Shown here: positions 1 through 64,000 of the stretch, one piece after another
How the letters are laid out: the number at the start of each line of letters is the position of its first letter
Position numbering within the stretch: the stretch's first letter is position 1
Virus record (IMG/VR): IMGVR_UViG_3300022695_000133
Location: 9,907-73,906 of that record
Origin: a virus
Length of the DNA stretch: 64,000 bases
Strand: one strand, 5' to 3'
The notes under the pieces: model-generated
The model's input: the letters and a program-made list of their open reading frames with translations, nothing else
What the model was told of the DNA's origin: nothing
Database searches by the model: none
Translations under genes and position numbers: made by a program

Positions 1-3000
1 GGCATTATATTCAACCAGTCCAAGGACTAATTGGGAAGTAGGGTGCGAATAATGAGTTCCTATTGCCTGCCATATACGAACATGATTAGTTCCATTTACA
101 ACATAATATATAGTTGATAAATATTCAGGATAAGTTTCATTATACCCTCCACTTGACGAACCTAAATATATCTTGTACCTTCCTACATCTACGTTACTTG
201 CTGTTATGTCAAATTCAATAGCATATTTATTGTGAGGAATTACTAATTGATTATCCAGATTCACATAAACATCATTTTGTGAACGATCACCTGCACCTAT
301 AACGTGCACTCCTGTTGGTGTTGCTCCTGTAAATGTAGGGAAAGGGGAACCACTTTTTTGCGCAAAATTAGTAGTGTTTAATATAACTCCATTAGCACCA
401 ACATATTTATCAGCAATAGCAAGTCCATTAGATAAATTTAAGCATTCTTGGTCTGAAAATGTACCTTTAAGCATTCCCGCTTTGTAAATTTTACCTATAA
501 ATTTAAGGCTGTTTCCCGTTCTTGTACCTACATATAAAGGAATTGCATAATTAGCTTGTGCTATTGTTGATGTTTGTGTCCCAACTAAAATACCATTGTC
601 AAAAATAGAAATATCTCCATCGGTTACTCTTGCGACGATAAAATGGTCTACTCCGTCATTTACAAAATCAGAAGGTATATAAGTACTTGTGCCGCCAATG
701 CCATCGCGTATATCTACACGAATATTACCATCACTATTAATATACAATTCCACACCATATTCATTTGTAGTAAACATATATTTACTGACCAACATTCCAA
801 AAGTTGTAGTAGTCGAATTGAATTTAGCATATAAAACTAAATTCCCTGATACATCATTCCACGCTGCATCTGCAAAACTTGGTGTGGTTTGCGTACCATC
901 GAAATCGTAGTAACTATCTTTAACTTTTTCAAATTTAGTGTTGTTTAATCCGTCTAGCAAATTTGAATCGGCAGCCTTTGCCGTTGCATCTAATTTTGTA
1001 AGGATAGCACTTGCATTGGTGGTAATTCCCGAAATATCTTGGTCGCCTGTATTTACTCCTGATAAATTACTTAAATTTGTTATATCACCTGCTGTTATGT
1101 TATTTGCCTGACTTGCTAAGAATATTGGGTCTGTTTCTGTTGAAAGTTTGTTATTAAAAGTATTCCAATCTGTGCTAGAAAGATAACCATTAACTCCACT
1201 TGTTGCTTTTGGTAAAGATATATCATACCCAGTAAGTACTAAAGGAGAAGTTACTGTAGTACTTTCAGTTATTTTTGCAGTATTTGCAACTATAGCACTA
1301 GCTTGTGTAGGAGTAATCCCAATTTTTGAATTATTAGTTACTATGTTACTCTCCATTGTATCTAAATTTACAGCTTGAGTTACTGTAATATAGCCTACTT
1401 TAACTGAATCTGCATTCGGATAACTATTTTTAGCAGTATTTAATACTACTGCAGTATTAGCTATAACCCTAGATTCTGTATAATATAAGTTAGTAGATTC
1501 AACGATATCTCCAGTAACTAAAGATACTGCACCTATCTTACCATTTACTGAAGAAACTGAGTCTGTATTATCTATTTTATCCCAAGTACTCCCATTAAAT
1601 ATTATCCAATCTTTTACTTTCCAATCAGAATTTCCATCTATTAAAGTAGTACCAGCAACACTTACTATATAATAATGACCTTTAGTACCTACAGATGATG
1701 CTAGTGTAGGAGTATTGGTGGTAGCATTCCAAGAGCTTTGATAAACTATACCACCAGACTGTGCAACTATTTGAGATTGTAATTTACCAAAAGCTACTAA
1801 TATAGAATCAGTAGCTAATATACTATTACCAGTAATATTTAAACCTGTTAATATTTTAGAAGTAACAGCAGTATCGGTAAATGCGGAAAGACTTAGTTTA
1901 TTGTTTAGTGATGTTTGTAAATTTATTACATCAGATATTTGATGAGTATGATTACCCTCTGACACTGTTCCAGATGTTGTCCCAAAATTCTTATTGAATG
2001 CTGTATTTTTAATAAATGATGGCTCAGCATTAATATCATTTGTGGTAATATTCCTAGTAGTCCAATTAGTCAAATGACCCAAAGAATCTATAGCTAAATT
2101 AGATATTACAGTTGGCCCGCTTAAATTCACTTTATCCACCCAACTTTTTATGGGATGCGTATATATGGTATCTGAAGAATTTATTGTAACCACGCCCGAA
2201 CTAGTGTAATTTAGGGTTACATCAGTACCCCCGCTTAAATCTAATACCCCTCCGCTACCAATAGCTATTCTTTGAACTCCATTAGTTTTTAAATTCCAAC
2301 TATTATAATTATCGTAATTATGTGTATGAGTTGTAATTAAACCCGTAAGTACTCCTTCAACATCAGATTTTAGCAGAGCTACAGCACCTGTTCTAGTATT
2401 AAATGAGTCTACTTTAGTACCACTTAAATATGTGGTATTATCTAATATCCATGTATCTATACCATTCTTTTTTAAGAACCCTGTAGTTCCGCTTAATGCG
2501 GCTATTGCAGTTAAATCACCATCTAAAGGTTGAGCACCTAAACTATTTAATGTGGGCAATATTTGGTCACCTGTATTTGTACCAGAAAGATTAGAACCTG
2601 TTATTGTTCCTGATGCTAAAATATTACCTACTACATCTAGTTTTTGGGTCGGTAAAATTCTTCCAATACCCACATCCCCAAGGTCATTAACGTTAATTCT
2701 TTGATTACCAGAACCGTCAGCAATTATAATATTATTTGAAAGTGTAGATGTTAATCCACTAACATTAGCACCAATTATTGTATTATTAATACCAGTAATT
2801 ATTCCTCTACCAGTATTATACCCAATAGAAGTGTTATTACCATTACTATTAACGGTTATATTTAAGTCAAATAATGAATGTACCCCAATTGCGGTATTAA
2901 AACTTCCAGTAGTGTTATTACCTAATGTTTGATACCCATTAGCAACATTATCATGTCCAATAGAGTTAAAAAACATTGAACTTTTACCAATAGAGGTATT

Positions 3001-4545
3001 TTGATAACCAGAATCATTATTATCTAATGAACCAACCCCAACCCCAACATTATAATAACCAACGGTATTATTTCCTAAAGAAAAATACCCAACAGCGGTA
3101 TTATGATAACCAGTAGTATTATTTCCTAAAGTAAACACTCCACATCCTGTGTTATTATATCCAGTGGTATTACCAAAGAGTGATTTATAACCTATTGCGG
3201 TGTTTTGATAACCAGTAGTATTTGTACCTAAAGTATTATAACCAATTGCGGTGCTATAATATCCATCTGTGTTAAATCTAAAAGATTTAAAACCAATAGC
3301 CGTATTAAAACTAGCGTGATTACTAATTGTAGAGCCACTACCCATTGTTAAGTTACCAGCTTCCACACCAATAATGGTATTTCCACCTAAAGTTGTTACA
3401 GTGCCGTTATTACCATAATTAAAATCTGATATAAACGGTATTCCACCTTTATAAATTACACCATTTGGCGTGGAACCGCTACTATTTCCTAATTCAACAT
3501 TTTTTGTTATTTCAACTTGTTGTGACGGAATTATTGTACCAAACCCAACTCTATGATTTACACTATCTACAAAAAGTGTATCAGTATCTATTGTTAAGCT
3601 ATGAACACCTAAATCTACATTTGATGTACCTCCTGTATATGGAATATAACCAGATAAATTTTGGTCACCAGTGTTTACACCTGATAAATTGCTTAAATTT
3701 GTTATATCACCAGCAGTAATATTATTTGCTTGACTTGCGGTAAATATTGGGTCTGTTTCTGTAGATAATTTATTATTAAAGACATTCCAATCGGTTGAAC
3801 TTAAATAGCCATCTGTATTTGTATTAGATTTTGTAATACTTAATAATCCATTTGTTGTTACAGTACCACTTAGTGGTGCAATAGTACCAACACTAGTAAC
3901 ACTTCCATTTGAAGAACCAGAAGTAGTAACCCCACTAAGTTCAATTTCTACGATATCCCCACCAGGTTGTCTAGCTAAAACTTTATTTAATGAATTATCT
4001 AATTTTGGGGTTTTATTTAATATTAGGTTATCCGATTTGGTAATCCCCTTAACGTCCACCCAAATCATTCTATCTTTATAATCAATTGACCCCCCGCTTA
4101 AAAATTTAACTTCGCTACTAATTGTAGTACCAGTCCAAATATTTGGAGATGTTTCAGTAATTGTTGACGCAGATATATCATAAGTTACGCCTGTATATGT
4201 TAAAAAAACAGTATTATTATCAATTAAAATATAATCTTTCCCTAAATATGCTGTAGCAACTTGGGTATCTCCACTATTCGTATTTGTAATTGGAAACAAT
4301 TCACTTGATGCCAAGACCATTCTACTATCACCGAATGTTATTTGTGTAACATTTGAATTACCAGAAAATGAAGATGTAACACCACTAATAGATGATGTTG
4401 TTATTATAGTATTAGGGTCTACTCCAGAACTTAAACCGCTAAATGGTAATCCGAATTCTGTGGTTCCAGATAATTGAGTGTTGGTTCTACTATATTGTTT
4501 AATTTGTCTATTATCAGAATAGTCTATTCTAGTACTAAAATTCAT
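1..4545 (-). CDS. Large tail fibre / adhesin-like virion protein, 3'-truncated by window edge (>=1515 aa)
   Basis: ATG at 4545 (MNFSTRIDYSDNRQIKQY...). I translated most of the frame by hand (about 4545-2520, 2580-1741 and 900-1 line by line or in runs, the rest in part) and met no stop. Contains 14-aa NTTGxxNTAIG repeats (~2840-3330), Thr/Ser/Gly-rich fibre modules and a LamG/ConA-like segment (~900-400). Absent from the ORF track, presumably because it has no stop in the window. Confidence 0.85.
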   Translation of the reverse strand, partial: MNFSTRIDYSDNRQIKQYSRTNTQLSGTTEFGLPFSGLSSGVDPNTIITTSSISGVTSSFSGNSNVTQITFGDSRMVLASSELFPITNTNSGDTQVATAYLGKDYILIDNNTVFLTYTGVTYDISASTITETSPNIWTGTTISSEVKFLSGGSIDYKDRMIWVDVKGITKSDNLILNKTPKLDNSLNKVLARQPGGDIVEIELSGVTTSGSSNGSVTSVGTIAPLSGTVTTNGLLSITKSNTNTDGYLSSTDWNVFNNKLSTETDPIFTASQANNITAGDITNLSNLSGVNTGDQNLSGYIPYTGGTSNVDLGVHSLTIDTDTLFVDSVNHRVGFGTIIPSQQVEITKNVELGNSSGSTPNGVIYKGGIPFISDFNYGNNGTVTTLGGNTIIGVEAGNLTMGSGSTISNHASFNTAIGFKSFRFNTDGYYSTAIGYNTLGTNTTGYQNTAIGYKSLFGNTTGYNNTGCGVFTLGNNTTGYHNTAVGYFSLGNNTVGYYNVGVGVGSLDNNDSGYQNTSIGKSSMFFNSIGHDNVANGYQTLGNNTTGSFNTAIGVHSLFDLNITVNSNGNNTSIGYNTGRGIITGINNTIIGANVSGLTSTLSNNIIIADGSGNQRINVNDLGDVGIGRILPTQKLDVVGNILASGTITGSNLSGTNTGDQILPTLNSLGAQPLDGDLTAIAALSGTTGFLKKNGIDTWILDNTTYLSGTKVDSFNTRTGAVALLKSDVEGVLTGLITTHTHNYDNYNSWNLKTNGVQRIAIGSGGVLDLSGGTDVTLNYTSSGVVTINSSDTIYTHPIKSWVDKVNLSGPTVISNLAIDSLGHLTNWTTRNITTNDINAEPSFIKNTAFNKNFGTTSGTVSEGNHTHQISDVINLQTSLNNKLSLSAFTDTAVTSKILTGLNITGNSILATDSILVAFGKLQSQIVAQSGGIVYQSSWNATTNTPTLASSVGTKGHYYIVSVAGTTLIDGNSDWKVKDWIIFNGSTWDKIDNTDSVSSVNGKIGAVSLVTGDIVESTNLYYTESRVIANTAVVLNTAKNSYPNADSVKVGYITVTQAVNLDTMESNIVTNNSKIGITPTQASAIVANTAKITESTTVTSPLVLTGYDISLPKATSGVNGYLSSTDWNTFNNKLSTETDPIFLASQANNITAGDITNLSNLSGVNTGDQDISGITTNASAILTKLDATAKAADSNLLDGLNNTKFEKVKDSYYDFDGTQTTPSFADAAWNDVSGNLVLYAKFNSTTTTFGMLVSKYMFTTNEYGVELYINSDGNIRVDIRDGIGGTSTYIPSDFVNDGVDHFIVARVTDGDISIFDNGILVGTQTSTIAQANYAIPLYVGTRTGNSLKFIGKIYKAGMLKGTFSDQECLNLSNGLAIADKYVGANGVILNTTNFAQKSGSPFPTFTGATPTGVHVIGAGDRSQNDVYVNLDNQLVIPHNKYAIEFDITASNVDVGRYKIYLGSSSGGYNETYPEYLSTIYYVVNGTNHVRIWQAIGTHYSHPTSQLVLGLVEYNA
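1039..1188 (-). repeat. 50-codon internal duplication in tail fibre, copy 2 (copy 1 at 3661-3810)
   Basis: Both copies encode GYLSSTDWN(V/T)FNNKLSTETDPIF(T/L)ASQANNITAGDITNLSNLSGVNTGDQ, with many synonymous differences. Confidence 0.9.
3661..3810 (-). repeat. 50-codon internal duplication in tail fibre, copy 1
   Basis: 48/50 aa identical to 1039-1188. Confidence 0.9.
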
Positions 4546-4558
4546 AAAATTATTTTAA

Positions 4559-4590
4559 TATAAATATTATAAAATACTATTATATTTATA
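4559..4590. promoter_or_regulatory. Divergent pair of ATATTTATA motifs (candidate late promoters)
   Basis: ATATTTATA on - (4567-4559) upstream of the tail-fibre ATG and on + (4582-4590) upstream of ORF 4605. Confidence 0.5.
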
Positions 4591-4604
4591 TAAAAAAGGT
4601 TACA

Positions 4605-5129
4605 ATGGCAACAATTAAGAAAAAGGACATAAAAAGATATACATTTACTGATTTACTAAAAAAAGAAAAGGATAATGAAAAGGAACCAAATGAACTAGAT
4701 GAATTAGTTAATTCAGATGGAAGTCCAATTAATGGTGATGAGGTTGAAACATCAAGCCAAATAACAACAGCACCACAGGCAACAACTGACGACTTTAATG
4801 ATGCGGCCATTCAACCAAATAGATATTTATTTAATGTGGGGGGGTCAGGTTATAGCAGAGGAGCTGCGGTTCATATGGAATCTATTAAAAAGATATCAAA
4901 AAATAAAATGTTAAAATTGGTAAATGAAATAATGGGTAATAATGATGATGAACCAATAAGTGATATTAACAATAACGGTATTAATGATATTAAAGAATTG
5001 GGTTCAAGTATAATAAGTAAAGTTAAAGGATTAATTAACACCATTGAGGATAATAATTTAAATGCTGAAGACACTAAAATTATCCTTACATATATTAATG
5101 ATAAATTAAAATACAGAATAAATGGCTAA
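4605..5129 (+). CDS. Hypothetical protein
   Basis: 174-aa ORF, first of a tightly packed operon. Confidence 0.8.
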   Translation: MATIKKKDIKRYTFTDLLKKEKDNEKEPNELDELVNSDGSPINGDEVETSSQITTAPQATTDDFNDAAIQPNRYLFNVGGSGYSRGAAVHMESIKKISKNKMLKLVNEIMGNNDDEPISDINNNGINDIKELGSSIISKVKGLINTIEDNNLNAEDTKIILTYINDKLKYRING

Positions 5130-5649
5130 TTCTAAATTAACAAATAAATTTTATAGAATTCCAGATGATGTTCATAATAAAATTGTTAACCAATTAAATA
5201 AGATTAATTTTAGTGAAGATGAAAAGGGAGTTAAAAGAGCAAAAGATATTATAAATAACAAAGAAATATCTTATGGTCAAATGACAAGATTAAAAAATTA
5301 TTTTGATAATTATGAGGGTGATATGAGCGATAATGAATTTAAAATAATTGGCGGAAATATTACAAAAAAATGGGTTAATAATGAGTTATTTAAAGATACA
5401 GAATCTATACGAAGGATTAAAAAATCAAAAATGGATAGTGGCATGGAGAATCAATTTTTAAGCCCACATAAAAAAGATAATGATAATACAAATCCTACCG
5501 ACCCAAAAGGTGGGTTAATTGATATTAAAAAAAGCAGCAAACTAAGAAATATAATGGCAAATGATGCCATTTATAAAACTAGTGAAAGTAAAACATATAA
5601 TGAAGAAATAAAAAATATTAAATATTTAATAGAATATCTAAATCGATAA
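5122..5649 (+). CDS. Hypothetical protein
   Basis: 175-aa ORF overlapping upstream stop. Confidence 0.8.
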   Translation: MANSKLTNKFYRIPDDVHNKIVNQLNKINFSEDEKGVKRAKDIINNKEISYGQMTRLKNYFDNYEGDMSDNEFKIIGGNITKKWVNNELFKDTESIRRIKKSKMDSGMENQFLSPHKKDNDNTNPTDPKGGLIDIKKSSKLRNIMANDAIYKTSESKTYNEEIKNIKYLIEYLNR

Positions 5650-5652
5650 ATT

Positions 5653-5979
5653 ATGGGAAAGCAAACAAAATTAGAAAAAATAGCAATTGAAAGTAGGAAT
5701 AACATAATAAAAAATAACATCTATAATAGTTATAGTGATAAGAATAATTATACACCAACTCATAGTAGAGCTATTAGTGATAAAAAGACTCCAGTACATG
5801 GAAAGGGAACTGGTAAATTTTTAGATATAGAGAACGGAGGAGGTTCTGAGGATGTCAATGGTGTTACAGGTATTATAGGGTCTGGCCGAAATGGTAATGT
5901 TAAACAAAATGAGTATAATAAAAATAATAAATACGAACACCCAGATACTAGCAAAAATATAGGACAAGTAGTTATTTAA
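5653..5979 (+). CDS. Hypothetical Gly/Asn-rich protein
   Basis: 108-aa ORF with 3-nt spacing to neighbours. Confidence 0.75.
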   Translation: MGKQTKLEKIAIESRNNIIKNNIYNSYSDKNNYTPTHSRAISDKKTPVHGKGTGKFLDIENGGGSEDVNGVTGIIGSGRNGNVKQNEYNKNNKYEHPDTSKNIGQVVI

Positions 5980-5982
5980 AAT

Positions 5983-6390
5983 ATGTTAAGCCTTTACAAT
6001 ATTTATAAATCTATTATATTAGAGAGTACAGAAATTAACGCTATCATGGATGCCATAAACAATCATTATACCGTTAACATTATGTATGATAATGGTAGAG
6101 ATGATGGTACAAAAAATTTAAAAAGATATTGCCAGGTTTATAATTATGGAACAACTAAGCTAGGCAATCCAGCCATTAGGGTATTTCAAGTTTCTGGCTT
6201 AAATGTAAAAACAAATAGATATGGTATTGAAAATAGGTGGAAAACATTAAGAGTTGATAGAATATTAAGTTGGGAACCAACTAAATTTAAAATATATAAA
6301 CCAATAAAAAATGTGCCAAAATCTCCAGATTTTAATCCAAATCATGATATAACACTTAATAATGGTAGTTTATCATTAGCAAAATTTTAG
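5983..6390 (+). CDS. WYL-like domain protein
   Basis: AIMDAINNHYTVNIMY ... WKTLRVDRILSW resembles the WYL pattern (AI...V.I.Y ... R.FR.DRI). Confidence 0.55.
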   Translation: MLSLYNIYKSIILESTEINAIMDAINNHYTVNIMYDNGRDDGTKNLKRYCQVYNYGTTKLGNPAIRVFQVSGLNVKTNRYGIENRWKTLRVDRILSWEPTKFKIYKPIKNVPKSPDFNPNHDITLNNGSLSLAKF

Positions 6391-6394
6391 TAAT

Positions 6395-6934
6395 ATGGAA
6401 AATACAAATAAATTAGATAATAGCACAATTATGGAAATGTTATCTAAATCAAAAAGAATATTAGATAAAGTAGAAAGTGGTAATTTCGAAACTGGGAATG
6501 TGGATTCAAATTTATTATCACAATCTAGTGATAATCTCGTGGAACAAAAAAATTTAAATCATGCCTATAAAAATTTAAAAACCACGAAAATGGACCCAAG
6601 AATTATTAAATCTATGTTAGAAAACCCAATAATACCAGAAAATGGGTTAACTAAAAAACCTTTTACGATTGATGACGCCAATAATAGTAAATTTTTCACT
6701 AAGAGTAAGTCTAATATTAATGAATCTGTTTCTAACCATAATTCTAATTATAGAACAACTAATGAAAGAATTATAACATTAACAGAATCAGAATTAGATA
6801 AAAAAATAAAAGATACCTTATTAGAATTCATGGCGCTTACATTCACTAAAAATCTAACAGAATCGACAATAAAAAAAACAATTAACACATTAATTAAAGA
6901 GGGTAAAATAAAAGTTTCTACAAGAAAAAAATAA
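6395..6934 (+). CDS. Hypothetical protein
   Basis: 179-aa ORF. Confidence 0.8.
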   Translation: MENTNKLDNSTIMEMLSKSKRILDKVESGNFETGNVDSNLLSQSSDNLVEQKNLNHAYKNLKTTKMDPRIIKSMLENPIIPENGLTKKPFTIDDANNSKFFTKSKSNINESVSNHNSNYRTTNERIITLTESELDKKIKDTLLEFMALTFTKNLTESTIKKTINTLIKEGKIKVSTRKK

Positions 6935-6997
6935 TTAAAATACTCTTTACTTTTTTATTTTTTTAATTTACATTTCATTTTATAATTAATCATAAAA

Positions 6998-8260
6998 ATG
7001 AAAAAAATAATTAAAAATAAAGCACCATTTAATCAAAAAATTAAAGTACTAGTAGTGCCATCTGACCGAACTGGTGTAAGCTATTTTAGGTCAACAAGAC
7101 CTCATCTACAATTGGAAAAATTATACCCAAACGAATTCCACATTGATATAGATTATGACCCAAAGTTAAATGATGATAAATGGCTAACGCAATATGATAT
7201 TATACATTATCATAGAACGTTAGGTGATTATAATGGAATGGAACTCTTAATTAAAAAATTAAAAAATTTAGGTATTGTTAGCATTATGGATATTGATGAT
7301 TATTGGAGTCCTGGAATACACCACCCAGCCTATCATACAATTAAAAAGGAAGGTCTTGATAAGAAGATTTTAAATAACATTAAAATTTCAGAAAATATAA
7401 CTACCACCACTAATATTTATAAAAAATATATTAAAAAAATAAATAAAAATGTTTTTGTTCTACCAAACGCTATAGACCCTACTGACAAACAATTTATAAG
7501 TAATAAGACAAAATCTAATCGCATTCGTATTGGGTGGCTTGGTGGCTCTGCTCACATCCATGATTTAAAACTATTAGAAGGTGTTGTAACTAAATTAAAA
7601 TCATCCAATTTATTAGATAAAGTACAATTTGTTATTTGTGGGTTTGATACTAGAGGTAAAATAACAAATTATGGTCCAAATAATGAAGTTACAAGTAGGG
7701 ATATAACACCAAAAGAGAGTATATGGTATGAATACGAAAAAATATTTACTGATAATTATACAAACATTAGTAAAGAATATAAAAAGCACTTATTAAGATT
7801 TATAGAGTTACCATTTAAAGGTGTTGAAAACGAGCCATATAGACGGGTATGGACAAAAGATATTAACACTTATGCAACAAATTACAATTTATTTGATATT
7901 TCATTAGCACCTTTGGCTGAAAATACTTTTAATAAAACCAAAAGCCAATTAAAAATAATTGAAAGTGGTTTTTTTAAAAAGCCAATAATAGCTCAAAATT
8001 ATGGTCCGTATACTATTGACTTAAAAAACGCATATATTAGGGGTGGGGAAATTGATATTACAAAAAATTCATTTTTAGTTGATTCCCATAAAAATCATAA
8101 AGATTGGTTTAAATTTATTAAAAAATTTATTAATAATCCAGAATTAATAGATATATTAGGAATTAATTTATATAATACTGTCAGTGAAAAATATTCATTA
8201 AACACCATAACAGAGAAAAGAAAAAATTATTATTTAAATCTTTTAAAAAATAGAAAATAA
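6998..8260 (+). CDS. Glycosyltransferase (GT-B/GT4-like)
   Basis: VLPNAID, RIGWLGGSAHIHDL, DISLAPLAENTFNKTKSQLKIIESGFFKKPII motifs. Confidence 0.85.
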   Translation: MKKIIKNKAPFNQKIKVLVVPSDRTGVSYFRSTRPHLQLEKLYPNEFHIDIDYDPKLNDDKWLTQYDIIHYHRTLGDYNGMELLIKKLKNLGIVSIMDIDDYWSPGIHHPAYHTIKKEGLDKKILNNIKISENITTTTNIYKKYIKKINKNVFVLPNAIDPTDKQFISNKTKSNRIRIGWLGGSAHIHDLKLLEGVVTKLKSSNLLDKVQFVICGFDTRGKITNYGPNNEVTSRDITPKESIWYEYEKIFTDNYTNISKEYKKHLLRFIELPFKGVENEPYRRVWTKDINTYATNYNLFDISLAPLAENTFNKTKSQLKIIESGFFKKPIIAQNYGPYTIDLKNAYIRGGEIDITKNSFLVDSHKNHKDWFKFIKKFINNPELIDILGINLYNTVSEKYSLNTITEKRKNYYLNLLKNRK

Positions 8261-8263
8261 TAG

Positions 8264-8271
8264 TATATTTG
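8264..8271 (+). promoter_or_regulatory. Bacteroidota-type -7 box TAnnTTTG
   Basis: TATATTTG 16 nt upstream of ATG 8287. Confidence 0.55.
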
Positions 8272-8286
8272 TAAAAATGAAATACT

Positions 8287-8859
8287 ATGGCTATAAAAAA
8301 AGAAGAAATCATTAATAATACAAAAAGATATATATCAGCAGCATATAAACATAATTTCATGACTCCAGAATTGGAAGAACTTTTAGGTAAGGAGTTTATA
8401 ACTGCCCCAGCTTCTCATATTACTGCTTATTACAACGCCTTTGAGGGTGGTCTAATTGACCATATATTAAGAATTATGGGAAATAGTTACAAATATAATA
8501 AACTCATAATTAAAGAAGGGCAAGTTGAGAATGAGTCATTAATGAAAGTTGCTGGTTTATGTGAAATAGGTAAAGCTAAATTATATATTCATAATGAATC
8601 CAAGTGGCATAGGGATAATTTAGGTAAAATGTATGAATTTAATCCTGATATTACTTCAATGAGAGTTGGAGAACGCTCATTATATTATGCATTAAGCTGT
8701 GGAGTTAAATTAAACAGTGATGAATGTGCTGGAATATTAAATCATGATAAGGAATATGACCCACAATCAGAATATCATAACTCTAAAGTGGGGTTTATTG
8801 TTACTCAAGCAACAAGGATGTCAATTTACGAAGAAAAATTATTATTAAATGAAAGTTAA
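8287..8859 (+). CDS. HD-domain-like protein (degenerate HD motif)
   Basis: APAS..YYNAFEGGLIDH motif of YhaM-like HD proteins; the expected HD is CE (GLCEIGK). Confidence 0.6.
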   Translation: MAIKKEEIINNTKRYISAAYKHNFMTPELEELLGKEFITAPASHITAYYNAFEGGLIDHILRIMGNSYKYNKLIIKEGQVENESLMKVAGLCEIGKAKLYIHNESKWHRDNLGKMYEFNPDITSMRVGERSLYYALSCGVKLNSDECAGILNHDKEYDPQSEYHNSKVGFIVTQATRMSIYEEKLLLNES

Positions 8860-9292
8860 TATAAAAAAATTAAATCCTTTAGCTAAAATACCAAAGTATG
8901 CAAAATATGGGGACGCTGGTATGGATTTAACCGCAGTATCAAAAAGTTTTGATAAATATGGAAATATTTCATATGGTACTGGATTAGCAATTGAGATACC
9001 ACCTAAACATGTGGGATTGATATTCCCAAGAAGTAGTATTTCAAAAAAACATTTAAATCTGGCAAACTCTATTGGTATGATTGATAGTGGATACCGTGGA
9101 GAAATTATTTGTAAATTCAAACCAACGCCTCATTTTACAATTGATAATAAAGAATATCCAGAAAATTATGAAATAAATGATAGAATCGCACAAATACTGA
9201 TTATTCCATTTTTGGATATAGAATTTAATGAAACTGATATATTATCAGAAAGTGAGAGAGGAAATAATGGTTTTGGTAGTAGTGGAGAGTGA
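8849..9292 (+). CDS. dut: Trimeric dUTPase
   Basis: GDAGMDL, FPRSS, GMIDSGYRGEI, RIAQ, RGNNGFGSSG motifs. Confidence 0.97.
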   Translation: MKVNIKKLNPLAKIPKYAKYGDAGMDLTAVSKSFDKYGNISYGTGLAIEIPPKHVGLIFPRSSISKKHLNLANSIGMIDSGYRGEIICKFKPTPHFTIDNKEYPENYEINDRIAQILIIPFLDIEFNETDILSESERGNNGFGSSGE

Positions 9293-9423
9293 AATTAATA
9301 ATTATTCACTACAAAACAAATAGATTATGGATTTAAAAGGTAATAATATATTTCTTACATATTAACAAACCTACGGAATTAATGAGTTTTATAACAAATT
9401 TATAAAAAAATAATCAAATACTT

Positions 9424-11076
9424 ATGATAACAATAGGATTTTGTACTAGGAAAGATAATCAAAAGCACATAAATCATTTAAAAAAATATGCAGGTCATCC
9501 AAAAGTAGAGATAATTCAAATAATTAATGATGGGAATAGGTCAATAACAGAGTGTTATAATGAAATATTCGATAAAGCCACGTATGACACTATATTATAC
9601 GTACATGATGACGTTACATTTCAAACTAAACAATTTGCGTCTAAAATTATTAAATTATTTAATAATAATCCAGAATATGGAATAATTGGGGTTGCTGGAA
9701 CGAAATTCTTATCTAAAAGTGGAATTTGGTGGGAAAAAAGAAATAAAATGTATGGGAGGGTATCCCATACACATAACGGGAAAACACTTTTATCCAAATA
9801 TAGTGATGACTTAGGCAATGACATTGAAGATACTGTAGTTATTGATGGCGTGTGCTTTTCAATTAGAAAATCTAGAATAAAAAATAAATTTAATGAGTCT
9901 GTTAAGGGATTTCATTTTTATGATATTAATTTTTGTTTAGAAAATTATTTAAATGGGGTAAAAATTGGTGTTTCAACCAAAATTAAAATTACTCATTTAT
10001 CTATTGGGGTAACAAATGATAAGTGGGAGGAAAATAGAAAAATATTTGCTAAAAAATATGAGAATGTTTTACCAATTAAAATTGATAAAATTTATAAAAA
10101 AAACCATAGATTTAAAGTTTTAATTGGATGCTTAAGCTTTAAATCATTTACTGGCTCTGAATTATATATATATGAATTAGCCAAAGGATTGGTTAGTAAT
10201 GGGTGTGATGTTACAATTTGTTCTGAAATTGGTGGTGAATTAGCTAAAAAAGCCAAATCTAAGGGCATTAAATTAGTTGGAATTAAAGAACCACCAGGAT
10301 ATAAATTAGGTGATGGAAATTGGGAATTAATAGATAATAATGGGAATAGAGCAAAATCGATTAATAATAAATTATATCAAATAGAAAATATATCATTTGA
10401 TATTTTACATTTAAATCACAAACCAATAGGGGACTATTTACTTAAATTATACCCAAATACTAATGCGATAAGCACGATTCATTCAGAGGTTATTAGTTTA
10501 GAAGAGCCAGTAATACATAAAAATATAAAAAAATATATTGCAATAAGACCAGAAATTAAGAATCATCTAATTAAAAATTATAAAATACCCAAAGAAAATA
10601 TTGATGTTATTTATAATCCAATAGATGAAACGAGATTTAAACCAACTAAATCGATTTTAAGCCATTCTAACAAACGAATATTGTTTGTTGGAACGTTAGA
10701 CTATCTTAGAAAGGAAATGCTTTTAGAGTTAGCCAATACCACAAAAAAAGAAGGTAACGAGCTATGGATTGTTGGTAAAGAAAATGGTGTAACAATTAAT
10801 GAAATAGAAAATATAAATCCAAATGTGAAATATTTTGAACCAACATGGGGTGTTGAAAAATATATAAAACAATGTGATGAAACGGCTGGGATACTATTAG
10901 GGAGAACTACCATTGAGGGTTGGATGTGTGGGAAACCAGCTTGGATATATATTATTAATAATAAAGGAAATATAATTTCTAAATCAATTAATAATCCACC
11001 AGGCGATATTAATAAATTTTACGCTTCATTTGTTAGTGATGAAATATTGAAAGAATATAAAAATATTTTGAAGTGA
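9424..11076 (+). CDS. Two-domain glycosyltransferase (GT2-like N-term + GT4-like C-term)
   Basis: N: YVHDDV, GIIGVAG, VVIDG, FHFYD. C: FTGSELYIYELAKGL, IYNPIDETRF, GRTTIEGWMCGKP. Confidence 0.85.
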   Translation: MITIGFCTRKDNQKHINHLKKYAGHPKVEIIQIINDGNRSITECYNEIFDKATYDTILYVHDDVTFQTKQFASKIIKLFNNNPEYGIIGVAGTKFLSKSGIWWEKRNKMYGRVSHTHNGKTLLSKYSDDLGNDIEDTVVIDGVCFSIRKSRIKNKFNESVKGFHFYDINFCLENYLNGVKIGVSTKIKITHLSIGVTNDKWEENRKIFAKKYENVLPIKIDKIYKKNHRFKVLIGCLSFKSFTGSELYIYELAKGLVSNGCDVTICSEIGGELAKKAKSKGIKLVGIKEPPGYKLGDGNWELIDNNGNRAKSINNKLYQIENISFDILHLNHKPIGDYLLKLYPNTNAISTIHSEVISLEEPVIHKNIKKYIAIRPEIKNHLIKNYKIPKENIDVIYNPIDETRFKPTKSILSHSNKRILFVGTLDYLRKEMLLELANTTKKEGNELWIVGKENGVTINEIENINPNVKYFEPTWGVEKYIKQCDETAGILLGRTTIEGWMCGKPAWIYIINNKGNIISKSINNPPGDINKFYASFVSDEILKEYKNILK

Positions 11077-12131
11077 AAACAGTCATAACAATCACTGGAA
11101 TTAGACCAGATTTTATACGAATGTCAGAGATATTCAAAAAATTGGATAAAAATTTTAATCATATTTTAATTCATAGTGGACAGCATTATGACACTAAATT
11201 ATCTTTAATTTTTTTTAAAGAATTAAATATAAGAATTCCAGATTATAACCTAAATATTGGTGGACCAAATAAGGAACATTTTGAACAAACTGGGGAATTA
11301 TCAATTAAATTAATTAAATTAATAAGAGATGAAGAATTAAATCCTGATTTGATAATATTTTTAGGTGATTCAAATTCTGTGGTATCATCTATTGCATTAA
11401 AAAAAGAAGGCTATAAAATAGCACATATTGAAGCTGGTATGCGTTCTGGTGATAAAAGAATGCTAGAAGAAATTAACCGAATGGTTTGTGATACATGCAG
11501 CGATTTTTTGTTTGTTTATCATGAAAACTACAAAAATAAATTAAAAAAAGAAAATATTAAAAATAATGTTTATGTAGTCGGAAACACAATAGTTGAAATC
11601 ATCAATAAATATAAACCCACCCCAGTTAAAGTAAAAAAACATATTATTTTAGATATACATAGACCAGAAAATTTTAATAATAAAAATAGGCTAGAAAACA
11701 TCGTATCATATTCTAATAGTGTATCATATATGAATAAATTACCAATTTATCTAATTGGATTTCCAAGAACTCTTAATAAATTAAAGGAATTTAATATAAA
11801 TTTAGGTAATATTAAAATAATTGAATTATTATCATTTAAAAAATATTTAAAAAAAATAAACGAATCTAAATTTATTATTTCTGACTCTGGAACCGCACAA
11901 GAAGAACCAGCATTATTAGGCATTCCAGTTATAGTTCCTAGAGATTTTACGGAAAGACCTGAATCAATTGAAAATAATTGTTCATTTATGATAGATGTAA
12001 ACACCATGAATAATAGCACATGGTGTAATAGTATGGCATGGCTAAAAATATACGATAAAGTAGAAATAGAATGGTTAGGGGACGGAAAAACATCTGATAA
12101 AATCATAAACATCATTAAAAATAAAATATGA
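11073..12131 (+). CDS. wecB: UDP-N-acetylglucosamine 2-epimerase (non-hydrolysing)
   Basis: GIRPDFIRM, HSGQHYD, LGDSNS, AHIEAGMRS, SDSGTAQEE, TERPE; GTG start overlapping upstream TGA. Confidence 0.95.
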   Translation: MKTVITITGIRPDFIRMSEIFKKLDKNFNHILIHSGQHYDTKLSLIFFKELNIRIPDYNLNIGGPNKEHFEQTGELSIKLIKLIRDEELNPDLIIFLGDSNSVVSSIALKKEGYKIAHIEAGMRSGDKRMLEEINRMVCDTCSDFLFVYHENYKNKLKKENIKNNVYVVGNTIVEIINKYKPTPVKVKKHIILDIHRPENFNNKNRLENIVSYSNSVSYMNKLPIYLIGFPRTLNKLKEFNINLGNIKIIELLSFKKYLKKINESKFIISDSGTAQEEPALLGIPVIVPRDFTERPESIENNCSFMIDVNTMNNSTWCNSMAWLKIYDKVEIEWLGDGKTSDKIINIIKNKI

Positions 12132-12937
12132 GAATATCAATAGCAATGTCATATTATAATAGAAAACAGCAATTAATTAATTCACTTAATACAATTAAAT
12201 TATCAAAATTAATAAATGATGTTGAGGTAATAATAGTAGATGATTGTTCCAATGAAGAGCACAAACTAGATGACATCTTGCCTGCATATCCATTCGTTAA
12301 ACTGATAACACTTAAATCTGAAGATAGATGGTATACCAACCCTTGTGTTCCATTTAATAAAGCAATAAAGGAATGTAAGGGGGACATAATTTTATTACAA
12401 AATCCAGAATGCTTGCATATGGGTGATATTTTATCTGATATAAATAAAAACATTAATAATCGTAATTATTTAGTGTATGGCACTTATTCAATAAATAAAA
12501 TTATGTCAAATGCTTTAAATAAACTAGAATATAATAATAACGTATTTAATAAAATAAATAAAATTATAAGCCCCATAAATAATGTTGGATATATTGGAGA
12601 GGGGACAACTTGCTGGTATAATCATTCAATATATAGACCAGTTGGTTATCATTTTATGAGTGCAATGCTAAAGGAAAATATGAATAAATTAAATGGATTT
12701 GATGAAAGATTCTCAAATGGGATTGGATTTGATGATGATGAATTTTTATTTAGGATTAAGTTATTGGGGTTAGATATAGAAATTAAAGATAAACCATTTG
12801 CAATACACCAATGGCATTATAGTGAAAATAATTTTTTTGCCAAAGAAAAAAATATAAGTGAAGCATTACGTAAGAATCAATCATTATTTCAAAACATAAC
12901 AAAATTAAAAAAAGAATACTATGCCCCAAACAAATAA
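12128..12937 (+). CDS. Glycosyltransferase family 2
   Basis: MSYYNRK, IIVDDCS, GFDERFSNGIGFDDDEF. Confidence 0.9.
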   Translation: MRISIAMSYYNRKQQLINSLNTIKLSKLINDVEVIIVDDCSNEEHKLDDILPAYPFVKLITLKSEDRWYTNPCVPFNKAIKECKGDIILLQNPECLHMGDILSDINKNINNRNYLVYGTYSINKIMSNALNKLEYNNNVFNKINKIISPINNVGYIGEGTTCWYNHSIYRPVGYHFMSAMLKENMNKLNGFDERFSNGIGFDDDEFLFRIKLLGLDIEIKDKPFAIHQWHYSENNFFAKEKNISEALRKNQSLFQNITKLKKEYYAPNK

Positions 12938-13733
12938 ATTAATAGGTTTTGCTCAACTAAGGAATGAGTTATCTAAAGGTAATTTAGAAAATTGGTTTAA
13001 ACAAATGTCAGTGTGTGATTACATTTACATATTTGACCAAAATTCTGATGATGGCAGTATAGAGTTTTATAAAAAATTTAAAAATTGCGTTGTAATTGAA
13101 TCTAAAATAAATAGATTTAAAGAAGAATTAATTTGTAAAAATGAATTATTAACTAAATTACTGAGCGACCATCCAGATACTAATTGGATACTTTGGTTAG
13201 ATGGTGATTTGTTATTAGATGGTAGATTACTGGATAATAATGGAGAAAAATTAAAAAATCTATGTGCCCAAGGGGATAAATTAAATGTTGATGCATATGC
13301 ATTTGACCATTATAATTTATGGAGAAGCGATATTCATTATAGAGTTGATAACCAATATCATTCATTAAATGGTAATTGGGTTCCTTTGTGGAGAAATAAT
13401 GGTAATTTAAAGTTTAATGAAGTACGTGGTTTACATAACATACAGTATCCAAATGGGTTAACAAATATTTATAAAAGTGGGTATAGTGTTATACATAGAG
13501 GATTTTCTACTGATTATCAAATTATGCTAAAATATGAAATCTATAAAGCTAATGGGCAAATTGGTTGGGCATTGGAACGGTTATTAGATGAAAGCACTTT
13601 ATCGGTCATTGAATTGAATAAAAATTTATTACCAAAATGGTTTAATATTGTAGATGTAATAAATCCAATTAATAAACCTAGAATACGTGAAATATACATG
13701 AATTCGTTTATTAATAATGAAAATATTAAATGA
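12921..13733 (+). CDS. GT2-like glycosyltransferase
   Basis: IYIFDQNSDDGS and WILWLDGD (DxD) motifs. Confidence 0.75.
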   Translation: MPQTNKLIGFAQLRNELSKGNLENWFKQMSVCDYIYIFDQNSDDGSIEFYKKFKNCVVIESKINRFKEELICKNELLTKLLSDHPDTNWILWLDGDLLLDGRLLDNNGEKLKNLCAQGDKLNVDAYAFDHYNLWRSDIHYRVDNQYHSLNGNWVPLWRNNGNLKFNEVRGLHNIQYPNGLTNIYKSGYSVIHRGFSTDYQIMLKYEIYKANGQIGWALERLLDESTLSVIELNKNLLPKWFNIVDVINPINKPRIREIYMNSFINNENIK

Positions 13734-14461
13734 ACAAAAAAAATGAAATAGAAATAATAGCATTAATATTTAAATCCATAGATTATTTAGATTTAATATA
13801 TAATCAATTAAAAAGTGATAATTGTAAGGTAGATGGGTGGGATGTTAAATTAAGAATTATATCTAATGACGGGTCACTTGAAATAATAGAAAAACTTAAA
13901 ACTTTAGACATTCCACACACAATATATCATGATAAAAATAAAAATGATTATTATTTAAATAGAGTATATAGATGTTGGAATTATGCTGGTTTAACCAGTA
14001 AGTATGAAAATATTTGTTTTGTTAATTCAGATATGGTATTTACTAAAAATTGGTTAAATAATTTATTAAAATATCATGATGGAATTAATATACCATGTTC
14101 TAGATTAATTGAAAGTGGTAAATTACATAGTGGAAAATATGCCATTGAATTTAATTGTGGTAAAACACCCAAAACAGTAAATTATAATTTATGGGAAAAG
14201 ATTTCGGGTGAATTTAAAAGTAATGAAATAAAAGATGGGGGGTTATTTATGCCATGTATACTAAATACCAAAAGGTTTATAGAAAGCGGAATGTACCCAG
14301 AAGGTAATATTTATGATAATGGAGTTGGGAGGCTTGGTAATTTTTTAAAAAGTGGTGATGCTTATTATTTTGAATTTTTAGAAAAAAAATATAATATGAA
14401 ACATGTAACGGTTTTTAATTCCTTAGTATATCATATACAAGAAGGAGAAAAAGATAGCTAA
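13730..14461 (+). CDS. GT2-like glycosyltransferase
   Basis: WNYAG...ICFVNSDMVF motif. Confidence 0.7.
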   Translation: MNKKNEIEIIALIFKSIDYLDLIYNQLKSDNCKVDGWDVKLRIISNDGSLEIIEKLKTLDIPHTIYHDKNKNDYYLNRVYRCWNYAGLTSKYENICFVNSDMVFTKNWLNNLLKYHDGINIPCSRLIESGKLHSGKYAIEFNCGKTPKTVNYNLWEKISGEFKSNEIKDGGLFMPCILNTKRFIESGMYPEGNIYDNGVGRLGNFLKSGDAYYFEFLEKKYNMKHVTVFNSLVYHIQEGEKDS

Positions 14462-14462
14462 A

Positions 14463-15236
14463 TTGAATAAAAAAGTATCCATAATATTACCATATTATAA
14501 TAGAAAAAATTTATTATTGAATACTTTAAAAAGTTTTAATAAGTTTTATGAAAATAAAAATGTTGAAGTAGTAATAATAGATGATGGCTCAAACTCTGAA
14601 AATAGACTTGAAGACTCACTTAATTTTAATTTAAATATAAAGTTAATTAGATTAGAAAATAAAAATGGAATTAATCCATGTTATCCTTACAATGTCGGGG
14701 TTAGAAATTCAAGTGGGGATATAATAATCCTCAGTTCACCAGAAACATTTCATACAAAAGATATGTTTGATATATCTAATAATTTTAAAAAATTAACTAA
14801 TGAAACCTATTTATTATTCTCAGTATTTTGTCTTACTGATATTACTAAATTAGAAAATATAGAAGACCAAATCCCAAAATTTCACAAGAACTTGGGCATT
14901 AATGGGTACAGTTATAATAATAATATAGGCTCTTGGTATTGCCATAGTAAGTATAGACCAAATGGGTTAAATTTTTTAAGCGCAATTACAAGAGAAAATT
15001 ATTATAAACTATCTGGGTTTGATGAACGTTTTAGATTTGGAACTGGATTTGATGATACGGAATTTAGAGATAGGCTAATTGATAATAATATCAAGTTTAT
15101 ATATCTTGATGATGCTATAGCAATACATGTAAATCATGAGGTAGTTAATAATAGTTTGCCAACAACAAATCTTAAGGTATATTTAAAAACTAAAAATTAT
15201 AAATATAAATTCAATGATAAATGGGGAAAATATTAA
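14463..15236 (+). CDS. Glycosyltransferase family 2
   Basis: VSIILPYYNRK, IIDDGS, GFDERFRFGTGFDD; TTG start; paralogue of 12128. Confidence 0.9.
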   Translation: MNKKVSIILPYYNRKNLLLNTLKSFNKFYENKNVEVVIIDDGSNSENRLEDSLNFNLNIKLIRLENKNGINPCYPYNVGVRNSSGDIIILSSPETFHTKDMFDISNNFKKLTNETYLLFSVFCLTDITKLENIEDQIPKFHKNLGINGYSYNNNIGSWYCHSKYRPNGLNFLSAITRENYYKLSGFDERFRFGTGFDDTEFRDRLIDNNIKFIYLDDAIAIHVNHEVVNNSLPTTNLKVYLKTKNYKYKFNDKWGKY

Positions 15237-16267
15237 ATATTGGGCAGATAGTTTCTTTTGGTGTTGGGGGTGCTGATAAATCTGCATTAAATTTAGTTAA
15301 GGGTTTATTAAAATTAAATGAAAATATAAAAGTAACAGTATTTTATAATAAATTTTCATTCCCAAGAAATTATGAATTAACAACAAACCCATCTAGATTT
15401 TCAGAATATAAATCATTACCATTGGATTTAATAAAAATCACCAATGTTAATGAATTAAATAATTATAATATTGATATTTTAAACACGCATAGGTCTGGTA
15501 ATGATAATTGGTTTTTACCCAATTTTGAAGCCACAAATTTTAATTTTAAAATTGTTGAAACAAATTTTCATGGTTATAATAAAACAAAATCTGATTATAG
15601 GGTATATCCATCAAAGGAGATAATAAAATACTTGCAACCAACAAAAATTCCTTATTCAATAATACCTAACCCAATCATAAGGCCTCTCACCACCCTAAAT
15701 TTAAGAGAAGAACTAAAAATAAATAATAAATTTGTGTATGGGAGAATTGGACGAGTAGATGATGAAATATATTCTAATATTAGCTTACAAGCTTATAAGA
15801 AAATAGAATCTACCGATACGTGTTTCTTATATGTTGGCAAAAACGAAAAGGCGGTATCAGACGCTAAAAAGTTAGAAATAAAAAATATAATTTTCCTAAA
15901 TCCAACAAGTGATGAAATAAAAGTTTCTAAGATATACAATACTTTTGACGTATTGTGCCATAGCACCCCATTAGGCGAAACATTTGGTAACACAATTGCC
16001 GAAGCTATGATAAACGGAAAACCAGTGGTTTCGCACATAGGTAATGGCACTTGGCCACAGGCACAAAAAGAATTATTAGGAGAAAAAAAAGAATTATTTA
16101 TAACACATGATATTATAAATTCTTATACTAATCTAATGCTTAAATTAAAAAATAATAAGAAATTCTATAATCTAATTTCTACATACTTAAAACATAGGGC
16201 GTTAGACTATTATGATTATATAAAGGTTTCAAAAAAATATTTAGAATTATATTTAGAGTTATTATGA
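15221..16267 (+). CDS. Glycosyltransferase family 4
   Basis: GVGGAD, GRIGR, ETFGNTIAEAMINGKPVV. Confidence 0.9.
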   Translation: MGKILNIGQIVSFGVGGADKSALNLVKGLLKLNENIKVTVFYNKFSFPRNYELTTNPSRFSEYKSLPLDLIKITNVNELNNYNIDILNTHRSGNDNWFLPNFEATNFNFKIVETNFHGYNKTKSDYRVYPSKEIIKYLQPTKIPYSIIPNPIIRPLTTLNLREELKINNKFVYGRIGRVDDEIYSNISLQAYKKIESTDTCFLYVGKNEKAVSDAKKLEIKNIIFLNPTSDEIKVSKIYNTFDVLCHSTPLGETFGNTIAEAMINGKPVVSHIGNGTWPQAQKELLGEKKELFITHDIINSYTNLMLKLKNNKKFYNLISTYLKHRALDYYDYIKVSKKYLELYLELL

Positions 16268-17178
16268 AAAGAGGGTGGCTAATTAATGACAGATTAACAT
16301 GTATACCTGGCACAAAAACATTTTGGCATAATTTATTAGAATGGATACCAAATTTAGAGGATAAGTGTGGGAGATACACACCATTTAATCTTTTAGCGCC
16401 CAAAATAGAAAAATTATTAATTAATAATAAACCAGATTACATAATAAGAAATGCTACATATTTTAGAAAAATAAATACTCCAGTTAAAACAATTAGTATT
16501 TTGCAAGATTTATTACCTTCTAATAGTGAGCAAATAGATGTTTGTAATAATTCTAACATAGTAGTTTATAATTCACCATATACTAAATCATTTTACAATG
16601 GTAAAATAAGCACAAAATCAGAAATAATTAATTTAGGGGTTGATTTTAATAAATTTAAGATTTTAAATAAAAAATTTAATGATGAATTAGGTATCTTACC
16701 CAATTCAATATTATTTATTGGGGCAAGCAACATTACCCCCAAAGGCTTTGATATTATGCTTGATGTCATTAATAATACAGATTATAATTTTTGTTTAGTT
16801 ATGAAAGATAATTACAAAATTAATAATTCTAGAGTTAAGTGTTTTAATATGGTAAATCATAACACTTTAATAAAAATAATGAACTCTTGTGAGTTGCTAG
16901 TATGTACATCTAAGATTGAGACATTACATCTAGCTGGAATTGAAGCTGGGGCTTGTGGTTTACCGATTGTTGCATCAAATGTTGGGGTCTATTTTAATTT
17001 AAAAAGTGGGAAGTGGGGAAGGAATGTAAATTCACTTAGTTATATTAATTTTATAAATGAAATAAAATATGTTAAAAATAATTTAGAAAGCTTTAAACCT
17101 AGGCAAGCATTTTTAGATTTAGGTTTAGATACGGAAACATGTAAAAATAAATGGATTAAATTAATAAATACTTTATGA
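16264..17178 (+). CDS. Glycosyltransferase family 4
   Basis: LGVDFNKF, PKGFD, ETLHLAGIEAGACGLPIVASNVG. Confidence 0.9.
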   Translation: MKRGWLINDRLTCIPGTKTFWHNLLEWIPNLEDKCGRYTPFNLLAPKIEKLLINNKPDYIIRNATYFRKINTPVKTISILQDLLPSNSEQIDVCNNSNIVVYNSPYTKSFYNGKISTKSEIINLGVDFNKFKILNKKFNDELGILPNSILFIGASNITPKGFDIMLDVINNTDYNFCLVMKDNYKINNSRVKCFNMVNHNTLIKIMNSCELLVCTSKIETLHLAGIEAGACGLPIVASNVGVYFNLKSGKWGRNVNSLSYINFINEIKYVKNNLESFKPRQAFLDLGLDTETCKNKWIKLINTL

Positions 17179-17235
17179 GTGATATAATTAAAAGGGTTTA
17201 CTTTTTTATTTTTTTTTGGTATAATATAAGATATT

Positions 17236-17814
17236 ATGAATAAAATAATAAAAAGAATAAATTTAAATAATTGGATTAGTGAAAAAACAATGGGGTGTAA
17301 TTCTGTTGTTGAACTTGGTGCTATGTTTTTCGAGAAATTAAAGCATGTTGAGTCTAAAATAAAGACTAAAATTGGCATTGAAATTTATAAACCTTATATT
17401 GATTCAAAAAATGACCATTTCGGTAACCCCGTATTTAATGATTGCATAAAAATACATGGCAATGTTTTAGAATATAAGAAACTTCTTAGTGGATATGAGT
17501 TAGATGTTGCTATGATAATTGACGTCTTAGAACATTTTGATAAAAATGTTGGGTTTAATTGGATTAAAGAATTGAAAAAAGATTTTAAAAGAATAATTTT
17601 AATGGTACCTGCTGGTAAATTTCCTCAAAATAAAGATTATTCAGGGCTTGGTGGTGACACATATCAAACACATAGAAGCTATTGGTACGATGAAGATATT
17701 GATAAATTGGGCTTTGATGAAGTAATATTAGATAATATATTTCACACAAACCCAGAATTAGTTGCGAATAATATGGACACTGGGTGTTGGTTTTGTGTTT
17801 GGAATAAAAAATAA
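17236..17814 (+). CDS. Class I SAM-dependent methyltransferase-like protein
   Basis: VVELGA (motif I-like), IGIEI, IIDVLEHF. Confidence 0.65.
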   Translation: MNKIIKRINLNNWISEKTMGCNSVVELGAMFFEKLKHVESKIKTKIGIEIYKPYIDSKNDHFGNPVFNDCIKIHGNVLEYKKLLSGYELDVAMIIDVLEHFDKNVGFNWIKELKKDFKRIILMVPAGKFPQNKDYSGLGGDTYQTHRSYWYDEDIDKLGFDEVILDNIFHTNPELVANNMDTGCWFCVWNKK

Positions 17815-17822
17815 TATAAATA

Positions 17823-18785
17823 ATGAAAAAAGAAAAAGTTTTATTAGTTGGTGGTGCTGGTTATATAGGTGGTCTAACAAGTGATAAATTAATTAAAGAT
17901 GGGTTTAGTGTTACGGTTTATGATAATTTATTATATGAAAAAAGATTTCTAAAAGAAATACCATTCATTTATGGAGATATAAGAGATACTAAAAAACTAA
18001 TAAAAGTGTCTAATAGTTTCGATATTATAATTTTAATGGCAGCATTGGTTGGGGACCCAGCTTGTAGTGTTGACCCAATATTAACTGAGGAAATAAATTA
18101 TAAATCCATCAAACGGTTTTGTAAATTAGTTTCCCCAAAAAAACATATAATATTTATGTCTACTTGTTCCGTTTACGGTGCACAAGACGGGCTTTTAAAT
18201 GAAAAAAGCCCAACAAATCCATTATCATCATATGCACGCACAAAATTAAAGTCTGAAAAATATGTTAATGACTGTGGTGGAACAATTTTTAGATTAGGTA
18301 CAGTATTTGGATTAGGGGATACTTATTCTAGATTAAGAATGGATTTGGTTGTGAATGTTTTGACTATGAAAGCTATTAAATATGGGGAAATAACAATAAA
18401 TGGGGGTGAGCAATGGAGGCCAATAATTTCGGTTATTGATATTGCTGGATATATTTCAGAAGCCTGTAAGGAAAAATATCGTGGAATTTATATTATCTCT
18501 AAAGAAAATGTTATTATTCGTGATTTAGGGAATAAAATATCAAATTTAATTCCAAATACTAGAATAAAGTATGTTAATATTTCATTCCAAGATGCTAGAA
18601 ACTATAAAATAGATAATTCTAAATCACTATTAATATTTAAATATAGACCATTTGTTAGTGTAGAAGATGAAGTTAATAGAATGGTTAAAATTTTTAAAGA
18701 AAATAGAGTTAATAATTTGGAGGATAACATTTACCACAATGGGGCATTTTTGACAAATAAAAAAAATAATAATGAAGCAATATGA
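17823..18785 (+). CDS. NAD-dependent sugar epimerase/dehydratase (SDR)
   Basis: VGGAGYIG, STCSVYG, YARTK (YxxxK). Confidence 0.92.
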   Translation: MKKEKVLLVGGAGYIGGLTSDKLIKDGFSVTVYDNLLYEKRFLKEIPFIYGDIRDTKKLIKVSNSFDIIILMAALVGDPACSVDPILTEEINYKSIKRFCKLVSPKKHIIFMSTCSVYGAQDGLLNEKSPTNPLSSYARTKLKSEKYVNDCGGTIFRLGTVFGLGDTYSRLRMDLVVNVLTMKAIKYGEITINGGEQWRPIISVIDIAGYISEACKEKYRGIYIISKENVIIRDLGNKISNLIPNTRIKYVNISFQDARNYKIDNSKSLLIFKYRPFVSVEDEVNRMVKIFKENRVNNLEDNIYHNGAFLTNKKNNNEAI

Positions 18786-19201
18786 AAAAACCAGAAATAA
18801 TCAAAGGTGACTTATTTGTAGATGATAGGGGGTATGTTAAATTTGTTAATAATTTTAATTTCAAGGATATTAAAAGATTTTATCAGGTTGAAAATCATAC
18901 TGTTGGGTATATTAGAGCTTGGCATGGGCATTTAAAAGAAGGAAAATATGCCTATGTTGCAAGTGGGGCGGCATTATTCGGGGTTGTTGATATGGATACC
19001 GAACATATTTCGACATTTGTTTTAAGTTCTAAAATGCCAAAAATGTTATATATACCCCCCAACAATTATAATGGATTTAAAAATTTAGAAGAAAATACGA
19101 TAATACAATTTTTCTCAACCACAACATTAGAGGAAAGTTTAGGGGATGATATAAGATTACCATATAAAAATTGGGACATATGGAATGAAAATTTTAGATA
19201 A
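18782..19201 (+). CDS. RmlC/FdtA-like cupin, NDP-sugar epimerase/isomerase
   Basis: DDRG, IRAWHGH, LYIPP motifs. Confidence 0.8.
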   Translation: MKKPEIIKGDLFVDDRGYVKFVNNFNFKDIKRFYQVENHTVGYIRAWHGHLKEGKYAYVASGAALFGVVDMDTEHISTFVLSSKMPKMLYIPPNNYNGFKNLEENTIIQFFSTTTLEESLGDDIRLPYKNWDIWNENFR

Positions 19202-19202
19202 T

Positions 19203-20039
19203 ATGAATATATACGTGTTAGGAAGTAACGGAATGCTTGGAAGTTATACATTAAAATATCTAAGCTTAAAATTTAATGTAACATCAATTAATAGAGATAA
19301 AATAGATGCCTCAAATTCAACTGAAGATAGTATAGGGAATACTTTAAAATTATTAAAAATAAAAAGTGGGGATGTTATTATAAATTGCATTGGCTCAATA
19401 AAGCCAAGGGTTCTAGAATTGGGTGATTTAAATGCAATTAAAGTAAATAGCATCTTTCCAAGATTATTAGCTAATGCATGCGAAACATTAGGCATAAAAT
19501 TAATTCACCCCACAACTGATTGTGTTTATTCTGGATTAAAGGGGTCATATAATGAGAAGGATGGGCGTGATGCTACCGACGTATATGGAATGACTAAAGC
19601 TTTAGGCGAACCAAATAATTGCACTATCATTAGGACATCAATTATAGGGGAAGAAATTAACCAAAAACGTTCATTAATTGAGTGGGTTAAATCTAATAAA
19701 AATTCTGAAATTTATGGTTATACTAATCATTTTTGGAATGGAATAACTTGTTTAGAATTTGCAAAAATATGCAAGAAAATAATAATTGGTAATTTATATT
19801 GGAACGGAGTTAGGCATGTTCATTCTGATGTTTATAGTAAATATGCATTACTTGAATTAATAAATAAAAATTATGAATTAGGCATTAAAATAGTTCCCAA
19901 GATACCAAGAAATTATTGTGATAGAACAATAAGTACAATTCATGAAAAATTTTTAAATAAACTAAATATAATTCCTCTTAAAAAACAGATTAAAGAATTA
20001 AAGAAGTTTTCTAAAATATTATATACTAAAGATGAATAA
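19203..20039 (+). CDS. rmlD: dTDP-4-dehydrorhamnose reductase
   Basis: VLGSNGMLG, TTDCVYSG, YGMTKALGE, IIRTS; ATG 19203 preferred over track start 19185. Confidence 0.88.
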   Translation: MNIYVLGSNGMLGSYTLKYLSLKFNVTSINRDKIDASNSTEDSIGNTLKLLKIKSGDVIINCIGSIKPRVLELGDLNAIKVNSIFPRLLANACETLGIKLIHPTTDCVYSGLKGSYNEKDGRDATDVYGMTKALGEPNNCTIIRTSIIGEEINQKRSLIEWVKSNKNSEIYGYTNHFWNGITCLEFAKICKKIIIGNLYWNGVRHVHSDVYSKYALLELINKNYELGIKIVPKIPRNYCDRTISTIHEKFLNKLNIIPLKKQIKELKKFSKILYTKDE

Positions 20040-20985
20040 AATAAAAAATTGGTTTAATAGAAAATTAGGAATGCTAGCATTTGCTTTTGGTAGAACAGAA
20101 AAAATAATATTTAGTCAAAGTAGTAATGAATTAAAAGATACTAATAAAATCTATCAATCATATTATAAGGGGATGCTCTCTGATTCTTTATTAAAAGGTG
20201 AAATAACTTTACCAGTTAAGGAATTAAGATGGAGGCTATATAAAGTTCTTTCAGAGTCTAAAAATATTTCTTCCCATATTACTGGTTATGATAATGATGG
20301 GATGCCAATTGTTAGGTCGTCATTTGTTAATAATTATAATCTAAATAAGGTTTTAAAAGATAATTATGACCCATATGAGGTTGAGCTAGTAATTAGAAAT
20401 GAGCCATTAACAAAATCAACCATAGAGACTTTTAATAGTAACAGTTTTGATATGCCGCATTCAAAAAAATTTAACCTTGTTGGGCAAGAAATGGTAGATA
20501 ATTCAAAAACCATTGGGGAAATATCATTTGATGATATGATGAGTATATTTGAAGATAAAAAAACAATATACATTCAACGTAATCTAGTACCAAAATTTGA
20601 GTTAGAAAAATACGCAAAAAAATTAATTGTACGAAAAATAGATAAGACCAATAAATTACTAGAATTTTATATTTCAACATATCCAGATGAATATGATAGA
20701 AAAAGTAGACTATTATTATCAGAAATTAAAAAAATTATGAATGGGTATACATCAACAATAACTGAATTTAATAAAATTGGTTTCATAACCGATAAATGTA
20801 TAGGGGCCAAAGATGGGCTAGAATATGAATATAAAATAATTAAATTTGACAAAGTGATTAAATTTAATGGGTATTATGTTTTGAAGTTTTTAGCCACAAA
20901 AACAATAAATGGTGATAATATTTTTGAGAAATATAAACTAGACGAATTAGAAAAAAGATATGAAAATAAAGAACCTAAAAATTAA
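20032..20985 (+). CDS. Hypothetical protein
   Basis: 317-aa ORF. Confidence 0.8.
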   Translation: MNKIKNWFNRKLGMLAFAFGRTEKIIFSQSSNELKDTNKIYQSYYKGMLSDSLLKGEITLPVKELRWRLYKVLSESKNISSHITGYDNDGMPIVRSSFVNNYNLNKVLKDNYDPYEVELVIRNEPLTKSTIETFNSNSFDMPHSKKFNLVGQEMVDNSKTIGEISFDDMMSIFEDKKTIYIQRNLVPKFELEKYAKKLIVRKIDKTNKLLEFYISTYPDEYDRKSRLLLSEIKKIMNGYTSTITEFNKIGFITDKCIGAKDGLEYEYKIIKFDKVIKFNGYYVLKFLATKTINGDNIFEKYKLDELEKRYENKEPKN

Positions 20986-21125
20986 CATTTTCACACTAAA
21001 ACCCTATAAATTTTACGTATTTTAATTGTAAGACTTATCAATCTTATAAGTAATTTATTGTGAAACTATTTATTTAATTAATTTTATCGATACATTATAA
21101 ATATGAATATTTTTAATTTATATTT

Positions 21126-21845
21126 ATGGGGAGAAAAAAATTAATACCAAGTACGGTATCTACTAAATCTGGCACTAAAATTCCAACCAGTAAATATTTT
21201 GGAATTGCAAAAAAGGTACAATATGCCAGTAAAACTACTAATCAAAAAAATTATATTAAATTAATTAAAGAAAAAGAAATTATAATCTCATGCGGACCTA
21301 GTGGTGTAGGGAAAAGTTTCATTGCAATTGCATGCGCATTAGAACTATTACAAAATCACACAAATCCATTTAAGAAAATATTAATAATAAAACCAGCAAT
21401 TGAATCCGAAGAAAATTTAGGTTTTTTGCCTGGGACTTTACATGAAAAATTGGCGCCATATTTAGCATCATCAATAGATATTGTAGATAAAATAATTGGA
21501 AAAAGCGCTCGGAAAAAAATAGAAGAATGTGGAATTTTAATGGCCGAGCCATTGGGTTTCATTAGGGGTAAAACAATAGATAATTCCTTATTAATTGTTG
21601 AAGAGGGGCAAAATATAAGCCCATCCCAAATGAAAACTATTTTAACTAGACTTGGTAGTTGCAGCAAATTTATAATTTCTGGGGATTTAGACCAATCTGA
21701 TAAATTTAAATCAGTAACACAAAGTGGATTATATGACATCATAAATAGGCATAATAATATTATAGAGATAGGATTTTTAAAATTTAATGATAATGATATT
21801 ATTAGAAATCCTTTAATCACTAAAATTTTAAATAATTATAATTAA
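21126..21845 (+). CDS. phoH: PhoH-like ATPase
   Basis: GPSGVGKS, LGFLPG, FIRGKT, VEEGQN, ISGDLDQSD, IIRNP. Confidence 0.95.
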   Translation: MGRKKLIPSTVSTKSGTKIPTSKYFGIAKKVQYASKTTNQKNYIKLIKEKEIIISCGPSGVGKSFIAIACALELLQNHTNPFKKILIIKPAIESEENLGFLPGTLHEKLAPYLASSIDIVDKIIGKSARKKIEECGILMAEPLGFIRGKTIDNSLLIVEEGQNISPSQMKTILTRLGSCSKFIISGDLDQSDKFKSVTQSGLYDIINRHNNIIEIGFLKFNDNDIIRNPLITKILNNYN

Positions 21846-21901
21846 ATTATTTACTTTAACACCAATAATATTATATTGTATTATATTAAATATTAAAAAA
21901 T

Positions 21902-22495
21902 ATGGCTGTTATAGGAATAACAATAAACGAAGTTATAAGAGATTTCATCGGTCAACTTGCCTACACGTATAATAAGTATAAAAGTGAGTTTGATTTAAAA
22001 AAAACACCAGTAAACGAATGGGATTTATTAAAATACTTTAAATTTGGTAATATCCACGAATTAAATAATTTTTTATATTTTGAAGCATCACTAGAAATAT
22101 TTGGTCATGCTGACCAATTGCACAATAACGTGATAGCTAAATATAATGAGTTTTCACAAGATATAATAGATAACGAAAAACATAAATTAGTTTTAATAAG
22201 TAGGGAAACCTCAAAAAGTATCCCAGCAACTTTATTTTTTTTATCTAAATTAGGGTTTAGCGGTAATAATTTAAAATTCGTAACAGATTATAAAAAAAAA
22301 TGGGATGAAATTGATGTTTTAATCACCGCAAATCCTATTGCATTAGAAAATAAGCCAAAAAATAAGATATCTGTTAAAGTTAATGCATCTTATAATACAA
22401 AAAACAAATCTGATTTAAATATTGATAGTATCACTCAATTATTTGATGACGATAAAATAATGAGTAATATAGAAAATAAAATAAAAGAAATATGA
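21902..22495 (+). CDS. Hypothetical protein (possible degenerate HAD/nucleotidase-like fold)
   Basis: 197-aa ORF; N-terminal IGITINEVIRD resembles HAD motif I without the Asp residues. Confidence 0.5.
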   Translation: MAVIGITINEVIRDFIGQLAYTYNKYKSEFDLKKTPVNEWDLLKYFKFGNIHELNNFLYFEASLEIFGHADQLHNNVIAKYNEFSQDIIDNEKHKLVLISRETSKSIPATLFFLSKLGFSGNNLKFVTDYKKKWDEIDVLITANPIALENKPKNKISVKVNASYNTKNKSDLNIDSITQLFDDDKIMSNIENKIKEI

Positions 22496-22842
22496 TTGAG
22501 TTTTTAGGCGAAGAATATTTTATTGATTTTGATGAGTTAACCAAATTTTTGAGGTTAGAAATTACTTCTGATAAAATCAAGGATTCGGTAACAAAAGTTG
22601 TCGATGTACATGGTGAAGATGGTAAATTACTAACAAGAACAAAAACAATAGAAATTACCCCAAGACCATATGAAGTAAATATGGTTAAATATGAATTAAT
22701 AAAAAATCTAATTGATGATTTAGGTACGTTGGATGCTGAAGATGACCCTGACCTTGGTGCGAATAATTTAAAAAATATGACAGTAAGATTCAAACTTGCA
22801 TTTAACACATTATCTAATTATAATATATTAAAAAAGAGTTAA
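22492..22842 (+). CDS. Hypothetical protein
   Basis: 116-aa ORF, ATGA-coupled. Confidence 0.75.
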   Translation: MIEFLGEEYFIDFDELTKFLRLEITSDKIKDSVTKVVDVHGEDGKLLTRTKTIEITPRPYEVNMVKYELIKNLIDDLGTLDAEDDPDLGANNLKNMTVRFKLAFNTLSNYNILKKS

Positions 22843-22848
22843 TAAATT

Positions 22849-23961
22849 ATGGAAAATAAAAAAGAAAAAATAAAAGAAATTGTTAGTAAAATAGAAAAAA
22901 AAGAATTTGGGATATATTTCTTTACTATGGATACCAAAGGTAACCCAGTTGCTAGTATTGCGACAATATATGAACATGTTAAGTCTTTAATCGAGTTAGG
23001 CTATAATGCGTATATTTTACACGAAAAAAATGATTATAAATTAAGGGCAAATCCTAATGACCCAAATGATACCATAGGAATTTCAGAATGGTTAGGTGAA
23101 GAATATGCAAATTTACCTCATGTGTCAATTGAAAAACAAGAATTAAAATTATCAGCTATAGATTACATTATTATTCCAGAAATATTTTCAAGTATAATGA
23201 AACAAGTTATGAGTTTACCATGTACTAAAATAGTTCTATGCCAATCATATAACTATGCTTTAGAGTTGATGGGCGTTGGAGATAGCTGGAATAAAACCTA
23301 TGGGTTTAATCATGTAATCACAACAAGCGAACCACAAGAATCATATATTAAAAGTTTATTTAATAACATACATACATACATAATACCACCATCAATTCCA
23401 GATTATTTCAAGCCAACAAAAGAATTAAAATCACCCATAATTTCAATTGTGTGTAGAAACCAAAGTGATGTTCTTAAAATTGTTAAATCTTTTTATTTAC
23501 AATATCCAATGTATAATTGGATTAGTTTTAAAGAATTAAAAGGATTACCAAAGCAAATTTTTGCAAAAGAGTTAGGGAAATCATGTTTGGCTATTTGGGT
23601 TGATGAAGTTTCTGGATTTGGAACTTTCCCAATAGAGGCTATGAAATGCGAGACGCCAATAATAGGCAAAATACCAAACTTATTACCAGAATGGATGAAA
23701 AGCGAAGATAAAGAAGGTAATATTTTAATAAAAAATAATGGAATGTGGACAAATAATATATTATCTATACCAAGCTTAATCGCTAATTATATGGAGTCAT
23801 GGTTAGAAGATTACGAACCAAAAGATATGCTTAATGAGTCCAATAAAATTAAAAATAATTATTCGATAGATAATCAAAAGAATAAAATAAAGGAAGTTTA
23901 TGGAAATATTATTAGTAATAGAAAACATGAATTTGAAGCTCTATTAAATAAAGATAAATAA
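22849..23961 (+). CDS. Glycosyltransferase (GT4-like)
   Basis: IIIPE, SGFGTFPIEAMKCETPIIG. Confidence 0.8.
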   Translation: MENKKEKIKEIVSKIEKKEFGIYFFTMDTKGNPVASIATIYEHVKSLIELGYNAYILHEKNDYKLRANPNDPNDTIGISEWLGEEYANLPHVSIEKQELKLSAIDYIIIPEIFSSIMKQVMSLPCTKIVLCQSYNYALELMGVGDSWNKTYGFNHVITTSEPQESYIKSLFNNIHTYIIPPSIPDYFKPTKELKSPIISIVCRNQSDVLKIVKSFYLQYPMYNWISFKELKGLPKQIFAKELGKSCLAIWVDEVSGFGTFPIEAMKCETPIIGKIPNLLPEWMKSEDKEGNILIKNNGMWTNNILSIPSLIANYMESWLEDYEPKDMLNESNKIKNNYSIDNQKNKIKEVYGNIISNRKHEFEALLNKDK

Positions 23962-23962
23962 T

Positions 23963-24754
23963 ATGAAGAATAATAAAGAAATATCAAATGAGATAACCGT
24001 AATAATACCAGTTTATAACGGTAATAATGTATTATTTAATAATGCAATTACTAGTTTAAAAGAACAGTATTATAAACCAAAAGAGGTATTAATTATTGTT
24101 GGAAAAGGCACAAAAGACCACGCCTTGGTTAAATCCCAAAATTATGACGGAATTAATACCCGAATTTTAGCCCATGATAAATCAACATCATTTGCATCAC
24201 AAATGAATATTGGTGTAGATGGATGCAACACAAAGTGGTTTTCATTTTTAGAAGAAGATGATGAAATGGGTAAGATATGGCTAAAAAACGCAAATAAATA
24301 CATCAATGTTTATAAAGAGTATAACATATTTCTACCAATAATAGTTGATGTTGATAATTCAAGCTCATTAATAGGGTTATCCAATCAGGCAGTGTGGGCG
24401 CATACTTTCTCAGAAAAAATGGGGGTTTTGGATAAAGACTCTTTACTAAATAATCCAATATTTAATTTTGATGGTATTGTCATGAAAAAAGAAATTTATG
24501 AAGAATTTGGTAAAATTAAAGAAAATATTGAATTACATTTTATGTATGAATTTCTATTAAGAATGTCATACAACTCAAATAATATTATGGTGATACCAAA
24601 ATTAGGGTATAAGCATATGAATTTACGAAAAGGTGGATTACTTAGTAATTATATTGATAAATTAACACCAGATGAATCTAATTGGTGGTTAAACTTAGCT
24701 AGAAAGGAATATTTTCATACTAATGATAGGGAAATTAATTATAGTGGTAAATAA
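23963..24754 (+). CDS. Glycosyltransferase family 2
   Basis: ITVIIPVYN, WFSFLEEDD. Confidence 0.8.
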   Translation: MKNNKEISNEITVIIPVYNGNNVLFNNAITSLKEQYYKPKEVLIIVGKGTKDHALVKSQNYDGINTRILAHDKSTSFASQMNIGVDGCNTKWFSFLEEDDEMGKIWLKNANKYINVYKEYNIFLPIIVDVDNSSSLIGLSNQAVWAHTFSEKMGVLDKDSLLNNPIFNFDGIVMKKEIYEEFGKIKENIELHFMYEFLLRMSYNSNNIMVIPKLGYKHMNLRKGGLLSNYIDKLTPDESNWWLNLARKEYFHTNDREINYSGK

Positions 24755-24756
24755 AA

Positions 24757-25503
24757 ATGGCTGAAAAAAGAGGAAGAAAGCGTAAAAATGGACTTTATTT
24801 TGGTAGAGCTCAAGAAGACGCAATTGTCGAATTTTTAAAAGAAAAAAATCATGTAATTAGAAATAAAATATATAATGAACATTTAAGAGATGCTTTTAAT
24901 ATTATGATTGAATCTATTATTAGAAAATATAAATTATATAGAAAAAACTATTCATTTGATGATTTACATAGTGATACATTATCTTATTTGATACTTAAAG
25001 CAGATAAATTTGATTACACTAGTGGAAATAAAGCTTATTCATATTATGGGACAATATGTAAGCATTATATGCTAGGGCTAATAATTAAAGATAGTAAATA
25101 TTTACTTCAGACTAGTGATTTTGATTCCGCTTTGCCAAAATTACATGATAATAAGAAATACACGTATGAACTCCCAGATACTGAGTATAAACTAGATGAT
25201 TTAATAAAAAATGTTTCAAGCGAGATACGAGAGGAATTAAAAGAAGAAAACACCACAACGTCTAAAAAAAAATTAACTGATAATGAGAAAAAACTAGGGG
25301 AAGCACTAATCTACATATTGGATAACTGGGAAAAAGTATTTGATGATATGATAGGTGGTTCTAAGTATAATAAAAATAACATATTAGCAACAATAAGAGC
25401 ATATACTGGTTTAGACACTAAAGATGTCAGAATTGCAATGAGAAGATATAAAAAAATATATGGATTACTAAAAATAAATAAAATAGAAAATGGATATTTG
25501 TAA
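24757..25503 (+). CDS. Phage sigma factor, T4 gp55-like (late transcription)
   Basis: DDLHSDTLSYLILKADKFDYTSGNKAYSYYGTICKHY resembles sigma region 2 (KFDP...AF.YF..I). Confidence 0.65.
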   Translation: MAEKRGRKRKNGLYFGRAQEDAIVEFLKEKNHVIRNKIYNEHLRDAFNIMIESIIRKYKLYRKNYSFDDLHSDTLSYLILKADKFDYTSGNKAYSYYGTICKHYMLGLIIKDSKYLLQTSDFDSALPKLHDNKKYTYELPDTEYKLDDLIKNVSSEIREELKEENTTTSKKKLTDNEKKLGEALIYILDNWEKVFDDMIGGSKYNKNNILATIRAYTGLDTKDVRIAMRRYKKIYGLLKINKIENGYL

Positions 25504-25519
25504 AAATTTATTTTTATTA

Positions 25520-25528
25520 ATATTTATA
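25520..25528 (+). promoter_or_regulatory. ATATTTATA candidate late promoter
   Basis: 10 nt upstream of ATG 25539, at the head of a putative structural operon. Confidence 0.5.
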
Positions 25529-25538
25529 ATAAAAAGAT

Positions 25539-25904
25539 ATGCGACCTAAAAAAATAAAAATAAAACTAAATGATAATTCATTAACTGGCGTAATGCAAGA
25601 AGTATATAACAATGCATGTGTACAAATTAATGATGCTCAGAAAGTTATTAATGAAGTTTCAGCATCAGTAGTTACAGATGATATTGATGATATCACTAAA
25701 ATTGCGAAAGCCAAAACAGATGCTTTAAAAGTTAAAGATTCGGCAATAAAAATAAAATTAGATTTGGGAAAATTACAGAGTGAAGTAATAAAAAATAATG
25801 GTAAAATAGAAGACGCAATTGAAAATAATCCAGAAATAGCTGATGGGGAAGCCTTTGAAAAAATTAGAAAATTAATAGAAGAAAAAAATAAAAAAAATGA
25901 ATAA
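25539..25904 (+). CDS. Hypothetical coiled-coil protein
   Basis: 121-aa ORF. Confidence 0.75.
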   Translation: MRPKKIKIKLNDNSLTGVMQEVYNNACVQINDAQKVINEVSASVVTDDIDDITKIAKAKTDALKVKDSAIKIKLDLGKLQSEVIKNNGKIEDAIENNPEIADGEAFEKIRKLIEEKNKKNE

Positions 25905-27355
25905 TGACCTTAATAAGCCAAAAAAAAAGAATCTTTGGGGAAATTGCTGCACTAAGAGTATCAATTGAAGGTTATCCAAAAAAAATAAAAAATTTTACCA
26001 AATCTTTATCTCCAATAAATAAAGGCTCATTAAACTATTTAATAGAGTTGTTAAAATCACTGGTTGGGTTTGAAGGGCTTAAAAATGTTATTGTTGAAAC
26101 ATTAACCAATAATTTGGATAATATTGAGAATGAAATTAAATTAACAATAAAAGAATCATTAAAAGGAATTATTAATTGTGGCATTAACCCAACAATACCA
26201 CAATGGGCAATAGATGACGGTGTTTCAATTAATATTAATAGTGTGGATTTTTCCAATATATTAAAAATAAACCCAACCTCATCTGGGGGTAAATTATTAT
26301 ATAATGACATTAATAGTAAAATAGAGAGTACAGATTTTAATACTTATTTATATTATACAATGCAAAAAAATGGAGAATCTACATTTTGGGGGCATAATAC
26401 ATCTAAATCTGATATACTAGAGTTTAAATTTAATTCTAGCGGGGATACAGAATCTGGCATAAACAATATAATAAATTCTAAAGTACTTAGTACCTACTCA
26501 ACAAATAATAAATTAACTGATTTAAATAATGATTATGTTGATTCTATAGTTTTATTAGACCCACAAAAAATAATAAACAACATTATTGATAGTATGTTTG
26601 GGTCAATTAGTTTTGAAACTAAAAAAGATAAACAGAGTATTGAACAAAGTGTTTCAATAAATAAAATTATTAATAAAATTATAAATTCTGATGAAAATGA
26701 CATTATAGATAATTCCTATTTTTCATTTACAAATGAGGAAATTTCGGCAATAAAAAACGAATCAAATTTACTTAGTAAGGGGCATCGTTTATTAGAAACA
26801 TCTAAAAAAATACGCTCAACCATCCCATTAAATTCTTTATCAAATCTTAATTCTAGTTTAGAAGCGTTAGCAAATGACAATAATAATGGAAAATTAAATG
26901 AAGACATTATTAATGTAGTTAGAAAGGGTATTGACGGTATGGCATCAGATTCAGCAAAAAATAGTGATAAAAAGGATAAAACTAACATAAAAATAAATTT
27001 TTTCGAGAATATGATACACAATTTAATGACGTCTATCATTAATATTGTTATTTCCCCTAAGCTAATCACAATATTTGCAATTAATCATAAAATTATTTAC
27101 AATGAAGATTTTACAAGTATTGAAGATTTTATGAAAAAAAACAAAGTACTAATTTCCGCAATATTAAAGACGGTTAGAAATGAAATTGTTGAAATTTTAT
27201 TAGCTAAAGTTTTAAAAGAAATAAAAATAATAATAATAAAGAATTTTGAAAAAATAGAAAGAGAGAAAATTTTAACGATAAAAGCCCAATTGGCTAGTTT
27301 ATCTGGTGTTTCAAATGATTTATTAAGAAAAATATCTGGAATAACTAAAACATGA
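25904..27355 (+). CDS. Hypothetical (likely virion structural) protein
   Basis: 483-aa ORF, coupled, upstream of baseplate-like genes. Confidence 0.75.
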   Translation: MTLISQKKRIFGEIAALRVSIEGYPKKIKNFTKSLSPINKGSLNYLIELLKSLVGFEGLKNVIVETLTNNLDNIENEIKLTIKESLKGIINCGINPTIPQWAIDDGVSININSVDFSNILKINPTSSGGKLLYNDINSKIESTDFNTYLYYTMQKNGESTFWGHNTSKSDILEFKFNSSGDTESGINNIINSKVLSTYSTNNKLTDLNNDYVDSIVLLDPQKIINNIIDSMFGSISFETKKDKQSIEQSVSINKIINKIINSDENDIIDNSYFSFTNEEISAIKNESNLLSKGHRLLETSKKIRSTIPLNSLSNLNSSLEALANDNNNGKLNEDIINVVRKGIDGMASDSAKNSDKKDKTNIKINFFENMIHNLMTSIINIVISPKLITIFAINHKIIYNEDFTSIEDFMKKNKVLISAILKTVRNEIVEILLAKVLKEIKIIIIKNFEKIEREKILTIKAQLASLSGVSNDLLRKISGITKT

Positions 27356-27356
27356 C

Positions 27357-27761
27357 ATGGGAGTAAACAGTTCATTATCTAATGTATTAAATATTTTAAC
27401 AAACGCATTTAATGTGCCAAGAAAGCCATTAACTAATTTACCACCACCATTATTGATAGCTGGTGCAAAATTAAGACCTGGATTAAGCGCCAGATTAATA
27501 TCATCACGCATAATAAGCAGGCAATCCGAAAGTGGAGCCCCCTCTGGTGATATTTTTTCAGAACAATCTAATGTTATGGAATCTATGATTTCAATAATAA
27601 TTGAAGAGATAATATCATCATTACAACTGGATGGAAAAATTGAAATAGTAATATCACCTGGAATACAAGTCTCTACCGTAGGTTCTGGAAATTTAGGAGG
27701 CCCAGTAGTCAGCAAAGGGGTAACAACCAGCATAGCATCTGGAAATGGGGTTATAAGATAA
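27357..27761 (+). CDS. Hypothetical (likely virion) protein
   Basis: 134-aa ORF with Gly-rich C-terminus. Confidence 0.7.
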   Translation: MGVNSSLSNVLNILTNAFNVPRKPLTNLPPPLLIAGAKLRPGLSARLISSRIISRQSESGAPSGDIFSEQSNVMESMISIIIEEIISSLQLDGKIEIVISPGIQVSTVGSGNLGGPVVSKGVTTSIASGNGVIR

Positions 27762-27806
27762 ATTAATAGGATGCAAAAATATTATAAAAATATAATAATT
27801 TAAAAC

Positions 27807-28727
27807 ATGAACAAATATTCATTTCCAGGGGGGAGTACATATAATACTGATAGTAGAAAACGATTAGAAACAACAATTTTTTATTATGGACTTGTGGTAT
27901 CTAATAATGATAAAGTAGAGGCAAATAGAATAAAAGTTAGAATCAAAGGGATTGATGATTCAATTGCCTCAAATGAACTATCATTTGCTTTTCCAATGAT
28001 ACAAAAATATTTAAATATAATACCCAAAGTTGGAGAAACTGTATTAATTTTTATACCAGATATTAAAAACCCATTTATCGATAGATTATATATTGGTCCA
28101 ATTATATCTCAACCCCAGATGCTTAATGGTGATACTGAACCATTCTCTGCTAAGTCAGTATTAAGTAGCGGTATCAAAGAACCTAAAGAAGCCCCAAGCA
28201 CAATTCCAGAAAATAAGGGGGTATATCCTGGGATTGAAGACATTTCTTTACAAGGTAGAAATAATTCTGATATTATTTTAAAAGATAAGGAACTATTATT
28301 TAGGGCTGGTCAGTTTAATTCTAATTTAATTGATGGTGAAATCCCAAAATTTAATAAAATTAACCCATCATATATTCAAATTAAACATGATGCTATTGTA
28401 GATAATAATAAAATAGGGGTAATAAATTTGGTATCTAACAAAATTAATTTAATAACTCATAAGAATGGCAATCCACGATTTATTTTAAATAATCAAGATG
28501 ATTATATAACTTCTAAAGAATTAAATAAAATACTAAAAGAGGCACATCCATTAGTTTTTGGTGATAAATTATTAGAATATCTTAAATTGTTAAAAGATGC
28601 ACTTTTAAACCATGTTCACCCATACCCTGGGCTTAAACCACAAGACTTGGCTGGGGCATCAACCATATCAAAATATAATAACTATCCCTTAGCTAATATG
28701 CTATCTAAAAACATTAAAATAAATTAA
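27807..28727 (+). CDS. Baseplate hub/spike protein, gp5/VgrG OB-fold-like
   Basis: GLVVSNNDKVEANRIKVRI ... IIPKVGETVLI ... YIG (Gp5 OB-like); C-terminal HVHP metal-binding spike motif. Confidence 0.7.
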   Translation: MNKYSFPGGSTYNTDSRKRLETTIFYYGLVVSNNDKVEANRIKVRIKGIDDSIASNELSFAFPMIQKYLNIIPKVGETVLIFIPDIKNPFIDRLYIGPIISQPQMLNGDTEPFSAKSVLSSGIKEPKEAPSTIPENKGVYPGIEDISLQGRNNSDIILKDKELLFRAGQFNSNLIDGEIPKFNKINPSYIQIKHDAIVDNNKIGVINLVSNKINLITHKNGNPRFILNNQDDYITSKELNKILKEAHPLVFGDKLLEYLKLLKDALLNHVHPYPGLKPQDLAGASTISKYNNYPLANMLSKNIKIN

Positions 28728-28757
28728 TATTATAATCTATTTATTAATAAACTAGGG

Positions 28758-30179
28758 ATGATAATTAGAACATATTTAAATAAGAACAACACATTAATTT
28801 ATAATTCAAATTCAAATACAGGTAAAAATCCAGTTACTGAATTATATTATGGGGGGGATATTAATAATAATAAATTATTTACAAGATTTATTTTTAGTTT
28901 TGATTTGCAACGAATTAAGGATTTTAGAATCAAAGGAATGTACCCAGATTTAAATAAATTTACCCATAAATTAAGAATGACGAATACGGGGGCATTTGAT
29001 AAACAATTGCTTGGGGGAAAAACATCTGATGGTAAATCTAGAGCTAGTTCATTTAATTTAAATGTATTTACAATAAATCAACCGTGGGATGAAGGTGTTG
29101 GATATGATTATGAGGCTCAAAAATTTTTTACTTCAGTAGACCAGACAGTTATTAGTGTAAACCCATCTAATTGGGCTGAATCTAGAACTGGAGTACCATG
29201 GACTAACGGCGGAGGTGTTTTTTCAAATTGGTCAAGTGGTACCACAATTATAGCAACTCAGCATTTCGATAATGGAAATGAAAATATTAATATTGATATA
29301 TCAAATGAAATTAATGGATATTTAAGCGGAAATACCAATAACGGACTTGGAATTGCATTTGATGAAGCCTTAGAAAATCTAATCACTGATAACTTACAAT
29401 ATACTGGATTTTTCACAAGGCATACCCAAACATTTTTTGAGCCATATATTGAATCAACATATAATGAGCAAATTATAGATTCTAGGGGTAACTTTTATAT
29501 GGATAAATTAAATAAATTATATCTCTATATTAATGTTGGTGGAGCCCCAACAAATGCTGATAGTATGTCTGCAATGACAGTAAATATAAATGATGATAAC
29601 GGAAATTTATTTTCAGCCTTTACTAGTTCATCAATAACTAATGTTTCCCAAGGAATTTATTCAATAGATTTGCTTATACCATCTAGTGGAAATACATGCA
29701 CGTTATATGAAGACATCTGGGACGGTATAGCGATAAATGGAATTAGTAGACCACCAATAGAATTAGAATTCGAACTTAAAGATTCTAATGAATACTATTT
29801 AATAGGTTCTGACATTACCCAATCCAAAAAATTTACATTTAATATTTCTGGTATTAATGATAAGGAAAACATTAAAAGGGGTGATATTAGAAAAATTAGC
29901 ATTATGGCAAGAATACCATATACTATAAATCAACAAGAAGTTTTAGATTCATTGGAATATAGACTTTATATTAAAGAAGGTAAGGGTGAGTATACTGTAA
30001 TAGACTACACCCCAGTTAATTTGGCATTTAATTATAACTATTTCTTATTAGATACCGCTAGTTTAATTCCACAAACATACTATTTAGATATTAAATCTAG
30101 TTCAAATTATGAAATTAAAACAACAAAAAATATCGTAAGGTTTGATATAGTTAATGAGTCCGATAAAAGAAATTCATAA
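28758..30179 (+). CDS. Hypothetical beta-rich virion protein
   Basis: 473-aa ORF. Confidence 0.75.
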   Translation: MIIRTYLNKNNTLIYNSNSNTGKNPVTELYYGGDINNNKLFTRFIFSFDLQRIKDFRIKGMYPDLNKFTHKLRMTNTGAFDKQLLGGKTSDGKSRASSFNLNVFTINQPWDEGVGYDYEAQKFFTSVDQTVISVNPSNWAESRTGVPWTNGGGVFSNWSSGTTIIATQHFDNGNENINIDISNEINGYLSGNTNNGLGIAFDEALENLITDNLQYTGFFTRHTQTFFEPYIESTYNEQIIDSRGNFYMDKLNKLYLYINVGGAPTNADSMSAMTVNINDDNGNLFSAFTSSSITNVSQGIYSIDLLIPSSGNTCTLYEDIWDGIAINGISRPPIELEFELKDSNEYYLIGSDITQSKKFTFNISGINDKENIKRGDIRKISIMARIPYTINQQEVLDSLEYRLYIKEGKGEYTVIDYTPVNLAFNYNYFLLDTASLIPQTYYLDIKSSSNYEIKTTKNIVRFDIVNESDKRNS

Positions 30180-30324
30180 TTAATTATTGATTTTTAATTA
30201 TTTTATAATATATTTAATAATAACGTAATTATATACGTGTTGGTGTTGAGTCATTAACTTGGCTTTAGAATTATTTAGGTAATGAAAATATTGGCACATT
30301 AATAAAAAAAAAATTAAATAAATT

Positions 30325-31074
30325 ATGAAAGCAACGACTTTGGGGAACATGTTCCCAACAATTAATTTGGCAATAAATAAATGCCGAATGAAACTTTACA
30401 ATAAAAATGATAAACTTCCAATTTATTATTTAAATAATAAACAAGAATTTCAATTAGAATTTTTTAATCCATTACAAAATAATATTTTAGCCAAAATAAT
30501 ATTAAATAACATTCCCATAAATAACGGATTGGTTATTAGACCTGGTGAAAGGATATTTTTGGATAGATTTTTAGAATCAAATAAAAAATTTATTTTTGAC
30601 ACTTATAATATATCTGGCACTAATGTTGGGAAAAATGCAATTAAAAATAATGGCATAATAAAGATAAAATTTTTCAATGAATTTATTTCATATACTTATC
30701 CAACATATCAAACTGATTATTGGTTTGGTGGTTATGATACTGGATTAAATTTTGATGTAACAACCAATAACTCTACAAATAGTATAGGTATTAGTAACAC
30801 ATCTAATACCTTAACTAATACTAATGGGAATTGTAATTTTACGAATACTATTGAGACTGGGAGAGTTTCAAAGGGAAGTCATTCTACACAAAAATTAAAT
30901 GACGTAGATATTATTTTTAATTCATTTTCATTTTTTGAAAAATCATATAAATTACTTCCACTATCTCAAAAAAATATAGGGAGTAGTGATTTAATAAAAA
31001 AATACTGTATGTATTGTGGTGGAAAGATTAAAAAAAATAATAAATTTTGTCCAAATTGCGGAAAAAAACAATAA
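30325..31074 (+). CDS. Zinc-ribbon-containing protein
   Basis: C-terminal CMYCG...FCPNCG. Confidence 0.75.
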   Translation: MKATTLGNMFPTINLAINKCRMKLYNKNDKLPIYYLNNKQEFQLEFFNPLQNNILAKIILNNIPINNGLVIRPGERIFLDRFLESNKKFIFDTYNISGTNVGKNAIKNNGIIKIKFFNEFISYTYPTYQTDYWFGGYDTGLNFDVTTNNSTNSIGISNTSNTLTNTNGNCNFTNTIETGRVSKGSHSTQKLNDVDIIFNSFSFFEKSYKLLPLSQKNIGSSDLIKKYCMYCGGKIKKNNKFCPNCGKKQ

Positions 31075-31097
31075 ATAATAATAGATAATTACGTTAT

Positions 31098-31130
31098 AAA
31101 GGAAATAATTTTGTTATTTCCTTTTTTTTT
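31098..31130 (+). terminator. Intrinsic terminator
   Basis: AAGGAAATAA / TTATTTCCTT stem followed by a long T run. Confidence 0.7.
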
Positions 31131-31132
31131 TG

Positions 31133-31140
31133 TAGTTTTG
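31133..31140 (+). promoter_or_regulatory. Bacteroidota-type -7 box
   Basis: TAGTTTTG upstream of the small-ORF cluster starting at 31182. Confidence 0.4.
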
Positions 31141-31181
31141 CTAAAATGATAATTTGAAATATATAATATATTGTAACTATT

Positions 31182-31460
31182 ATGAAACATGCTATTAACT
31201 TTTTAGAAAAAAATGGTTTTAGTGAGGTAAAGCACATTAAGAAGGATGAAACGCATAATAGAATGGAAAAAGTAAAATTAAAGAATGGTAAATGTGAGAT
31301 TTCAATTTTTATAGAACGTTCTGTTGACGGGCAAATACTTGAGGGATATTATAAGATTAGATTTGATTTTCATAATAAATCTTCAACTATATTTAGTCAT
31401 GACTTAAATTTTTTTTGGCTATTTGGGGTTTTATCATTTCATAAATTAATTAAGGGGTAG
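31182..31460 (+). CDS. Hypothetical protein
   Basis: 92-aa ORF. Confidence 0.65.
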   Translation: MKHAINFLEKNGFSEVKHIKKDETHNRMEKVKLKNGKCEISIFIERSVDGQILEGYYKIRFDFHNKSSTIFSHDLNFFWLFGVLSFHKLIKG

Positions 31461-31576
31461 TTAGCTAGTGAACAAACATAAAAATAAATATTAATTTTTA
31501 AAATTAAGAGTATGAAAACATTAAAAAAAATATTTGTCCCAAATGGAGAGAAAACTGGAAATAAAAATAATTAATT

Positions 31577-31789
31577 ATGGAAAAAATAATTGACACCAAT
31601 GGAAATGAAATTAAGATTGGCGATAAAATACGTGGAGATGGCTTTTTAAGATGCCAAGATGGCTTTAAAATTGATTTAAGACCAATAGTAACCGTTATAG
31701 AAAAAAATGGTCTTATTTACTTTGGGAATCTAAGTATAAGTAGCTTTTATAAATTTTACAAGGTTGATGCGTTTAATAATGGAGAATAA
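31577..31789 (+). CDS. Hypothetical protein (YopX C-terminal-like IDTNG.EI..GD motif)
   Basis: IDTNGNEIKIGDKI. Confidence 0.55.
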   Translation: MEKIIDTNGNEIKIGDKIRGDGFLRCQDGFKIDLRPIVTVIEKNGLIYFGNLSISSFYKFYKVDAFNNGE

Positions 31790-32195
31790 CACAAAAAATA
31801 ATATTATGAGCAAAGAGTTTAAAAAAATGGAACACATTAAAAATATTAAAAGTGGTGAAAATAATGATAATATAGCATGTGAACTTGGTAGTCTGCATTC
31901 AACCCCAAATTTATCAGATGTAATTACAAAAAAAATAGTTAAAAATATAAATGATAAAAGAAATGAAATTATAAGTCGTAAATTAATAGAATTGGGGCTT
32001 GAAGTTGAGTTTAATTTAGATATCAGACGTAGATTTAAAAAATTCATAACAGAAATAGTAAATGATTCGGAAACTCTTTATTATGATGATGGTAGTATTC
32101 ACGGTTTACGAATTATTACGTTTGTTACTGAACATGCACCCATTGATTTTACTAATAAAAAACTTACTGTGGTATATAATCTTAGTTATCATTAA
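31779..32195 (+). CDS. Hypothetical protein
   Basis: ORF, probable ATG at 31779. Confidence 0.65.
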   Translation: MENNTKNNIMSKEFKKMEHIKNIKSGENNDNIACELGSLHSTPNLSDVITKKIVKNINDKRNEIISRKLIELGLEVEFNLDIRRRFKKFITEIVNDSETLYYDDGSIHGLRIITFVTEHAPIDFTNKKLTVVYNLSYH

Positions 32196-32208
32196 AATAA
32201 AATAAAAA

Positions 32209-32310
32209 ATGAGTGGAGGACATTTTGGTTATACACAGTATAATATTGGAGAAATTGCAAAAGATATAGAAGTTGAACTTGAAAAGGGCGGAAAGGAAAT
32301 ACCAATTAAT
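32209..32310 (+). pseudogene. 5' fragment of a small gene (MSGGHFGYTQYNIGEIAKDIE...) interrupted by the TnpB element
   Basis: ATG with AT-rich leader; the frame runs 34 codons straight into the element's right end. Confidence 0.5.
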
Positions 32311-32313
32311 AAA

Positions 32314-33450
32314 CTACCCACACACACTAAAAAGTGATGTGTTGGTTTTAGACTTAGAAAAATGAGAAGCAATAGAGCAAAACATAGTCTGTCTTTCGGG
32401 ATTGTTTATAGAAATCCCCAACGAAGCGATAACTTTAGCCGCATTAAAATCAGCATCTATCGTATCTACTTCGCAATTTGTATTAGTGCATTTAAACACC
32501 TTGTTTGTTCGTTTGCCGATATGGTTGCAAGAATTACAAGTTTGACTTGTATAGTTAGGTGGTGCAACAATCAATTTTACACCATTAAGCAAAGCTTTGT
32601 ATTCAAGAAATTTTCTAAGTTGACTGAAATTCCATTTACCAAGTTTAGTTTTAAACTTTTTAGAACGTCTTTTAGAGTTAAATCTAATACCTGTCAAATC
32701 CTCAATGGCAATACCTTTTCCTTGCTCTTTAGCAGACTTGACAATTTGTTTACTGATAGTGTGATTGATGATAGTGGCGTGAGTACGTTCTTTTCCCGAA
32801 AGCCTTTTCAAAAGTCGTTTAGAACTTCTTGTGCGTTTGGATTGGATACTACTCCGAACTTTTTGCCGATGTTCTCTATACTCATTAAGTTTATCGGCAG
32901 AAAACTCAATGTTATCAGACGTGTGGCAAATGGTATTCAAACCAAAATCACAGCCTATAAATTCTTCTATGTCTTTAATATCTTCATCGGGAACGTCAAT
33001 AGTTTGAAAAAGATAAAATTTACCTTTTTTGTAAACCAAATTTGCTTCTCCTTTTATATATGGAATGTACTTTTTATTATGGCAAACAAAAGGTATTTTT
33101 TGGCGACCACCAATAAGCCATATAGAAGCAATCTCTTTTTTGTAGGTAAGAATACGGCTATCATAAGTTATTGCCCCAAGTGGTCTAAATTTACGTTGTA
33201 CTTTCTTATCAATCTTATAACTATCGGTAACTTTACTAATAGCACGTACAAGTACTTGTGCAGAAAGATTATACTTGGATTTAAAAGTATGGTAAACTTT
33301 ATGATGTGTTTTATATTGATTATACAACTTTTCCTTAAAAGCTATTTCAGAAATAGCATCACAAACAGTATTAACTTCTTTCATAGTATCTATGATAAGT
33401 TTTTCCTGTTCTTTAGTAGGCAAAAGTTTTATTTTAAATGTCACTTTCAC
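32314..33450 (-). CDS. tnpB: RNA-guided endonuclease TnpB (Cas12f-like)
   Basis: RuvC I GCDFG, RuvC II IAIEDL, zinc finger TSQTCNSC...C...C, RuvC III DADFNAA all intact; GTG start just after TATATTTG. Confidence 0.93.
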   Translation of the reverse strand: MKVTFKIKLLPTKEQEKLIIDTMKEVNTVCDAISEIAFKEKLYNQYKTHHKVYHTFKSKYNLSAQVLVRAISKVTDSYKIDKKVQRKFRPLGAITYDSRILTYKKEIASIWLIGGRQKIPFVCHNKKYIPYIKGEANLVYKKGKFYLFQTIDVPDEDIKDIEEFIGCDFGLNTICHTSDNIEFSADKLNEYREHRQKVRSSIQSKRTRSSKRLLKRLSGKERTHATIINHTISKQIVKSAKEQGKGIAIEDLTGIRFNSKRRSKKFKTKLGKWNFSQLRKFLEYKALLNGVKLIVAPPNYTSQTCNSCNHIGKRTNKVFKCTNTNCEVDTIDADFNAAKVIASLGISINNPERQTMFCSIASHFSKSKTNTSLFSVCG

Positions 33451-33454
33451 AATG

Positions 33455-33462
33455 CAAATATA
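33455..33462 (-). promoter_or_regulatory. Bacteroidota-type -7 box for tnpB
   Basis: TATATTTG on - strand 4 nt before the GTG start. Confidence 0.6.
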
Positions 33463-33511
33463 CAAAATATTTTCATATGTTTGATAAAAAATAATATTAA
33501 TTTAGGGGTTA

Positions 33512-33560
33512 GCTACTTTCCTCACACCCACAGCGCAGCTGATGAGTGTGTTTCCGTAGC
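33512..33560 (-). other. GC-rich structured element (hairpin with GGAAA internal loop)
   Basis: - strand: GCTAC GGAAA CACACTCATCAGC-TGC-GCTGTGGGTGTG AGGAAA GTAGC; G.U wobble on -, C.A mismatch on +. Confidence 0.55.
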
Positions 33561-33611
33561 AGTTTTATGAATTATTCAAAATAATATATAAAAGATTTAA
33601 TAAAAATTGAT

Positions 33612-33764
33612 ATGAATATTGATGAGATGAAATTACATAAAGTTAACTCAGAACTTAAAAGGGCTATATTTTGGGTTAAAGATAGCCCAATTAAAAAATC
33701 ATTAGAATTAATAAATAAAATGGAAAAACAAAGGATAAAATTAATTAAAAATAAAGTAAGTTAA
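33612..33764 (+). CDS. Small hypothetical protein (50 aa)
   Basis: MNIDEMKLHKVNSELKRAIFWVKDSP..., below the track cut-off. Confidence 0.5.
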   Translation: MNIDEMKLHKVNSELKRAIFWVKDSPIKKSLELINKMEKQRIKLIKNKVS

Positions 33765-33786
33765 TAAGTACTAATTAACAATATTA

Positions 33787-35499
33787 TTATCTGAATATAA
33801 TTTCATATTTAAATAATCCACAATCCCAAATACGGTCATAACCCAGTTCTATTGTTAATTCTTTTTCAGTTTTTAAAAAATCTAAATTGGGGTGTTTTTT
33901 CTTTAATGATGATTTACCAAATCCAAATTTATGAAATCTTTTTAATCTATTAACGCTAGAGTTATAATACCAATAATTAGGCTTTCCTATATTCATTAAT
34001 TTAAATCCCATTTTTGTGTACATATTATCATAAGGGTCTAATGTCCACCTTCTGTCAGCAAAGCTAATAATATTATTTGGGTTATAATTTTTAATAAAAT
34101 ATTTTAAAATTTTAGATGGTAAACCATTAATAATATAATTATCGTGGGTTGCAAATCTAGATAATTCATACCCACCTTTATTAAGATTTTTTGTCATAAT
34201 ACGCTTATTTTTAAATGTCATGACCCCAATTAGTATATTATTATAAAAAGCTCCCAATTTAATATTACTTTTATCATTTCCTTGTATATGGTAATTATTT
34301 AAAAATGGTGATTTTTCTTTATTATTTATTTCTTTAATAATACATTCTCTAGCTCCAATTTTATTACTATTTGATAACCCAAGTATATGAATTAGCTTAT
34401 TTTTAATTAGATTTTTATTACTTACCCACTCATCCTCAAAAATATGTATTAACCCATAGCCAATTGAATTTGATAATAATGTTTTATTTAGGTGAAAATA
34501 TCTATTTTTACCCATTTTTTCTTGGTGATAATATAAGCCATTATATTCAATTGCTAAATGATGATTCGGTATTACAATATCTAATTCAACCCCCTTTAAT
34601 AATTTACGGTTATTCGAAAGTATAGTTAATCCTAATGATTTAACAAATTCCTTAATTTCTATTTCAGCTTTAGAGGTAAACCTTTTTTTAATTAATAAAC
34701 TAGCATCATTAAAATTATCACTAAAAATTTTATGTGTTTTTTTTGATAATAAATTACCGTATTTTTCTTTATATTCTTGCGGGGTTATATTATGTTTTTT
34801 TAAATGAGTGTTATTTATACTTTTCATTTTTTTTCCACATATTTCACAAATAATAAAGTTATCTTTATTATTTAAAAATAAATTATTTTCTAATTTTTTA
34901 GCATAAACTGGGTGATATTTAATTTCTTTTGGGAATTTTTCCAAATACTGTTCTAAACTAATATTATGCTTATTCACTAAATGATTTTCAAATACACCAC
35001 TTTTATTTTTAATATCAATTGTTTCCCAATTGCATAATTCACATTTTCTAGTTTTTTTTAAATCTATTTCATTAATTGTAAAATATTTTTCATACCATTG
35101 TTTATTATTTTCAATGAAATATTTATTTCTTTGATAAGTATTACTTGGTATATCACAATGGATACCCAAATTCATTAAATGTTTTGACAATCCACCACTG
35201 CGATTATTATAGTCTAATATTATTTTACCTGTTGAATTGCATACAGCAATTAAAACTTTACCCTTAGAAGGTTTATTTAAGCTTGGTATGAAATTTTTAA
35301 TTTTTTTTGTTAAATCATCATTAATTTTACCACCACGTTTTTTTAATTTAACACCACGGTTATTTAAAATTTTTTTAATTTTAAGTTTACCTAATTTATG
35401 CTTAGTGGCTATTGGAGTAATTCCAAAATTATCTTCTAAATATAATTTAACAATTTCATTTTTTTCAATTTCAGTAATTATTCTTGTTCTTTTTCCCAT
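33787..35499 (-). CDS. Hef-like / Vsr-type (PD-(D/E)xK) homing endonuclease with zinc-finger and HTH modules
   Basis: CELCNW...H...H and CEICG...HLKKH fingers; ELDIVIP...AIEYNGLYYH nuclease motif; IGAREC...FLNNYHIQG, YELSRFA, YDRIWDCG. Confidence 0.75.
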   Translation of the reverse strand: MGKRTRIITEIEKNEIVKLYLEDNFGITPIATKHKLGKLKIKKILNNRGVKLKKRGGKINDDLTKKIKNFIPSLNKPSKGKVLIAVCNSTGKIILDYNNRSGGLSKHLMNLGIHCDIPSNTYQRNKYFIENNKQWYEKYFTINEIDLKKTRKCELCNWETIDIKNKSGVFENHLVNKHNISLEQYLEKFPKEIKYHPVYAKKLENNLFLNNKDNFIICEICGKKMKSINNTHLKKHNITPQEYKEKYGNLLSKKTHKIFSDNFNDASLLIKKRFTSKAEIEIKEFVKSLGLTILSNNRKLLKGVELDIVIPNHHLAIEYNGLYYHQEKMGKNRYFHLNKTLLSNSIGYGLIHIFEDEWVSNKNLIKNKLIHILGLSNSNKIGARECIIKEINNKEKSPFLNNYHIQGNDKSNIKLGAFYNNILIGVMTFKNKRIMTKNLNKGGYELSRFATHDNYIINGLPSKILKYFIKNYNPNNIISFADRRWTLDPYDNMYTKMGFKLMNIGKPNYWYYNSSVNRLKRFHKFGFGKSSLKKKHPNLDFLKTEKELTIELGYDRIWDCGLFKYEIIFR

Positions 35500-35628
35500 A
35501 ATATCTTTATATGAGATAAAGATATAAATTTTTAATTAATAAAACAAGTAATTTTAAATATTTTTTATTTTTATAACCCATTTGTTTTGTACCTACCACT
35601 ATTTAATTAATAGAAAGTGAATATGGAT

Positions 35629-35660
35629 AAAAAAAAGGTCTGAATTTAATCAGACCTTTT
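35629..35660 (-). terminator. Intrinsic terminator of the capsid operon
   Basis: AAAAGGTCTGA/TCAGACCTTTT 11-bp stem plus U tract on -, about 20 nt past the capsid stop. Confidence 0.85.
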
Positions 35661-35681
35661 AGTTTATTAATTATTAAGTTA

Positions 35682-37469
35682 TTATCTTAATTCAGTTACA
35701 TCAAATGTTTGTAATCCATCAACCCTAACTTGCCCATAAAAACGATTATTGACCACCTTTTTAGCGTAACGAGTCATTATACCCTTTACAGGTGCAAAGT
35801 TGAATGGGTTATACATTGTTGGGGTTAATTGCATTGGCACGTATGGTGCGTAAATATAACCTGTATCTAACAATGATTTACCTTTATGTCCAATAATTAT
35901 TGAATCAGGTGGAGAATAAGGGTCACGATATACTTGATATCTACCACTTAATGAACCAACTTTTTCAATACCCATATTATATTGGTCTTGTTCTGGGCTT
36001 GCATCACTTACGTGGAAATACTCTAAATCATCAAAAATTGCAGAAATTTCAGAAGAAACTACTATAAAGTTTGCACCACCTCTAAGGGTTGATTTATGAA
36101 TTTGAGCTGAAATTTGATTAATTTTCATAATCAAAGTTTGATTCCAGTCTTTTTGGGTGTAAGCATTTGCAGCAAGAGAACTTTTTCTCCAGCCATTCCA
36201 ATCCCATCTTAATTGCCAAGATGCTGCCTTTCTTAAATCTCTAAGGATTTCCCTATCAATTTCAGCAGCTACTTGTTCAGATAACATAGCTGTTAATTCA
36301 GCTTCAGCATCTATATTGTGAAATGCACTAACATCTTGTGCTAATTCAGGAGACCATGTTGCTCTTAATTTACGTTCAGTTACAGAAACTACAACTTCAT
36401 CTAATTTGAAAGAAACTTCTCCCATTTCAGTTTCAAGTTCTAAGTTTTTATATTCTGCCCAAGACACAACAACAGTTACGCCAGATGCGGCTGTTATTCC
36501 AGATGCACCAACATAGCCATCATGTGTTTTTGTTCCAGTTGTATCAACGGGGTGAGAAATGTCAGCTTCAAGGAATATATCACCATTAGCATCACAAATA
36601 TCATTATAGGCAACAATACCTTTACCATATTTTTGAGTTACTACTCTAAATGGAATTTCACCAGCACTTGAAATAATTTCAAATCCATCTTGGTCATTAA
36701 TAGCTGAACCATTATTCACTATTTTTAATGAAGCTAAGAAAGATTCAGTATCCATAGTGTGTCCATCAGGACCATTCATTCTACCTTTATTAGAACCAAC
36801 TCCAAATCCACTTACTTTAAGTTTAAAATTTCTAAGAGTACCATCGGTATCTAATTTTAAAGTACTACTACCAGTTAGTGTTGAGAAATTTCCACTAGCA
36901 TCTAAAGAAACTAATCCAGCAGTACCAGTAATAATTGAAATTTCACCTTTTGACGCATCAAATAATCCATCATTATAATAAATATCATAAAGATTTTTAG
37001 ATAAATATGATGTTGGTGTATATCCTGGAACACCTTTTACAATTGGTAATCCATCAGACCCCATAGATGTGTGTGCAGAGAATTGAGGACCGTCTTTGTG
37101 AGGGTCTCCATATGCGCTAACGCCATCATATCTAGCTGATGTTTGTGGTACAAAGAAGAATAATTTACCAATTGGCATATTCATTGCTTGTACTGAAACG
37201 ATATCATTTGCTAATAATTTAGAGAACACTCTCCTTACTATAGGAAATACTACAGTTTCAAATGAACCAGAACTTGCAGTTCCAGTTGATTCGTTCAATA
37301 AATTTGTGGCTTGATTTTCATATAATTGAGCGATATTTTCTTTTACGTGTCCCTTAAGTCCTTGTAAGAATCCTAAGTTATCCCACCTTTTAACGGTGTC
37401 TTCACGTATTTCTTTCATGTGGTTAAACTTGATATTTCCAACTTTACCCGATGTTAAAAAATTTGTCAT
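35682..37469 (-). CDS. gp23: Major capsid protein, T4 gp23-like
   Basis: VQAMNMPIGKLF, RKLRATWSPELAQD...HNIDAEAEL...EIDREI, GYIYAPYVP, PVKGIMTRYA. Confidence 0.96.
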   Translation of the reverse strand: MTNFLTSGKVGNIKFNHMKEIREDTVKRWDNLGFLQGLKGHVKENIAQLYENQATNLLNESTGTASSGSFETVVFPIVRRVFSKLLANDIVSVQAMNMPIGKLFFFVPQTSARYDGVSAYGDPHKDGPQFSAHTSMGSDGLPIVKGVPGYTPTSYLSKNLYDIYYNDGLFDASKGEISIITGTAGLVSLDASGNFSTLTGSSTLKLDTDGTLRNFKLKVSGFGVGSNKGRMNGPDGHTMDTESFLASLKIVNNGSAINDQDGFEIISSAGEIPFRVVTQKYGKGIVAYNDICDANGDIFLEADISHPVDTTGTKTHDGYVGASGITAASGVTVVVSWAEYKNLELETEMGEVSFKLDEVVVSVTERKLRATWSPELAQDVSAFHNIDAEAELTAMLSEQVAAEIDREILRDLRKAASWQLRWDWNGWRKSSLAANAYTQKDWNQTLIMKINQISAQIHKSTLRGGANFIVVSSEISAIFDDLEYFHVSDASPEQDQYNMGIEKVGSLSGRYQVYRDPYSPPDSIIIGHKGKSLLDTGYIYAPYVPMQLTPTMYNPFNFAPVKGIMTRYAKKVVNNRFYGQVRVDGLQTFDVTELR

Positions 37470-37495
37470 AATATTATTTTTGTTTTATTATTTTA

Positions 37496-39025
37496 TTATT
37501 TAAGTTTATTCATTAAACTAATTATTCTTGTTTGGGTTGGGTCAACATAAGCTCTATTTTCATTTAATTGTGTTGATTGGCTTGTTGATTTACCATTCCC
37601 ATTTTTTCTTTCTATTGATTCCCTTAAAGGTGTTTTACTACCTAATTCAGAAGCAATTGATTTGTACATTTTTTTAGACTCTTCAATTGTAGAAACTTCA
37701 TTATCAAACCTACTTAATATTTGTTTCTTTTCATTACTAGTTGTTGAGTGTTCTAAAAATAATTTAGTGGCATATGTTAAATTAGAGCTAAATACGGCTG
37801 TTTCAGCTAGCATTTTTCTGAAATCTTTTAAAGATTCTTTAAATACTTTATTTTCGGCTTTTATTTTTTTAGCCTCATTTAGTAATGAATTATATTTAAT
37901 TGAAACCTCTTTAAGTTTACCACCCTTAACGCCTTGAACATGCTTTGCACCAGTTCCTACTGGTTGGCCAATATCAGCTTTTGCTGGGAGTCTATGTCCA
38001 TCGCCATTCCCTTTGGGAATAGATTCATCAATAGGTTCTTCAGTTTCATTAATGTCTTTATCGTTATTCATGTCTTCTTCTTCACTGTCATCCATTTCCA
38101 TAATATGTTTACCATGTGAGTCGCCAGTTCCGTTTTGACCATTATCATCAAATCCCCCTACTAGATTATCTCCAGAATCAGAATCAATTGGTGATACCTG
38201 TTTATCAATATCTCCACTATTTGGTGATGGTGTATTTATTAACTCTTTATCATGACCTTTTGGTCTAATGATATCTTCACTAACCTCATCGTCATTTGAT
38301 AATTCTATTTCATATACAATATTTTCACCCAATTCATCTTCATCTTTTTCCGCATCATCTACATCTATTTCTGCATCATCTACATCTGCTTCCGCATCGT
38401 CCACGTCTATTTCTGCGTCATCTACGTCTATTTCTGCGTCATCTACATCCATTTCCGCATCATCTACATCCATTTCCGCATCATCTACATCCATTTCCGC
38501 ATCAGGCACGTCTGTTTCTAAGTTACCATCTGGAGTCATTTCTCCTTGGTCTATTGGATTTCCTCCACCCAGTTTAACATCATATTCAGAACCAGATACT
38601 GGGTCTGAAATAATAACTTCATTTGGTGAAATAACCTCAATTTCATCATCTCCGCTTAATTTTTTATAAACAGAAATAACGTCTTCATCTGATGCTGTAG
38701 TCATATCCATTTCGTAGTCATCGCTACCTTTTTCAGTTTCGTAGTCATCGCTACCTTCAACTGGATTTTCTGGGTAATCATCCATATTATCATCACTCTC
38801 CATGCTAGGAGAATCATTTACAGGGAGATTACCAACATCTTCATTATTATCTTCGACATCTTCGATGTCATAATCATCATCATTTAATGATTCTTTTAGC
38901 GTACTAGTAATTTCTTCTTTCGCTACCGAACGAAGTATTTCTTTAGTATTTTCCTTAAGCACTTTTTGAATAAGGTCGTATTCCGCTATTGCTTCTGTAA
39001 TTATAGACTTTTTGGCGTCTTTCAT
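37496..39025 (-). CDS. Prohead core/scaffold protein (gp22-like), highly acidic
   Basis: Position between protease and capsid; D/E-rich; C-terminal coiled coil with NLTYATKLF. Confidence 0.8.
   Translation of the reverse strand: MKDAKKSIITEAIAEYDLIQKVLKENTKEILRSVAKEEITSTLKESLNDDDYDIEDVEDNNEDVGNLPVNDSPSMESDDNMDDYPENPVEGSDDYETEKGSDDYEMDMTTASDEDVISVYKKLSGDDEIEVISPNEVIISDPVSGSEYDVKLGGGNPIDQGEMTPDGNLETDVPDAEMDVDDAEMDVDDAEMDVDDAEIDVDDAEIDVDDAEADVDDAEIDVDDAEKDEDELGENIVYEIELSNDDEVSEDIIRPKGHDKELINTPSPNSGDIDKQVSPIDSDSGDNLVGGFDDNGQNGTGDSHGKHIMEMDDSEEEDMNNDKDINETEEPIDESIPKGNGDGHRLPAKADIGQPVGTGAKHVQGVKGGKLKEVSIKYNSLLNEAKKIKAENKVFKESLKDFRKMLAETAVFSSNLTYATKLFLEHSTTSNEKKQILSRFDNEVSTIEESKKMYKSIASELGSKTPLRESIERKNGNGKSTSQSTQLNENRAYVDPTQTRIISLMNKLK
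38336..38503 (-). repeat. 8 x 21-bp tandem repeat encoding DAE(M/I/A/K)D(V/E)D
   Basis: Unit ATCTACATCCATTTCCGCATC and variants, 168 bp in total. Confidence 0.95.
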
Positions 39026-39074
39026 TTTTAAATTTATTTTTAATTTATTGTTGATTATAAATCACACATTTGTT

Positions 39075-39083
39075 TATAAATAT
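39075..39083 (-). promoter_or_regulatory. ATATTTATA candidate late promoter (scaffold/capsid)
   Basis: 50 nt upstream of the scaffold ATG. Confidence 0.5.
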
Positions 39084-39151
39084 GCTTTTATTTTTTAAAA
39101 TTCTTATTTTGAAGAAAAAAACACTAAAATTTAAATTATTTATTTTTTTTT

Positions 39152-39310
39152 TAATTAACCCTCCATTGGATAAAGACTCATGAGACTCCATGCATCACGT
39201 AGAACCCATTAGCTCATGCTGAAATACTTTTGAGTTATTCTTATGCCCTAAAATTTTATATGATTGAGGCTATGGCTAATTTATCCTATTAGCATGGGTG
39301 GGTGGTTCAC
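39152..39310. mobile_element. Non-coding IS200/605-like end remnant (PATE / orphan omega-RNA-like)
   Basis: GC-richer ~160-bp island ending ...ATGGGTGGGTGGTTCAC on +, similar to the tnpB element end GGGTAGTTTAT; supplies the protease stop codon. Confidence 0.55.
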
Positions 39311-40002
39311 AATAAAAATTTATTCAACTTATCAATTAATAAATTTTTATTTATTTTTTTAGATTCCATAAATGGGGCAGCCTCATGCTTATTTCTAAAT
39401 ATATACGAACCAGGAGTACTAGGGCTAGTTACAATATCCCAGCATATTAGTTCAAAATCATCTTGAACTATAAAAGTATCTTCATTTATTTCATCCAAAG
39501 AACCGACCCCTCTAGATGATACACCAACTCTAATGCCCTTTCTTAACATATTAGCCACCCTATCACCTTCACAAGAAATAATTCCTTGTTTAATAAATCC
39601 AGGAGACATTAATATTTCTAATTCACCAACGAGAGTTACACCCTCCCACCAAATTTTTTTAATTTCGTGTGATACATTACGGTTTGATATTATTGCAGTA
39701 TCTGGATGGTCACTTTCACCAATAGCTGAGCGATTTATTATAAGTTTCTCGTAATTTTTAGCTTCACGCTCTAAAATATCTTTAGGGTAGATTCTACCAT
39801 TTTTATTTTTAATGCCATATTTTTGTAATACGACAAATAATCTTAATGGTTCTGAAATAATTATTTTATCTGAGCCTATTTTATTTATTTCATTTACAAA
39901 TGATTTATTTCTAGCATCATTCGGTTCAATAAATCCACTATCTTGCTCTATTAAAATTCCCCAACTAGTTTCGCCTGGTTTTGTTATTTTTATTTCTGGC
40001 AT
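39307..40002 (-). CDS. gp21: Prohead protease, T4 gp21-like
   Basis: NKNGRIYP, AIGESDHP, VSHEI, GVSSRGVGS, DFELICWDIVTSPSTPGSY. Confidence 0.93.
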   Translation of the reverse strand: MPEIKITKPGETSWGILIEQDSGFIEPNDARNKSFVNEINKIGSDKIIISEPLRLFVVLQKYGIKNKNGRIYPKDILEREAKNYEKLIINRSAIGESDHPDTAIISNRNVSHEIKKIWWEGVTLVGELEILMSPGFIKQGIISCEGDRVANMLRKGIRVGVSSRGVGSLDEINEDTFIVQDDFELICWDIVTSPSTPGSYIFRNKHEAAPFMESKKINKNLLIDKLNKFLL

Positions 40003-40059
40003 ATATTTTCTTTATCAATAAATATATGCTAATGCTTAAAAAAACTTAATTAAGCTTAC

Positions 40060-40506
40060 TTAAACTTTTTGTGGAGTATGATATTTTTTTTTGTAGAATA
40101 AAAAATATTCATCTTTTTCTATTACATTAGTTAATATGCTTTCTATTAATATATTAATAGATTTAATTAATTGAGGTGATTTTAAATTTAAATTATTTAT
40201 TTGAGTTAAGGTTATTTCACAATTCATAAAACTGTGTTTACCATATCTAATGCCAGATTCTTTAATATTTAAATTAACCATTGTTTTGGTAACATCAAAT
40301 ATTTTTTTATTTAAATGTAAATAAATATAAGCTTTAACTTTTTTATTAAGCTTTCTAACAATCCTCTTATAATTTAGGGACTCATTTATTTTTGGTAATG
40401 CCCATGCGTTTATTTTTAGATATAATGTTTTTTGATTTAAATTATTTACAACCCCAAATGATAAAGTATAATTATCATTATTTATTTTAAATTCTCTTCC
40501 TCTCAT
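40060..40506 (-). CDS. Hypothetical protein
   Basis: 148-aa ORF. Confidence 0.75.
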   Translation of the reverse strand: MRGREFKINNDNYTLSFGVVNNLNQKTLYLKINAWALPKINESLNYKRIVRKLNKKVKAYIYLHLNKKIFDVTKTMVNLNIKESGIRYGKHSFMNCEITLTQINNLNLKSPQLIKSINILIESILTNVIEKDEYFLFYKKKYHTPQKV

Positions 40507-40610
40507 ACTATTAATTTAATTAAATTTATGTAATTTAATTTAAATAGTCAATAATAATAATAATAAATTAATTTTTAATAAATAATATTGATTAATATAT
40601 AATTAGTAGG

Positions 40611-41111
40611 TTACTTATTTACTAAAAGTAATTTAATTTCATTTTCATCTAAAGACGGTAAGTCATATTTATCATGTGATGTTAAAGCCGAATATACTAA
40701 ACACCCAGACTTTTTAGATTGTAAATAATGCAATTGATTTGGTTTAAATTTATATTTTTCCCCAGTCTTATATACTTTACCGCTTATTTTATCAATTAAA
40801 GAACCATTTAATATAGTTCCATATTCATATTCAGAATGATGACTATAAGATTTGATATACCCATTAGGCTTGTAGGACGTTAACAATAATTTAATTTCAT
40901 TATTAAAATTAAGTGCCATTATTTTAACATTATTAGCTAAATTTTTTGGTAAAATTTCCCAATGGTCTTTAATAAACATTATTTCTTCAGATGTAATGTC
41001 TGGAAACGAAATAACAAATCCATTTAGTCTTTTTTTTAAAATTCTAAGCCCATATCTTGCTTTATAAAAATTATCATTCTTAGATTTAAAAATATTTTTA
41101 AATATTCTCAT
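40611..41111 (-). CDS. Cupin-domain protein
   Basis: HHSEYEYGTILNGSL ... GEKYKFKPNQLH cupin motifs. Confidence 0.7.
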   Translation of the reverse strand: MRIFKNIFKSKNDNFYKARYGLRILKKRLNGFVISFPDITSEEIMFIKDHWEILPKNLANNVKIMALNFNNEIKLLLTSYKPNGYIKSYSHHSEYEYGTILNGSLIDKISGKVYKTGEKYKFKPNQLHYLQSKKSGCLVYSALTSHDKYDLPSLDENEIKLLLVNK

Positions 41112-41114
41112 AGT

Positions 41115-41363
41115 TTAATTTTTTGAAACTAAATTTTTTATTTCTCTTAATAAATCCAATATCTTACCCTCAATTTTAGCGGTGTTATTTTCAACAGTGT
41201 TATTTTTTTCTTCCCACAATGTTGTTAATTTTATAACATCTCTAGCCAACGAATCTTTATCCGTCTCAGCTTTTCCTAGTTTAGCCTGTAACCAATATAT
41301 TACCCCACCCAAAACAACAATAACTGGTGCTTGATTCAGTAACCATTCAGATATACTCCCCAT
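41115..41363 (-). CDS. Small single-TM protein with coiled-coil tail (holin-like?)
   Basis: APVIVVLGGVIYWL hydrophobic helix followed by a charged coil. Confidence 0.5.
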   Translation of the reverse strand: MGSISEWLLNQAPVIVVLGGVIYWLQAKLGKAETDKDSLARDVIKLTTLWEEKNNTVENNTAKIEGKILDLLREIKNLVSKN

Positions 41364-41367
41364 TAGA

Positions 41368-42165
41368 TTAATTACTTGACTTATTTAATGATAAGTCATT
41401 CTTTAAAGCGTTTATTTTAATTATTTCTGAAGGGAATTGCTCCTTACTGTATGTGTATTTTAATAATCTATCCTTAGCTTCTAATAATTTTTCTTTTTCA
41501 TTAATTGTAGATTTAGAAATAGAATTATTAATTAGGACAATACATTCATCAATTGTTTTTTTATAAAAGTTCATTTTTGATTTATCATCTCCAAGGGTAA
41601 TTTCTTTAAATAATGATATATCATTATCACTTAAATCATGATATTTTTTATTAAATTTATCAACCATTATAGTTCCGACAGCATCATTTGAAAATACTTC
41701 ATTTTCTTTATTTTCACTAATAAGTGTTTTTTCGTTATTATTAATATAGTTGTTAATATAATAAGAACTTTCTAATAATGAATCTAAGTTTTTTGGGGTC
41801 TTTTTATTTTTAACCAATTTCCATATATTTTCATGTAAAATTTTATTGTCATAGTCATCACATAAATCATACCCATTTTTTTTAAGAAATTTTATTAAAT
41901 AGTTGTTTTCATTAATTATGTTATTAACCCCCAGGTTTTTTAACATAGAAATCGATTCCTTAATATAATTTAAAGACTTATATGCATCTTTTTCCACTTT
42001 ATTTTCAATATTATTATATACATGAAATTGTGTCCTAAGCACGTTACTAGACCTAAGTGTCTTAGCATATTTCTTGAACATTTTTTTATTTTTATTATTG
42101 GCATTTCCAATACCATTAATAAAAATGTTATTAAATGTTTCGTTTATCGTTCCAAAATTTTGCAT
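41368..42165 (-). CDS. Hypothetical protein
   Basis: 265-aa ORF in head module; ATATTTAT at 42188-42181. Confidence 0.75.
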   Translation of the reverse strand: MQNFGTINETFNNIFINGIGNANNKNKKMFKKYAKTLRSSNVLRTQFHVYNNIENKVEKDAYKSLNYIKESISMLKNLGVNNIINENNYLIKFLKKNGYDLCDDYDNKILHENIWKLVKNKKTPKNLDSLLESSYYINNYINNNEKTLISENKENEVFSNDAVGTIMVDKFNKKYHDLSDNDISLFKEITLGDDKSKMNFYKKTIDECIVLINNSISKSTINEKEKLLEAKDRLLKYTYSKEQFPSEIIKINALKNDLSLNKSSN

Positions 42166-42223
42166 TATATTATTTTTTAAATAAATATGAATTAAAGGCT
42201 AAAAAGTTAATATCTAAGTAGTA

Positions 42224-45200
42224 TTATTTTTTTAATTTATTATCAATTTCATTTATCATATTGTTTATTTTATCATTAAATTTTAAATTTTTATTATAAA
42301 TCTTTACATTACTCCTACCAAGTGTTTTAGGATTTGATATTTTATTCAATAATTTATTATAAATGTTCTTATTTTCATGTATTAATTTATTTTTTATTTT
42401 AATCCCTTCATTAGCTTCCTTATCTTCCTCTGATTTATTATCATCGTTAGTTAAATCATTTGATTTTAAAGTATCACCCATATCATCTCCATTCTCCCCA
42501 CCAATATCATCATCAATATTATCTAAGTCTAAATCTGGGGCATCATCAAACCCACCTCCGAACCCACCTCCGAACCCACCTCCGAATCCACCGCTCTTAT
42601 TATCTTTACTAATTTCCTTAGCCTCTTCATCGGTTTGCCCACCCTTCATTGCAATATCCATATCGCCATAAACTCTATCTACTTTATCATAAAATCCAGT
42701 GTGTTTAATTACCCTATGAGTGTTTTCAAGTTCAGATGCCGCAGCTCTTTCAATTCTTTGTTCAATTAAATCTTCTTTTATTTCATCATTACTCCACCCT
42801 AAAATTTCTTTTTTAGCCCTAGTCATTGACATAGGTGAAAATCCATTTCCACCATCAGAGACAGCATCTTTATATAAACTAATTTTTGAGGCAGTTTGTT
42901 CTATTTTTAACATTTCTGCTTGGGTTGATGGATTATTTAATGATAATGTAAAATTATCTAAATCATCATTAAACCCTAGTAAATATAAATGTATAATTGC
43001 AATTTTATTTAATTCATGAAGCATTGCTTGTTGAATTCTATTAATTGTTCTTGAAAATCTAATATCTTGTAGCGCCAAATTTTTACCCTCTCCAGTTGCT
43101 TCTTCAAAACCTAAAAAAGTTTTAGGAACTCGTAGTGCAGTGAATAATTTCTTTTGTAAATATTCAATATCGGCTATCTGGTCTAAATTTGAATTTTTAA
43201 TAAAAACACCACTTTCTATTGCAAATGTGTGATAATCATGATAAATATCATTACCGTCCACAGTAATAGTACCAGTATCCATTTTAGTGTTCAACCAATC
43301 AATTTTTACTATTTTATGATTATACGTATTATCAAATTCAGTTATTAATTCTGGGGATTGATTTTCATAAATATCATCAGAAATAAAATGCTTTTTAAGT
43401 CCTTTAGATTTCATAAATTCATTAACCATTATATCTGTATAAACCCATTTTCTTTCAGCATTATCCCAAACTTTTTCATGCTTTTTAAAATCTTTGTTTA
43501 TAGATTCATTTTCGTCATTTCTATAAAATGGCATTAAAGAATCACCCACAATAAGATTATTGGCTTCAACAAATCCTTTTACCCTATGCAACCATTTATG
43601 GTCAGGTGTGGTAATAATTGACTCTCCGTTATCTAAAGTTATTTTAATTACATCTGCGTTTTTTCTTGTTTCACCAGCCCAAGTTATTATACCAGGTGCT
43701 AATTTTCCATTTTTAGGGTCACAAGAATACACCCACAAATCTCGATTACCAAAGTTCCACTCATTAATTATCTCATTTAATGATAATGTTCTACCATCTA
43801 AAAGTGGGATTCGTGTATCTAATGAAATACATGCGCCTGGAAGTGTATCAATGGGCGTTTCTGCATTTTCGGTTCTAACAGGAACAAATATATCTTGGTC
43901 ATACCCAAGTTGGTTATATCTCAAATCCATTTGACCAGTTTGAGGGTCAACCAATGGTGCTCTTTTAAACCTATTTGCTATTTCATTAACATATTGTTCA
44001 ACATCCTTATTATCTATATTACCAACATATATTTTATATACACGTCTTTCTGGTGCTCTGGTTACACGATAAACCAGCATCGCATCTTCAGATAAAATTA
44101 ATTGTTTCCAAATACGCCTAACTTTTTCTAAAAATGAGGTTCCATATGGTAATTTTCTATCATCACCTAATAATCTAAAATGGGCTATTTGCCAAGAATT
44201 AAACGTTATATCCCTACCTTTCCAGAAAAATTTTGTTTTGTTTTGTGTTTCATCCTGGTTTGTTCCATTTAATTGGGATGGTGATATAATACCATTAACA
44301 TTATTTTCCCTTCGTTCAATCTCAAAGTTTGGTAATTGCCTAGCACCCATGATTCCAGCCTTATCGTCTATATTTAAATTAATGAAATTATCGCCGAATT
44401 TACAAAGATTTCGTGTCCACATTGGTAGTGAAGTGTGAATATCTAATCTATTTACAAATAAATCCTCTAAAATATTTTTAACCCTTTTGCTATCCGAAAA
44501 TACGTTTATGATTTTACCTTTATCATTTGGTGTGCAATTATGCAAAATCACCATACCCGTGTTACACATAACCCCAAAATTTGAAAATTCTCCAACATTT
44601 AAAATGTCATAAGTTTTTTCATTACCTTTGGATTTAATTGAAATTACTTTATGTTTACCTGTTAATATTTTTTCATCTCCATTTTTATTTATTTTACTAT
44701 AAATAGAACTTAATGACATGCCATTACTCAAATCCCTTGTTTCAGCCCAAATACCCTCACTTGTTAACCATTTATGGTCTGCTGTTGCCGTTATTATAGT
44801 GCCATCGTCCAAAGTTACACCAAAGACACTTTTTACGCCCTTATAAACTACTGAATCAGCTTTACCTGTAGTAAATTCTTTATTATTTGGATTAATTGAA
44901 TAAACTAAAAAATCTTTTAATTTATCCTCATATAATTCTTCGAGAGTTTTAATATCCCCATTTAATAGTTTAATTTTAGTTTCACCGACCAAACATGATT
45001 CTTCCATCATAATATCTAATGCGGCTGAAATTTCTGGGTAAAATTCCATAGTTTCAAAGTCTGAATAAGAACCAATTCTAGTGGTTTCATAATGAATTGC
45101 TTGCTGATATAATTCACCATCAACTTTATTCCACATACCAGCCAAATATTTATTTTGCTGTGCTTGTAATTTAGCTGCCTCAAATTCTTCCTTTGACTGG

Positions 45201-45319
45201 GTTTTTAATAACTCACCTTTATTTAAATTATATATATTTTTTTTATAATTAGTTCTTACACCCTGTTTCCCAAAAACATCACCAAGTTGTTGAAATATTG
45301 TTGCTTTTTTATTTTTCAT
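42224..45319 (-). CDS. gp20: Portal protein, T4 gp20-like, with two inteins
   Basis: YPEISAALDI, IAHFRL...PYGTSFLEKVRRIWKQL..SEDAMLVYRVTRAPERRVYKI, IDTLPG, DIEYLQKKLFTALRVP. Confidence 0.95.
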   Translation of the reverse strand: MKNKKATIFQQLGDVFGKQGVRTNYKKNIYNLNKGELLKTQSKEEFEAAKLQAQQNKYLAGMWNKVDGELYQQAIHYETTRIGSYSDFETMEFYPEISAALDIMMEESCLVGETKIKLLNGDIKTLEELYEDKLKDFLVYSINPNNKEFTTGKADSVVYKGVKSVFGVTLDDGTIITATADHKWLTSEGIWAETRDLSNGMSLSSIYSKINKNGDEKILTGKHKVISIKSKGNEKTYDILNVGEFSNFGVMCNTGMVILHNCTPNDKGKIINVFSDSKRVKNILEDLFVNRLDIHTSLPMWTRNLCKFGDNFINLNIDDKAGIMGARQLPNFEIERRENNVNGIISPSQLNGTNQDETQNKTKFFWKGRDITFNSWQIAHFRLLGDDRKLPYGTSFLEKVRRIWKQLILSEDAMLVYRVTRAPERRVYKIYVGNIDNKDVEQYVNEIANRFKRAPLVDPQTGQMDLRYNQLGYDQDIFVPVRTENAETPIDTLPGACISLDTRIPLLDGRTLSLNEIINEWNFGNRDLWVYSCDPKNGKLAPGIITWAGETRKNADVIKITLDNGESIITTPDHKWLHRVKGFVEANNLIVGDSLMPFYRNDENESINKDFKKHEKVWDNAERKWVYTDIMVNEFMKSKGLKKHFISDDIYENQSPELITEFDNTYNHKIVKIDWLNTKMDTGTITVDGNDIYHDYHTFAIESGVFIKNSNLDQIADIEYLQKKLFTALRVPKTFLGFEEATGEGKNLALQDIRFSRTINRIQQAMLHELNKIAIIHLYLLGFNDDLDNFTLSLNNPSTQAEMLKIEQTASKISLYKDAVSDGGNGFSPMSMTRAKKEILGWSNDEIKEDLIEQRIERAAASELENTHRVIKHTGFYDKVDRVYGDMDIAMKGGQTDEEAKEISKDNKSGGFGGGFGGGFGGGFDDAPDLDLDNIDDDIGGENGDDMGDTLKSNDLTNDDNKSEEDKEANEGIKIKNKLIHENKNIYNKLLNKISNPKTLGRSNVKIYNKNLKFNDKINNMINEIDNKLKK
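43193..43831 (-). other. Mini-intein 2 in portal (213 aa)
   Basis: PGA|CISLDTRIPLLDG ... TPDHKW ... GVFIKN|S; penultimate Lys instead of His; no LAGLIDADG. Confidence 0.92.
44537..44995 (-). other. Mini-intein 1 in portal (153 aa)
   Basis: EES|CLVGETKIKLLNG ... TADHKW ... YDI ... VILHN|C. Confidence 0.93.
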
Positions 45320-45383
45320 TTTAATTAATTAATTATGATATATTATACTAACTATTTTAGTAAATATCAATAGAATTGTAATA

Positions 45384-48140
45384 TTATCTTGTTCCACTAA
45401 ATAACCACATATATTTACCAGTAGGGTCTTGCATGTTTCTACTAACAACTGGGCTAAATTTTGGTTTTTTTGCCGATTTAACCCCCCTATCTTTTTTAGA
45501 TACAAAATTATCACCCTCATAAGCAGAATCATCTTCATTATTAGCCATAATCCATCCACTTAACATCGCTTTTGCCATTTCTTTAGATTTCTTTAACTTT
45601 TTAAATGATGTGTCTATAACCCATAATGCCATAGCCAATGCCATAAGTAAATCGTCATGATACCCATCTTGATGGTCAGCTCTCCCATTTTTATAAATAA
45701 AACTTTCCATTTCATTTATTAATCTTGCAGACCTAACCTTAATACCATTTGTTCTTATCATGAATTCAAGATGGGAGACCATTGGGGTTCTAAGCCCAGC
45801 CCAAACATTAAACCCAGGATACTTACCTATATTTGTTTGAAATTCAATATTATGTGTTAATTTTTCTAAAGGTTTAGCCGCATTTTCGCCATAGTACAAA
45901 TTAGGTGTTTTTAATTCTAGTAATTTATTAATAGTACCAACACCCATACCACCTGTAATATCAACAACAACTAATGCATTATAAATTCTAGCATATTCAT
46001 CAATAATATAGGCTAGCAAATCTGGTTGAACCTTACCTTTATATTCCATGACTTCGTTCATAGTGTCAAAATCAAGAATAATAATTGTTGAGGAATCTGC
46101 CCCATCACCTCTAGAAACATCAGAACTTAATATGTATTTATGCCCCTTTATCGGTTTTTCCCAAACCCATATTTTATCATTTTTATCGGAAATAAATAAT
46201 GGGGGTTTTTTATTGTATCTTTCTTGAAATTTTATATACTTGTTATCAATCACATTACCACCAGACCCAATAAAAGAAACATCTAATTCTTGGGCAATCA
46301 TCTTATGGTCACCATTTAATCCACGGCACATTTCTCTATACCAACTAGAAGTTGGATTATATCCATCTTTTATTAATTTGGTATAATGCTCATGTGTAAA
46401 TTCAACCTCAGTTATTATATCATTTTTATTATTTTCATGTATCCATTTTAAATCTTTATTATATCTTGGGTCTTGATACCACTTCATTTCAACAATGTGA
46501 AAGTCATTATCCCCTTCTATAGAATTATGATATGTTTTATAATATAATTTATCTTTACCATTTGGTGTTGATATTAATGTAGCTCTACCACCAGTGTTAT
46601 GGCTAATAAATCCATTAGAAATAAATGAATTAGTAGATGGTACGTGTAAGTCATATGTATAGTTTTCAGATTTTTCTATGCTAACAATTTCATCTATATA
46701 ATTTTTTGCTTTTGTTTTATTATATTTTTTATTTTTAAATATTTTATTAATAAATTTATTTATATGGTGAGTCTTAATTTTTAAAGTATATTTATTTTTT
46801 TTATCTTTAATTTTTGATATTATACCCAGATTAAGCAATAGAATTTGTATAATCTTAACATTATTTTTAGAAATAAAACTATATTCTATTTTTTTGGAAA
46901 TAAAACTACCATTTATCTCAAAAATCCCACGTAAAAATTTAATAATGGTTTTTTCATCCATTTCTAATAATTCTAATGGTATTTCTGCGCTATTAAAATT
47001 TAACTTATTGAGTAAATTAATTAGGTCTGATGAAGTCGATTCAAAAACATGACTTTTGGTCTCATTAAATTTATGGTTTGCTTCCCCTAAAATATATAAT
47101 AAAAAATATTTAATATAAATTTTTTTATTATAATTTTTTATTACTATTTTATTATTATATATTTCTCCACCCCCGCATAATAATCCAGCTAAATAAGCAA
47201 TGCATGGGTTTAAACTTTTAACATTCCCAAAATAATTTTGATTATATTGAATTATTGGTTTATCGCCAATTGCCAATTCATTTAATTTAACCCAATCATT
47301 ATTATCACCTCTTTTAATCATAATTGGGTGCTTCCAACTACCCTCTAATATGAGGCCTAATTTAGTTTTTATTTTGAATGTTTCGCCAAATTCACTAACA
47401 AATGTTTTGGTTATGTTACTTAAATTTCCATTCTTATTACATACTTTATGTTGAATATTAGCTTTACTAAATCCGATTTTGTTTTTTTCTTTAATTAGAT
47501 TATCCAAAGGTATTAACCCATTATCAGTTAAAATTAAGCTATCTTTTGTGATACAACCTAATGCTGTTAATGCCGCCCCAAATACCTTATCACCATTTTC
47601 AATAAAAGCCGCCTCATCCATTATAAGTACTGTTGGGGTAAACCCACGTAAGGCATCTTTAGACGTGGCAACTGCTTTAATTCTACTTTTGTTTGGTAAT
47701 TTTATTTCTTTTTTTGAATCAATTAAAAATATAGGCTTTTCTAATTTTTTTTCTGAACCATAATATTCATTGCCCCAAACCCATCTAGGAATTTGTATTA
47801 AAAATCCCTTAATTTTATCCAAAAACTCAAATGACATATCTTGTTTATTGGCCAATATTAAAATTTGCTCTGGATTTTTTGGGCTGGCAAATGCCGTTAG
47901 AATTGATAAGTAAGCGGCTGTAGTTGTTGTAACACCAGCTTGTCTAGGTTTAGTAACCATGTTAAACCTATGCTCTATGTATGAATTTATAATTTCTTTT
48001 TGCTTTTGGAATAATTTAAATGGTACAAACCCATTTTGTGTTTTATCAAAAGTTTCTAAGTAATTTTCTATTGCGTATATAGGGTCATCTAAACATTTAT
48101 AGTATTCTTCTAATATTTCATGAGCAGTAAGATTAAGCAT
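45384..48140 (-). CDS. gp17: Terminase large subunit, T4 gp17-like, with intein
   Basis: KPRQAGVTT (Walker A), LIMDEAAF (Walker B), LISTPNG, DVSRGDG, HDDLLMA. Confidence 0.96.
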   Translation of the reverse strand: MLNLTAHEILEEYYKCLDDPIYAIENYLETFDKTQNGFVPFKLFQKQKEIINSYIEHRFNMVTKPRQAGVTTTTAAYLSILTAFASPKNPEQILILANKQDMSFEFLDKIKGFLIQIPRWVWGNEYYGSEKKLEKPIFLIDSKKEIKLPNKSRIKAVATSKDALRGFTPTVLIMDEAAFIENGDKVFGAALTALGCITKDSLILTDNGLIPLDNLIKEKNKIGFSKANIQHKVCNKNGNLSNITKTFVSEFGETFKIKTKLGLILEGSWKHPIMIKRGDNNDWVKLNELAIGDKPIIQYNQNYFGNVKSLNPCIAYLAGLLCGGGEIYNNKIVIKNYNKKIYIKYFLLYILGEANHKFNETKSHVFESTSSDLINLLNKLNFNSAEIPLELLEMDEKTIIKFLRGIFEINGSFISKKIEYSFISKNNVKIIQILLLNLGIISKIKDKKNKYTLKIKTHHINKFINKIFKNKKYNKTKAKNYIDEIVSIEKSENYTYDLHVPSTNSFISNGFISHNTGGRATLISTPNGKDKLYYKTYHNSIEGDNDFHIVEMKWYQDPRYNKDLKWIHENNKNDIITEVEFTHEHYTKLIKDGYNPTSSWYREMCRGLNGDHKMIAQELDVSFIGSGGNVIDNKYIKFQERYNKKPPLFISDKNDKIWVWEKPIKGHKYILSSDVSRGDGADSSTIIILDFDTMNEVMEYKGKVQPDLLAYIIDEYARIYNALVVVDITGGMGVGTINKLLELKTPNLYYGENAAKPLEKLTHNIEFQTNIGKYPGFNVWAGLRTPMVSHLEFMIRTNGIKVRSARLINEMESFIYKNGRADHQDGYHDDLLMALAMALWVIDTSFKKLKKSKEMAKAMLSGWIMANNEDDSAYEGDNFVSKKDRGVKSAKKPKFSPVVSRNMQDPTGKYMWLFSGTR
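46596..47555 (-). other. Intein in terminase (320 aa) with degenerate LAGLIDADG domain
   Basis: ALG|CITKDSLILTDNG ... YDLHVP ... NGFISHN|T; internal YLAGLLCGGG and FLRGIFEINGS. Confidence 0.92.
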
Positions 48141-48152
48141 TCTTTTTTACTA

Positions 48153-48161
48153 TATAAATAT
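48153..48161 (-). promoter_or_regulatory. ATATTTATA candidate late promoter (terminase)
   Basis: 12 nt upstream of ATG 48140. Confidence 0.5.
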
Positions 48162-48190
48162 AAAAAAATACTAATTAGAGTTATATGCAT

Positions 48191-48220
48191 AAAAAAAACA
48201 CTAATTTTAGTGTTTTTTTT
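48191..48220. terminator. Bidirectional intrinsic terminator
   Basis: A8-CACTA-ATTT-TAGTG-T8 symmetric hairpin. Confidence 0.7.
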
Positions 48221-48257
48221 ATTATTCTCGATAAAACCTAGTTATTCATATTTTTTT

Positions 48258-49484
48258 TTAGAACCAAACTTCATCATCTATATTATCTAAATCCTCTGGA
48301 GTAAAATTATCATCATCATCTAAATGAGACATTGCGTCATCAAATTCATCATTTTTAAAATCATCTTTTATCTTATCTATTATCTCTTTAATTTTATTTT
48401 TACCAGTTATATTACCCATCATGATTTCTCTCATTGTAGTATTAAATTCATCAAGGGGTAGTGCCACCAAATCTATGAAAATATGATGTTTTAATTCAAA
48501 ATCTTCTGGGGGGATTGATTCTATAAATTTTTCCCATATTGGGGGACCTAATCTCATATCCCAAGGTTCTGCATACATAAAATCTGCTTTGTCCATCACA
48601 TACTTAGCTGTTTTTGGGTCCTTTGGTAAGCCATGAGATGCTAGAATTTCCATAACCCCCTTAACTAGTTCATGAATTAGGACTGGTAGTGTCATAGCTT
48701 TAGCTATTATTTTAATCCTATTTCCATCTACTTTAGGAAACTCAACTGAAACCCTACCCCCAATTAATTTGGGTAATGATACCTTATCATCATTCAGCAT
48801 ATAAGCATAGTCAGCACCACTAATTAATTTTGAGTAAAGCATCGGTAATAACGGTTCTAGCTCTTCTAATTCATGGTCAATTAAATTAAACATGTGATTT
48901 GTTTTTTTTGCTGACCCTTGAATTAATGCATTAATAAAACGCCTTTTATATACCTCTTTATTAGCATTAACCAATTCTTCATGATTATCAAATTTAACAT
49001 CACTCTCAGATGGAAATTCCTTAATGTCTCCAGATGATATGTCTGTTGTTAAATTAGCAATAATCTCTACTTCAGACTCATCCATATCAAATTCTTTTCT
49101 AACTAACTCAATTGCCATTATTTGTAAGGCATTTTTATGTTTAATTTCCAATTGTATTATGTCCTTTAATAGACTTGCTTGATTCATAGCTAAACGTTTA
49201 GCATCAATATAATCATCCCCATTATATCTCTTAAATGTTTTTAGTACATCAGTAAATCGTTTTGACATTAATTTTTCTTCAAAATTAGTTTCGTCACTAT
49301 CTGGGAAAATAGGATGTGCGCCTAAAGAATGAGTTCTATCTTTTAATTGTTTTGCTAAACCTGGATGTAAGCGTTCACTATACTTATCCTCATAAACGAT
49401 TCTACTTTCAAATACTAGCTTATCCACTTTTTTTTCGTTTAATTTATTTAGTATTTTATTAGCTAAATTAGTGTATTTATCCAT
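48258..49484 (-). CDS. Hypothetical protein
   Basis: 408-aa ORF. Confidence 0.8.
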   Translation of the reverse strand: MDKYTNLANKILNKLNEKKVDKLVFESRIVYEDKYSERLHPGLAKQLKDRTHSLGAHPIFPDSDETNFEEKLMSKRFTDVLKTFKRYNGDDYIDAKRLAMNQASLLKDIIQLEIKHKNALQIMAIELVRKEFDMDESEVEIIANLTTDISSGDIKEFPSESDVKFDNHEELVNANKEVYKRRFINALIQGSAKKTNHMFNLIDHELEELEPLLPMLYSKLISGADYAYMLNDDKVSLPKLIGGRVSVEFPKVDGNRIKIIAKAMTLPVLIHELVKGVMEILASHGLPKDPKTAKYVMDKADFMYAEPWDMRLGPPIWEKFIESIPPEDFELKHHIFIDLVALPLDEFNTTMREIMMGNITGKNKIKEIIDKIKDDFKNDEFDDAMSHLDDDDNFTPEDLDNIDDEVWF

Positions 49485-50013
49485 TTTTTTTGTTTGTTAT
49501 AAATTTTATTAAATCTTTCTTTTTAATTTTGGGGTTAATTGATTTAACATTAACTTTTTTTACTTTATTTTCAACAAGATTTTTCATTAGCCCCTTGAAT
49601 TCAGACTCACCTTTTATTCCATATTTAACTCTTCTATTATCGGAACCAGAATATAATGAATTAACCTCATCATTATCATTCTTAAATCTTAAATTTATGC
49701 CATAAATAAAGTTTTTCATATAATTAAACATGTCTATTTTTTTATCTTTAGATAAATTATTTAGGTCATGCCCTAAAACGCCCAAAATTTTATTAAAAAA
49801 ATCATATTCTTTTGCATTTTCAAGATTTTCTTTTGTGGTATCATTTTCACTAACATCACTATCATTTTTGTCTGAATTAGATAATGTTACGCTACCATCA
49901 TTACCAGCAGCCGTTCTTAGCTTTTTAATTGCTTGCCCATCTATATTTTGCCCATATTCATCATCAGTGTTTACGGTAATATTTAAACCAGTTTCGTTTA
50001 CTTTTTTAATCAT
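49477..50013 (-). CDS. Hypothetical protein
   Basis: 178-aa ORF, coupled. Confidence 0.75.
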   Translation of the reverse strand: MIKKVNETGLNITVNTDDEYGQNIDGQAIKKLRTAAGNDGSVTLSNSDKNDSDVSENDTTKENLENAKEYDFFNKILGVLGHDLNNLSKDKKIDMFNYMKNFIYGINLRFKNDNDEVNSLYSGSDNRRVKYGIKGESEFKGLMKNLVENKVKKVNVKSINPKIKKKDLIKFITNKKNG

Positions 50014-50411
50014 ATTTTAAGTTTTTTTTCGTATTCTATTTTTATTTCCCTCTCATTTAATTTTTTCTCAACATCGCCTAGTTTTAAGCCAAATGGGAAA
50101 ACTAATCTAGGGTTTGGATACTCTTCACCCTCTAGCATTTCCCAGCTCAATGGTATTACCCCATCTTGCGCATCCCACAATGAAAATTGTTCATTATTTT
50201 GGGCAACATTTAATTTAAATGGTATAATAATTCTACCGATTTCTTTGATTAATTCTTCTCTAGGTGGTTTTGGGTGACCACCAGCAGGGTAAGCATCCCA
50301 ATCTATACCATCTATGTTAAGAGTAGTATCTGAAAATAAAAATTCATAAAAATTTTTATCTTTATAATTAGCCCCAAGTTCATGAACATATATTAAATAT
50401 AGGTCTTTCAT
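50010..50411 (-). CDS. Hypothetical protein
   Basis: 133-aa ORF, ATGA-coupled. Confidence 0.75.
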   Translation of the reverse strand: MKDLYLIYVHELGANYKDKNFYEFLFSDTTLNIDGIDWDAYPAGGHPKPPREELIKEIGRIIIPFKLNVAQNNEQFSLWDAQDGVIPLSWEMLEGEEYPNPRLVFPFGLKLGDVEKKLNEREIKIEYEKKLKI

Positions 50412-51502
50412 TTTATTTCTTTAATTTCAGGTATTTCTTTCCCATCAAAATCTGAGAAAGTTAAATTGGTTTTAGGGTGACCATAAAATGATACCCCAAG
50501 TTTGTATTTTTTATTATTAGATAATGGCTTAGTTTCATATTGGTAAACCCAAGGTTCATTGTAATCTATTGGTTTTTCTAAAATTTCTCCAGTATTTATG
50601 AAATTGGCTACAAATCTAATTCCGTTAACATCAAATGTAATTTCTATTTCATTATTGATATTTGACATAGACCCATGATTAATAAATTCAATAGTATCCT
50701 TATTAGTAGCTTTTGGATTTGGGTCTGGGGTTTCCTTTAATCTTTCGGGATGAAATGGTTTATTTCTTCTAGTAATTCTTTTGGGCTCTTTTGGTTTAGT
50801 TAATGGAATCACAACTGGTTCTTCTTCTAACATTTCTTTAATCATAGTTTTAATGTTTACCTTATTTACAAATATACCATTTTTGTTCGTAGATTCAAAA
50901 TTTAAATATTTATTTTCTTCCATTCCATTTTTTTTAACGCCTAAATATGGGTTTTGAAAGACAGTATTTTTTACACCCTCTTTCATCCCTAAATTTTCAT
51001 CATCTGATGTATTATCTGTATCATTGGTATTAGATTTTTCATAATTATCAGTTGAATCACCATTATCAGAATGCTCAGTTGAAGATGATTTTACTTTATT
51101 AATAATGTCGTTTTGGTCTTTGGCATCCATCTCACTAGAATTTGTTGCCGATAATATAGAATTTATTGCAAACTTTTCTAAATCAAAATTTGGTTCACCA
51201 TTTTCTTTAGTATATTGTCTAAGACTTTGGCCCAATTTACCAGATAATTGTTGTATGAATTTTTCAGGATTATTATCTTCACTGGCTTCTACGCCAGCAT
51301 CAAAAGGAGTGTCGTCAAATGGCTTATCATTTGGCTTATTTTCCTTACTTTTTAATGGGTTTATCTTATCACTAATACTATCCCCATTTCCATCATCTTC
51401 TGGAAATAAATCATTATTAGATTGGTCAATTGAAGTTGAAGCGTTATTAAGTTTTAATTTATATTTGGTTTCTTGTAAATTATTATCAGATTTTAATTTT
51501 TT
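50408..51502 (-). CDS. Downstream (-1 frame) part of a frameshifted gene
   Basis: Frame open from the A11 run at 51507-51497 to 50408, with no start codon for ~89 codons before TTG 51235. Confidence 0.65.
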   Translation of the reverse strand, partial: KKLKSDNNLQETKYKLKLNNASTSIDQSNNDLFPEDDGNGDSISDKINPLKSKENKPNDKPFDDTPFDAGVEASEDNNPEKFIQQLSGKLGQSLRQYTKENGEPNFDLEKFAINSILSATNSSEMDAKDQNDIINKVKSSSTEHSDNGDSTDNYEKSNTNDTDNTSDDENLGMKEGVKNTVFQNPYLGVKKNGMEENKYLNFESTNKNGIFVNKVNIKTMIKEMLEEEPVVIPLTKPKEPKRITRRNKPFHPERLKETPDPNPKATNKDTIEFINHGSMSNINNEIEITFDVNGIRFVANFINTGEILEKPIDYNEPWVYQYETKPLSNNKKYKLGVSFYGHPKTNLTFSDFDGKEIPEIKEIK

Positions 51503-52455
51503 TTTTTAGAATAATACCCCTTATTTATATTTTCTAAAGCTGTCATAATTTTTAAACCACCCCCAACAATAGTACTTTCATTTACTGTGTGTTTTTTAAT
51601 ACCCAAAATAATGTTATCTACTGCTTTCTCATTTTCACTTAAATTAGATTCAGAAACTTTATTTTTAGGCCACCCTTCTTTTGCCCTTATTGCAAAATTT
51701 AATTGTTTCTCTTTTTTAGTGATGTTTTCAGGAATCTTATCTCCTTTATCTTTATATTTTTTACTCTGGGTTTTAATATTATTTAACTCTTTTTTTAATT
51801 CTTCTATTGTTTTGTCAGAATTTTCTCCAGTGTTATTTATTTTAGCATTAGAATCCCATTTTTCATCTATAGAATTATTTTCTTGAATATTATCATCAAT
51901 TTCATCATCATCCTCTTTAACGATTGGTATACTCTTATTTTTTTCTTCATATTCCCCAGCATCATCAATTATTTCTGTATCATGCCCTTCATTTCCACCA
52001 ATACTTTTAACTGTACCCATTAAAGCATCTGGTTGACTTGGTTTAGGGTCTTCACAATATGATTTAAATTCTTCAGATATTAAATCATCATTTTTAAGTA
52101 TATTTATCTTATTTTTAATCCCTAATGATTCATTTAGCCCAATAAATTTAAGATTTAATTGTTTTGCTGCCTTTGAATAGCTATGGTATTCACCCTCACT
52201 AATATTACTAAGCCCACCGATATATTTAAAATCGTCAACACTTAAATTATCTTTATTAATCGCCGTTTTAATGAAATATTGATGATTTTCTCTGACAATA
52301 CCATATATTTTTCCATCAGGACCTAATTTAGTTAGCTCTAGAACTGAATGGGTTTTATTTTCATTAATAGGTGATTTCCCCATTAACTCTATCATTCTAT
52401 CTATTTGGTCATTACCTTTTAAACCGATTGGTCTAATATTAGTCTGTTTTTTCAT
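51493..52455 (-). CDS. Upstream part of a frameshifted gene (acidic, possible internal head protein)
   Basis: 320 aa ending SKKKN* on the A11 run. Confidence 0.8.
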   Translation of the reverse strand: MKKQTNIRPIGLKGNDQIDRMIELMGKSPINENKTHSVLELTKLGPDGKIYGIVRENHQYFIKTAINKDNLSVDDFKYIGGLSNISEGEYHSYSKAAKQLNLKFIGLNESLGIKNKINILKNDDLISEEFKSYCEDPKPSQPDALMGTVKSIGGNEGHDTEIIDDAGEYEEKNKSIPIVKEDDDEIDDNIQENNSIDEKWDSNAKINNTGENSDKTIEELKKELNNIKTQSKKYKDKGDKIPENITKKEKQLNFAIRAKEGWPKNKVSESNLSENEKAVDNIILGIKKHTVNESTIVGGGLKIMTALENINKGYYSKKKN

Positions 52456-52461
52456 TTTTAT

Positions 52462-52686
52462 TTATATTATTTTTGGTACTTTTATTTTTTTATGTCCAAT
52501 AACATAAACATTAGCAGCCCCACTAATGGAATACAGCATAATGTCTATTGGGTTACCTGGTGCAATATTAACTACAACACCATTTATGGTAACATTAGTG
52601 GGCGTAGACCCACCACAATAAACTTGAGTATATGTATAAGCACTAAAATTAGCATTTGATGAAGCATGAATAACTCTATTGTCCAT
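52462..52686 (-). CDS. Small hypothetical (likely virion) protein
   Basis: 74 aa; ATATTTATA at 52709-52701. Confidence 0.7.
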   Translation of the reverse strand: MDNRVIHASSNANFSAYTYTQVYCGGSTPTNVTINGVVVNIAPGNPIDIMLYSISGAANVYVIGHKKIKVPKII

Positions 52687-52777
52687 TTTTTATCTTTTTT
52701 TATAAATATACTTTAAAAGATAAAAAAACAATTATCTATTTGATTTAAAAATTGTAGAATGCCTTTATTATTAATAA

Positions 52778-53329
52778 TTATTTTTTATAAGTGATACCAA
52801 TTACGCCATTTTTATAAAATCTAGTGGATACTTCATTAACAATTTTAATTTTTCTTGACGGTATGACATCATTGCTTATGCGTAAAACTTTATTATCATG
52901 CTCATATTTACTATTCATTAAAAAACTAGAAGTAGTTTCACAACCATCTGAAAATTGTTCATGTATATATTCATTTTTTAGCAACTGTTTATCGTTTAAA
53001 TTAACCTCAAGTAAAATATAGTCCTCTTCTTCCCCAAATAATTTAGTTCCCAATTCTTTAAAATTAGGCCATGGTAAATTATGCAAATCACTAAATTCGC
53101 ATAATAAATTTCTAGGATGTAAAAAATGTCGACAATAAATAAAGTCTTTTATTATTTTATCAGTATTGGGTGTTTTGTTTGGGTCCCATAAATATACGAC
53201 ACCATCACCAATTAACCCATCTTCATTAAAGGTGTCTAAATGTTGGGGCAATTTGACTTTAGAGGGTAATAAGCCATATTTAATAATACTTTTATAATTT
53301 CGTTTTGGCGTTAAATGTAATAAATTCAT
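52778..53329 (-). CDS. ADP-ribosyltransferase-fold-like protein
   Basis: LLHLTPKRNYKSIIKYGLLP ... VVYLW resembles the H-x-T...N..SI...GL start of Tpt1/DarT-like ARTs. Confidence 0.5.
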   Translation of the reverse strand: MNLLHLTPKRNYKSIIKYGLLPSKVKLPQHLDTFNEDGLIGDGVVYLWDPNKTPNTDKIIKDFIYCRHFLHPRNLLCEFSDLHNLPWPNFKELGTKLFGEEEDYILLEVNLNDKQLLKNEYIHEQFSDGCETTSSFLMNSKYEHDNKVLRISNDVIPSRKIKIVNEVSTRFYKNGVIGITYKK

Positions 53330-53332
53330 TAG

Positions 53333-53656
53333 TTATTTTTTTATTACATATAACACACATGAAATTTTAGTTGTGTTATTGATAGGGTCTTCATATGTTT
53401 CAAAACTAGCAACATTATCATTAATAATATTATTTAAAATTTTATTAATCATCCCATTTTTAATATCAGATATGATTTTAGTTTTATCGTGGCTTAATTT
53501 TAAATAATGAATATCATTATTATTTAAAACTGAATCAGCTCGATATTCTATAGGTTTAGCATATGAAGTAACTATTTTATGATATTTAATATTATCATTA
53601 ATACCAGCCAAATTGCAGAGCTTTAATAGAAGATTTTTATAATATTTTTTTATCAT
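53333..53656 (-). CDS. Hypothetical protein
   Basis: 107-aa ORF. Confidence 0.7.
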   Translation of the reverse strand: MIKKYYKNLLLKLCNLAGINDNIKYHKIVTSYAKPIEYRADSVLNNNDIHYLKLSHDKTKIISDIKNGMINKILNNIINDNVASFETYEDPINNTTKISCVLYVIKK

Positions 53657-53664
53657 ATTCTTGC

Positions 53665-54072
53665 TTAAATTAATTTAGTTAGTAATTTAATGAAATATTT
53701 GATATCATTAACATCTGAGAATTTATCGCTAATTATTTTTTCATATATAATTTTTATTTCATCTTTAGTGCGCTTTATATTAGATTTATTTATTACGTTT
53801 AACTCTTCCTTAATCAAGTCAGTATTTATTTTTTCATAAAATTCAGCTCTATATTTTGGCTTTATAATAGAATTTAAAAATTTTCCTTGGCTATCCGAAG
53901 TTTCAAATGTAACATAATCAATAAGAGAAACATCAAAATACTTATATTTAGCCCCAGATGAAAATACAATTTCCAAAATATTATTTAGTTTATTATATGT
54001 GGACGATAATATATTAGATGAATTATAGTACCCATTAATTGTTTTTTCATTTTCAGTTCTTTCTTTTATCAT
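53665..54072 (-). CDS. KTSC-domain protein
   Basis: SSNILSSTYN...LEIVFSSGAKYKYFDV...SQGKFLNSIIK. Confidence 0.85.
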   Translation of the reverse strand: MIKERTENEKTINGYYNSSNILSSTYNKLNNILEIVFSSGAKYKYFDVSLIDYVTFETSDSQGKFLNSIIKPKYRAEFYEKINTDLIKEELNVINKSNIKRTKDEIKIIYEKIISDKFSDVNDIKYFIKLLTKLI

Positions 54073-54084
54073 AATTTTTTATTA

Positions 54085-54146
54085 CAAAAATACGTAAAAA
54101 AAAATGAAAAAACAACTTGTTTATCTTAAAAAAAATCATATATTTG
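54085..54146. promoter_or_regulatory. Divergent Bacteroidota-type -7 boxes
   Basis: TATTTTTG on - (54092-54085) before KTSC; TATATTTG on + (54139-54146) 4 nt before the clpC ATG. Confidence 0.6.
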
Positions 54147-54150
54147 CATT

Positions 54151-54930
54151 ATGAAATTTAAGGCTAGCGCCAAAGTAAAGTCTATTTTTACTAATGCTTT
54201 AGAAGAAGTAAAAAATTATGATGACACAAAATTAAATCCAACGCATTTATTGATATCAATAATTATTGATGGTAATAATGATGTTATTAACATTCTTAAT
54301 AAATGTAAAATTGATATTAATAAACTATTTAATTCTGGGACTTTATTTTTAGGTACTAATAATTTAACCAGTAAAAGGCCATATACAACTAACACCCATT
54401 TAAGTGCTACTGATACCGTTAATCGAATCATGAAGCAAATTAACATTGAATGTGAATTGCTAGGTAATAAAAAAATAAATGAATTACATTTAATGTTATC
54501 AATTTTAAAGAGTAATTCATACGCAAAAAAATTACTAAATAAATTTAATATAAATTATCTTAATTTTAAAAATAATATTATGGAAAAAGAATTTGAAGAA
54601 GAAATGGATAGAGTTAACTCAGAAAATAATCAAAAACCAGCTAAGTCTAATAAAAATATGAAAACCCCAATTTTAGATAAATTTTGTAATAATATATCAA
54701 AAGCAGTTGAAGATGGTAAAATAGACCCAATTATTGGGCGTGATAAAGAAATAAAAAGACTTAGTTCGATTTTATCTAGACGTAAAAAAAACAACCCAGT
54801 ATTAATTGGTTTACCAGGCGTTGGAAAATGTGTTTGTTCTGACACAGAAGTAATTATCAGAAATGATTTAACTGGTAAAATAAGAAAAACTACAATAAAA
54901 GAAGTCTTAAAAATGTTTCCAAACACATAG
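54151..54930 (+). CDS. clpC: ClpC N-part (Clp_N domain + D1 to Walker A Lys) fused to a 33-aa N-intein
   Basis: GKIDPIIGRDKEIKR...RRKKNNPVLIGLPGVGK|CVCSDTEVIIRN...; IntN at 54829-54927. Confidence 0.92.
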   Translation: MKFKASAKVKSIFTNALEEVKNYDDTKLNPTHLLISIIIDGNNDVINILNKCKIDINKLFNSGTLFLGTNNLTSKRPYTTNTHLSATDTVNRIMKQINIECELLGNKKINELHLMLSILKSNSYAKKLLNKFNINYLNFKNNIMEKEFEEEMDRVNSENNQKPAKSNKNMKTPILDKFCNNISKAVEDGKIDPIIGRDKEIKRLSSILSRRKKNNPVLIGLPGVGKCVCSDTEVIIRNDLTGKIRKTTIKEVLKMFPNT

Positions 54931-54979
54931 AAAGTATTTCAATAAATTTTATTATGAAAAAAATTATAAAAAATAAAAT

Positions 54980-57154
54980 ATGAAAAATTTAAAAAAAATA
55001 ATAAAATCATTCGATATGAGTGATTATAGTATACTAACTGATAGTGGGTTTGAAAAGTTAAATAAACTCCATAAAACAGTACCATATGAGGTATATCACC
55101 TTAAATTATCTAATGGTAAAGAACTTAAATGCGCTGATAATCATGTTGTATTTCAATTTGAAAATGATGAATTAACTGAAGTTTTTGTTAAAGATTTAAC
55201 TAAAGATTCGTTAATTGTTTCAAATAATAAAATAACTAATTCATTATCTAAATCTGAACTTATATCGTTAACCGATTTAAGATATAAAGAAAATATGTAT
55301 GATTTCGAATTGAGTGAAAGTGCAAATAAAAGATACTATACAAATGACATTTTATCCCATAATACAGCAATAATTGAAGGGTTGGCAACTTTAATTTATG
55401 AAGAAGAGTCTCCATTGCCATTATTAGATAAAAAAATATATTCATTAAACCTATCTTTAATTGTAGCTGGAACCAAATATAGGGGCCAGTTTGAAGAAAG
55501 AATGAAAATTATATTATCTGAATTAAAAAATAACCCGAATGTTATCTTATTTATTGACGAATTACACACTATTGTTGGCGCTGGAAATAGCACTGGTTCT
55601 TTGGATGCATCAAATATATTAAAACCAGCCTTAGCCAGAGGTGAAATTCAAATTATTGGCGCAACTACATTAGATGAATATCGAGAAAATATAGAAAAAG
55701 ATGGGGCATTAACTAGAAGATTCCAAGAAATATTGGTTGAGGAACCCACATTGCCAGAAACTATAATAATTCTTAATAAAATAAAAGAAAATTATGAGGC
55801 GTATCACAATGTTATATATTCGGATGAAATTATTAATGAAATCGCCAAGTTAAGCGATAGATATATCTCAGGTAGAGCTATGCCAGATAAAGCAATTGAT
55901 GTCTTAGATGAAGTTGGGGCATCAACTAATGTAATAATGGGCTATCCAGAAGAAATCACTAATATAAAATTAAAAATAAAAGAATTAAATGAGAAAAAAT
56001 TAAAGATAATAACTGAGCAACGTTATGAAGAGGCAGCCCTAATTAGAGATGAGGAAGATACTTTAAAACATAATCTAAATAAGAAGACAAAGTTATGGAA
56101 TGATAAAAATAAAAATAATCCAACTAAAATTACATTGGATATGGTTGCAGCATCAATGTCAATTATTACTGGAATTCCTTTAAATAAATTAACAGTGTCA
56201 GAAAATAATACTTTGAAAAATCTTGAATTAGATTTGAAAAAAATAATAATTGGGCAAGACGAAGCCATAAATAAAGTATCTAAGGCAATAAAACGTAGTA
56301 GGCTAGGTATTAAAAACAAAAAATCACCAATTGCTAGTTTTTTATTTTTAGGAAATTCTGGAGTAGGTAAAACATTTTTGTCTAAAGTTTTGGCTGATAA
56401 AGTATTTGGAGATTCAGATGCTTTAATAACAATTAATATGGGTGAATATATGGAAAAACATGCAATGTCAAAAATGATTGGGGCGCCTCCAGGTTATGTT
56501 GGATATGGAGAAGGTGGAAAATTGACCGAACCAGTTAGAAAAAAACCATATTGTGTTATTTTATTTGATGAAATAGAAAAAGCCCACCCAGATATGTTTA
56601 ATTTACTTTTACAACTATTAGATGAAGGAAGTTTAACCGATAGTAATGGCAGAAAAGTGGATTTTAAAAATACCTTGATTATTATGACTTCAAATATTGG
56701 GTCAATGGAAGTATCTAAGTTTGGTGAGAGTATTGGATATAGCAGCCAAAATAGTAGAATTATTGATGCACAAAAAAGAGCCAAAAATATTATAAAAAAA
56801 GCGTTAAAAAATAAATTTAGACCAGAATTTATAAATAGAATTGACGATATGATAATATTTAATTCATTAACTACTGAAAACATATTAGAAATTGTTAATA
56901 ATGAATTGAATTTGGTTAAAGAGCACATTAACGAACTAGGGTATGAACTAGATGTCACTAAATCAGCACGCAAATTTATTGCCAAAGAAGGTTATGATAA
57001 AGAATTTGGTGCTAGACCATTAACCAGGGCAATTCAAAAATATGTTGAAGATGTAATAGCCGACGAAATTATGAATGGTAACCTTAATAATGAAACTAAT
57101 AAAATTAAAATTAATTATACATTAAATAATGGAATAAAAGCTATAATTAACTAA
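54980..57154 (+). CDS. clpC: 128-aa C-intein fused to ClpC C-part (rest of D1, M coil, D2)
   Basis: CADNH (block B), MYDFEL (block F), ILSHN|TAIIEGLA; FIDELHTIVGAG, GNSGVGKT, GAPPGYVGY, LFDEIEKAHP, FGARPL; IntC at 54980-55363. Confidence 0.93.
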   Translation: MKNLKKIIKSFDMSDYSILTDSGFEKLNKLHKTVPYEVYHLKLSNGKELKCADNHVVFQFENDELTEVFVKDLTKDSLIVSNNKITNSLSKSELISLTDLRYKENMYDFELSESANKRYYTNDILSHNTAIIEGLATLIYEEESPLPLLDKKIYSLNLSLIVAGTKYRGQFEERMKIILSELKNNPNVILFIDELHTIVGAGNSTGSLDASNILKPALARGEIQIIGATTLDEYRENIEKDGALTRRFQEILVEEPTLPETIIILNKIKENYEAYHNVIYSDEIINEIAKLSDRYISGRAMPDKAIDVLDEVGASTNVIMGYPEEITNIKLKIKELNEKKLKIITEQRYEEAALIRDEEDTLKHNLNKKTKLWNDKNKNNPTKITLDMVAASMSIITGIPLNKLTVSENNTLKNLELDLKKIIIGQDEAINKVSKAIKRSRLGIKNKKSPIASFLFLGNSGVGKTFLSKVLADKVFGDSDALITINMGEYMEKHAMSKMIGAPPGYVGYGEGGKLTEPVRKKPYCVILFDEIEKAHPDMFNLLLQLLDEGSLTDSNGRKVDFKNTLIIMTSNIGSMEVSKFGESIGYSSQNSRIIDAQKRAKNIIKKALKNKFRPEFINRIDDMIIFNSLTTENILEIVNNELNLVKEHINELGYELDVTKSARKFIAKEGYDKEFGARPLTRAIQKYVEDVIADEIMNGNLNNETNKIKINYTLNNGIKAIIN

Positions 57155-57174
57155 ATATTTTTTTTAAGAAACTG

Positions 57175-57200
57175 AAATCCCTCTCAATGAGGGATTTTTT
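57175..57200 (+). terminator. Intrinsic terminator after clpC
   Basis: AAATCCCTC-TCAAT-GAGGGATTT plus T run. Confidence 0.85.
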
Positions 57201-57214
57201 CATATTTAAAACAT

Positions 57215-57910
57215 GTGATGAATTGCTTAATTAAAAAAATACTAAGAGAAGAATTAAATAAAATTATAATAGAAACTAATAATTTTTGGTTTCACGGAAC
57301 CCCAGACGTCAGAGAAATTGAAAAAAACTCTGGTTTTACTAATAGAAAAACATCGATAGATTATATTAAAGATATTCCAAAATATTATGAATTACAACGT
57401 AAATTAAAAATTTCACGAGAAAATAATAATGATGATGAATATTTTAAATATTTAGATTTAGTTCCGAAATATAAAGGACGCTTCACTTTCACATCTCCAA
57501 TTTTCTTAAGTAATAAGAGTAATGTAGCTAAAACATATGCTGACCCAAAAAGAAGTTTTGATTACCAAAATGCAGTATCTAAACTTATTAAAGTTACCGT
57601 GAAAAAAGGTAAAAGTGTTGAAATAATAGCACATGGTGACAGATTTAGATTTATAAATGTGGATAAGGTAAAAAAAGGGTTCGTGGATGGTGGAATTAAT
57701 GGAAATGAATTTAATGAAGTATTAAGTAGAATCAATTTCTATAATTTAAATAAAAATGGTATAAGAACAGAAATTATTGCAGCTTTGGGACAATGGTTTA
57801 ATTTTGATTATATAGATGTGATAGGTGCGCTAGATTCATATAATGGGGGAGTAATAGAATCAACTATTAGAATTATTTTAAATCCTAATACCATATCAAT
57901 AGTTAAATAG
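57215..57910 (+). CDS. ADP-ribosyltransferase-like protein
   Basis: FWFHGT ... PIFLSNKSNVAKTYA (HGT / F.S....A..YA pattern). Confidence 0.55.
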   Translation: MMNCLIKKILREELNKIIIETNNFWFHGTPDVREIEKNSGFTNRKTSIDYIKDIPKYYELQRKLKISRENNNDDEYFKYLDLVPKYKGRFTFTSPIFLSNKSNVAKTYADPKRSFDYQNAVSKLIKVTVKKGKSVEIIAHGDRFRFINVDKVKKGFVDGGINGNEFNEVLSRINFYNLNKNGIRTEIIAALGQWFNFDYIDVIGALDSYNGGVIESTIRIILNPNTISIVK

Positions 57911-57953
57911 AATTAATTAGTAACTATTTAAAAATATAAATATATTTAATATT

Positions 57954-58607
57954 ATGCCATATATCTATAAAAAAATAGGAAATAAAACTTGTGTATTCAA
58001 AAAAAATACAAAAAAATTAGTGGGCTGTACCAAAGGTAATATTAAAAAATATTTAAATGCATTATATGTAAATGAATCAATAAATGAAGAAAGTGCAGAT
58101 AAAATTGATTACATTAAAATGGATATTCCGTTATTCATACGCATGCTAGAGTTTGCAAGAGAAGATGCCAAGACAGATTTGGACTTACACTATGCAACAG
58201 AAAAATCAACAAAATTAACTAAGGAATTTGGAATCTTATCAATGGTTAATTATGATGATATTGTTCCAAATCATAATAAGACAATTAAAGAAGAAACAAA
58301 TTTAAATGTTACTGACGAATCACCAGATAGCATAACTGTAGTTGCAACATACAATAATAGAAATGCTGGACTTATATTACTAGCTAAAACTGAAAAAAGT
58401 GATACATTGGAGATAATAGGTATACGATTTTTGAAAGAATATCAAACATTGTTTATTATAAACGAAACAATTAAACAATTATTTTCAACCTTTAAAAATG
58501 TTAATCATTTTAAATTATCACCCAAACCAGATTCAATAGAATTTTGGAATAAATTAGGTTTCCAACGAATATCTAAACATTATTTAGTTCTAAATAAGGG
58601 TCACTAA
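57954..58607 (+). CDS. Hypothetical protein with C-terminal GNAT-like segment
   Basis: AGLILL ... SIEFWNKLGFQ (FW.K.GF). Confidence 0.5.
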   Translation: MPYIYKKIGNKTCVFKKNTKKLVGCTKGNIKKYLNALYVNESINEESADKIDYIKMDIPLFIRMLEFAREDAKTDLDLHYATEKSTKLTKEFGILSMVNYDDIVPNHNKTIKEETNLNVTDESPDSITVVATYNNRNAGLILLAKTEKSDTLEIIGIRFLKEYQTLFIINETIKQLFSTFKNVNHFKLSPKPDSIEFWNKLGFQRISKHYLVLNKGH

Positions 58608-58705
58608 ACTATTCTATTTTATCATTTAAAGAGAAGGTGAATTGGATTAATTATGTAGATAGCATAATAATAATGATAATAATTGTTTTTGTTAAATATT
58701 TTTAA

Positions 58706-58713
58706 TATATTTG
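58706..58713 (+). promoter_or_regulatory. Bacteroidota-type -7 box heading the small-ORF array
   Basis: TATATTTG 23 nt upstream of ATG 58737. Confidence 0.55.
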
Positions 58714-58736
58714 CATTATCTTTATATTAAAATATT

Positions 58737-59081
58737 ATGGACAAACAAGATAAATGCGTAGAAAAAGAATCTAAGAGTGCATCTAAAATAAGCAAACCTA
58801 ACTTTAGTTGGGATGATGATAAAGTTGCGGAAGTATCAAGGTTAGTGTGGGAGCATAGGAATTCATCCGAAATATGGACGGAGGATTTAACCGCAGAATT
58901 AGTTATTATTAGGAAATATAAAATTGAAAAAGCACTATCTTACCTCAAAGCTGATTTAATAATTTCAAATATCGATAATAATACAAATAATGTTATAGTT
59001 GATGGGAAAAAATTAAATGAACTTATAAAATATTTGACAAACTATCAAGCGGAATTGCATGGAGCTTTTATAGGTCAGTAA
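58737..59081 (+). CDS. Hypothetical protein
   Basis: 114 aa; stop abuts the first repeat arm. Confidence 0.7.
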   Translation: MDKQDKCVEKESKSASKISKPNFSWDDDKVAEVSRLVWEHRNSSEIWTEDLTAELVIIRKYKIEKALSYLKADLIISNIDNNTNNVIVDGKKLNELIKYLTNYQAELHGAFIGQ

Positions 59082-59090
59082 TAACGGTTT

Positions 59091-59273
59091 GTGGGTGGAA
59101 GATTTATTGGGGCTTATTTACCTGAATTTTTAGATGAAGAAGGGTTACAAACATTTATAGTGTGTCAGAATGCAAAATGCAATAAATGTGGGAAGGAAAT
59201 ACAATATAAATACCAAATAAAAGGCGACCATAATTTAACGCACGAAGCTGTTGAAAAATATTATTGTGGCTAA
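59091..59273 (+). CDS. Small Cys-rich hypothetical protein
   Basis: CQNAKCNKCG; stop TAA lies in the GGCTAAC box. Confidence 0.5.
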   Translation: MGGRFIGAYLPEFLDEEGLQTFIVCQNAKCNKCGKEIQYKYQIKGDHNLTHEAVEKYYCG

Positions 59274-59400
59274 CAATTAATAAGAATAGTGGCCGACTTT
59301 GAAATACAAATTTTGAATTAATAAATATAATTTTCAACATAGATAATAGCTTAAATAAACTGCTTAACTAGGCTATTATTCTTATTAATTGTTAGGCACA
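59265..59400 (+). repeat. Best attC-like site: 30-bp arms (27/30), GGCTAAC ... GTTAGGC
   Basis: TGTGGCTAACAATTAATAAGAATAGTGGCC vs reverse complement of right arm TGTGCCTAACAATTAATAAGAATAATAGCC; 76-nt spacer. Confidence 0.85.
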
Positions 59401-59406
59401 GTTATT

Positions 59407-59643
59407 ATGAAAAAAAAGTTTTTGGAAATTTTAAAAGAGTTGGAATTTGAACTAATTAGATACAAACACTGGAAACCAAATTTTGATTGGAATAATTATG
59501 AAATAGAGTACAAGAATAATGATGGTGAAACTTTTTTGTGGGATTGGGAAATAGACATTTGGGATAAAGACGAAGATAGTATTACTAATAATATTGGAGC
59601 ATTGAAATATTTTAGAAAGTGTGTGATGGCTAATTATACCTAA
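59407..59643 (+). CDS. Hypothetical protein
   Basis: ATG 59407; stop TAA lies in the ACCTAAC box. Confidence 0.65.
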   Translation: MKKKFLEILKELEFELIRYKHWKPNFDWNNYEIEYKNNDGETFLWDWEIDIWDKDEDSITNNIGALKYFRKCVMANYT

Positions 59644-59697
59644 CGAATAGTACAAGAGCTGTACGGAATTGAAAAATAATTATTAATTAAATAAATT

Positions 59698-59862
59698 ATG
59701 GCTAAAAGAGCTAAAAGAGCAAATATTTATTATGTAGAAACAAAAGGAACATATAGTAAAGTAGAGCAAATAGGAATAGGTATAAATAAAAACGTAACAA
59801 GATTTTTATGTGATAGTTGTAAGAATGAAGTAATAGTAAATGAAACTATTGACTTAGTATAG
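59698..59862 (+). CDS. Small hypothetical protein (54 aa) inside a repeat loop
   Basis: MAKRAKRANIYYVETKG...CDSCKNEVIVNETIDLV*. Confidence 0.55.
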   Translation: MAKRAKRANIYYVETKGTYSKVEQIGIGINKNVTRFLCDSCKNEVIVNETIDLV

Positions 59863-60168
59863 CTTTTGTACGTTGTTGGTTGTGGTATGAAATATAACGC
59901 ATTAATGGGAAATAAAGCGATTAACGTATGAGTTATAAGACATTAATGCGTTAAAAGATAAAACCAACCCAACTCATTACCGTTGAGTATAAGAAGCGTT
60001 GCGGATATTTAGCAACTAATTTAATTTGAAATAATGAATTTAATATTAACAATAATAGCCAATTTGAAAACGAATTTTAGCAATGATTTTTATACATTGT
60101 TATGTGTTGGTGTGGTCTGATTTATCACTAAATTTAATTTGATAATATTTATACATAAAGAAAATACT

Positions 60169-60621
60169 ATGAGTAAAGAAATGAGAAAACAAATAGATAA
60201 AATTAAAAACTTTGGTGAGTTTTTGAATGAAGATGTAAATGGTGACAATTTAATAAATAAACTATTATCATTTGGTGGTAAGAGTGTAAAATTGGGATTA
60301 GATACTGATACTGAGATTAGTCGTATATTAAATGATGGTATTTTACTTGACAATTCAAGAGTAATTAATGTTGAGGGTGAGCCAAATCAATGTCATAGAA
60401 ATAGTGCGTATAGATACAAAAATTACACTAAAGGATTTGGAAATGCCACAAGTGAAATAATGAGTGGTTATGCCTTATATAATAATAAGTGGGTTCAACA
60501 CAGTTGGTTACTTACTGAATTTAATTACTTAGAAGAAACAACGAATATTAATTTCAAAAAATACTTTGGATATAAATTAACTAAAGAAGAAAGTGATATA
60601 TTTTGCTATGAAAATGATTAA
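60169..60621 (+). CDS. Hypothetical protein with Cys/His motifs (CHRNS, VQHSW)
   Basis: ATG 60169 preceded by AATATTTATA (60144-53). Confidence 0.7.
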   Translation: MSKEMRKQIDKIKNFGEFLNEDVNGDNLINKLLSFGGKSVKLGLDTDTEISRILNDGILLDNSRVINVEGEPNQCHRNSAYRYKNYTKGFGNATSEIMSGYALYNNKWVQHSWLLTEFNYLEETTNINFKKYFGYKLTKEESDIFCYEND

Positions 60622-60700
60622 TGTAAGACTTACACATAACGGTCTTGATAAGATACATTGCGACATAAAAGAAACTTTTTAACTTGTAAATAAATTTAAT

Positions 60701-60925
60701 ATGAAATACTTAACTAACATTTTAGCACGATTTAAGCAATGGATTTTATCTATTGTTATATTGCGTTTTTTTTTTAAATTATTGTGTTATTGGCTGATAT
60801 TTGCTAATGATTTTATGAGTGACGCAAACACATTACACGATGAAGAGGGTATTCATTTTAATGTTATTGGTTATTTGTTTTATAAACGAAAAATATATTG
60901 GAATGGTGTTTTAAATGCACTATAA
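60701..60925 (+). CDS. Hypothetical protein spanning a repeat right arm
   Basis: Right arm encodes WILSIVIL; stop lies in the CTATAAC box. Confidence 0.6.
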   Translation: MKYLTNILARFKQWILSIVILRFFFKLLCYWLIFANDFMSDANTLHDEEGIHFNVIGYLFYKRKIYWNGVLNAL

Positions 60926-60952
60926 CGGACGAGTATAAAAAGAGTTTGAAAT

Positions 60953-61222
60953 ATGGATATAATAAAATATAAATATACTTGGATTGATGGTAAATTAACT
61001 GCAAAAGAAGAACCTCACAAACTCTTTTTATATATTGTTATATGTAGTTTTTGCCGCTGGTTATTTGAACTAATACATTTTAGACACTACCAACAGAAAT
61101 GGAACGGTCAGAAGCGATTTAAAACTATTAAGATAACAGGATTAAGAAGTGGTTTAATAGATGATATTGGGCAAAGGACAAGAATTGTGTTTTATTGGAA
61201 GATAGGCAAATATTACATATAA
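60953..61222 (+). CDS. Hypothetical protein spanning a repeat right arm
   Basis: Right arm encodes KLFLYIVIC; stop lies in the ATATAAC box. Confidence 0.6.
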   Translation: MDIIKYKYTWIDGKLTAKEEPHKLFLYIVICSFCRWLFELIHFRHYQQKWNGQKRFKTIKITGLRSGLIDDIGQRTRIVFYWKIGKYYI

Positions 61223-61266
61223 CGGAACGGTTTAAGCGCAGTTTAAGATTAATTAAAATAAATATT

Positions 61267-61506
61267 ATGGACAAAAAAGAATTAAAAATTTTAATAGAAG
61301 AATGTTGTAATGATATTTTTGAAAGATTGGAACCTTTAGCTAATGTTAAAGAAAGACTTTATAGAACACTTGAAGATAAATTGCGTTTAAACGATGTTGT
61401 ACGGCAAAGCGAACAGTACTATTGTGCTGATAGAGAAAATGCTATTGAGGATGCTAATTGCACTATACAATATGATTATTGTAAGGATATAGAACGGAAT
61501 CAATAG
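61267..61506 (+). CDS. Hypothetical protein spanning a repeat right arm
   Basis: ATG 61267; right arm encodes KLRLNDVVR. Confidence 0.6.
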   Translation: MDKKELKILIEECCNDIFERLEPLANVKERLYRTLEDKLRLNDVVRQSEQYYCADRENAIEDANCTIQYDYCKDIERNQ

Positions 61507-61567
61507 TATTGCCCACAATGTAAAAGTATATGAAAAGTGCGATTAATTAATTTTAAATTTAATAAAA

Positions 61568-61861
61568 ATGAAACATTATTTTGAAAATAAAGAAAGCGAA
61601 TATTGTCATAGAAAAAAATATTTTAATGATTTAATGATTGAAAGGGGTGTTAAGTCTATGATTGTTATAAACGCAAATAGGCTTACAGGTGAAGATATGA
61701 TGCTTTGTAAAAAATATATGGTTATGGGTGAAAAGGGAAATTGCGGTAATATTTGCAAAGATTATAAACCAAGAAACGGCAAAAGCGGTAATTGTTTACA
61801 CACAGGAGTGTTATATGAAAAGGGTGATGAAACTAAAATTTTCTTAACTAAACGAAAGTAA
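61568..61861 (+). CDS. Cys-rich hypothetical protein
   Basis: CGNICKDYKPRNGKSGNC. Confidence 0.7.
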   Translation: MKHYFENKESEYCHRKKYFNDLMIERGVKSMIVINANRLTGEDMMLCKKYMVMGEKGNCGNICKDYKPRNGKSGNCLHTGVLYEKGDETKIFLTKRK

Positions 61862-61992
61862 GTATTAATCATATACAATTATACAATAAATATGGTAAAT
61901 TTGGGTATTACTAATCGCCAAAGATTTAATAATTACCAACGAATTGTGTATGAATAATAAGCCTACGGATATTAATAATTAAATTTAATAAA

Positions 61993-62187
61993 ATGCAATA
62001 TAAGAAAGACATTGAAAAGGCATTAAAGGAAATGGAAACACGCAAAAGTAGTTACCTCCTTGATATGGCAAGTTACAAAGAACCTAATGGGGTTGTTTAT
62101 GACACTGACTTGATAAGAAAATTAGAGGTAACAGATGCAACGATACACACTTTAAAATGGATGCTACTTAAAAGGACTAAAGATTAG
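61993..62187 (+). CDS. Hypothetical protein
   Basis: 64 aa, within a repeat loop. Confidence 0.6.
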   Translation: MQYKKDIEKALKEMETRKSSYLLDMASYKEPNGVVYDTDLIRKLEVTDATIHTLKWMLLKRTKD

Positions 62188-62298
62188 TGGGGGTATTATT
62201 TATACACGTTGTTACCATTAACGCAGTTGGCGTCATTGTTTTAATGTGCACCAACGTAACTATTTAATGACAGTTTAAGAATCGAAAAATAAAATATT

Positions 62299-62619
62299 AT
62301 GAATGTATTAGATGATTGGCTAAAAAAATATGGAAATAAAGAATTTGATAAACAAATAGAGCAAGAGGCTTTAGATATTTTATTGGATGAATTAAAAAGA
62401 CTTGAAAAAGAAAATGCTAAATTTCGGTTAAACAAAGGGGCGTTGGTGAATAAGTTTACAAGTAATGATATAGATAAGGCATTTATGGTTGGTTGTATGA
62501 ATGTCGGCGGATTAGAAGGTTTAGATAAAGAGTTAAAAAGGCTTAAAGAATTAGGCTTTAAAACGCCTACAGAAGCTTTGTTGGCTATAAAAAACAGTAA
62601 ACAATTCCCACCAATGTAA
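62299..62619 (+). CDS. Hypothetical protein spanning a repeat right arm
   Basis: 106 aa. Confidence 0.6.
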   Translation: MNVLDDWLKKYGNKEFDKQIEQEALDILLDELKRLEKENAKFRLNKGALVNKFTSNDIDKAFMVGCMNVGGLEGLDKELKRLKELGFKTPTEALLAIKNSKQFPPM

Positions 62620-62672
62620 TCTTTTAAGTGCAGTTGTGTAAATTAAAAACTAAATTAAATATATATAGAATT

Positions 62673-62990
62673 ATGAATGTAGATGAATATTTTGGCATGT
62701 TTACTGGCGGAAATCATTATCTTGCTACATGGACGCCAAAAGCAATAAAAGATTTTGCAGAAGATTACCATAAGCAATAATTGCATTTAAAGGGACTTGG
62801 CAATTGTAAATTAAACAATTACCATATAAAAACCCAAGAGACTACTGGATGCTTTAATTTCTTTACTACCGCAAAGAACCATAAGGAAGCACTTAAACAG
62901 CTTTTAGAGAACTCAAGCGATTATAATAACATAGTTAAAGCGAAGAACGATTTAACAATAACCATAAAAAGAATTTACGAGCCTAAATAA
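62673..62990 (+). pseudogene. ORF interrupted by an in-frame TAA (62778-80) at a repeat right arm
   Basis: MNVDEYF...YHKQ*LHLKGLGNC... same frame on both sides. Confidence 0.5.
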
Positions 62991-63122
62991 TTTACAATTA
63001 TCAACGTGTTGTATAAGAAGCGGTGGTAATATTTTAGGAAAAATTTAATTGAAGTAATGAATTTAATATTAACAATAAGTCCCCAATAAAAAGATTTGAA
63101 GGGTTAAATAAATATAAATATT

Positions 63123-63320
63123 ATGAGAAAAGAAAATGAAACAAAAACAATTTACAACTTAGATTTAAATGAGGAATTTTATGAAAATAGCAGATTAAAA
63201 ATACAAAGAGTTGCCTCTGGATGGATATATAAGTATTATATTGAAACAAGCGCATATGGAAAATTCAAATTAAACAATACCGTTTTTGTACCTTATGATA
63301 ATAGGTTTCAAAAGACATAA
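63123..63320 (+). CDS. Hypothetical protein spanning a repeat right arm
   Basis: 65 aa; stop lies in an ACATAAC box. Confidence 0.65.
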   Translation: MRKENETKTIYNLDLNEEFYENSRLKIQRVASGWIYKYYIETSAYGKFKLNNTVFVPYDNRFQKT

Positions 63321-63643
63321 CACAGCAAGTTTAACGATTTGTATGTGATTTAGTTTGTGAAATGAATTATATTGATGAGTGGGGTTTATACCCTATTTAA
63401 TAAATAAAAAGTCGCACCAAAAAATAATTATATTAAATTAATTATCTGTAAATTTGAATATAATTAAAAATAAATTAATTTTTACTTGTGTATTTCACAT
63501 TTATTATCTATATTAGCAGAATTAATTATAAATTTAAATAATATTTGGATTTAAAAATAAAATAAAAAGCAAAGATGTAAAGTTACCCATATTTGATGTC
63601 AGCGTTTTGTTTTTGAACATTAACATACTAAAACTTTAAGAAT

Positions 63644-63985
63644 ATGGCTTATTTACATTGTCATACTTGCAATTGGTCACAAGATGATTTTTACACAAAA
63701 AGTTACAACCCATTAATAAAAATATGGAATGACATTAAGTGGACAGCAAAACCAAGAATACTTAAATTCGACACAAATGAACCTAAAAATATGGCTAAAA
63801 CAGTTTGGACACCTATATTTTATAAAGGTGGTAATGTTTTTTCTTGGAATTGGATGCTTGTAGAAATAGAACGAGATATTAGAAGTTTTATTCATATGAA
63901 ATGGTACACATGGGATAAATGGAATAAAGTAAAAAACACTGCCATTTGTCCAAAATGTGGCACAAGAAACTTCGACATTGATTAG
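63644..63985 (+). CDS. Zinc-finger hypothetical protein
   Basis: CHTCNWSQDDF ... CPKCG. Confidence 0.7.
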   Translation: MAYLHCHTCNWSQDDFYTKSYNPLIKIWNDIKWTAKPRILKFDTNEPKNMAKTVWTPIFYKGGNVFSWNWMLVEIERDIRSFIHMKWYTWDKWNKVKNTAICPKCGTRNFDID

Positions 63986-64000
63986 TGTTTTTATATATTA

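What the first reader, a model, noticed from the sequence alone, without database searches (positions are those of the whole stretch)
54151..57154. ClpC ATPase split inside Walker A by an atypically split intein (IntN 33 aa / IntC 128 aa)
ORF1 ends GLPGVGK|C-V-C-S-D...FPNT*. After a 49-nt gap, in a different frame, ORF2 starts with an IntC carrying block B (CADNH), block F (YDFEL) and SHN|T. Trans-splicing would restore GVGK-T of Walker A. The short-N/long-C split matches the atypically split class (AceL-TerL/GOS-TerL type), which I know from terminases rather than Clp ATPases. It would make ClpC activity splicing-dependent and is a candidate protein-ligation tool with a Thr +1 junction.
Basis: partly seen in the sequence, partly recalled or inferred. 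Interest (0 to 1): 0.85.

Follow-up and report, generated by a model that had tools for sequence, protein, structure and literature searches.

The report
Split intein in phage ClpC
A T4-like phage encodes its ClpC protein-unfolding motor as two adjacent genes, broken inside the first ATP-binding loop by a lopsided split intein (33-residue and 128-residue halves) that most likely joins the two proteins after translation. This kind of element is already known from phage terminases, but I found no paper describing it in ClpC.

Summary
ORF1 (54151-54930) ends ...GLPGVGK|C-V-C-S-D...FPNT-stop. A 49-nt gap closed in all frames follows. ORF2 (54980-57154, another frame) opens with 128 intein residues carrying KCADNH, MYDFEL and ILSHN|T, then continues as ClpC.

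The exteins map onto solved ClpC at K214|T215 with nothing lost, so splicing would give an 822-aa ClpC with Walker A GLPGVGKT.

The 128-residue part:
- has its best PDB sequence hit in CatC (6DSL_B), the consensus atypically split TerL intein (E 4.3e-6);
- gives a model whose 50 best PDB matches are all inteins or HINT domains;
- is predicted to bind the 33-residue part (ipSAE 0.84; best control 0.00).

The joined halves (161 aa) align end to end with contiguous relatives; the break lies in a variable loop.

A second contig carries the identical gap, and many metagenomic phage contigs carry the same split with different spacers. This rules out an assembly error. No sequencing run was listed, so raw reads were not checked.

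The intein family is large (650 clusters at 50% identity) and targets Walker A of TerL, ClpC D1 and D2, and ClpX. This scan found the three-piece ClpC version earlier on other DNA (e1-5340538, e1-5340555).

Verdict: a real new member of a known kind. Splicing itself is untested. Interest is moderate.

The parts
54151..54828 (+). N-extein: ClpC N-terminal domain and the start of AAA+ module D1, up to the Walker A Lys (ORF1 residues 1-226, ending GLPGVGK)
   Evidence: Pfam Clp_N E 8.7e-9. NCBIfam ClpA/ClpB/ClpV N-terminal parts. Aligns to B. subtilis ClpC residues 12-214.
54829..54930 (+). IntN: 33 residues (Cys1 ... FPNT) plus the TAG stop. Holds block A, a strand and a short helix.
   Evidence: Conserved in 14 other ClpC N-fragments; C1 is invariant. 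Aligns with the N-terminal 33-46 columns of contiguous relatives.
54931..54979 (+). 49-nt AT-rich spacer between the two genes. Stops in all three frames, no nuclease gene, no terminator-like hairpin.
   Evidence: Identical in the independent contig L013. A 9-codon mini-ORF (54954-54983) overlaps the ORF2 start by ATGA.
54980..55363 (+). IntC: 128 residues. Block B is KCADNH (55127-55144), block F is MYDFEL (55295-55312), block G is ILSHN (55349-55363).
   Evidence: PF14890 positions 38-155. PDB CatC 6DSL_B E 4.3e-6. AF2 model pLDDT 83.5. The top 50 Foldseek PDB hits are all inteins/HINT. Invariant C51, D53, H55, D108, H127, N128.
55364..57154 (+). C-extein: Thr+1 (55364-55366, the Walker A Thr), the rest of D1, a short UVR-type linker, an intact D2 (Walker A GNSGVGKT at 56351-56374), an IGY loop, the D2-small domain and the stop.
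   Evidence: Pfam AAA_lid_9, UVR, AAA_2 and ClpB_D2-small. Best PDB matches are S. aureus and B. subtilis ClpC, from residue 215 on. Motifs listed.
57174..57198 (+). Terminator-like hairpin after ORF2. It is the only strong one in the + strand of the locus, which suggests that ORF1 and ORF2 share one transcript.
   Evidence: 10-pair stem with 4 G-C pairs, followed by a T run. Co-transcription is an inference.

Best explanation
The locus is one ClpC gene of a T4-like phage, broken into two adjacent, probably co-transcribed genes by a naturally and atypically split class-1 intein. The intein sits at the classic P-loop site, between the Walker A Lys and Thr of module D1.

Proposed mechanism:
1. 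After translation, the 33-residue IntN tail of protein 1 docks into the 128-residue, nearly complete HINT domain at the head of protein 2.
2. Cys1 makes the N-S acyl shift, helped by the block B His.
3. Thr+1 attacks to form the branched ester.
4. The terminal Asn cyclises, helped by the penultimate His and the block F Asp.
5. An O-N shift leaves a normal peptide bond.

The product would be an 822-aa ClpC with Walker A GLPGVGKT. Before splicing, neither fragment has a complete D1 nucleotide site.

What is shown: the anatomy, the homology, the fold, the predicted docking, and conservation of the catalytic residues and of the split across many phages.

What is inferred: that splicing occurs, that it is efficient, and that ClpC function depends on it.

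The split probably arose in a contiguous ancestor when a free-standing homing-nuclease gene broke it, and that gene was later lost here. Relatives still carry such a gene between the halves.
For: Junction and exteins:
- ORFs, frames and stops.
- ExtN ends at the K214 equivalent and ExtC starts at the T215 equivalent of solved ClpC.
- In all listed phage ClpC hits but three, the match to ORF2 starts at residue 128 or 129.
- The virtual spliced protein has both Walker A and both Walker B motifs.

Intein identity:
- PF14890 positions 38-155.
- CatC 6DSL_B E 4.3e-6 and gp41-1 E 1e-3.
- AF2 pLDDT 83.5. The top 50 Foldseek PDB matches are all inteins/HINT, including Cat 6DSL and VidaL 6VGV.

Docking:
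- Complex prediction ipSAE 0.84, best of 3 controls 0.00. That mark was reached by 58 of 80 solved complexes and 2 of 110 mismatched pairs.
- The runs share at least 60% of contacts; partner pLDDT is at least 69.
- My own alignments were used, so the calibration counts hold only roughly, and the pass may reflect memory of solved inteins.
- Contacts join the Cys1 region to blocks B, F and G and to Thr+1.

Completeness:
- IntN + IntC = 161 aa. It aligns collinearly with 13 contiguous relatives of 150-162 aa, with the break in a variable loop.

Not an artefact:
- L013 is a separate JGI contig, 99.985% identical over 6606 nt, with the identical gap.
- 14 other N-fragments end in a homologous IntN of 31-39 aa.
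- 217 proteins match ORF2 residues 1-135; of the 120 listed, 102 show the family's LSHN|T/S/C junction within 175 residues of their start.
- Related loci have spacers of 28 and 57 nt with different sequence.

Selection:
- C1 is invariant. C51, D53, H55, D108, H127, N128 and T+1 are invariant across 37 homologues that are only 53-68% identical overall.
Against: - No experiment or read-level data. No sequencing run was listed, so neither the DNA gap in raw reads nor expression could be checked.
- The window's IntC sits on the longest terminal branch of its group (0.66), so it is the most diverged copy.
- No ClpP gene was found in the 79.5-kb record, which is only about 22% complete. The biological role of the spliced ClpC is therefore unknown.
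- There is no Shine-Dalgarno before ORF2, but only 1 of 56 genes in the window has one, so this carries no weight.
- The complex prediction may owe its score to resemblance with solved inteins.
Confidence: 0.85

Rival explanations
1. The two genes are real, but the intein is splicing-dead or inefficient. The fragments would act as a non-covalently assembled two-chain ClpC held together by the intein halves, or ORF2 would work alone through its intact D2 ring, or the locus is on its way to decay.
For: Splicing is untested. D2 in ORF2 is complete. The window's IntC is the most diverged of its group. Published natural split inteins vary greatly in activity (PMC11923092 abstract).
Against: All catalytic residues (Cys1, block B His, block F Asp, His-Asn, Thr+1) are kept here and are invariant in 37 homologues. 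There are no frameshifts or stops in either extein. With the intein left in place, the D1 P-loop would be interrupted between Lys and Thr.
Confidence: 0.09
2. Assembly or sequencing error: the true gene carries a contiguous intein, or none, and the stop, gap and frame change are artefacts.
For: This is a metagenome-derived contig of 26% G+C rich in A/T runs. Raw reads could not be examined. Contiguous relatives of this intein exist in other host genes.
Against: A second contig record has the identical gap. Stops lie in all three frames within 49 nt. The same architecture occurs in many divergent contigs with different spacers. Nothing is missing from the intein.
Confidence: 0.02
3. Recoding: readthrough of TAG plus a +1 shift fuses ORF1 and ORF2 on the ribosome into a cis-splicing precursor.
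For: The genes are adjacent on one strand with a short gap. Another note on this window (e1-5354293) proposes a slippery A-run elsewhere in the window.
Against: The fusion would need to pass at least two stops (TAG 54928, TAA 54943) and change frame, and the target frame is closed by TAA at 54974. Relatives have spacers of other lengths and sequences, and some hold whole genes of 382-493 codons between the halves.
Confidence: 0.02

Closest known systems
AceL-TerL, GOS-TerL and their consensus Cat-TerL: naturally atypically split inteins of phage terminase large subunits (Thiel et al. 2014; Bachmann and Mootz 2015; Stevens et al. 2018; PDB 6DSL; as summarised in PMC11766414 and PMC13014065)
   Same: - Short IntN (25-37 aa there, 33 here) and long IntC (104-115 aa there, 128 here).
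- Phage origin and insertion in a P-loop ATPase.
- Block B reads K-C-x-D-N-H, with Cys where most inteins have Thr (alignment).
- CatC is the best PDB sequence hit (E 4.3e-6).
- Homologous IntC sequences (38% identity) sit in split TerL loci L010-L012.
- The break falls after the first helix, as described for the TerL pair (PMC13014065).
   Different: - The host protein is ClpC, not terminase.
- The junction chemistry is Cys1/Thr+1, against Cys1/Cys+1 (AceL) and Ser1/Cys+1 (GOS).
- IntC is about 13-24 residues longer.
- No activity data exist.
Fractured genes of Dassa et al. 2009 (PMC2677866): split inteins with a free-standing homing-nuclease gene between the halves
   Same: - A phage gene in pieces, with split-intein halves at the break.
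- Relatives of this locus carry an ORF of 382-493 codons between the halves (L017, L014, L007). One of them shows a weak Vsr-fold match (MTES_1575 E 5e-4, DUF559 E 7e-3).
   Different: - Here the gap is 49 nt and holds no nuclease gene.
- The hosts listed in that paper are gp41, IMPDH, DnaE, NrdA, NrdJ, ligase and terminase. 'Clp' occurs 0 times in it.
VidaL and PolB16 OarG atypically split inteins (PDB 6VGV; PMC10189870)
   Same: Natural split inteins from metagenomes with a short N piece. VidaL is among the Foldseek hits (rank 28).
   Different: Those are split earlier, right after strand beta2, with IntN of 15-16 aa (PMC13014065). PolB16 has serine at both catalytic positions (Ser1/Ser+1). 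Neither appears in the sequence search.
Classic P-loop inteins inserted between the Walker A Lys and Thr (for example mycobacteriophage TerL1-a; PMC5050341)
   Same: The same insertion point, GK|T, in an ATPase active site.
   Different: Those are contiguous, cis-splicing inteins.
Three-piece phage ClpC with split inteins at both Walker A motifs
   Same: An orthologous locus: the same divergent KTSC-domain neighbour, the same D1 insertion point, and 62% identical IntC (P0133).
   Different: In the window, D2 Walker A (GNSGVGKT) is intact, so ClpC is in two pieces, not three.

Membership tests
Intein (HINT domain, class 1 splicing) | Nucleophile at intein position 1 (block A Cys or Ser) | tested here: met
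   Cys at ORF1 residue 227, directly after Walker A Lys. Invariant in 17 aligned IntN sequences.
Intein (HINT domain, class 1 splicing) | Block B His; block F Asp; block G His-Asn; a Cys, Ser or Thr at +1 | tested here: met
   KCADNH, MYDFEL, ILSHN|T. H55, D108, H127, N128 and T129 are invariant in 37 homologues.
Intein (HINT domain, class 1 splicing) | HINT fold | tested here: met
   AF2 model of IntC, pLDDT 83.5. The 50 best Foldseek PDB matches are all inteins or hedgehog HINT domains, probability 1.00. Pfam PF14890 scores E 2.9e-5, below the gathering score, as expected for a partial domain.
Intein (HINT domain, class 1 splicing) | Exact in-frame insertion: the exteins rejoin to give the uninterrupted host sequence | tested here: met
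   ExtN ends at the ClpC K214 equivalent and ExtC begins at the T215 equivalent. The intein-free relative P0018 reads GVGKTAIVEGLA.
Intein (HINT domain, class 1 splicing) | Protein splicing activity | not testable with these tools
   Needs expression and gel or MS detection.
Naturally split intein | The two halves are encoded by separate genes, each fused to one extein | tested here: met
   Stop, 49-nt gap with stops in all frames, new frame and own ATG. Identical in the independent contig L013. Recurs in relatives.
Naturally split intein | The halves associate to rebuild the active site | tested here: inconclusive
   In silico only. ipSAE 0.84 against a best control of 0.00; that mark was reached by 58 of 80 solved complexes and 2 of 110 mismatched pairs. 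Runs agree in at least 60% of contacts; partner pLDDT is at least 69. The result may reflect resemblance to solved inteins.
Atypically split inteins of the AceL-TerL / GOS-TerL / Cat type | Short IntN (15-37 aa in known natural cases, PMC13014065) holding block A only; IntC holding blocks B, F and G | tested here: met
   IntN is 33 aa and IntC is 128 aa.
Atypically split inteins of the AceL-TerL / GOS-TerL / Cat type | Sequence homology to the family | tested here: met
   CatC 6DSL_B is the best PDB hit, E 4.3e-6. TerL-borne split and contiguous homologues occur at 35-50% identity.
Atypically split inteins of the AceL-TerL / GOS-TerL / Cat type | Split after the first helix (S2 position) | tested here: inconclusive
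   The break falls in the variable-length loop after the conserved I-x-D/E-hydrophobic segment of contiguous relatives. The secondary structure of IntN was not read out.
Fractured gene (Dassa et al. 2009) | Free-standing homing-endonuclease gene between the intein halves | tested here: not met
   The 49-nt gap holds only a 9-codon ORF. Such a gene is present in relatives L017, L014 and L007.
ClpC-type class I Hsp100/Clp unfoldase | Clp_N domain, two AAA+ modules with Walker A and B, a short UVR-type linker, a D2-small domain | tested here: met
   Pfam Clp_N, AAA_lid_9, UVR (21.4 bits against a cut-off of 21.5), AAA_2 and ClpB_D2-small. Motifs. The best PDB hits are S. aureus and B. subtilis ClpC. 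The spliced length is 822 aa, against 810-818 for those.
ClpC-type class I Hsp100/Clp unfoldase | ClpP-docking loop (hydrophobic-Gly-aromatic) and a ClpP partner | tested here: inconclusive
   IGY aligns with the AGF of S. aureus ClpC. No ClpP gene is in the 79.5-kb record, which is about 22% complete. A host ClpP could serve instead.

The most novel reading that the evidence does not exclude
The split is not merely tolerated. It would act as a post-translational switch: the phage ClpC becomes an active unfoldase only when both fragments have accumulated and conditions allow trans-splicing (redox state of Cys1 and of the block B Cys, or temperature). That would time proteolysis or disaggregation within the infection cycle. 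A related reading is that this intein lineage jumped from the D1 to the D2 Walker A of the same protein, producing natural pairs of closely related inteins that must not cross-react.
Probability: 0.12. Interest if true: 0.7.

Novelty: new member of a known kind. Interest (0 to 1): 0.45.

Why it matters
[quoted passage not shown] Only a handful have been characterised: AceL-TerL, GOS-TerL, VidaL and PolB16 OarG.

This locus adds three things:
- A new host protein, ClpC, and a Cys1/Thr+1 junction in the TerL-type (after-helix) split class.
- A door into a very large natural family: 650 clusters at 50% identity. It has split and contiguous members, several insertion sites and many natural extein contexts. 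That makes it a resource for mining faster or mutually orthogonal pairs.
- A biological point: a phage-encoded AAA+ unfoldase whose first ATP site exists only after protein splicing.

It is not a new principle.

Tried and rejected
- Raw-read check: the look-up of sequencing runs on 54500-55500 and on 54780-55130 listed no run. Read laying was therefore not used, and neither expression nor the gap could be confirmed from reads.
- Literature: 'split intein' + 'ClpC' gave 3 irrelevant papers. 'intein' + 'ClpC' gave 10, none describing a ClpC intein. Dassa 2009 has no 'Clp'.
- Key subscription papers are not held and could not be checked for ClpC examples or supplementary lists. These are Thiel 2014, Bachmann 2015, Stevens 2017 and 2018, Burton 2020 and Sekar 2022. 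'Undescribed' therefore means 'not found in the open-access library'.
- ClpP: none in the own record. This is uninformative at 22% completeness.
- Promoter scan: sigma-70-like hits are at the shuffle expectation (28 found, 26.7 expected), so I draw nothing from them.
- Shine-Dalgarno: none before ORF2, but 55 of 56 genes in the window also lack one. I rejected this as an argument.
- Pfam on the inter-half ORFs of relatives: only L014's 493-aa ORF gave weak hits, all below the curated cut-offs. L017, L007, L009 and the tail of P0006 gave none. Their nuclease nature is a guess.
- A fused IntN+IntC could not be submitted to Pfam or to structure prediction, which accept only unaltered sequences. 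I replaced that test with the two-chain complex prediction and a MAFFT alignment to contiguous relatives.
Full report
**Setting.** The window is part of a 79.5-kb IMG/VR virus record, about 26% G+C. It carries T4-type Gp23 capsid and Gp20 portal genes and a T4-type terminase. The record is intein-rich. The portal holds two Intein_splicing matches. The terminase holds one intein with a LAGLIDADG domain.

**The observation.**
- ORF1 (54151-54930, 259 aa) has a Clp_N domain and runs to ...PVLIGLPGVGK. It then continues for 33 residues that start with Cys (TGT 54829-54831) and end FPNT, followed by TAG.
- After 49 nt, ORF2 (54980-57154, 724 aa) starts in another frame.
- All three frames are closed within the gap: TAG 54928 and TAA 54943 in the ORF1 frame, TAA 54974 in the ORF2 frame, and TGA 54981 in the third.
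- ORF2 residues 1-128 carry KCADNH (block B), MYDFEL (block F) and ILSHN (block G). T129 follows, and then AIIEGLA and the rest of a two-ring Clp ATPase.
- The start at 54980 is supported by conservation of residues 4-10 (L-K-K-I-x-K-S; K5 and K6 are invariant) upstream of the next Met.

**The junction is exact.**
- Against solved ClpC, ORF1 aligns up to PVLIGEPGVGK, which ends at K214 of B. subtilis ClpC.
- ORF2's T129 aligns with T215 of S. aureus ClpC.
- In a tblastn against 50,697 phage records, the match to ORF2 begins at residue 128 or 129 in all listed ClpC hits but three.
- Joining ORF1 1-226 to ORF2 129-724 gives 822 aa. This product has Walker A GLPGVGKT, Walker B ILFIDELH, D2 Walker A GNSGVGKT and Walker B VILFDEIEK. 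ClpC of B. subtilis and S. aureus is 810-818 aa.
- An IGY tripeptide aligns with the AGF loop of S. aureus ClpC. From general knowledge of Clp ATPases, that is the ClpP-docking loop, so the protein is ClpC-like rather than ClpB-like. This is an inference.

**The inserted sequence is an intein in two pieces.**
- Pfam Intein_splicing matches ORF2 27-128 at profile positions 38-155 of 155.
- The best PDB sequence hit of ORF2 1-135 is 6DSL chain B, 'Consensus engineered intein CatC' (E 4.3e-6). The gp41-1 intein follows. CatC shares the unusual K-C-x-D-N-H block B.
- An AlphaFold2 model of IntC plus 12 extein residues has mean pLDDT 83.5. Its 50 best Foldseek matches in the PDB are all inteins or hedgehog HINT domains, among them Cat (6DSL), gp41-1, VidaL, Aes123 PolB1 and NrdJ-1.
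- The two-chain prediction used ORF1 205-259 and ORF2 1-140, with my own alignments A1 and A2. It scored ipSAE 0.84 in all three runs, against 0.00 for the best of three controls. That mark was reached by 58 of 80 solved complexes and 2 of 110 mismatched pairs. The runs agree in at least 60% of contacts, and partner pLDDT is at least 69.
- The predicted contacts pair IntN residues around Cys1 with IntC 49-56 (block B), 104-109 (block F), 119-127 and Thr+1. They also pair the IntN strand with IntC 15-19.
- As the tool warns, a pass for a family with solved complexes shows likeness, not binding.
- IntN + IntC (161 aa) aligns collinearly with 13 contiguous inteins of the same family (150-162 aa), found in TerL and other P-loop proteins. 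The break falls in a loop whose length varies by up to 12 residues. Nothing is missing from the intein.

**Not an artefact.**
- No sequencing run was listed, so raw reads could not be examined.
- A separate JGI contig (L013, 7127 bp) is 99.985% identical over 6606 nt and has the identical stop, gap and start.
- A search with ORF1 found many proteins of 257-298 aa, some on contigs up to 295 kb. They end ...GxGK followed by a homologous 31-39-residue IntN.
- A search with ORF2 residues 1-135 found 217 proteins. Of the 120 listed, 102 show the family's LSHN|T/S/C junction within 175 residues of their start.
- In related loci the D1 gap is 28 nt (L006) or 57 nt (L014), with different sequence.
- C1, and in IntC the residues C51, D53, H55, D108, H127, N128 and T+1, are invariant. 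Overall identity to the window is only 53-68%.

**The wider family.**
- A full scan of 1.84 billion cluster representatives with IntC alone gave 650 clusters at E <= 1e-3 and 320 at E <= 1e-10.
- Of the best 150, 120 have the intein end within 175 residues of the protein start, which means they are split. Twenty-five are internal. Most of these are contiguous inteins after a TerL-type Walker A (SRQxGK|C), and a few are IntC fragments with an N-terminal extension rather than contiguous inteins. The +1 residue is Thr in 110 and Ser in 35.
- Hosts seen here:
  - ClpC D1 (this site).
  - ClpC D2 (GxTGVGK|T-x-LAK).
  - ClpX (L008).
  - TerL (L010-L012).
  - Other P-loop proteins.
- Many phages have ClpC in three pieces: a ~270-aa N piece, a ~490-aa middle piece that begins with IntC and ends with IntN, and a ~420-aa C piece. 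The window has only the D1 split.
- In a maximum-likelihood tree of 95 IntC sequences, the 52 D2-site sequences form one clade (99/99) nested among D1-site sequences. The window groups with D1-site sequences on a long branch. The tree is rooted at its midpoint only, so a single D1-to-D2 jump is a reading, not a result.
- A different split allele sits three residues upstream: GEPG|C-V-L-G-D-T..., a 24-residue IntN, with ...VSHN|TGKT on the other side. It has a 382-codon ORF between the halves (L017).
- ORFs of 382-493 codons also lie between halves in L007 and L014. One has a weak Vsr-fold match. This recalls the 'fractured genes' of Dassa et al. 2009 (PMC2677866).

**Expression context.**
- The only strong terminator-like hairpin on the + strand lies after ORF2 (57174-57198). 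None lies in the gap. Co-transcription is therefore likely but not shown.
- Only 1 of 56 genes in the window has a core Shine-Dalgarno motif. Its absence before ORF2 therefore says nothing.
- The last 12 nt of the window's gap (AAAAAATAAAAT) recur near the end of L014's gap, followed there by two more bases (AT).

**Comparison with what is known.**
- Natural atypically split inteins are described with IntN of 15-37 aa. They are split either after strand beta2 (VidaL, PolB16 OarG) or after the first helix (AceL-TerL, GOS-TerL) (PMC13014065; PMC10189870; PMC11766414).
- The window's intein belongs by sequence to the TerL/Cat lineage. It appears to be split at the after-helix position.
- It differs in host protein (ClpC) and in junction chemistry (Cys1/Thr+1).
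- GK|T is the 'classic' P-loop intein site (PMC5050341).
- I found no paper in the searchable library that describes an intein in ClpC. The primary papers on this class are not held, so prior description in their supplements cannot be excluded.
- This scan has already reported the three-piece ClpC on other DNA (e1-5340538, e1-5340555) and a D2-only split (e1-5375100, e1-5375121).

**Verdict.** This is a real, conserved, naturally and atypically split intein in the D1 Walker A of a phage ClpC. It is a new member of a known kind. Trans-splicing is very likely (0.85) but untested. Interest is moderate (0.45). The value lies in the new host and junction, and in the size and variety of the natural family, not in a new principle.

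Noticed in passing
L017:5001-9228 (JGI 3300034101 contig, 69.8 kb); also P0016, P0023, P0028, P0037: A second, distinct split-intein allele in the orthologous ClpC, three residues upstream. The N-fragment ends GEPG followed by a 24-residue IntN (CVLGDT...IDK). Then comes a 382-codon ORF with no Pfam match. The C-fragment's intein part ends VSHN and is followed by TGKTAIVEGLA.
   Followed up: partly
L014:6001-11208 and L015:3082-8289: ClpC in three genes, with homologous split inteins at both Walker A motifs. A 493-codon ORF sits between the middle and C pieces. It shows weak MTES_1575/DUF559 (Vsr-fold) matches, so it may be a homing nuclease.
   Followed up: partly
L008:3412-5188: A ClpX-like gene split the same way. 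The N-fragment ends GPTGTGK followed by a 37-residue IntN. Sixteen nt later an IntC of about 121 aa ends SHN|TLIAKTVA.
   Followed up: no
L010:2319-6826 (same in L011 and L012): A terminase-like gene apparently in three pieces. The first ORF ends ARQSGK followed by IntN. A 774-aa ORF starts with IntC and itself ends in another IntN-like tail (C-V-K-S-E-T...KDK-stop). A 518-aa ORF follows.
   Followed up: no
window 42224-45319 (-) and 45384-48140 (-): The portal (Gp20-like) carries two Intein_splicing matches. The terminase large subunit carries an intein with a LAGLIDADG domain. With ClpC, that makes four inteins in one 64-kb window.
   Followed up: partly
window 33787-35499 (-): A 570-aa ORF next to the major capsid gene has a ROS/MucR zinc-finger match (E 7e-11) and a REase_MTES_1575 match (E 1.4e-5). 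This is the same nuclease fold weakly seen in the ORF between intein halves in L014. It may be a free-standing homing nuclease.
   Followed up: no
window 54954-54983 (+): A 9-codon mini-ORF (MKKIIKNKI) lies in the gap. Its TGA overlaps the ORF2 ATG as ATGA. In such AT-rich DNA it is probably chance.
   Followed up: no
whole window: Only 1 of 56 long ORFs has a GGAG/GAGG/AGGA motif 4-20 nt upstream of its start, and starts are preceded by A-rich tracts. This suggests a host that does not use Shine-Dalgarno initiation, such as Bacteroidota.
   Followed up: partly
window 53665-54072 (-): A KTSC-domain gene (PF13619) lies divergently upstream of ClpC. It is conserved in that position in L013, L014, L015 and L017, which marks these as orthologous loci.
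   Followed up: no
tree of 95 IntC sequences: All 52 D2-site inteins form one well-supported clade nested within D1-site inteins. This suggests one jump from the first to the second Walker A of ClpC. The rooting is unresolved.
   Followed up: partly

Follow-up and report, generated by a model that had tools for sequence, protein, structure and literature searches.

Organization of the hairpin array

The window analyzed here is a 64,000-nucleotide stretch (positions 9,907 to 73,906) of IMG/VR virus record IMGVR_UViG_3300022695_000133. Terminase, portal and major head genes of the window phage were recognized by PHROGs, and the fragment represents 22% of the phage genome. Between positions 59080 and 63400 small ORFs alternate with inverted repeats, all features being given on the + strand. 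An earlier note, made from the sequence alone, had described this region as an integron-like array of about 13 attC-like hairpin sites. We found the inverted repeats at the positions it gave and above chance, both in a hairpin scan against shuffled sequence and in RNA-fold z-scores, and the R''-like left boxes and GTT right boxes are present as described.

The first site, S1 (59263..59402), is a 32-bp hairpin with a 76-nt loop, a score of 56 against a shuffle maximum of 37, and a fold of -44.8 kcal/mol (z -7.2 to -8.1). Its left box GGCTAAC (59268-74) holds the stop of ORF 59091-59273 and its right box GTTAGGC (59391-97) lies 10 nt upstream of ATG 59407. S2 (59634..59890; arms 59634-64 / 59857-90; score 30) is a long-range hairpin enclosing the complete ORF 59698-59862, with the stop of ORF 59407-59643 in its left box ACCTAAC (59638-44) and the right box GTTGTTGG at 59872-79; its fold z is -5.8 on the + strand versus -1.7 on the - strand. 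The left arm and leader region of S2 resemble positions 228-279 of contig L133, a homology judged by visual comparison only. S3 (59875..59975) is a hairpin without an ORF, bounded by GTTGG...CCAAC, with a perfect 13-bp stem (59895-907 / 59941-53). It is followed by S4 (59976..60106; arms 59987-60002 / 60080-95; right box ATTGTTATGTG 60096-106), a decayed module whose left box is mutated to ATTACCG and which carries a truncated ORF remnant of 28 codons (60034-60120).

Downstream lies a cargo module, unit A (60098..60640), which runs from TGTTATGTGT to the box ACACATAAC ending at 60640 and encodes a 150-aa protein (ORF 60169-60621). Cassette c4 (60641..60926) combines S5 (arms 60647-61 / 60736-50; right box ATTGTTAT 60752-59) with a cargo part; its gene (ORF 60701-60925) starts in the S5 loop and stops in the terminal box CTATAAC (60920-26), and its joined, circular form is computed to fold as a single hairpin of -29.8 kcal/mol. 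Cassette c5 (60927..61223) combines S6 (arms 60934-48 / 61018-32; right box ATTGTTATAT 61034-43) with cargo unit C, whose 19-bp terminal inverted repeat is S7 (61037-55 / 61205-23). The c5 gene (ORF 60953-61222) starts in the S6 loop and stops in the box ACATATAAC, which ends the cassette at 61223; circularized in silico, the c5 site forms a single long hairpin of -45 kcal/mol. Cassette c4 resembles a tandem paralogue of c5 that has diverged and has a wholly different inner stem, but BLASTP gives the relation no significance (E 2.1). Cassette c6 (61224..61520; ORF 61267-61506) contains S8 (arms 61230-45 / 61377-92; right box GATGTTGTAC 61393-402; z -3.8 on the + strand versus -0.8 on the - strand) and the weak S9 (61409-24 / 61501-16), which flanks the stop of the ORF. 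The region upstream in c6 is 73% identical to 62253-62301.

The remaining sites are less regular. S10 (61863-80 / 61942-59) and S11 (arms 61946-59 / 62194-207; left box TACCAAC 61934-40; right box GTTGTTAC 62208-15; z -1.95) are each marginal alone, S11 encloses ORF 61993-62187, and a short GTT...AAC segment without an ORF occupies 62208-62257. The weak sites S12 (62621-37 / 62777-93; z -1.8) and S13 (62797-813 / 62988-63004; z -1.15) enclose ORFs 62673-62780 and 62781-62990, as S2 and S11 enclose theirs, and could be chance repeats. After S13 come an adjacent left/right box pair, ATCAACGTGTTGTAT (about 63000-63014), and a truncated second copy of the S4-type module (63000..63078; left arm and half of the loop), a direct repeat of 59976-60055. 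This copy precedes ORF 63123-63320, whose stop sits in ACATAAC (63315-21).

Across the array, right-box GTT triplets stand at 59872, 60099, 60755, 61037, 61396 and 62208. All five ORF stops that had been assigned to boxes (59273, 59643, 60925, 61222 and 63320) are correct, and ATGs 60701, 60953 and 61267 do lie inside hairpin loops. In S2, S5, S6, S8 and S11 the left arm contains 5-7 unpaired bases and the right arm 0-4.

Hairpin excess and strand bias

We scanned the sequence with a gapped hairpin search (AT 2, GC 3, GU -1, mismatch -5, gap -6; span up to 450) and compared the result with 30 dinucleotide shuffles. Region 59080-63400 contains 10 hairpins scoring at least 26 (shuffle mean 1.9, maximum 4) and 6 scoring at least 30 (0.33 in shuffles), which puts long-range inverted repeats at about five times the shuffle level. 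The density of hairpins scoring at least 26 is 2.3 per kb here versus 0.76 per kb elsewhere on the 79.5-kb contig. Arm pairing is poorer in shuffled sequence than in the real array, a control that the earlier note had named as able to refute its reading.

Individual sites differ in strength. RNA-fold z-scores on the + strand are -8.1 for S1, -5.8 for S2, -4.5 for S6, -3.8 for S8 and -3.4 for S7, and these five are strongly supported as true hairpin sites. Weaker values were obtained for S3 (-3.0), S10 (-2.5) and S5 (-2.1), the scores of S11, S12 and S13 are -2 or weaker, and RNA folding alone gives no significance for S4. By these scores about 5-8 of the roughly 13 sites stand on their own statistics and the remainder are backed by context only, and roughly half of the proposed sites are marginal.

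Stem mismatches are G.T rather than A.C on the coding strand in a ratio of 28:5, where shuffles expect 58% G.T (p = 0.001) and the rest of the genome shows about 1:1. Summed over nine related arrays the ratio is 130:38 (p ~1e-9). Pairing is selected on the coding strand, not on the bottom strand. This G.U bias, together with start codons and initiation regions lying in or beside stems, fits mRNA structure as well as it fits an integron-like array.

Modules in other phage contigs

Unrelated phage contigs share two modules with the array at 78-92% identity: the unit of o60169 (60098-60640) and that of o60953 (60920-61225). In both cases homology breaks off exactly at the boxes. Unit A is 88% identical over 544 bp to contig L117, from the right box to AAC, and is the sole part of the window from 54000 to its end that the two have in common; in L123 the homologue of unit A ends at ACACATA. 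Because different hairpins follow unit A in the window and in L117, the hairpin and the ORF upstream of it do not move together. The whole c5 unit is found with AAC boxes as limits in L127 (87.6%, 60920-61225), an unrelated contig with HK97-type terminase and portal, and in L133 (91.6%, 60904-61223). L136 has unit C alone, beginning at the right box (61034-61223). A search of 185,579 species genomes found no relative of the o60953 cassette protein.

Homologues of the S4 module occur in L136 and in G001/L138. Their stems carry compensatory changes (GTAT/ATAC, GTAC/GTAC, GCGT/ACGC), and the module is fused to a different downstream sequence in each of the three, the window, L136 and G001. Against the integron-like reading, three substitutions in the L127 copy of c5 weaken S6 and S7, and most of the pairing at the paralogous site 62253-62447 is gone. 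Units without an ORF are present in L117 (10543-10664) and L127 (4876-4929), and L117 has as its main array a textbook run of promoter-plus-terminator motifs resembling PeSLs.

Gain and loss of blocks can be followed in cultured isolates of Polaribacter phage Freya. Freya_1 and Freya_5 are without the 4.9-kb and 3.2-kb blocks that Freya_10 has beside its integrase. Their junctions join TTGTTTACAAC to ACCCCTATAAC and TTGTTACCAAC to ACCCCTATAAC, where Freya_10 has TTGTTGCTAAC followed by ACCCCTATAAC; they fall precisely after AAC at one attI-like site, the same partner site beside the integrase is used twice, and AAC (3 nt) is the only sequence in common at the crossovers. Unit-wise sharing, gain and loss with junctions at boxes are thus what the relatives display, in line with the earlier expectation. 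Junctions occur both after AAC and before GTT, a pattern that a single-crossover-point mechanism does not predict.

Recombinases beside related arrays

A domain search of the whole 79.5-kb contig found no Phage_integrase, Y1_Tnp or Resolvase domains, which bears out the statement that the window contains no integrase and makes this fragment CALIN-like. No recombinase was seen on the examined parts of L117 and L127. In the complete 51.7-kb phage G001 the chain of hairpins stops 50 bp before a 272-aa, Xer-like tyrosine recombinase (PF00589, E 1.9e-29). At least four homologues in other, metagenomic viral contigs (L144, L145, L146 and L150; 34-39% identity) are preceded by regular arrays, with shorter runs in L143 and L147. 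In these arrays hairpins of about 110 nt, some with start codons in their loops, alternate with segments of 230-390 nt that have 14-16-bp GTTAT...ATAAC repeats at their ends, and in L145, L146 and L147 the conserved integrase-proximal region starts directly after TAAC. A homologous array also adjoins a tyrosine recombinase in Polaribacter phage Freya. At least six lineages have arrays placed directly before Xer-like recombinases. An exact duplication of one hairpin, from TAAC to GTTAT, was also seen. The array-associated recombinases score 92.7 bits against TIGR02249 (cut-off 265), and their nearest structures are XerA, with IntI4 aligning only in part. Integrases of temperate phages often adjoin variable accessory regions, and for this reason co-location with a recombinase is by itself weak evidence.

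Interpretation of the array

These results largely support an integron-like reading of the window array, which is probably the cassette chain of such a system circulating among phages of Flavobacteriia-type hosts. The proposal of a recombinase-driven, shuffleable array stands as to the shuffle test and, in relatives, as to unit-wise gain and loss and the adjacency of a recombinase. Its details fared less well: the associated enzyme in relatives is Xer-like rather than IntI-like, most junctions fall at the left-box AAC instead of G^TT, and a hairpin that is independent of the upstream ORF and pairs on the coding strand does not behave like attC.

Under the integron-like reading, a cassette would open with its hairpin. 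The left box ...(Y)ATAAC would be followed by 5-7 bases that stay unpaired and by a site-specific stem of 15-20 bp; next would come a loop of roughly 70 nt, in which the cassette gene often has its leader and start codon, the matching stem and the right box (T)TGTTAT. The remainder of the gene would follow and end at the next ...ATAAC box, frequently the source of its stop codon. In a circularized cassette the terminal inverted repeat could lengthen the hairpin into one long attC-like structure. An Xer-family tyrosine recombinase, encoded beside the arrays in temperate relatives, may exchange strands at the AAC/GTT core, insert cassettes at an attI-like site immediately preceding the recombinase gene, and also excise them or swap them between sites. 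Cassettes of the window would be moved by an enzyme from elsewhere in the genome or from a co-infecting or resident phage. We infer that the recombinase catalyzes the block gains and losses, that the folding which matters is that of coding-strand DNA, its substrate, and not that of mRNA, and that the array in the window itself remains active.

It is possible, though we think it doubtful, that the hairpins are instead structures of a polycistronic early mRNA and that modules are swapped at the boxes by ordinary or microhomology-mediated phage recombination. PeSL-like roles would include translational coupling, sequestering or presenting the initiation region, and processing or stability signals, and the adjoining integrase of the relatives would merely serve lysogeny. 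The sense-strand pairing bias fits such a role, as do the positions of the S1 right arm (-36..-5 of ATG 59407) and the S6 left arm (-19..-5 of ATG 60953, with the upstream stop just before the stem). One long transcript is suggested by the host-type promoters (TAnnTTTG), whose only occurrences precede 54151 and 58737; the main L117 array shows the PeSL pattern, PeSL-mediated shuffling is documented (PMC2839356, PMC4122927), and recombination at any conserved stretch would be consistent with junctions at both boxes. However, homology-driven recombination would not easily yield the Freya junctions, with only AAC in common and the same integrase-side partner used twice. Unrelated phage types of differing GC content (the window phage, HK97-like L127 and the Freya siphoviruses) also have the box sequence in common, the arrays consistently lie just upstream of Xer-like recombinases, and RNA function does not account for ORF-less GTT...AAC units or the exactly duplicated hairpin.

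A fragment of a classical integron, that is, a CALIN of true attC sites for a bacterial IntI that came from or is exchanged with host integrons, is very unlikely. S1, at 130 bp with a perfect R' box (GTTAGGC), would suit it, as would the AAC/GTT cores, the asymmetric spacers, the stops in R''-like boxes and a phage CALIN precedent that includes a Polaribacter phage (PMC9892861). Against this, the recombinases are Xer-like and fall below the TIGR02249 cut-off, pairing favors the coding strand, the hairpin following unit A is independent of it, most junctions lie at the left-box AAC, genes start inside loops, many right boxes (GTTATAT, GTTATGT) depart from GTTRRRY, and no relative of the o60953 protein turned up in the species genomes searched.

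Slightly less probable again is the idea that the GTTAT...ATAAC units are miniature, MITE- or IS-like transposons moved by a transposase, with hairpins as nested insertions. The units do have 9-19-bp terminal inverted repeats, recur in unrelated contexts and include ORF-less examples, but unit A and c5 have no flanking target-site duplication, the inverted repeats differ outside a 5-7-nt core, no array contains a transposase, and the units stand strictly head-to-tail with common boxes rather than dispersed. That the repeats are chance products of AT-rich sequence (GC 26%) is scarcely credible even though S4, S11-S13 and 61240/61543 score in the shuffle range, and for the strong sites it is ruled out by the five- to eighteen-fold shuffle excess at scores of 26-30 and above, the compensatory changes seen among homologous modules, the strand specificity of the mismatch bias and the coincidence of junctions with boxes.

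Comparison with known systems

Shufflons, in which Rci or other tyrosine or serine invertases act on long identical repeats and inversions swap C-termini, likewise repeat a short core in alternating orientation (here ATAAC / GTTAT) through coding sequence close to a tyrosine recombinase. Here sequence has been deleted, inserted or replaced, and each segment is self-complementary within itself. CTX-type IMEX, which use host XerCD at the chromosomal dif site to integrate whole phage genomes, would share the action of an Xer-family recombinase on a one-strand hairpin of phage DNA; they form no arrays of gene cassettes.

PeSLs are promoter-early/stem-loop regulatory cassettes of the hyperplastic regions of T4-type phages (Arbiol et al. 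2010, PMC2839356; Comeau et al. 2014, PMC4122927). They too form arrays of small ORFans in large virulent phages, with a stem-loop and expression signals between ORFs and modular exchange between phages at breakpoints within the inter-ORF elements. PeSLs are near-identical direct repeats recombined by homology, whereas here only a core of 5-9 nt is common and no two hairpins are alike; the junctions at AAC are exact to the base and the related arrays are tied to a tyrosine recombinase.

CALINs have been predicted in virulent phages, including a Polaribacter phage, and IntI1 recombined five of six predicted phage CALIN sites (Qi et al. 2023, PMC9892861). Integrons and CALINs resemble the phage arrays in their head-to-tail single-gene cassettes separated by imperfect hairpin sites, in the conservation of only the outer ...AAC / GTT... 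cores around site-specific, self-complementary inner stems, and in the unpaired asymmetric spacer and left-box stop codons. Further likenesses are a tyrosine recombinase beside the array (in related phages) with one fixed insertion site adjoining, presence or absence of cassette blocks between strains, and the occurrence of arrays without a recombinase. The phage recombinase, in contrast, is Xer-like, of about 270 aa, under the IntI model cut-off and nearest to XerA structures, and it is encoded downstream of the array and co-oriented rather than divergent. Pairing in the phage arrays is selected on the coding strand, and junctions are mostly after the left-box AAC with some at the right box. 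The hairpin stands at the 5' end of the cassette and often takes in the leader, the start codon and the first 18-45 codons. Terminal inverted repeats of 9-19 bp are found in the cassettes, and spans reach 110-300 nt. The array is thus distinct from a classical integron in having no IntI, a folded coding strand and junctions at both boxes. Since related arrays in flavobacterial phages lie beside an Xer-like recombinase and gain or lose gene blocks exactly at the boxes, the window array appears to represent a phage system for shuffling genes that is integron-like and so far undescribed.

Hairpin sites of the array

The window covers bases 9907-73906 of a 79.5-kb IMG/VR fragment with a completeness of 22% according to CheckV; therefore the phage is probably large, with an expected genome of about 360 kb. 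The fragment has a GC content of 26%, and its genes include those for terminase, portal, major head and Clp/Lon-like proteins. Shine-Dalgarno sequences are absent ahead of start codons, and Bacteroidota-type TAnnTTTG promoter motifs (TATATTTG) precede ORFs 54151 and 58737 (at 54100-54150 and 58700-58736, respectively); these motifs and leaders point to a putative Flavobacteriia-like host. Small plus-strand ORFs follow in series from 58737 to approximately 64376, with zero matches over the curated Pfam cut-offs. A PHROG search with ORF 60169 and a blastn search of cultured phage records with 57000-64000 gave no match either. Known self-cleaving ribozymes and other Rfam families were rejected for the hairpins, as 58000-64000 matches no Rfam family. 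Neither sigma-70-like sites (46 versus 38.4) nor terminator-like sites (2 versus 1.1) are enriched.

In the array (59080-63400) a gapped scan detected 10 hairpins with scores of at least 26, compared to a mean of 1.9 and a maximum of 4 in shuffled sequences, and 6 with scores of at least 30, compared to 0.33. Hairpins are about threefold denser here than in the remainder of the contig, a ratio that rises to about six when only scores of at least 30 are counted. Among the hairpin sites, numbered S1-S13, fold z-scores are -8.1 for S1, -5.8 for S2, -4.5 for S6, -3.8 for S8 and -3.4 for S7; for S3, S10 and S5 they range from -2 to -3, and S11-S13 and S4 are weak. The inverted repeats that an earlier note had described from the sequence alone are thus real, as hairpin counts and fold z-scores go beyond those of shuffled controls, which pair worse than the array. 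Its count of about 13 attC-like sites holds for the strong S1, S2, S6, S7 and S8, while about half of the sites are insufficient on their own statistics.

The sites typically have a left box ending in AAC and a right box beginning with GTT; these triplets are conserved, and the two boxes pair with each other. The full RYYYAAC/GTTRRRY consensus is found only in R' of S1 (GTTAGGC), most boxes being (C/A)ATAAC and GTTAT(A/G)T. Inspection of the sequence agreed with the previous description of the boxes, of five stop codons within them, of extra bases in left arms and of start codons inside loops. S1 is 130 bp long and has no bulge, S5 and S6 are about 114-118 bp long with an internal loop of 6-7 versus 3-4 nt, and S2, S8 and S11 span 180-280 nt; for comparison, a classical attC measures about 57-141 bp and has an unpaired spacer and extrahelical bases. 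The right arm of S1 covers positions -36 to -5 of ATG 59407, and the left arm of S6 covers -19 to -5 of ATG 60953. Some copies are decayed. Automatically pairing each YAACG, by loose criteria, with the TGTTRT that came next gave too much noise for use (p = 0.056). The idea that GTT is always an in-frame Val codon was rejected because it fails in contigs L136 and L146 and at 62441.

In order to compare the two strands, we used a scoring that treats G.T and A.C mismatches equally. On the plus strand the stems of the window contain 28 G.T and 5 A.C mismatches, whereas G.T makes up 58% in shuffled sequences (binomial p = 0.001) and the ratio is about 1:1 in other blocks of the genome; therefore selection for pairing acts on the coding strand, in the form of either mRNA or single-stranded DNA. 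Nine related arrays have a ratio of 130:38 on the coding strand (p about 1e-9).

A single 80-bp direct repeat pair is present (59976-60055 and 63000-63078, 71-89% identity, with a perfect 24-nt core TAATGAATTTAATATTAACAATAA). It brackets ten ORFs, and recombination between its copies could remove about 3 kb.

Individual units recur in unrelated contigs

The nearest relatives defined by the ClpC-like protease (at most 71% identity; L001-L116) lack the ORFs of the array, and scanning these contigs for hairpin density yielded only GC-driven or unrelated matches, for example in L061 and L044. The latter contains an ORF-free 1.4-kb stretch downstream of the protease (L044:14692-16090) with about ten copies of a 14-nt motif, TGTAATTGAGCATT, in both orientations; this stretch bears no relation to the hairpin sites and might serve as an origin or as a group of binding sites. 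Although the array ORFs are absent there, single units recur in other contigs. Searches of viral contigs with ORFs 60169 and 60953 returned zero matches, and a homologue of ORF 60169 with 86% identity is present on ENA contigs (L117). The DNA that L117 and the window have in common is limited to 60098-60640 (unit A, 88% identity), which begins with TGTTATGTGT and ends with ACACATAAC; the hairpins that come after it are unrelated in the two contigs. L123 represents a third context of ORF 60169 and likewise ends at ACACATA; its interpretation as an empty site was dropped, since the alignment gives no support. The stretch 60034-60120 encodes a truncated remnant of 28 codons (MNLILTIIANLKTNFSNDFYTLLCVGVV, then a stop) that matches an N-terminal module intact in L136 and in G001, a complete 51.7-kb phage, and breaks off just past the right box, at the start of unit A. 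In another phage (L125:5040-8420, and L126) a distant homologue of ORF 60169 (40% identity) lies directly downstream of a ClpB-like ATPase, an arrangement that suggests an old neighbor of the protease in the wider phage group.

Cassette c5 (60927-61223, with ORF 60953 and sites S6 and S7) provides a second case. ORF 60953 recurs with 85-91% identity in L127 and L133, of which L127 is an unrelated contig with 39% GC and an HK97-type terminase and portal. The common stretch is 60920-61225, from CTATAAC to ACATATAAC, and the borders of c5 run from AAC to AAC; five or six further sites in L127 share this box-hairpin-box layout. L136 has just the cargo part (61034-61223, unit C), joined at the right box to another hairpin module; the latter is a homologue of the window's decayed S4 module. 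A pattern search located the S4 module in G001 too, with two further compensatory stem changes, and there the right box is followed by a third, unrelated ORF.

The family of ORF 60953 (60953-61222) comprises 24 representatives (P0011-P0037), which come from metagenomic contigs only; a genome-contig search detected no relative in 185,579 species genomes. N-termini are variable, and the C-terminal domain is conserved (FELIHxxHY..WNGK..GLRSALVDD.GQR..FYWKIGKYYI, then stop), with the YYI-stop encoding the ACATATAAC box. No fold in PDB or the AlphaFold clusters significantly matched the confident AlphaFold2 model (pLDDT 87). ORF 60701 (60701-60925) may be a diverged paralogue, its BLASTP match not being significant (E 2.1).

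A recombinase adjoins related arrays

In G001, the gene for a tyrosine recombinase of 272 amino acids begins 50 bp after the end of the hairpin chain. Among NCBIfam models, XerA/integron integrase fits this protein best, though under its cut-off; scores are 158 bits against NF040815 (cut-off 220) and 92.7 bits against the IntI model TIGR02249 (cut-off 265), and the nearest solved structures are XerA (4a8e and 5hxy), with IntI4 aligning only partly. By these matches the protein is classed as Xer-like. Relatives with 34-39% identity are encoded in IMG/VR contigs L144, L145, L146 and L150, each with a regular array ahead, and L143 and L147 have shorter hairpin runs beside such relatives. In the regular arrays, hairpins of about 110 nt (a stem of about 20 bp and a loop of about 70 nt) alternate with segments of 230-390 nt bounded by 14-16-bp GTTATnnnn...nnnnATAAC repeats. 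All are on the strand of the recombinase, and some loops contain a start codon. The conserved integrase-proximal region in L145, L146 and L147 starts right after ...TAAC|, and L150 carries an exact duplication of one hairpin, running from TAAC to GTTAT.

Members of this recombinase family carry the annotation integrase in the cultured Polaribacter phages Freya_1 to Freya_10; the phage records vary in how long they are and in how far the integrase lies from their start. The paper describing these phages reports their size range and one integrase, and no cassette structure (PMC8776804). Of the small ORFs that lie immediately upstream of the integrase in Freya_10, 4.9 kb are missing from Freya_1 and 3.2 kb from Freya_5. 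The junctions are precise to the base: ...TTGTTGCTAAC|ACCCCTATAAC...(integrase) in Freya_10, ...TTGTTTACAAC|ACCCCTATAAC in Freya_1 and ...TTGTTACCAAC|ACCCCTATAAC in Freya_5. Hairpins come after both left boxes, TTGTTTACAAC and TTGTTACCAAC, in Freya_10. The junction partners have only AAC in common and one integrase-proximal site was used twice, as expected if site-specific recombination acts at an attI-like site. Right behind the integrase lies an HNH endonuclease gene (L151:4969-5592 in Freya_10; 872-1495 in Freya_1).

Precise junctions at sites, with gain, loss or exchange of whole units as the earlier note had expected of relatives, are therefore seen in Freya_1 and Freya_5 relative to Freya_10, in the modules of L117, L127, L133 and L136, and in L145/L146/L147 and L150.

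Mechanism and alternative explanations

We lean towards integron-like recombination as the explanation of the array. A cassette would extend from one ...AAC| to the next, hairpin first and cargo second. Upon circularization, the terminal inverted repeat of the cargo (for example S7, 19 bp) would stack on the inner stem of the hairpin (S6) to give one long attC-like hairpin with an internal loop; circularized c5 folds at -45 kcal/mol, and the stacking model would account for both kinds of pairing in the window. The folded coding strand would be cleaved at AAC in its 5' arm, which fits the strand bias and the AAC| junctions; when IntI acts on attC, the corresponding cleavage occurs on the bottom strand. 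Junctions at the right box (the left border of unit A and the S4 and unit C fusions), which a single crossover point does not predict, would need the other strand or a second exchange point. Also against the model, the window's fragment, 22% complete, lacks the recombinase that adjoins the arrays of G001, L144, L145, L146, L150 and Freya, integrases frequently adjoin variable regions anyway, and some copies of the sites are decayed.

A more specific proposal, to which we give slightly less than even credence, is that flavobacterial phages, both temperate siphoviruses such as Freya and large virulent ones such as that of the window, share an IntI-independent system of cassette capture. A phage-encoded Xer-family recombinase would act on coding-strand hairpins with crossover at AAC. 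The site would be a portable translation-start module with leader, ATG and N-terminal codons in its loop, so that captured fragments are expressed at once, in-frame recombination of N- and C-terminal parts becomes possible, and cassettes travel between unrelated phages.

Alternatively, the hairpins could act in mRNA in the manner of the promoter-early/stem-loop (PeSL) cassettes of T4-type phages, with exchange driven by homology. The coding-strand bias and the stems over initiation regions fit an mRNA role such as translational coupling, which may coexist with recombination; however, the PeSL composite is a near-identical early promoter and terminator stem-loop between ORFs, and the hairpins of the window differ mutually. 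We consider the mRNA account rather unlikely. That the array is a classical CALIN, an attC cluster lacking its integrase and served by IntI, a tyrosine recombinase with an extra domain of its own, is highly improbable. The earlier note had seen no integrase in the window, and this extends to the whole 79.5-kb contig, which has no PF00589 match; the G001 recombinase falls below the IntI cut-off. Classical attC folds as the bottom strand, whereas mismatches here favor the coding strand, and it travels with the upstream ORF, whereas unrelated hairpins follow unit A in the window and L117. Finally, a classical cassette border lies at G|TT of R', where the earlier note had placed the breakpoints; this was not borne out by the Freya junctions at AAC| or by c5, although right-box junctions also occur. 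A MITE or IS-type transposon was rejected because unit A and c5 show no target-site duplication and terminal repeats are unlike between units, IS200/605-type ends because there is no Y1 transposase and loops are large, and translational bypassing because take-off and landing codons do not match.

Comparison with known systems

Integrons are the paradigm of rapid gene capture in bacteria. They are usually regarded as dependent on IntI, and their occurrence in phages as rare and incidental. If the favored integron-like explanation holds, the phages of a major bacterial group of marine and fresh waters would possess their own counterpart, with another recombinase clade and another site geometry. 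This would explain the spread of ORFan accessory genes at about 90% nucleotide identity between unrelated phages, as well as kilobase differences beside the integrase among isolates of a single phage species. A cultured phage-host pair is available in Freya and Polaribacter sp. HaHaR_3_91, and the sites could become a recombination tool and a marker for accessory (defense or counter-defense) gene pools in viromes. A recombination site that also carries a gene start is a new idea for cassette systems, and the flavobacterial-phage system as a whole would be previously undescribed if the cassette-capture proposal holds.

Earlier work reported CALINs, together with a few integrons, in phages that include one Polaribacter phage, and tested them with IntI1 (PMC9892861). 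That work linked the sites neither to a phage Xer-like recombinase or a coding-strand fold, nor to AAC| junctions or to gene starts that the site encloses. The PeSL (PMC2839356, PMC4122927) comes closest as a concept of how modules are shuffled in T4-type phages. L117 contains a textbook PeSL-like array (L117:1-18727, ENA ERZ27315623 k141_174261) of about 40 small ORFs, each preceded by TTTTGTTTTTT-N12-GTGCGTTATATATNGTAAATC, a motif that often comes after a terminator-like hairpin. GTTATAT in this motif is similar to the right box at the hairpin sites, and a box-type sub-array (8960-11400) is embedded in the PeSL-like one. The main array of L117 thus shows the PeSL composite feature, unlike that of the window: PeSLs depend on near-identical repeats, whereas the hairpins of the window differ from one another.

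What the first reader, a model, noticed from the sequence alone, without database searches (positions are those of the whole stretch)
60631..61506. Right-arm GTT is an in-frame Val codon in consecutive ORFs: possible N-/C-terminal domain shuffling
In three consecutive units the right arm lies inside the ORF with GTT in frame (ATT GTT ATA, ATT GTT ATA, GAT GTT GTA; peptides ILSIVIL, FLYIVIC, LNDVVR). The site at 63279-302 keeps the same register (TAT for GTT). Recombination at G^TT would swap C-terminal halves behind different leader+N-termini and make chimeric in-frame proteins. Other sites are out of register, which may reflect decay or argue against the idea.
Basis: partly seen in the sequence, partly recalled or inferred. 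Interest (0 to 1): 0.7.

Follow-up and report, generated by a model that had tools for sequence, protein, structure and literature searches.

The report
Translated attC-like hairpins shuffle phage proteins
Three neighbouring small phage genes each start inside an integron-type DNA hairpin whose far arm is translated (GTT = valine).

Summary
In detail: GTT is in frame in ORFs B (60701-60925), C (60953-61222) and D (61267-61506). Each GTT pairs with the AAC of a TAACGG left arm at the upstream gene's end, closing a 126-190 nt hairpin. The register itself is uninformative, because 83% of TGTTRT in this genome's long ORFs have GTT in frame. The fourth site (63279-302) has no hairpin.

The hairpins are real. 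Fourteen genes from several phage types share the geometry, with compensatory changes at 30 stem positions. In relatives both arms resemble a ~133-nt repeat forming large same-orientation arrays beside an integrase-like gene in marine Flavobacteriaceae, which look like chromosomal integrons. Phage genes run opposite to host cassette genes.

Homologue tests split:
- **C:** moves as a whole gene, bordered at TAA|C (the canonical integron cut, in the left arm), with no break at its motif.
- **B:** relatives differ upstream of the motif, and one lacks it.
- **D:** an orphan, but its junction type (L-x-L-x-D-V) joins one N-module to at least 9 C-modules and single C-modules to 9-15 N-modules in marine phage proteins.

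Domain shuffling at the right arm is real in the family. Its mechanism (integrase on the other strand, or homologous recombination) is open. attC clusters in phages are published; translated, domain-shuffling ones are not, as far as I found.

The parts
60635..60662 (+). Left arm of hairpin B (CATAACGGTCTTGATAAGATACATTGCG). It lies 14 nt after the stop of ORF 60169-60621, and its TAA is a second in-frame stop for that ORF.
   Evidence: (duplex -20.7 kcal/mol, z -3.4).
60735..60760 (+). Right arm of hairpin B, translated as ...QWILSIVI. GTT at 60755-60757 is codon 19 of B.
   Evidence: It shares a 27-nt motif (85% identity) with the C right arm.
60701..60925 (+). ORF B, 74 aa, a small membrane-type protein. 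Its stop TAA lies within TATAACGG, the left arm of hairpin C.
   Evidence: Homologues P0008 and P0006 and those in L034 and L035 have different N-termini upstream of the motif.
60918..60949 (+). Left arm of hairpin C (CACTATAACGGACGAGTATAAAAAGAGTTTGA). It ends 4 nt before the ATG.
61017..61048 (+). Right arm of hairpin C, translated as ...HKLFLYIVICS. GTT at 61037-61039 is codon 29.
60920..61225 (+). Cassette C: the whole unit shared with an HK97-like phage contig (L009, 87.6% identity) and with L016 (91.6% over 60904-61223). It is bounded by TATAA|C at both ends.
61215..61246 (+). Left arm of hairpin D (ACATATAACGGAACGGTTTAAGCGCAGTTTAA). Its TAA is the stop codon of C.
61376..61404 (+). Right arm of hairpin D, translated as DKLRLNDVVR. 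GTT at 61396-61398 is codon 44. This is the same junction type as L-[TI]-[LI]-x-x-V in the marine mosaics.
61267..61506 (+). ORF D, 79 aa: a helical N-module, the junction, then a Cys-containing C-module. It has no homologue.
59976..60105 (+). Non-coding 130-nt copy of the B-type element, with both arms. Its mini-ORF is out of register.
63000..63078 (+). Partial second copy of the element at 59976 (left arm and leader only).
62192..62217 (+). Orphan right-arm motif (TTATTTATACACGTTGTTACC) in non-coding DNA just after ORF 61993-62187. It is the only window site recognised by the profile built from the bacterial repeat.
   Evidence: PWM 18.2; E 0.016.
59258..59407 (+). Near-perfect 150-nt hairpin GGCTAAC...GTTAGGC between ORF 59091-59273 and ORF 59407-59643. 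Here the right arm ends just before the ATG and is not translated.
   Evidence: I1; z -8.0.

Best explanation
B, C and D each begin inside an integron-type attC-like hairpin.

**Anatomy.** The left arm, (T)A(T)AACGG..., sits at the end of the upstream gene; for B and C its TAA is that gene's stop codon. The loop holds the AT-rich leader, the ATG and the N-terminal 18-43 codons. The right arm is translated in a fixed register in which GTT, pairing with the left-arm AAC, is a Val codon.

**Relation to the host.** In relatives the arms match a ~133-nt repeat that forms integron-like cassette arrays in marine Flavobacteriaceae, the likely host group. The phage genes run on the strand that is the attC bottom (folding) strand in those arrays, opposite to host cassette genes.

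**Two kinds of exchange.**
1. Whole genes move as cassettes with borders at TAA|C in the left arm. This is the canonical integrase cut. It is shown for C in three contexts and for the 3' border of the B relative P0008.
2. N-modules and C-modules are re-joined at the right arm. This is shown as combinatorial mosaics for the D-type junction in relatives.

Because the arm is read in one register in nearly all genes examined (one exception found), a crossover within it gives an in-frame chimera.

**What is inferred, not shown.** Which enzyme acts is unknown: a host integron-type integrase on either strand, or phage or host homologous recombination using the 20-30-nt conserved arm. Breakpoints scattered over about 15 nt of the arm suggest homologous recombination or gene conversion for at least some right-arm events.
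For: - **Hairpins:**
- **Shared geometry and covariation:** 14 genes from the window and six other contigs were anchored on the Val codon. GTT pairs with AAC (C-G at position 0 in 10 of 13, A-T at position 1 in 13 of 14), and 30 stem positions carry compensatory double changes.
- **Strand asymmetry:** the coding strand folds better in 14 of 15 hairpins, and 58 of 369 pairs are G.T.
- **Host repeat:** the right-arm 21-mer occurs in at least 120 stretches, nearly all Flavobacteriaceae. There it ends a 130-139-nt palindromic repeat (69 of the 72 copies with a recognisable left arm).
- **Host arrays:** Polaribacter and Winogradskyella genomes each hold at least 40 copies, clustered in the same orientation in Polaribacter.
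- **Recombinase:** the gene 0.8 kb from the last Polaribacter repeat scores 219 bits against the 220-bit cut-off of NF040815 ('tyrosine recombinase/integron integrase') and 211 against the 265-bit cut-off of TIGR02249.
- **Host gene orientation:** an antisense ORF ends at the right arm in 81 of 99 copies.
- **Independent match of the left arm:** phage left arms, which were not used to fish out the repeat, match its left arm (E 4e-5 and 6e-7). A whole element matches at L021:20-148.
- **Cassette borders at TAA|C:**
- **Stop-codon bias:** TAAC ends 5 of 17 small genes against 2 of 56 long ORFs (p 2.5e-4).
- **Mosaics:** one N-module is joined to at least 9 C-modules, and two C-modules sit behind about 15 and about 9 different N-modules.
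- **Breakpoints inside ORFs on the arm:**
- **Invariant codons:** GTT in 16 of 16 junctions, and AGC at every Ser following the junction Val.
Against: - No integrase or Y1 transposase lies in the 79.5-kb contig, which is only about 22% of the genome.
- The profile built from the bacterial repeat does not recognise the B, C or D arms, only 62192-62217. Their membership rests on geometry and the TAACGG/GTT cores.
- The bacterial recombinase is below both curated cut-offs, so 'integron' for the host arrays is probable rather than proven.
- D and the relatives' hairpins (190-210 nt) are longer than classical attC sites.
- Gene orientation is opposite to canonical cassettes.
- C shows no mosaic at its motif, and D has no relatives.
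- Some right-arm exchanges are not at G|TT: variants LTLTD, LTIPR and LIIPR occur behind one N-module, and L018 carries a converted patch.
- One relative reads the arm so that the GTT falls across Cys codons (IPCC).
- The 5' border of the P0008 cassette is not at a TAA|C site.
Confidence: 0.62

Rival explanations
1. The hairpins are mRNA structures, for example processing, stability or translational-coupling elements that pair the upstream stop region with codons 20-50 of the next gene. On this view the mosaics are a by-product: ordinary homologous recombination at any conserved 20-30-nt patch, as with PeSLs in T4-type phages. No integron-type chemistry is involved in the phage.
For: - The sense strand is the better-folding strand, with many G.U-compatible pairs.
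- Covariation fits RNA as well as single-stranded DNA.
- Right-arm breakpoints are spread over about 15 nt, and converted patches exist.
- Relatives encode Sak-type annealases.
- PeSL precedent: recombination between short conserved regulatory motifs, needing under 50 bp of homology.
Against: - The same repeat forms integron-like arrays beside a tyrosine recombinase in host genomes, where it lies antisense to the genes.
- Whole-gene borders are exact at TAA|C in unrelated phage backbones, which share no flanking homology.
- There is no excess of sigma-70-type promoters or terminators in the region.
Confidence: 0.22
2. The in-frame GTT and the shared 'IVI/DVV' peptides come from codon usage and paralogy of small hydrophobic or linker segments. 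On this view there is no dedicated element, and B, C and D are just tandem relatives.
For: - The in-frame register is the default: 24 of 29 TGTTRT in long ORFs.
- B and C share only the motif region.
- Orphan in-frame motifs without a partner arm exist in Cellulophaga phage phi4:1.
Against: - B and C are not significantly similar as proteins (E 0.71).
- The arms pair with upstream non-coding DNA far better than shuffled arms do, and with compensatory changes.
- Non-coding copies exist in the window.
- Cassette C sits in three unrelated contexts.
Confidence: 0.05
3. The units are miniature transposable palindromic elements (MITE- or RPE-like) that insert at gene starts and in frame. They would be moved by a transposase elsewhere in the phage or host genome.
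For: - The units have a constant length of about 130 nt and terminal inverted repeats, with non-coding copies at 59976 and 63000.
- There is a 30-nt in-frame presence/absence of the motif among B relatives (P0006 against P0008).
- A TnpB gene lies in the window at 32314-33465.
Against: - Host copies lie in ordered, one-orientation arrays between ORFs next to a tyrosine recombinase, not scattered.
- No target-site duplications were seen.
- What moves is the gene plus its hairpin, with borders at TAA|C.
- No Y1 transposase was found in the contig.
Confidence: 0.08

Closest known systems
Integron attC sites, and clusters of attC sites without an integrase (CALINs) in phage genomes (Front Microbiol 2023, PMC9892861, which includes a virulent Polaribacter phage)
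   Same: An imperfect palindrome whose base pairs AAC with GTT, followed by an internal loop and then a second stem. It sits at gene-cassette borders, and the cassette border falls at AA|C (= G|TT). In relatives the arms resemble a repeat that forms long one-orientation arrays next to an integrase-like gene in the host family. No integrase is present in the phage contig, as in a CALIN.
   Different: The phage genes run antisense to canonical cassette orientation. The gene's leader, ATG and N-terminal module lie inside the site's loop, and one arm is translated. Loops reach 110-150 nt, so whole sites reach up to 210 nt. A second class of exchange occurs at the non-canonical arm and makes chimeric proteins. 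The 2023 paper contains no occurrence of 'chimeric'.
PeSL elements of T4-type phages (PMC2839356, PMC4122927)
   Same: Short conserved motifs containing a stem-loop, concentrated in the small-gene (hyperplastic) regions of T4-like phages. Insertions, deletions and replacements of orphan genes occur at them.
   Different: PeSLs are intergenic: a sigma-70 promoter plus a GC-rich terminator hairpin, recombined by homology. The elements here show no promoter or terminator signal. They span the gene start, are translated, and have AAC/GTT cores and a bacterial integron-like counterpart.
Glycine-rich motifs of T4 gp38 adhesins (PMC3157838) and the conserved junction motifs of polymorphic toxins, VENN in CdiA and PxxxxDPxGL in Rhs (the toxin motifs from my own knowledge)
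   Same: A short conserved in-frame motif marks the boundary between modules, and variable segments are swapped there.
   Different: Those motifs are not arms of a hairpin, have no partner upstream of the gene, and have no integron-like relatives.
R64 shufflon and Gin/Cin/Hin tail-fibre switches (own knowledge)
   Same: Site-specific recombination sites lie inside a coding region and give alternative C-termini behind a constant N-terminus.
   Different: Those systems invert segments within one genome, using a dedicated adjacent recombinase. Here the variants are population-level mosaics, all genes lie on one strand, and no recombinase is nearby.
Rickettsia palindromic elements (own knowledge)
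   Same: Palindromic repeats of about 100-150 nt that can lie in frame inside protein-coding genes.
   Different: RPEs are inserted within genes as extra peptide segments. They are not cassette borders and have no AAC/GTT cores or integrase-linked arrays.

Membership tests
Integron attC site | Imperfect inverted repeat whose outer box pairs 5'-AAC with GTT-3' (R''/R') | tested here: met
   With 14 hairpins anchored on the Val codon, G pairs with C in 10 of 13 and the first T with A in 13 of 14. B, C and D are included.
Integron attC site | A second stem (L box) separated from the R box by an unpaired spacer; structure conserved rather than sequence | tested here: met
   A 3-6-nt asymmetric internal loop follows AACGG, then a 12-21-bp stem. 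There are 30 positions with compensatory changes. Extrahelical bases were not analysed.
Integron attC site | Length about 57-141 nt | tested here: inconclusive
   B is 126 nt, C 131 nt, the copy at 59976 is 130 nt, and the host repeat is 130-139 nt. D is 190 nt, and the relatives' sites are 190-210 nt.
Integron attC site | Cassette borders at G|TT of R' (= AA|C on the bottom strand) | tested here: met
   Cassette C is bounded by TATAA|C in three contexts. The P0008 3' border falls exactly after TAA in three different contexts.
Integron attC site | Lies 3' of its cassette ORF, on the same strand as the ORF (top strand R''...R') | tested here: not met
   Host arrays obey this rule: an antisense ORF ends at the right arm in 81 of 99 copies. 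Phage genes run the other way and start inside the site.
Integron attC site | Recognised by the attC covariance models (IntegronFinder, HattCI) | not testable with these tools
   These models are not on hand. Rfam gave no match.
Integron attC site | An integron integrase acts on it | not testable with these tools
   There is no integrase in the 79.5-kb contig. The host arrays have an adjacent tyrosine recombinase scoring 219 bits against a 220-bit cut-off (NF040815) and 211 against 265 (TIGR02249).
PeSL (promoter-early stem-loop) | Sigma-70-like early promoter plus an adjacent terminator stem-loop in intergenic DNA | tested here: not met
   Promoter-like sites number 48, against 41.6 +/- 6.3 in shuffles, and there are 2 terminator-like sites against 1.0. 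The stems enclose the gene start and reach into the ORF.
Shufflon / invertible C-terminal switch | Inverted recombination sites flanking alternative C-terminal segments on both strands, with an adjacent recombinase | tested here: not met
   All small ORFs lie on the + strand, and there is no recombinase in the contig.
MITE / RPE-type palindromic element | Dispersed copies flanked by target-site duplications and independent of gene borders | tested here: not met
   Window copies sit at gene borders only. Host copies lie in ordered arrays.

The most novel reading that the evidence does not exclude
Phages of marine Flavobacteriaceae may run a dedicated protein-domain shuffling system built on translated attC sites. 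An integron-type integrase, from the host or encoded elsewhere in the phage, would cut the bottom strand at TAA|C to move whole genes. It would cut the other strand at G|TT inside the Val codon to swap N- and C-terminal modules. The fixed reading register of the arm would then make every product in frame.
Probability: 0.25. Interest if true: 0.9.

Novelty: new variant of a known kind. Interest (0 to 1): 0.74.

Why it matters
Integron attC sites are known as non-coding borders of whole-gene cassettes, and clusters of them have been reported in a few phages. Three features here differ:
- The site carries a gene's start and N-terminal module in its loop.
- One arm of the site is translated.
- In natural populations, that arm coincides with combinatorial joining of N- and C-terminal halves of small phage proteins.

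If the mechanism is confirmed, it would explain how flavobacterial phages generate large families of two-module orphan proteins, which may be host-takeover or anti-defence factors. It would extend integron-type recombination from gene shuffling to domain shuffling. It would also link phage gene pools to the chromosomal cassette arrays of their hosts. The element is easy to test, because the arms are short and the junctions are defined to the nucleotide.

Tried and rejected
**Searches that found nothing useful**
- IMG/VR scans for relatives of ORF 60169-60621 and of P0008 found none.
- A left-arm pattern in IMG/VR gave only chance hits in coding DNA of unrelated phages.
- megablast of 54000-64000 and tblastn of the 509-aa ORF 37496-39025 against isolate phages gave no match.
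- The JGI metagenome scan with the B family gave only three loci.
- Pfam and PHROGs gave no family for B, C, D or the mosaic proteins.
- Rfam matched neither the window region nor the bacterial repeats.
- Literature searches found no description of the in-frame junction.

**Attempts that failed or did not discriminate**
- Look-ups for an 'empty site' lacking cassette C in L009-type phages found none.
- A position-weight matrix of the D-type arm showed no genome-wide enrichment at a low threshold: 18 hits against 11-21 in shuffles.
- An unbiased leader-versus-ORF duplex scan first timed out. The rerun did not discriminate, because long duplexes with big internal loops inflate the energies. I replaced it with a windowed codon-shuffle control.

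**Readings rejected or weakened**
- Sigma-70 promoter or terminator reading of the arms: no excess.
- Bacteroidetes -7/-33 promoter reading of the left arm: no consistent TAnnTTTG by eye.
- B and C as paralogues: BLASTP E 0.71.
- My first folds of D used windows that cut the hairpin in two and wrongly suggested no structure. This was corrected.

Full report
**Setting.** The window is bases 9907-73906 of a 79.5-kb IMG/VR virus record, 27% G+C and estimated 22% complete. From about 58600 to 64400 it holds some 17 small + strand ORFs. The finding concerns three consecutive ones: B (60701-60925, 74 aa), C (60953-61222, 89 aa) and D (61267-61506, 79 aa).

**The observation.**
- Each lies in a stretch that pairs with DNA 4-66 nt upstream of the gene's own ATG. 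Duplex energies are -20.7, -26.6 and -24.5 kcal/mol, better than all 200 shuffled arms.
- The complete D hairpin (61216-61404) folds at -36.7 kcal/mol, z -3.7, and the C hairpin at z -3.8.
- With a codon-shuffle control over all 18 small ORFs, D and C fold better than every shuffle and B has the next best z. No other ORF does, including the one with the proposed fourth site at 63279-302.
- The register carries no information. In long ORFs of this genome, TGTTRT has GTT in frame in 24 of 29 cases.
- The left arms contain TAACGG. TAAC ends 5 of 17 small genes against 2 of 56 long ORFs, p 2.5e-4.

**Homologues of the three ORFs.**
- *C.* It has three homologue clusters, all 89 aa and aligned end to end at 70-89% identity. 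One sits in an HK97-type phage (different terminase and portal families) and another on a different short contig. The shared DNA is window 60920-61225 (from 60904 for L016), running from TATAA|C of its own left arm to TATAA|C of the next, with nothing shared outside it.
- *D.* It has no homologue.
- *B.* It has real relatives, P0008 and P0006, and further ones in L034 and L035. Their N-termini differ upstream of the motif, and P0006 lacks a 30-nt in-frame piece that includes it. They are too diverged for a sharp breakpoint.
- *The P0008 gene.* It occurs letter for letter in at least four neighbourhoods. The downstream break falls exactly after GCATATAA, and the next base differs with the neighbour: C, T or A.

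**Shuffling inside ORFs, seen in relatives.**
- In the same contigs, 98-99%-identical segments end inside neighbouring ORFs, on a motif that reads L-T-L-T-D-V or L-I-I-P-V-V.
- A search with one such protein (115 aa) returned 47 proteins, many 96-99% identical over only 22-76% of the query.
- Their sequences are combinatorial. One N-module is joined to at least 9 different C-modules. The C-module SQ[QR]SELLPDFLY... sits behind about 15 different N-modules, and SKCDCDNH... behind about 9. Some N-modules appear with three or four C-modules.
- The joint is always the motif ending in Val. D carries this junction (KLRLNDVV) at the usual position, codon 39-45.
- At the DNA level the junction is strikingly uniform: GTT in 16 of 16, AGC at every Ser following the junction Val, and ATA at the Ile two codons before it.

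**The motif is a hairpin arm.**
- In 11 of the 12 motif-bearing genes from the relatives' contigs that I tested, the arm pairs best with DNA ending 18-37 nt before the gene's own ATG. For eight of those 12 the pairing beats almost all shuffled arms (z -2.5 to -7.7). The contigs include an L045-type phage whose relatives infect Flavobacteriia.
- The left arm is (T)A(T)AACGG, then a few unpaired bases, then GGGTATGGTTAG-like sequence.
- Anchored on the Val codon, GTT pairs with AAC, and 30 stem positions show compensatory double changes across 14 hairpins, B, C and D among them.
- The coding strand folds better than its complement in 14 of 15, owing to G.T pairs.
- Recent chimeras with mismatched arms have lost the pairing (L017:244 and L020:477).

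**Where the element comes from.**
- The right-arm 21-mer occurs in at least 120 stretches of the species-genome collection, almost all marine Flavobacteriaceae.
- There it closes a 130-139-nt palindromic repeat.
- A Polaribacter genome has at least 40 copies in two one-orientation clusters, one spanning 92 kb. A Winogradskyella genome has at least 41.
- A tyrosine recombinase gene lies 0.8 kb beyond the last repeat of the large Polaribacter cluster, and likewise in Kordia. It scores 219 bits on NF040815 (cut-off 220) and 211 on the integron-integrase model TIGR02249 (cut-off 265).
- Between repeats lie one to four ORFs. In 81 of 99 copies an ORF on the opposite strand ends at the right arm.
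- This is the architecture of a sedentary chromosomal integron, although the recombinase misses the curated thresholds.
- Phage left arms, which played no part in fishing out the repeat, match its left arm (E 4e-5 and 6e-7). One phage gene start lies within a complete 129-nt copy. B, C and D themselves are too diverged for that profile; only 62192-62217 in the window matches.

**Polarity.** Host genes are antisense to the orientation used here, so the phage coding strand corresponds to the attC bottom strand. From established integron biology, that is the strand that folds and is cut between A and C of AAC. This point is TAA|C in the phage left arm, exactly where the whole-gene borders lie.

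Exchange there could come from integrase action on the other strand or from homologous recombination in the conserved arm. Three observations favour the latter for at least some events:
- arm variants behind one N-module;
- a converted patch in L018;
- a C1-C2 fusion at a TGTG microhomology.

One relative reads the arm so that the GTT falls across Cys codons (IPCC).

**Known work.** attC clusters without an integrase have been reported in virulent phages, including a Polaribacter phage (PMC9892861). PeSLs explain orphan-gene shuffling in T4-type phages by homology between intergenic promoter-terminator motifs. I found no paper describing translated attC arms or domain shuffling at them. An isolate, Cellulophaga phage phi4:1, carries the in-frame motif in annotated hypothetical proteins but without a partner arm.

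**Verdict.** The hairpins and the in-frame arms are real, but the register alone proves nothing. N/C-terminal shuffling at this arm is demonstrated for the element family, and D belongs to that family by junction and geometry. For B the evidence is suggestive, and for C it is negative. The mechanism is unresolved.

Noticed in passing
L180 (Polaribacter G002:C9:128000-147900); also G002:C9:52.6-144.8 kb and 1079-1104 kb: Large one-orientation arrays of a ~133-nt palindromic repeat lie next to a Xer/IntI-like recombinase in marine Flavobacteriaceae. They are probably sedentary chromosomal integrons, with at least 40 cassettes per genome.
   Followed up: partly
L020:417-470 and L021:1328-1380: Downstream of two different genes lies the same stretch, AGGTTTATAGAGGGTTCGATTCCCTCTATTACCCC. 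It looks like a tRNA T-arm plus 3' end, as at integrase attachment sites.
   Followed up: no
L017:244-591 (protein P0011): A three-module chimera: the 88-aa two-module protein (P0016/P0019) is fused in frame to the SKCDCDNH module. A whole hairpin and its N-module were lost at a TGTG microhomology.
   Followed up: yes
L037, L038 and one further contig: Three assemblies from different samples all start exactly 35 nt upstream of the 139-aa gene that follows cassette C in L009-type phages. This suggests a population-level branch point (variable content) there.
   Followed up: no
window 59976-60105 and 63000-63078: Two copies of a leader unit share a mini-ORF start (MNLILTI...). One has both arms and the other is truncated. 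Both lie upstream of ordinary genes (60169 and 63123).
   Followed up: partly
window 62248-62288 / 62414-62435 (ORF 62299-62619): The leader and an internal stretch (KFRLNK...) resemble D's left and right arms (73-77% identity) but pair only weakly (z -1.2). This looks like a decayed copy of the D-type hairpin.
   Followed up: partly
window 32314-33465 (- strand): A TnpB-type (Cas12f1-like TNB) ORF of about 390 aa lies inside the phage contig (68 bits against a 26-bit cut-off).
   Followed up: no
L182 (Cellulophaga phage phi4:1, NC_021788: 140735-142005): Annotated hypothetical proteins gp186, gp188 and gp189 of a cultured phage carry the in-frame junction (QLLIHGVS, QLSMHGVV, KLSIHS) without a complementary left arm.
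   Followed up: yes
L009:6580-6604: A compact palindrome, GCATATAACGGtttCCGCTATATGC, sits in an intergenic gap of the HK97-like phage: the left-arm core paired with itself.
   Followed up: no
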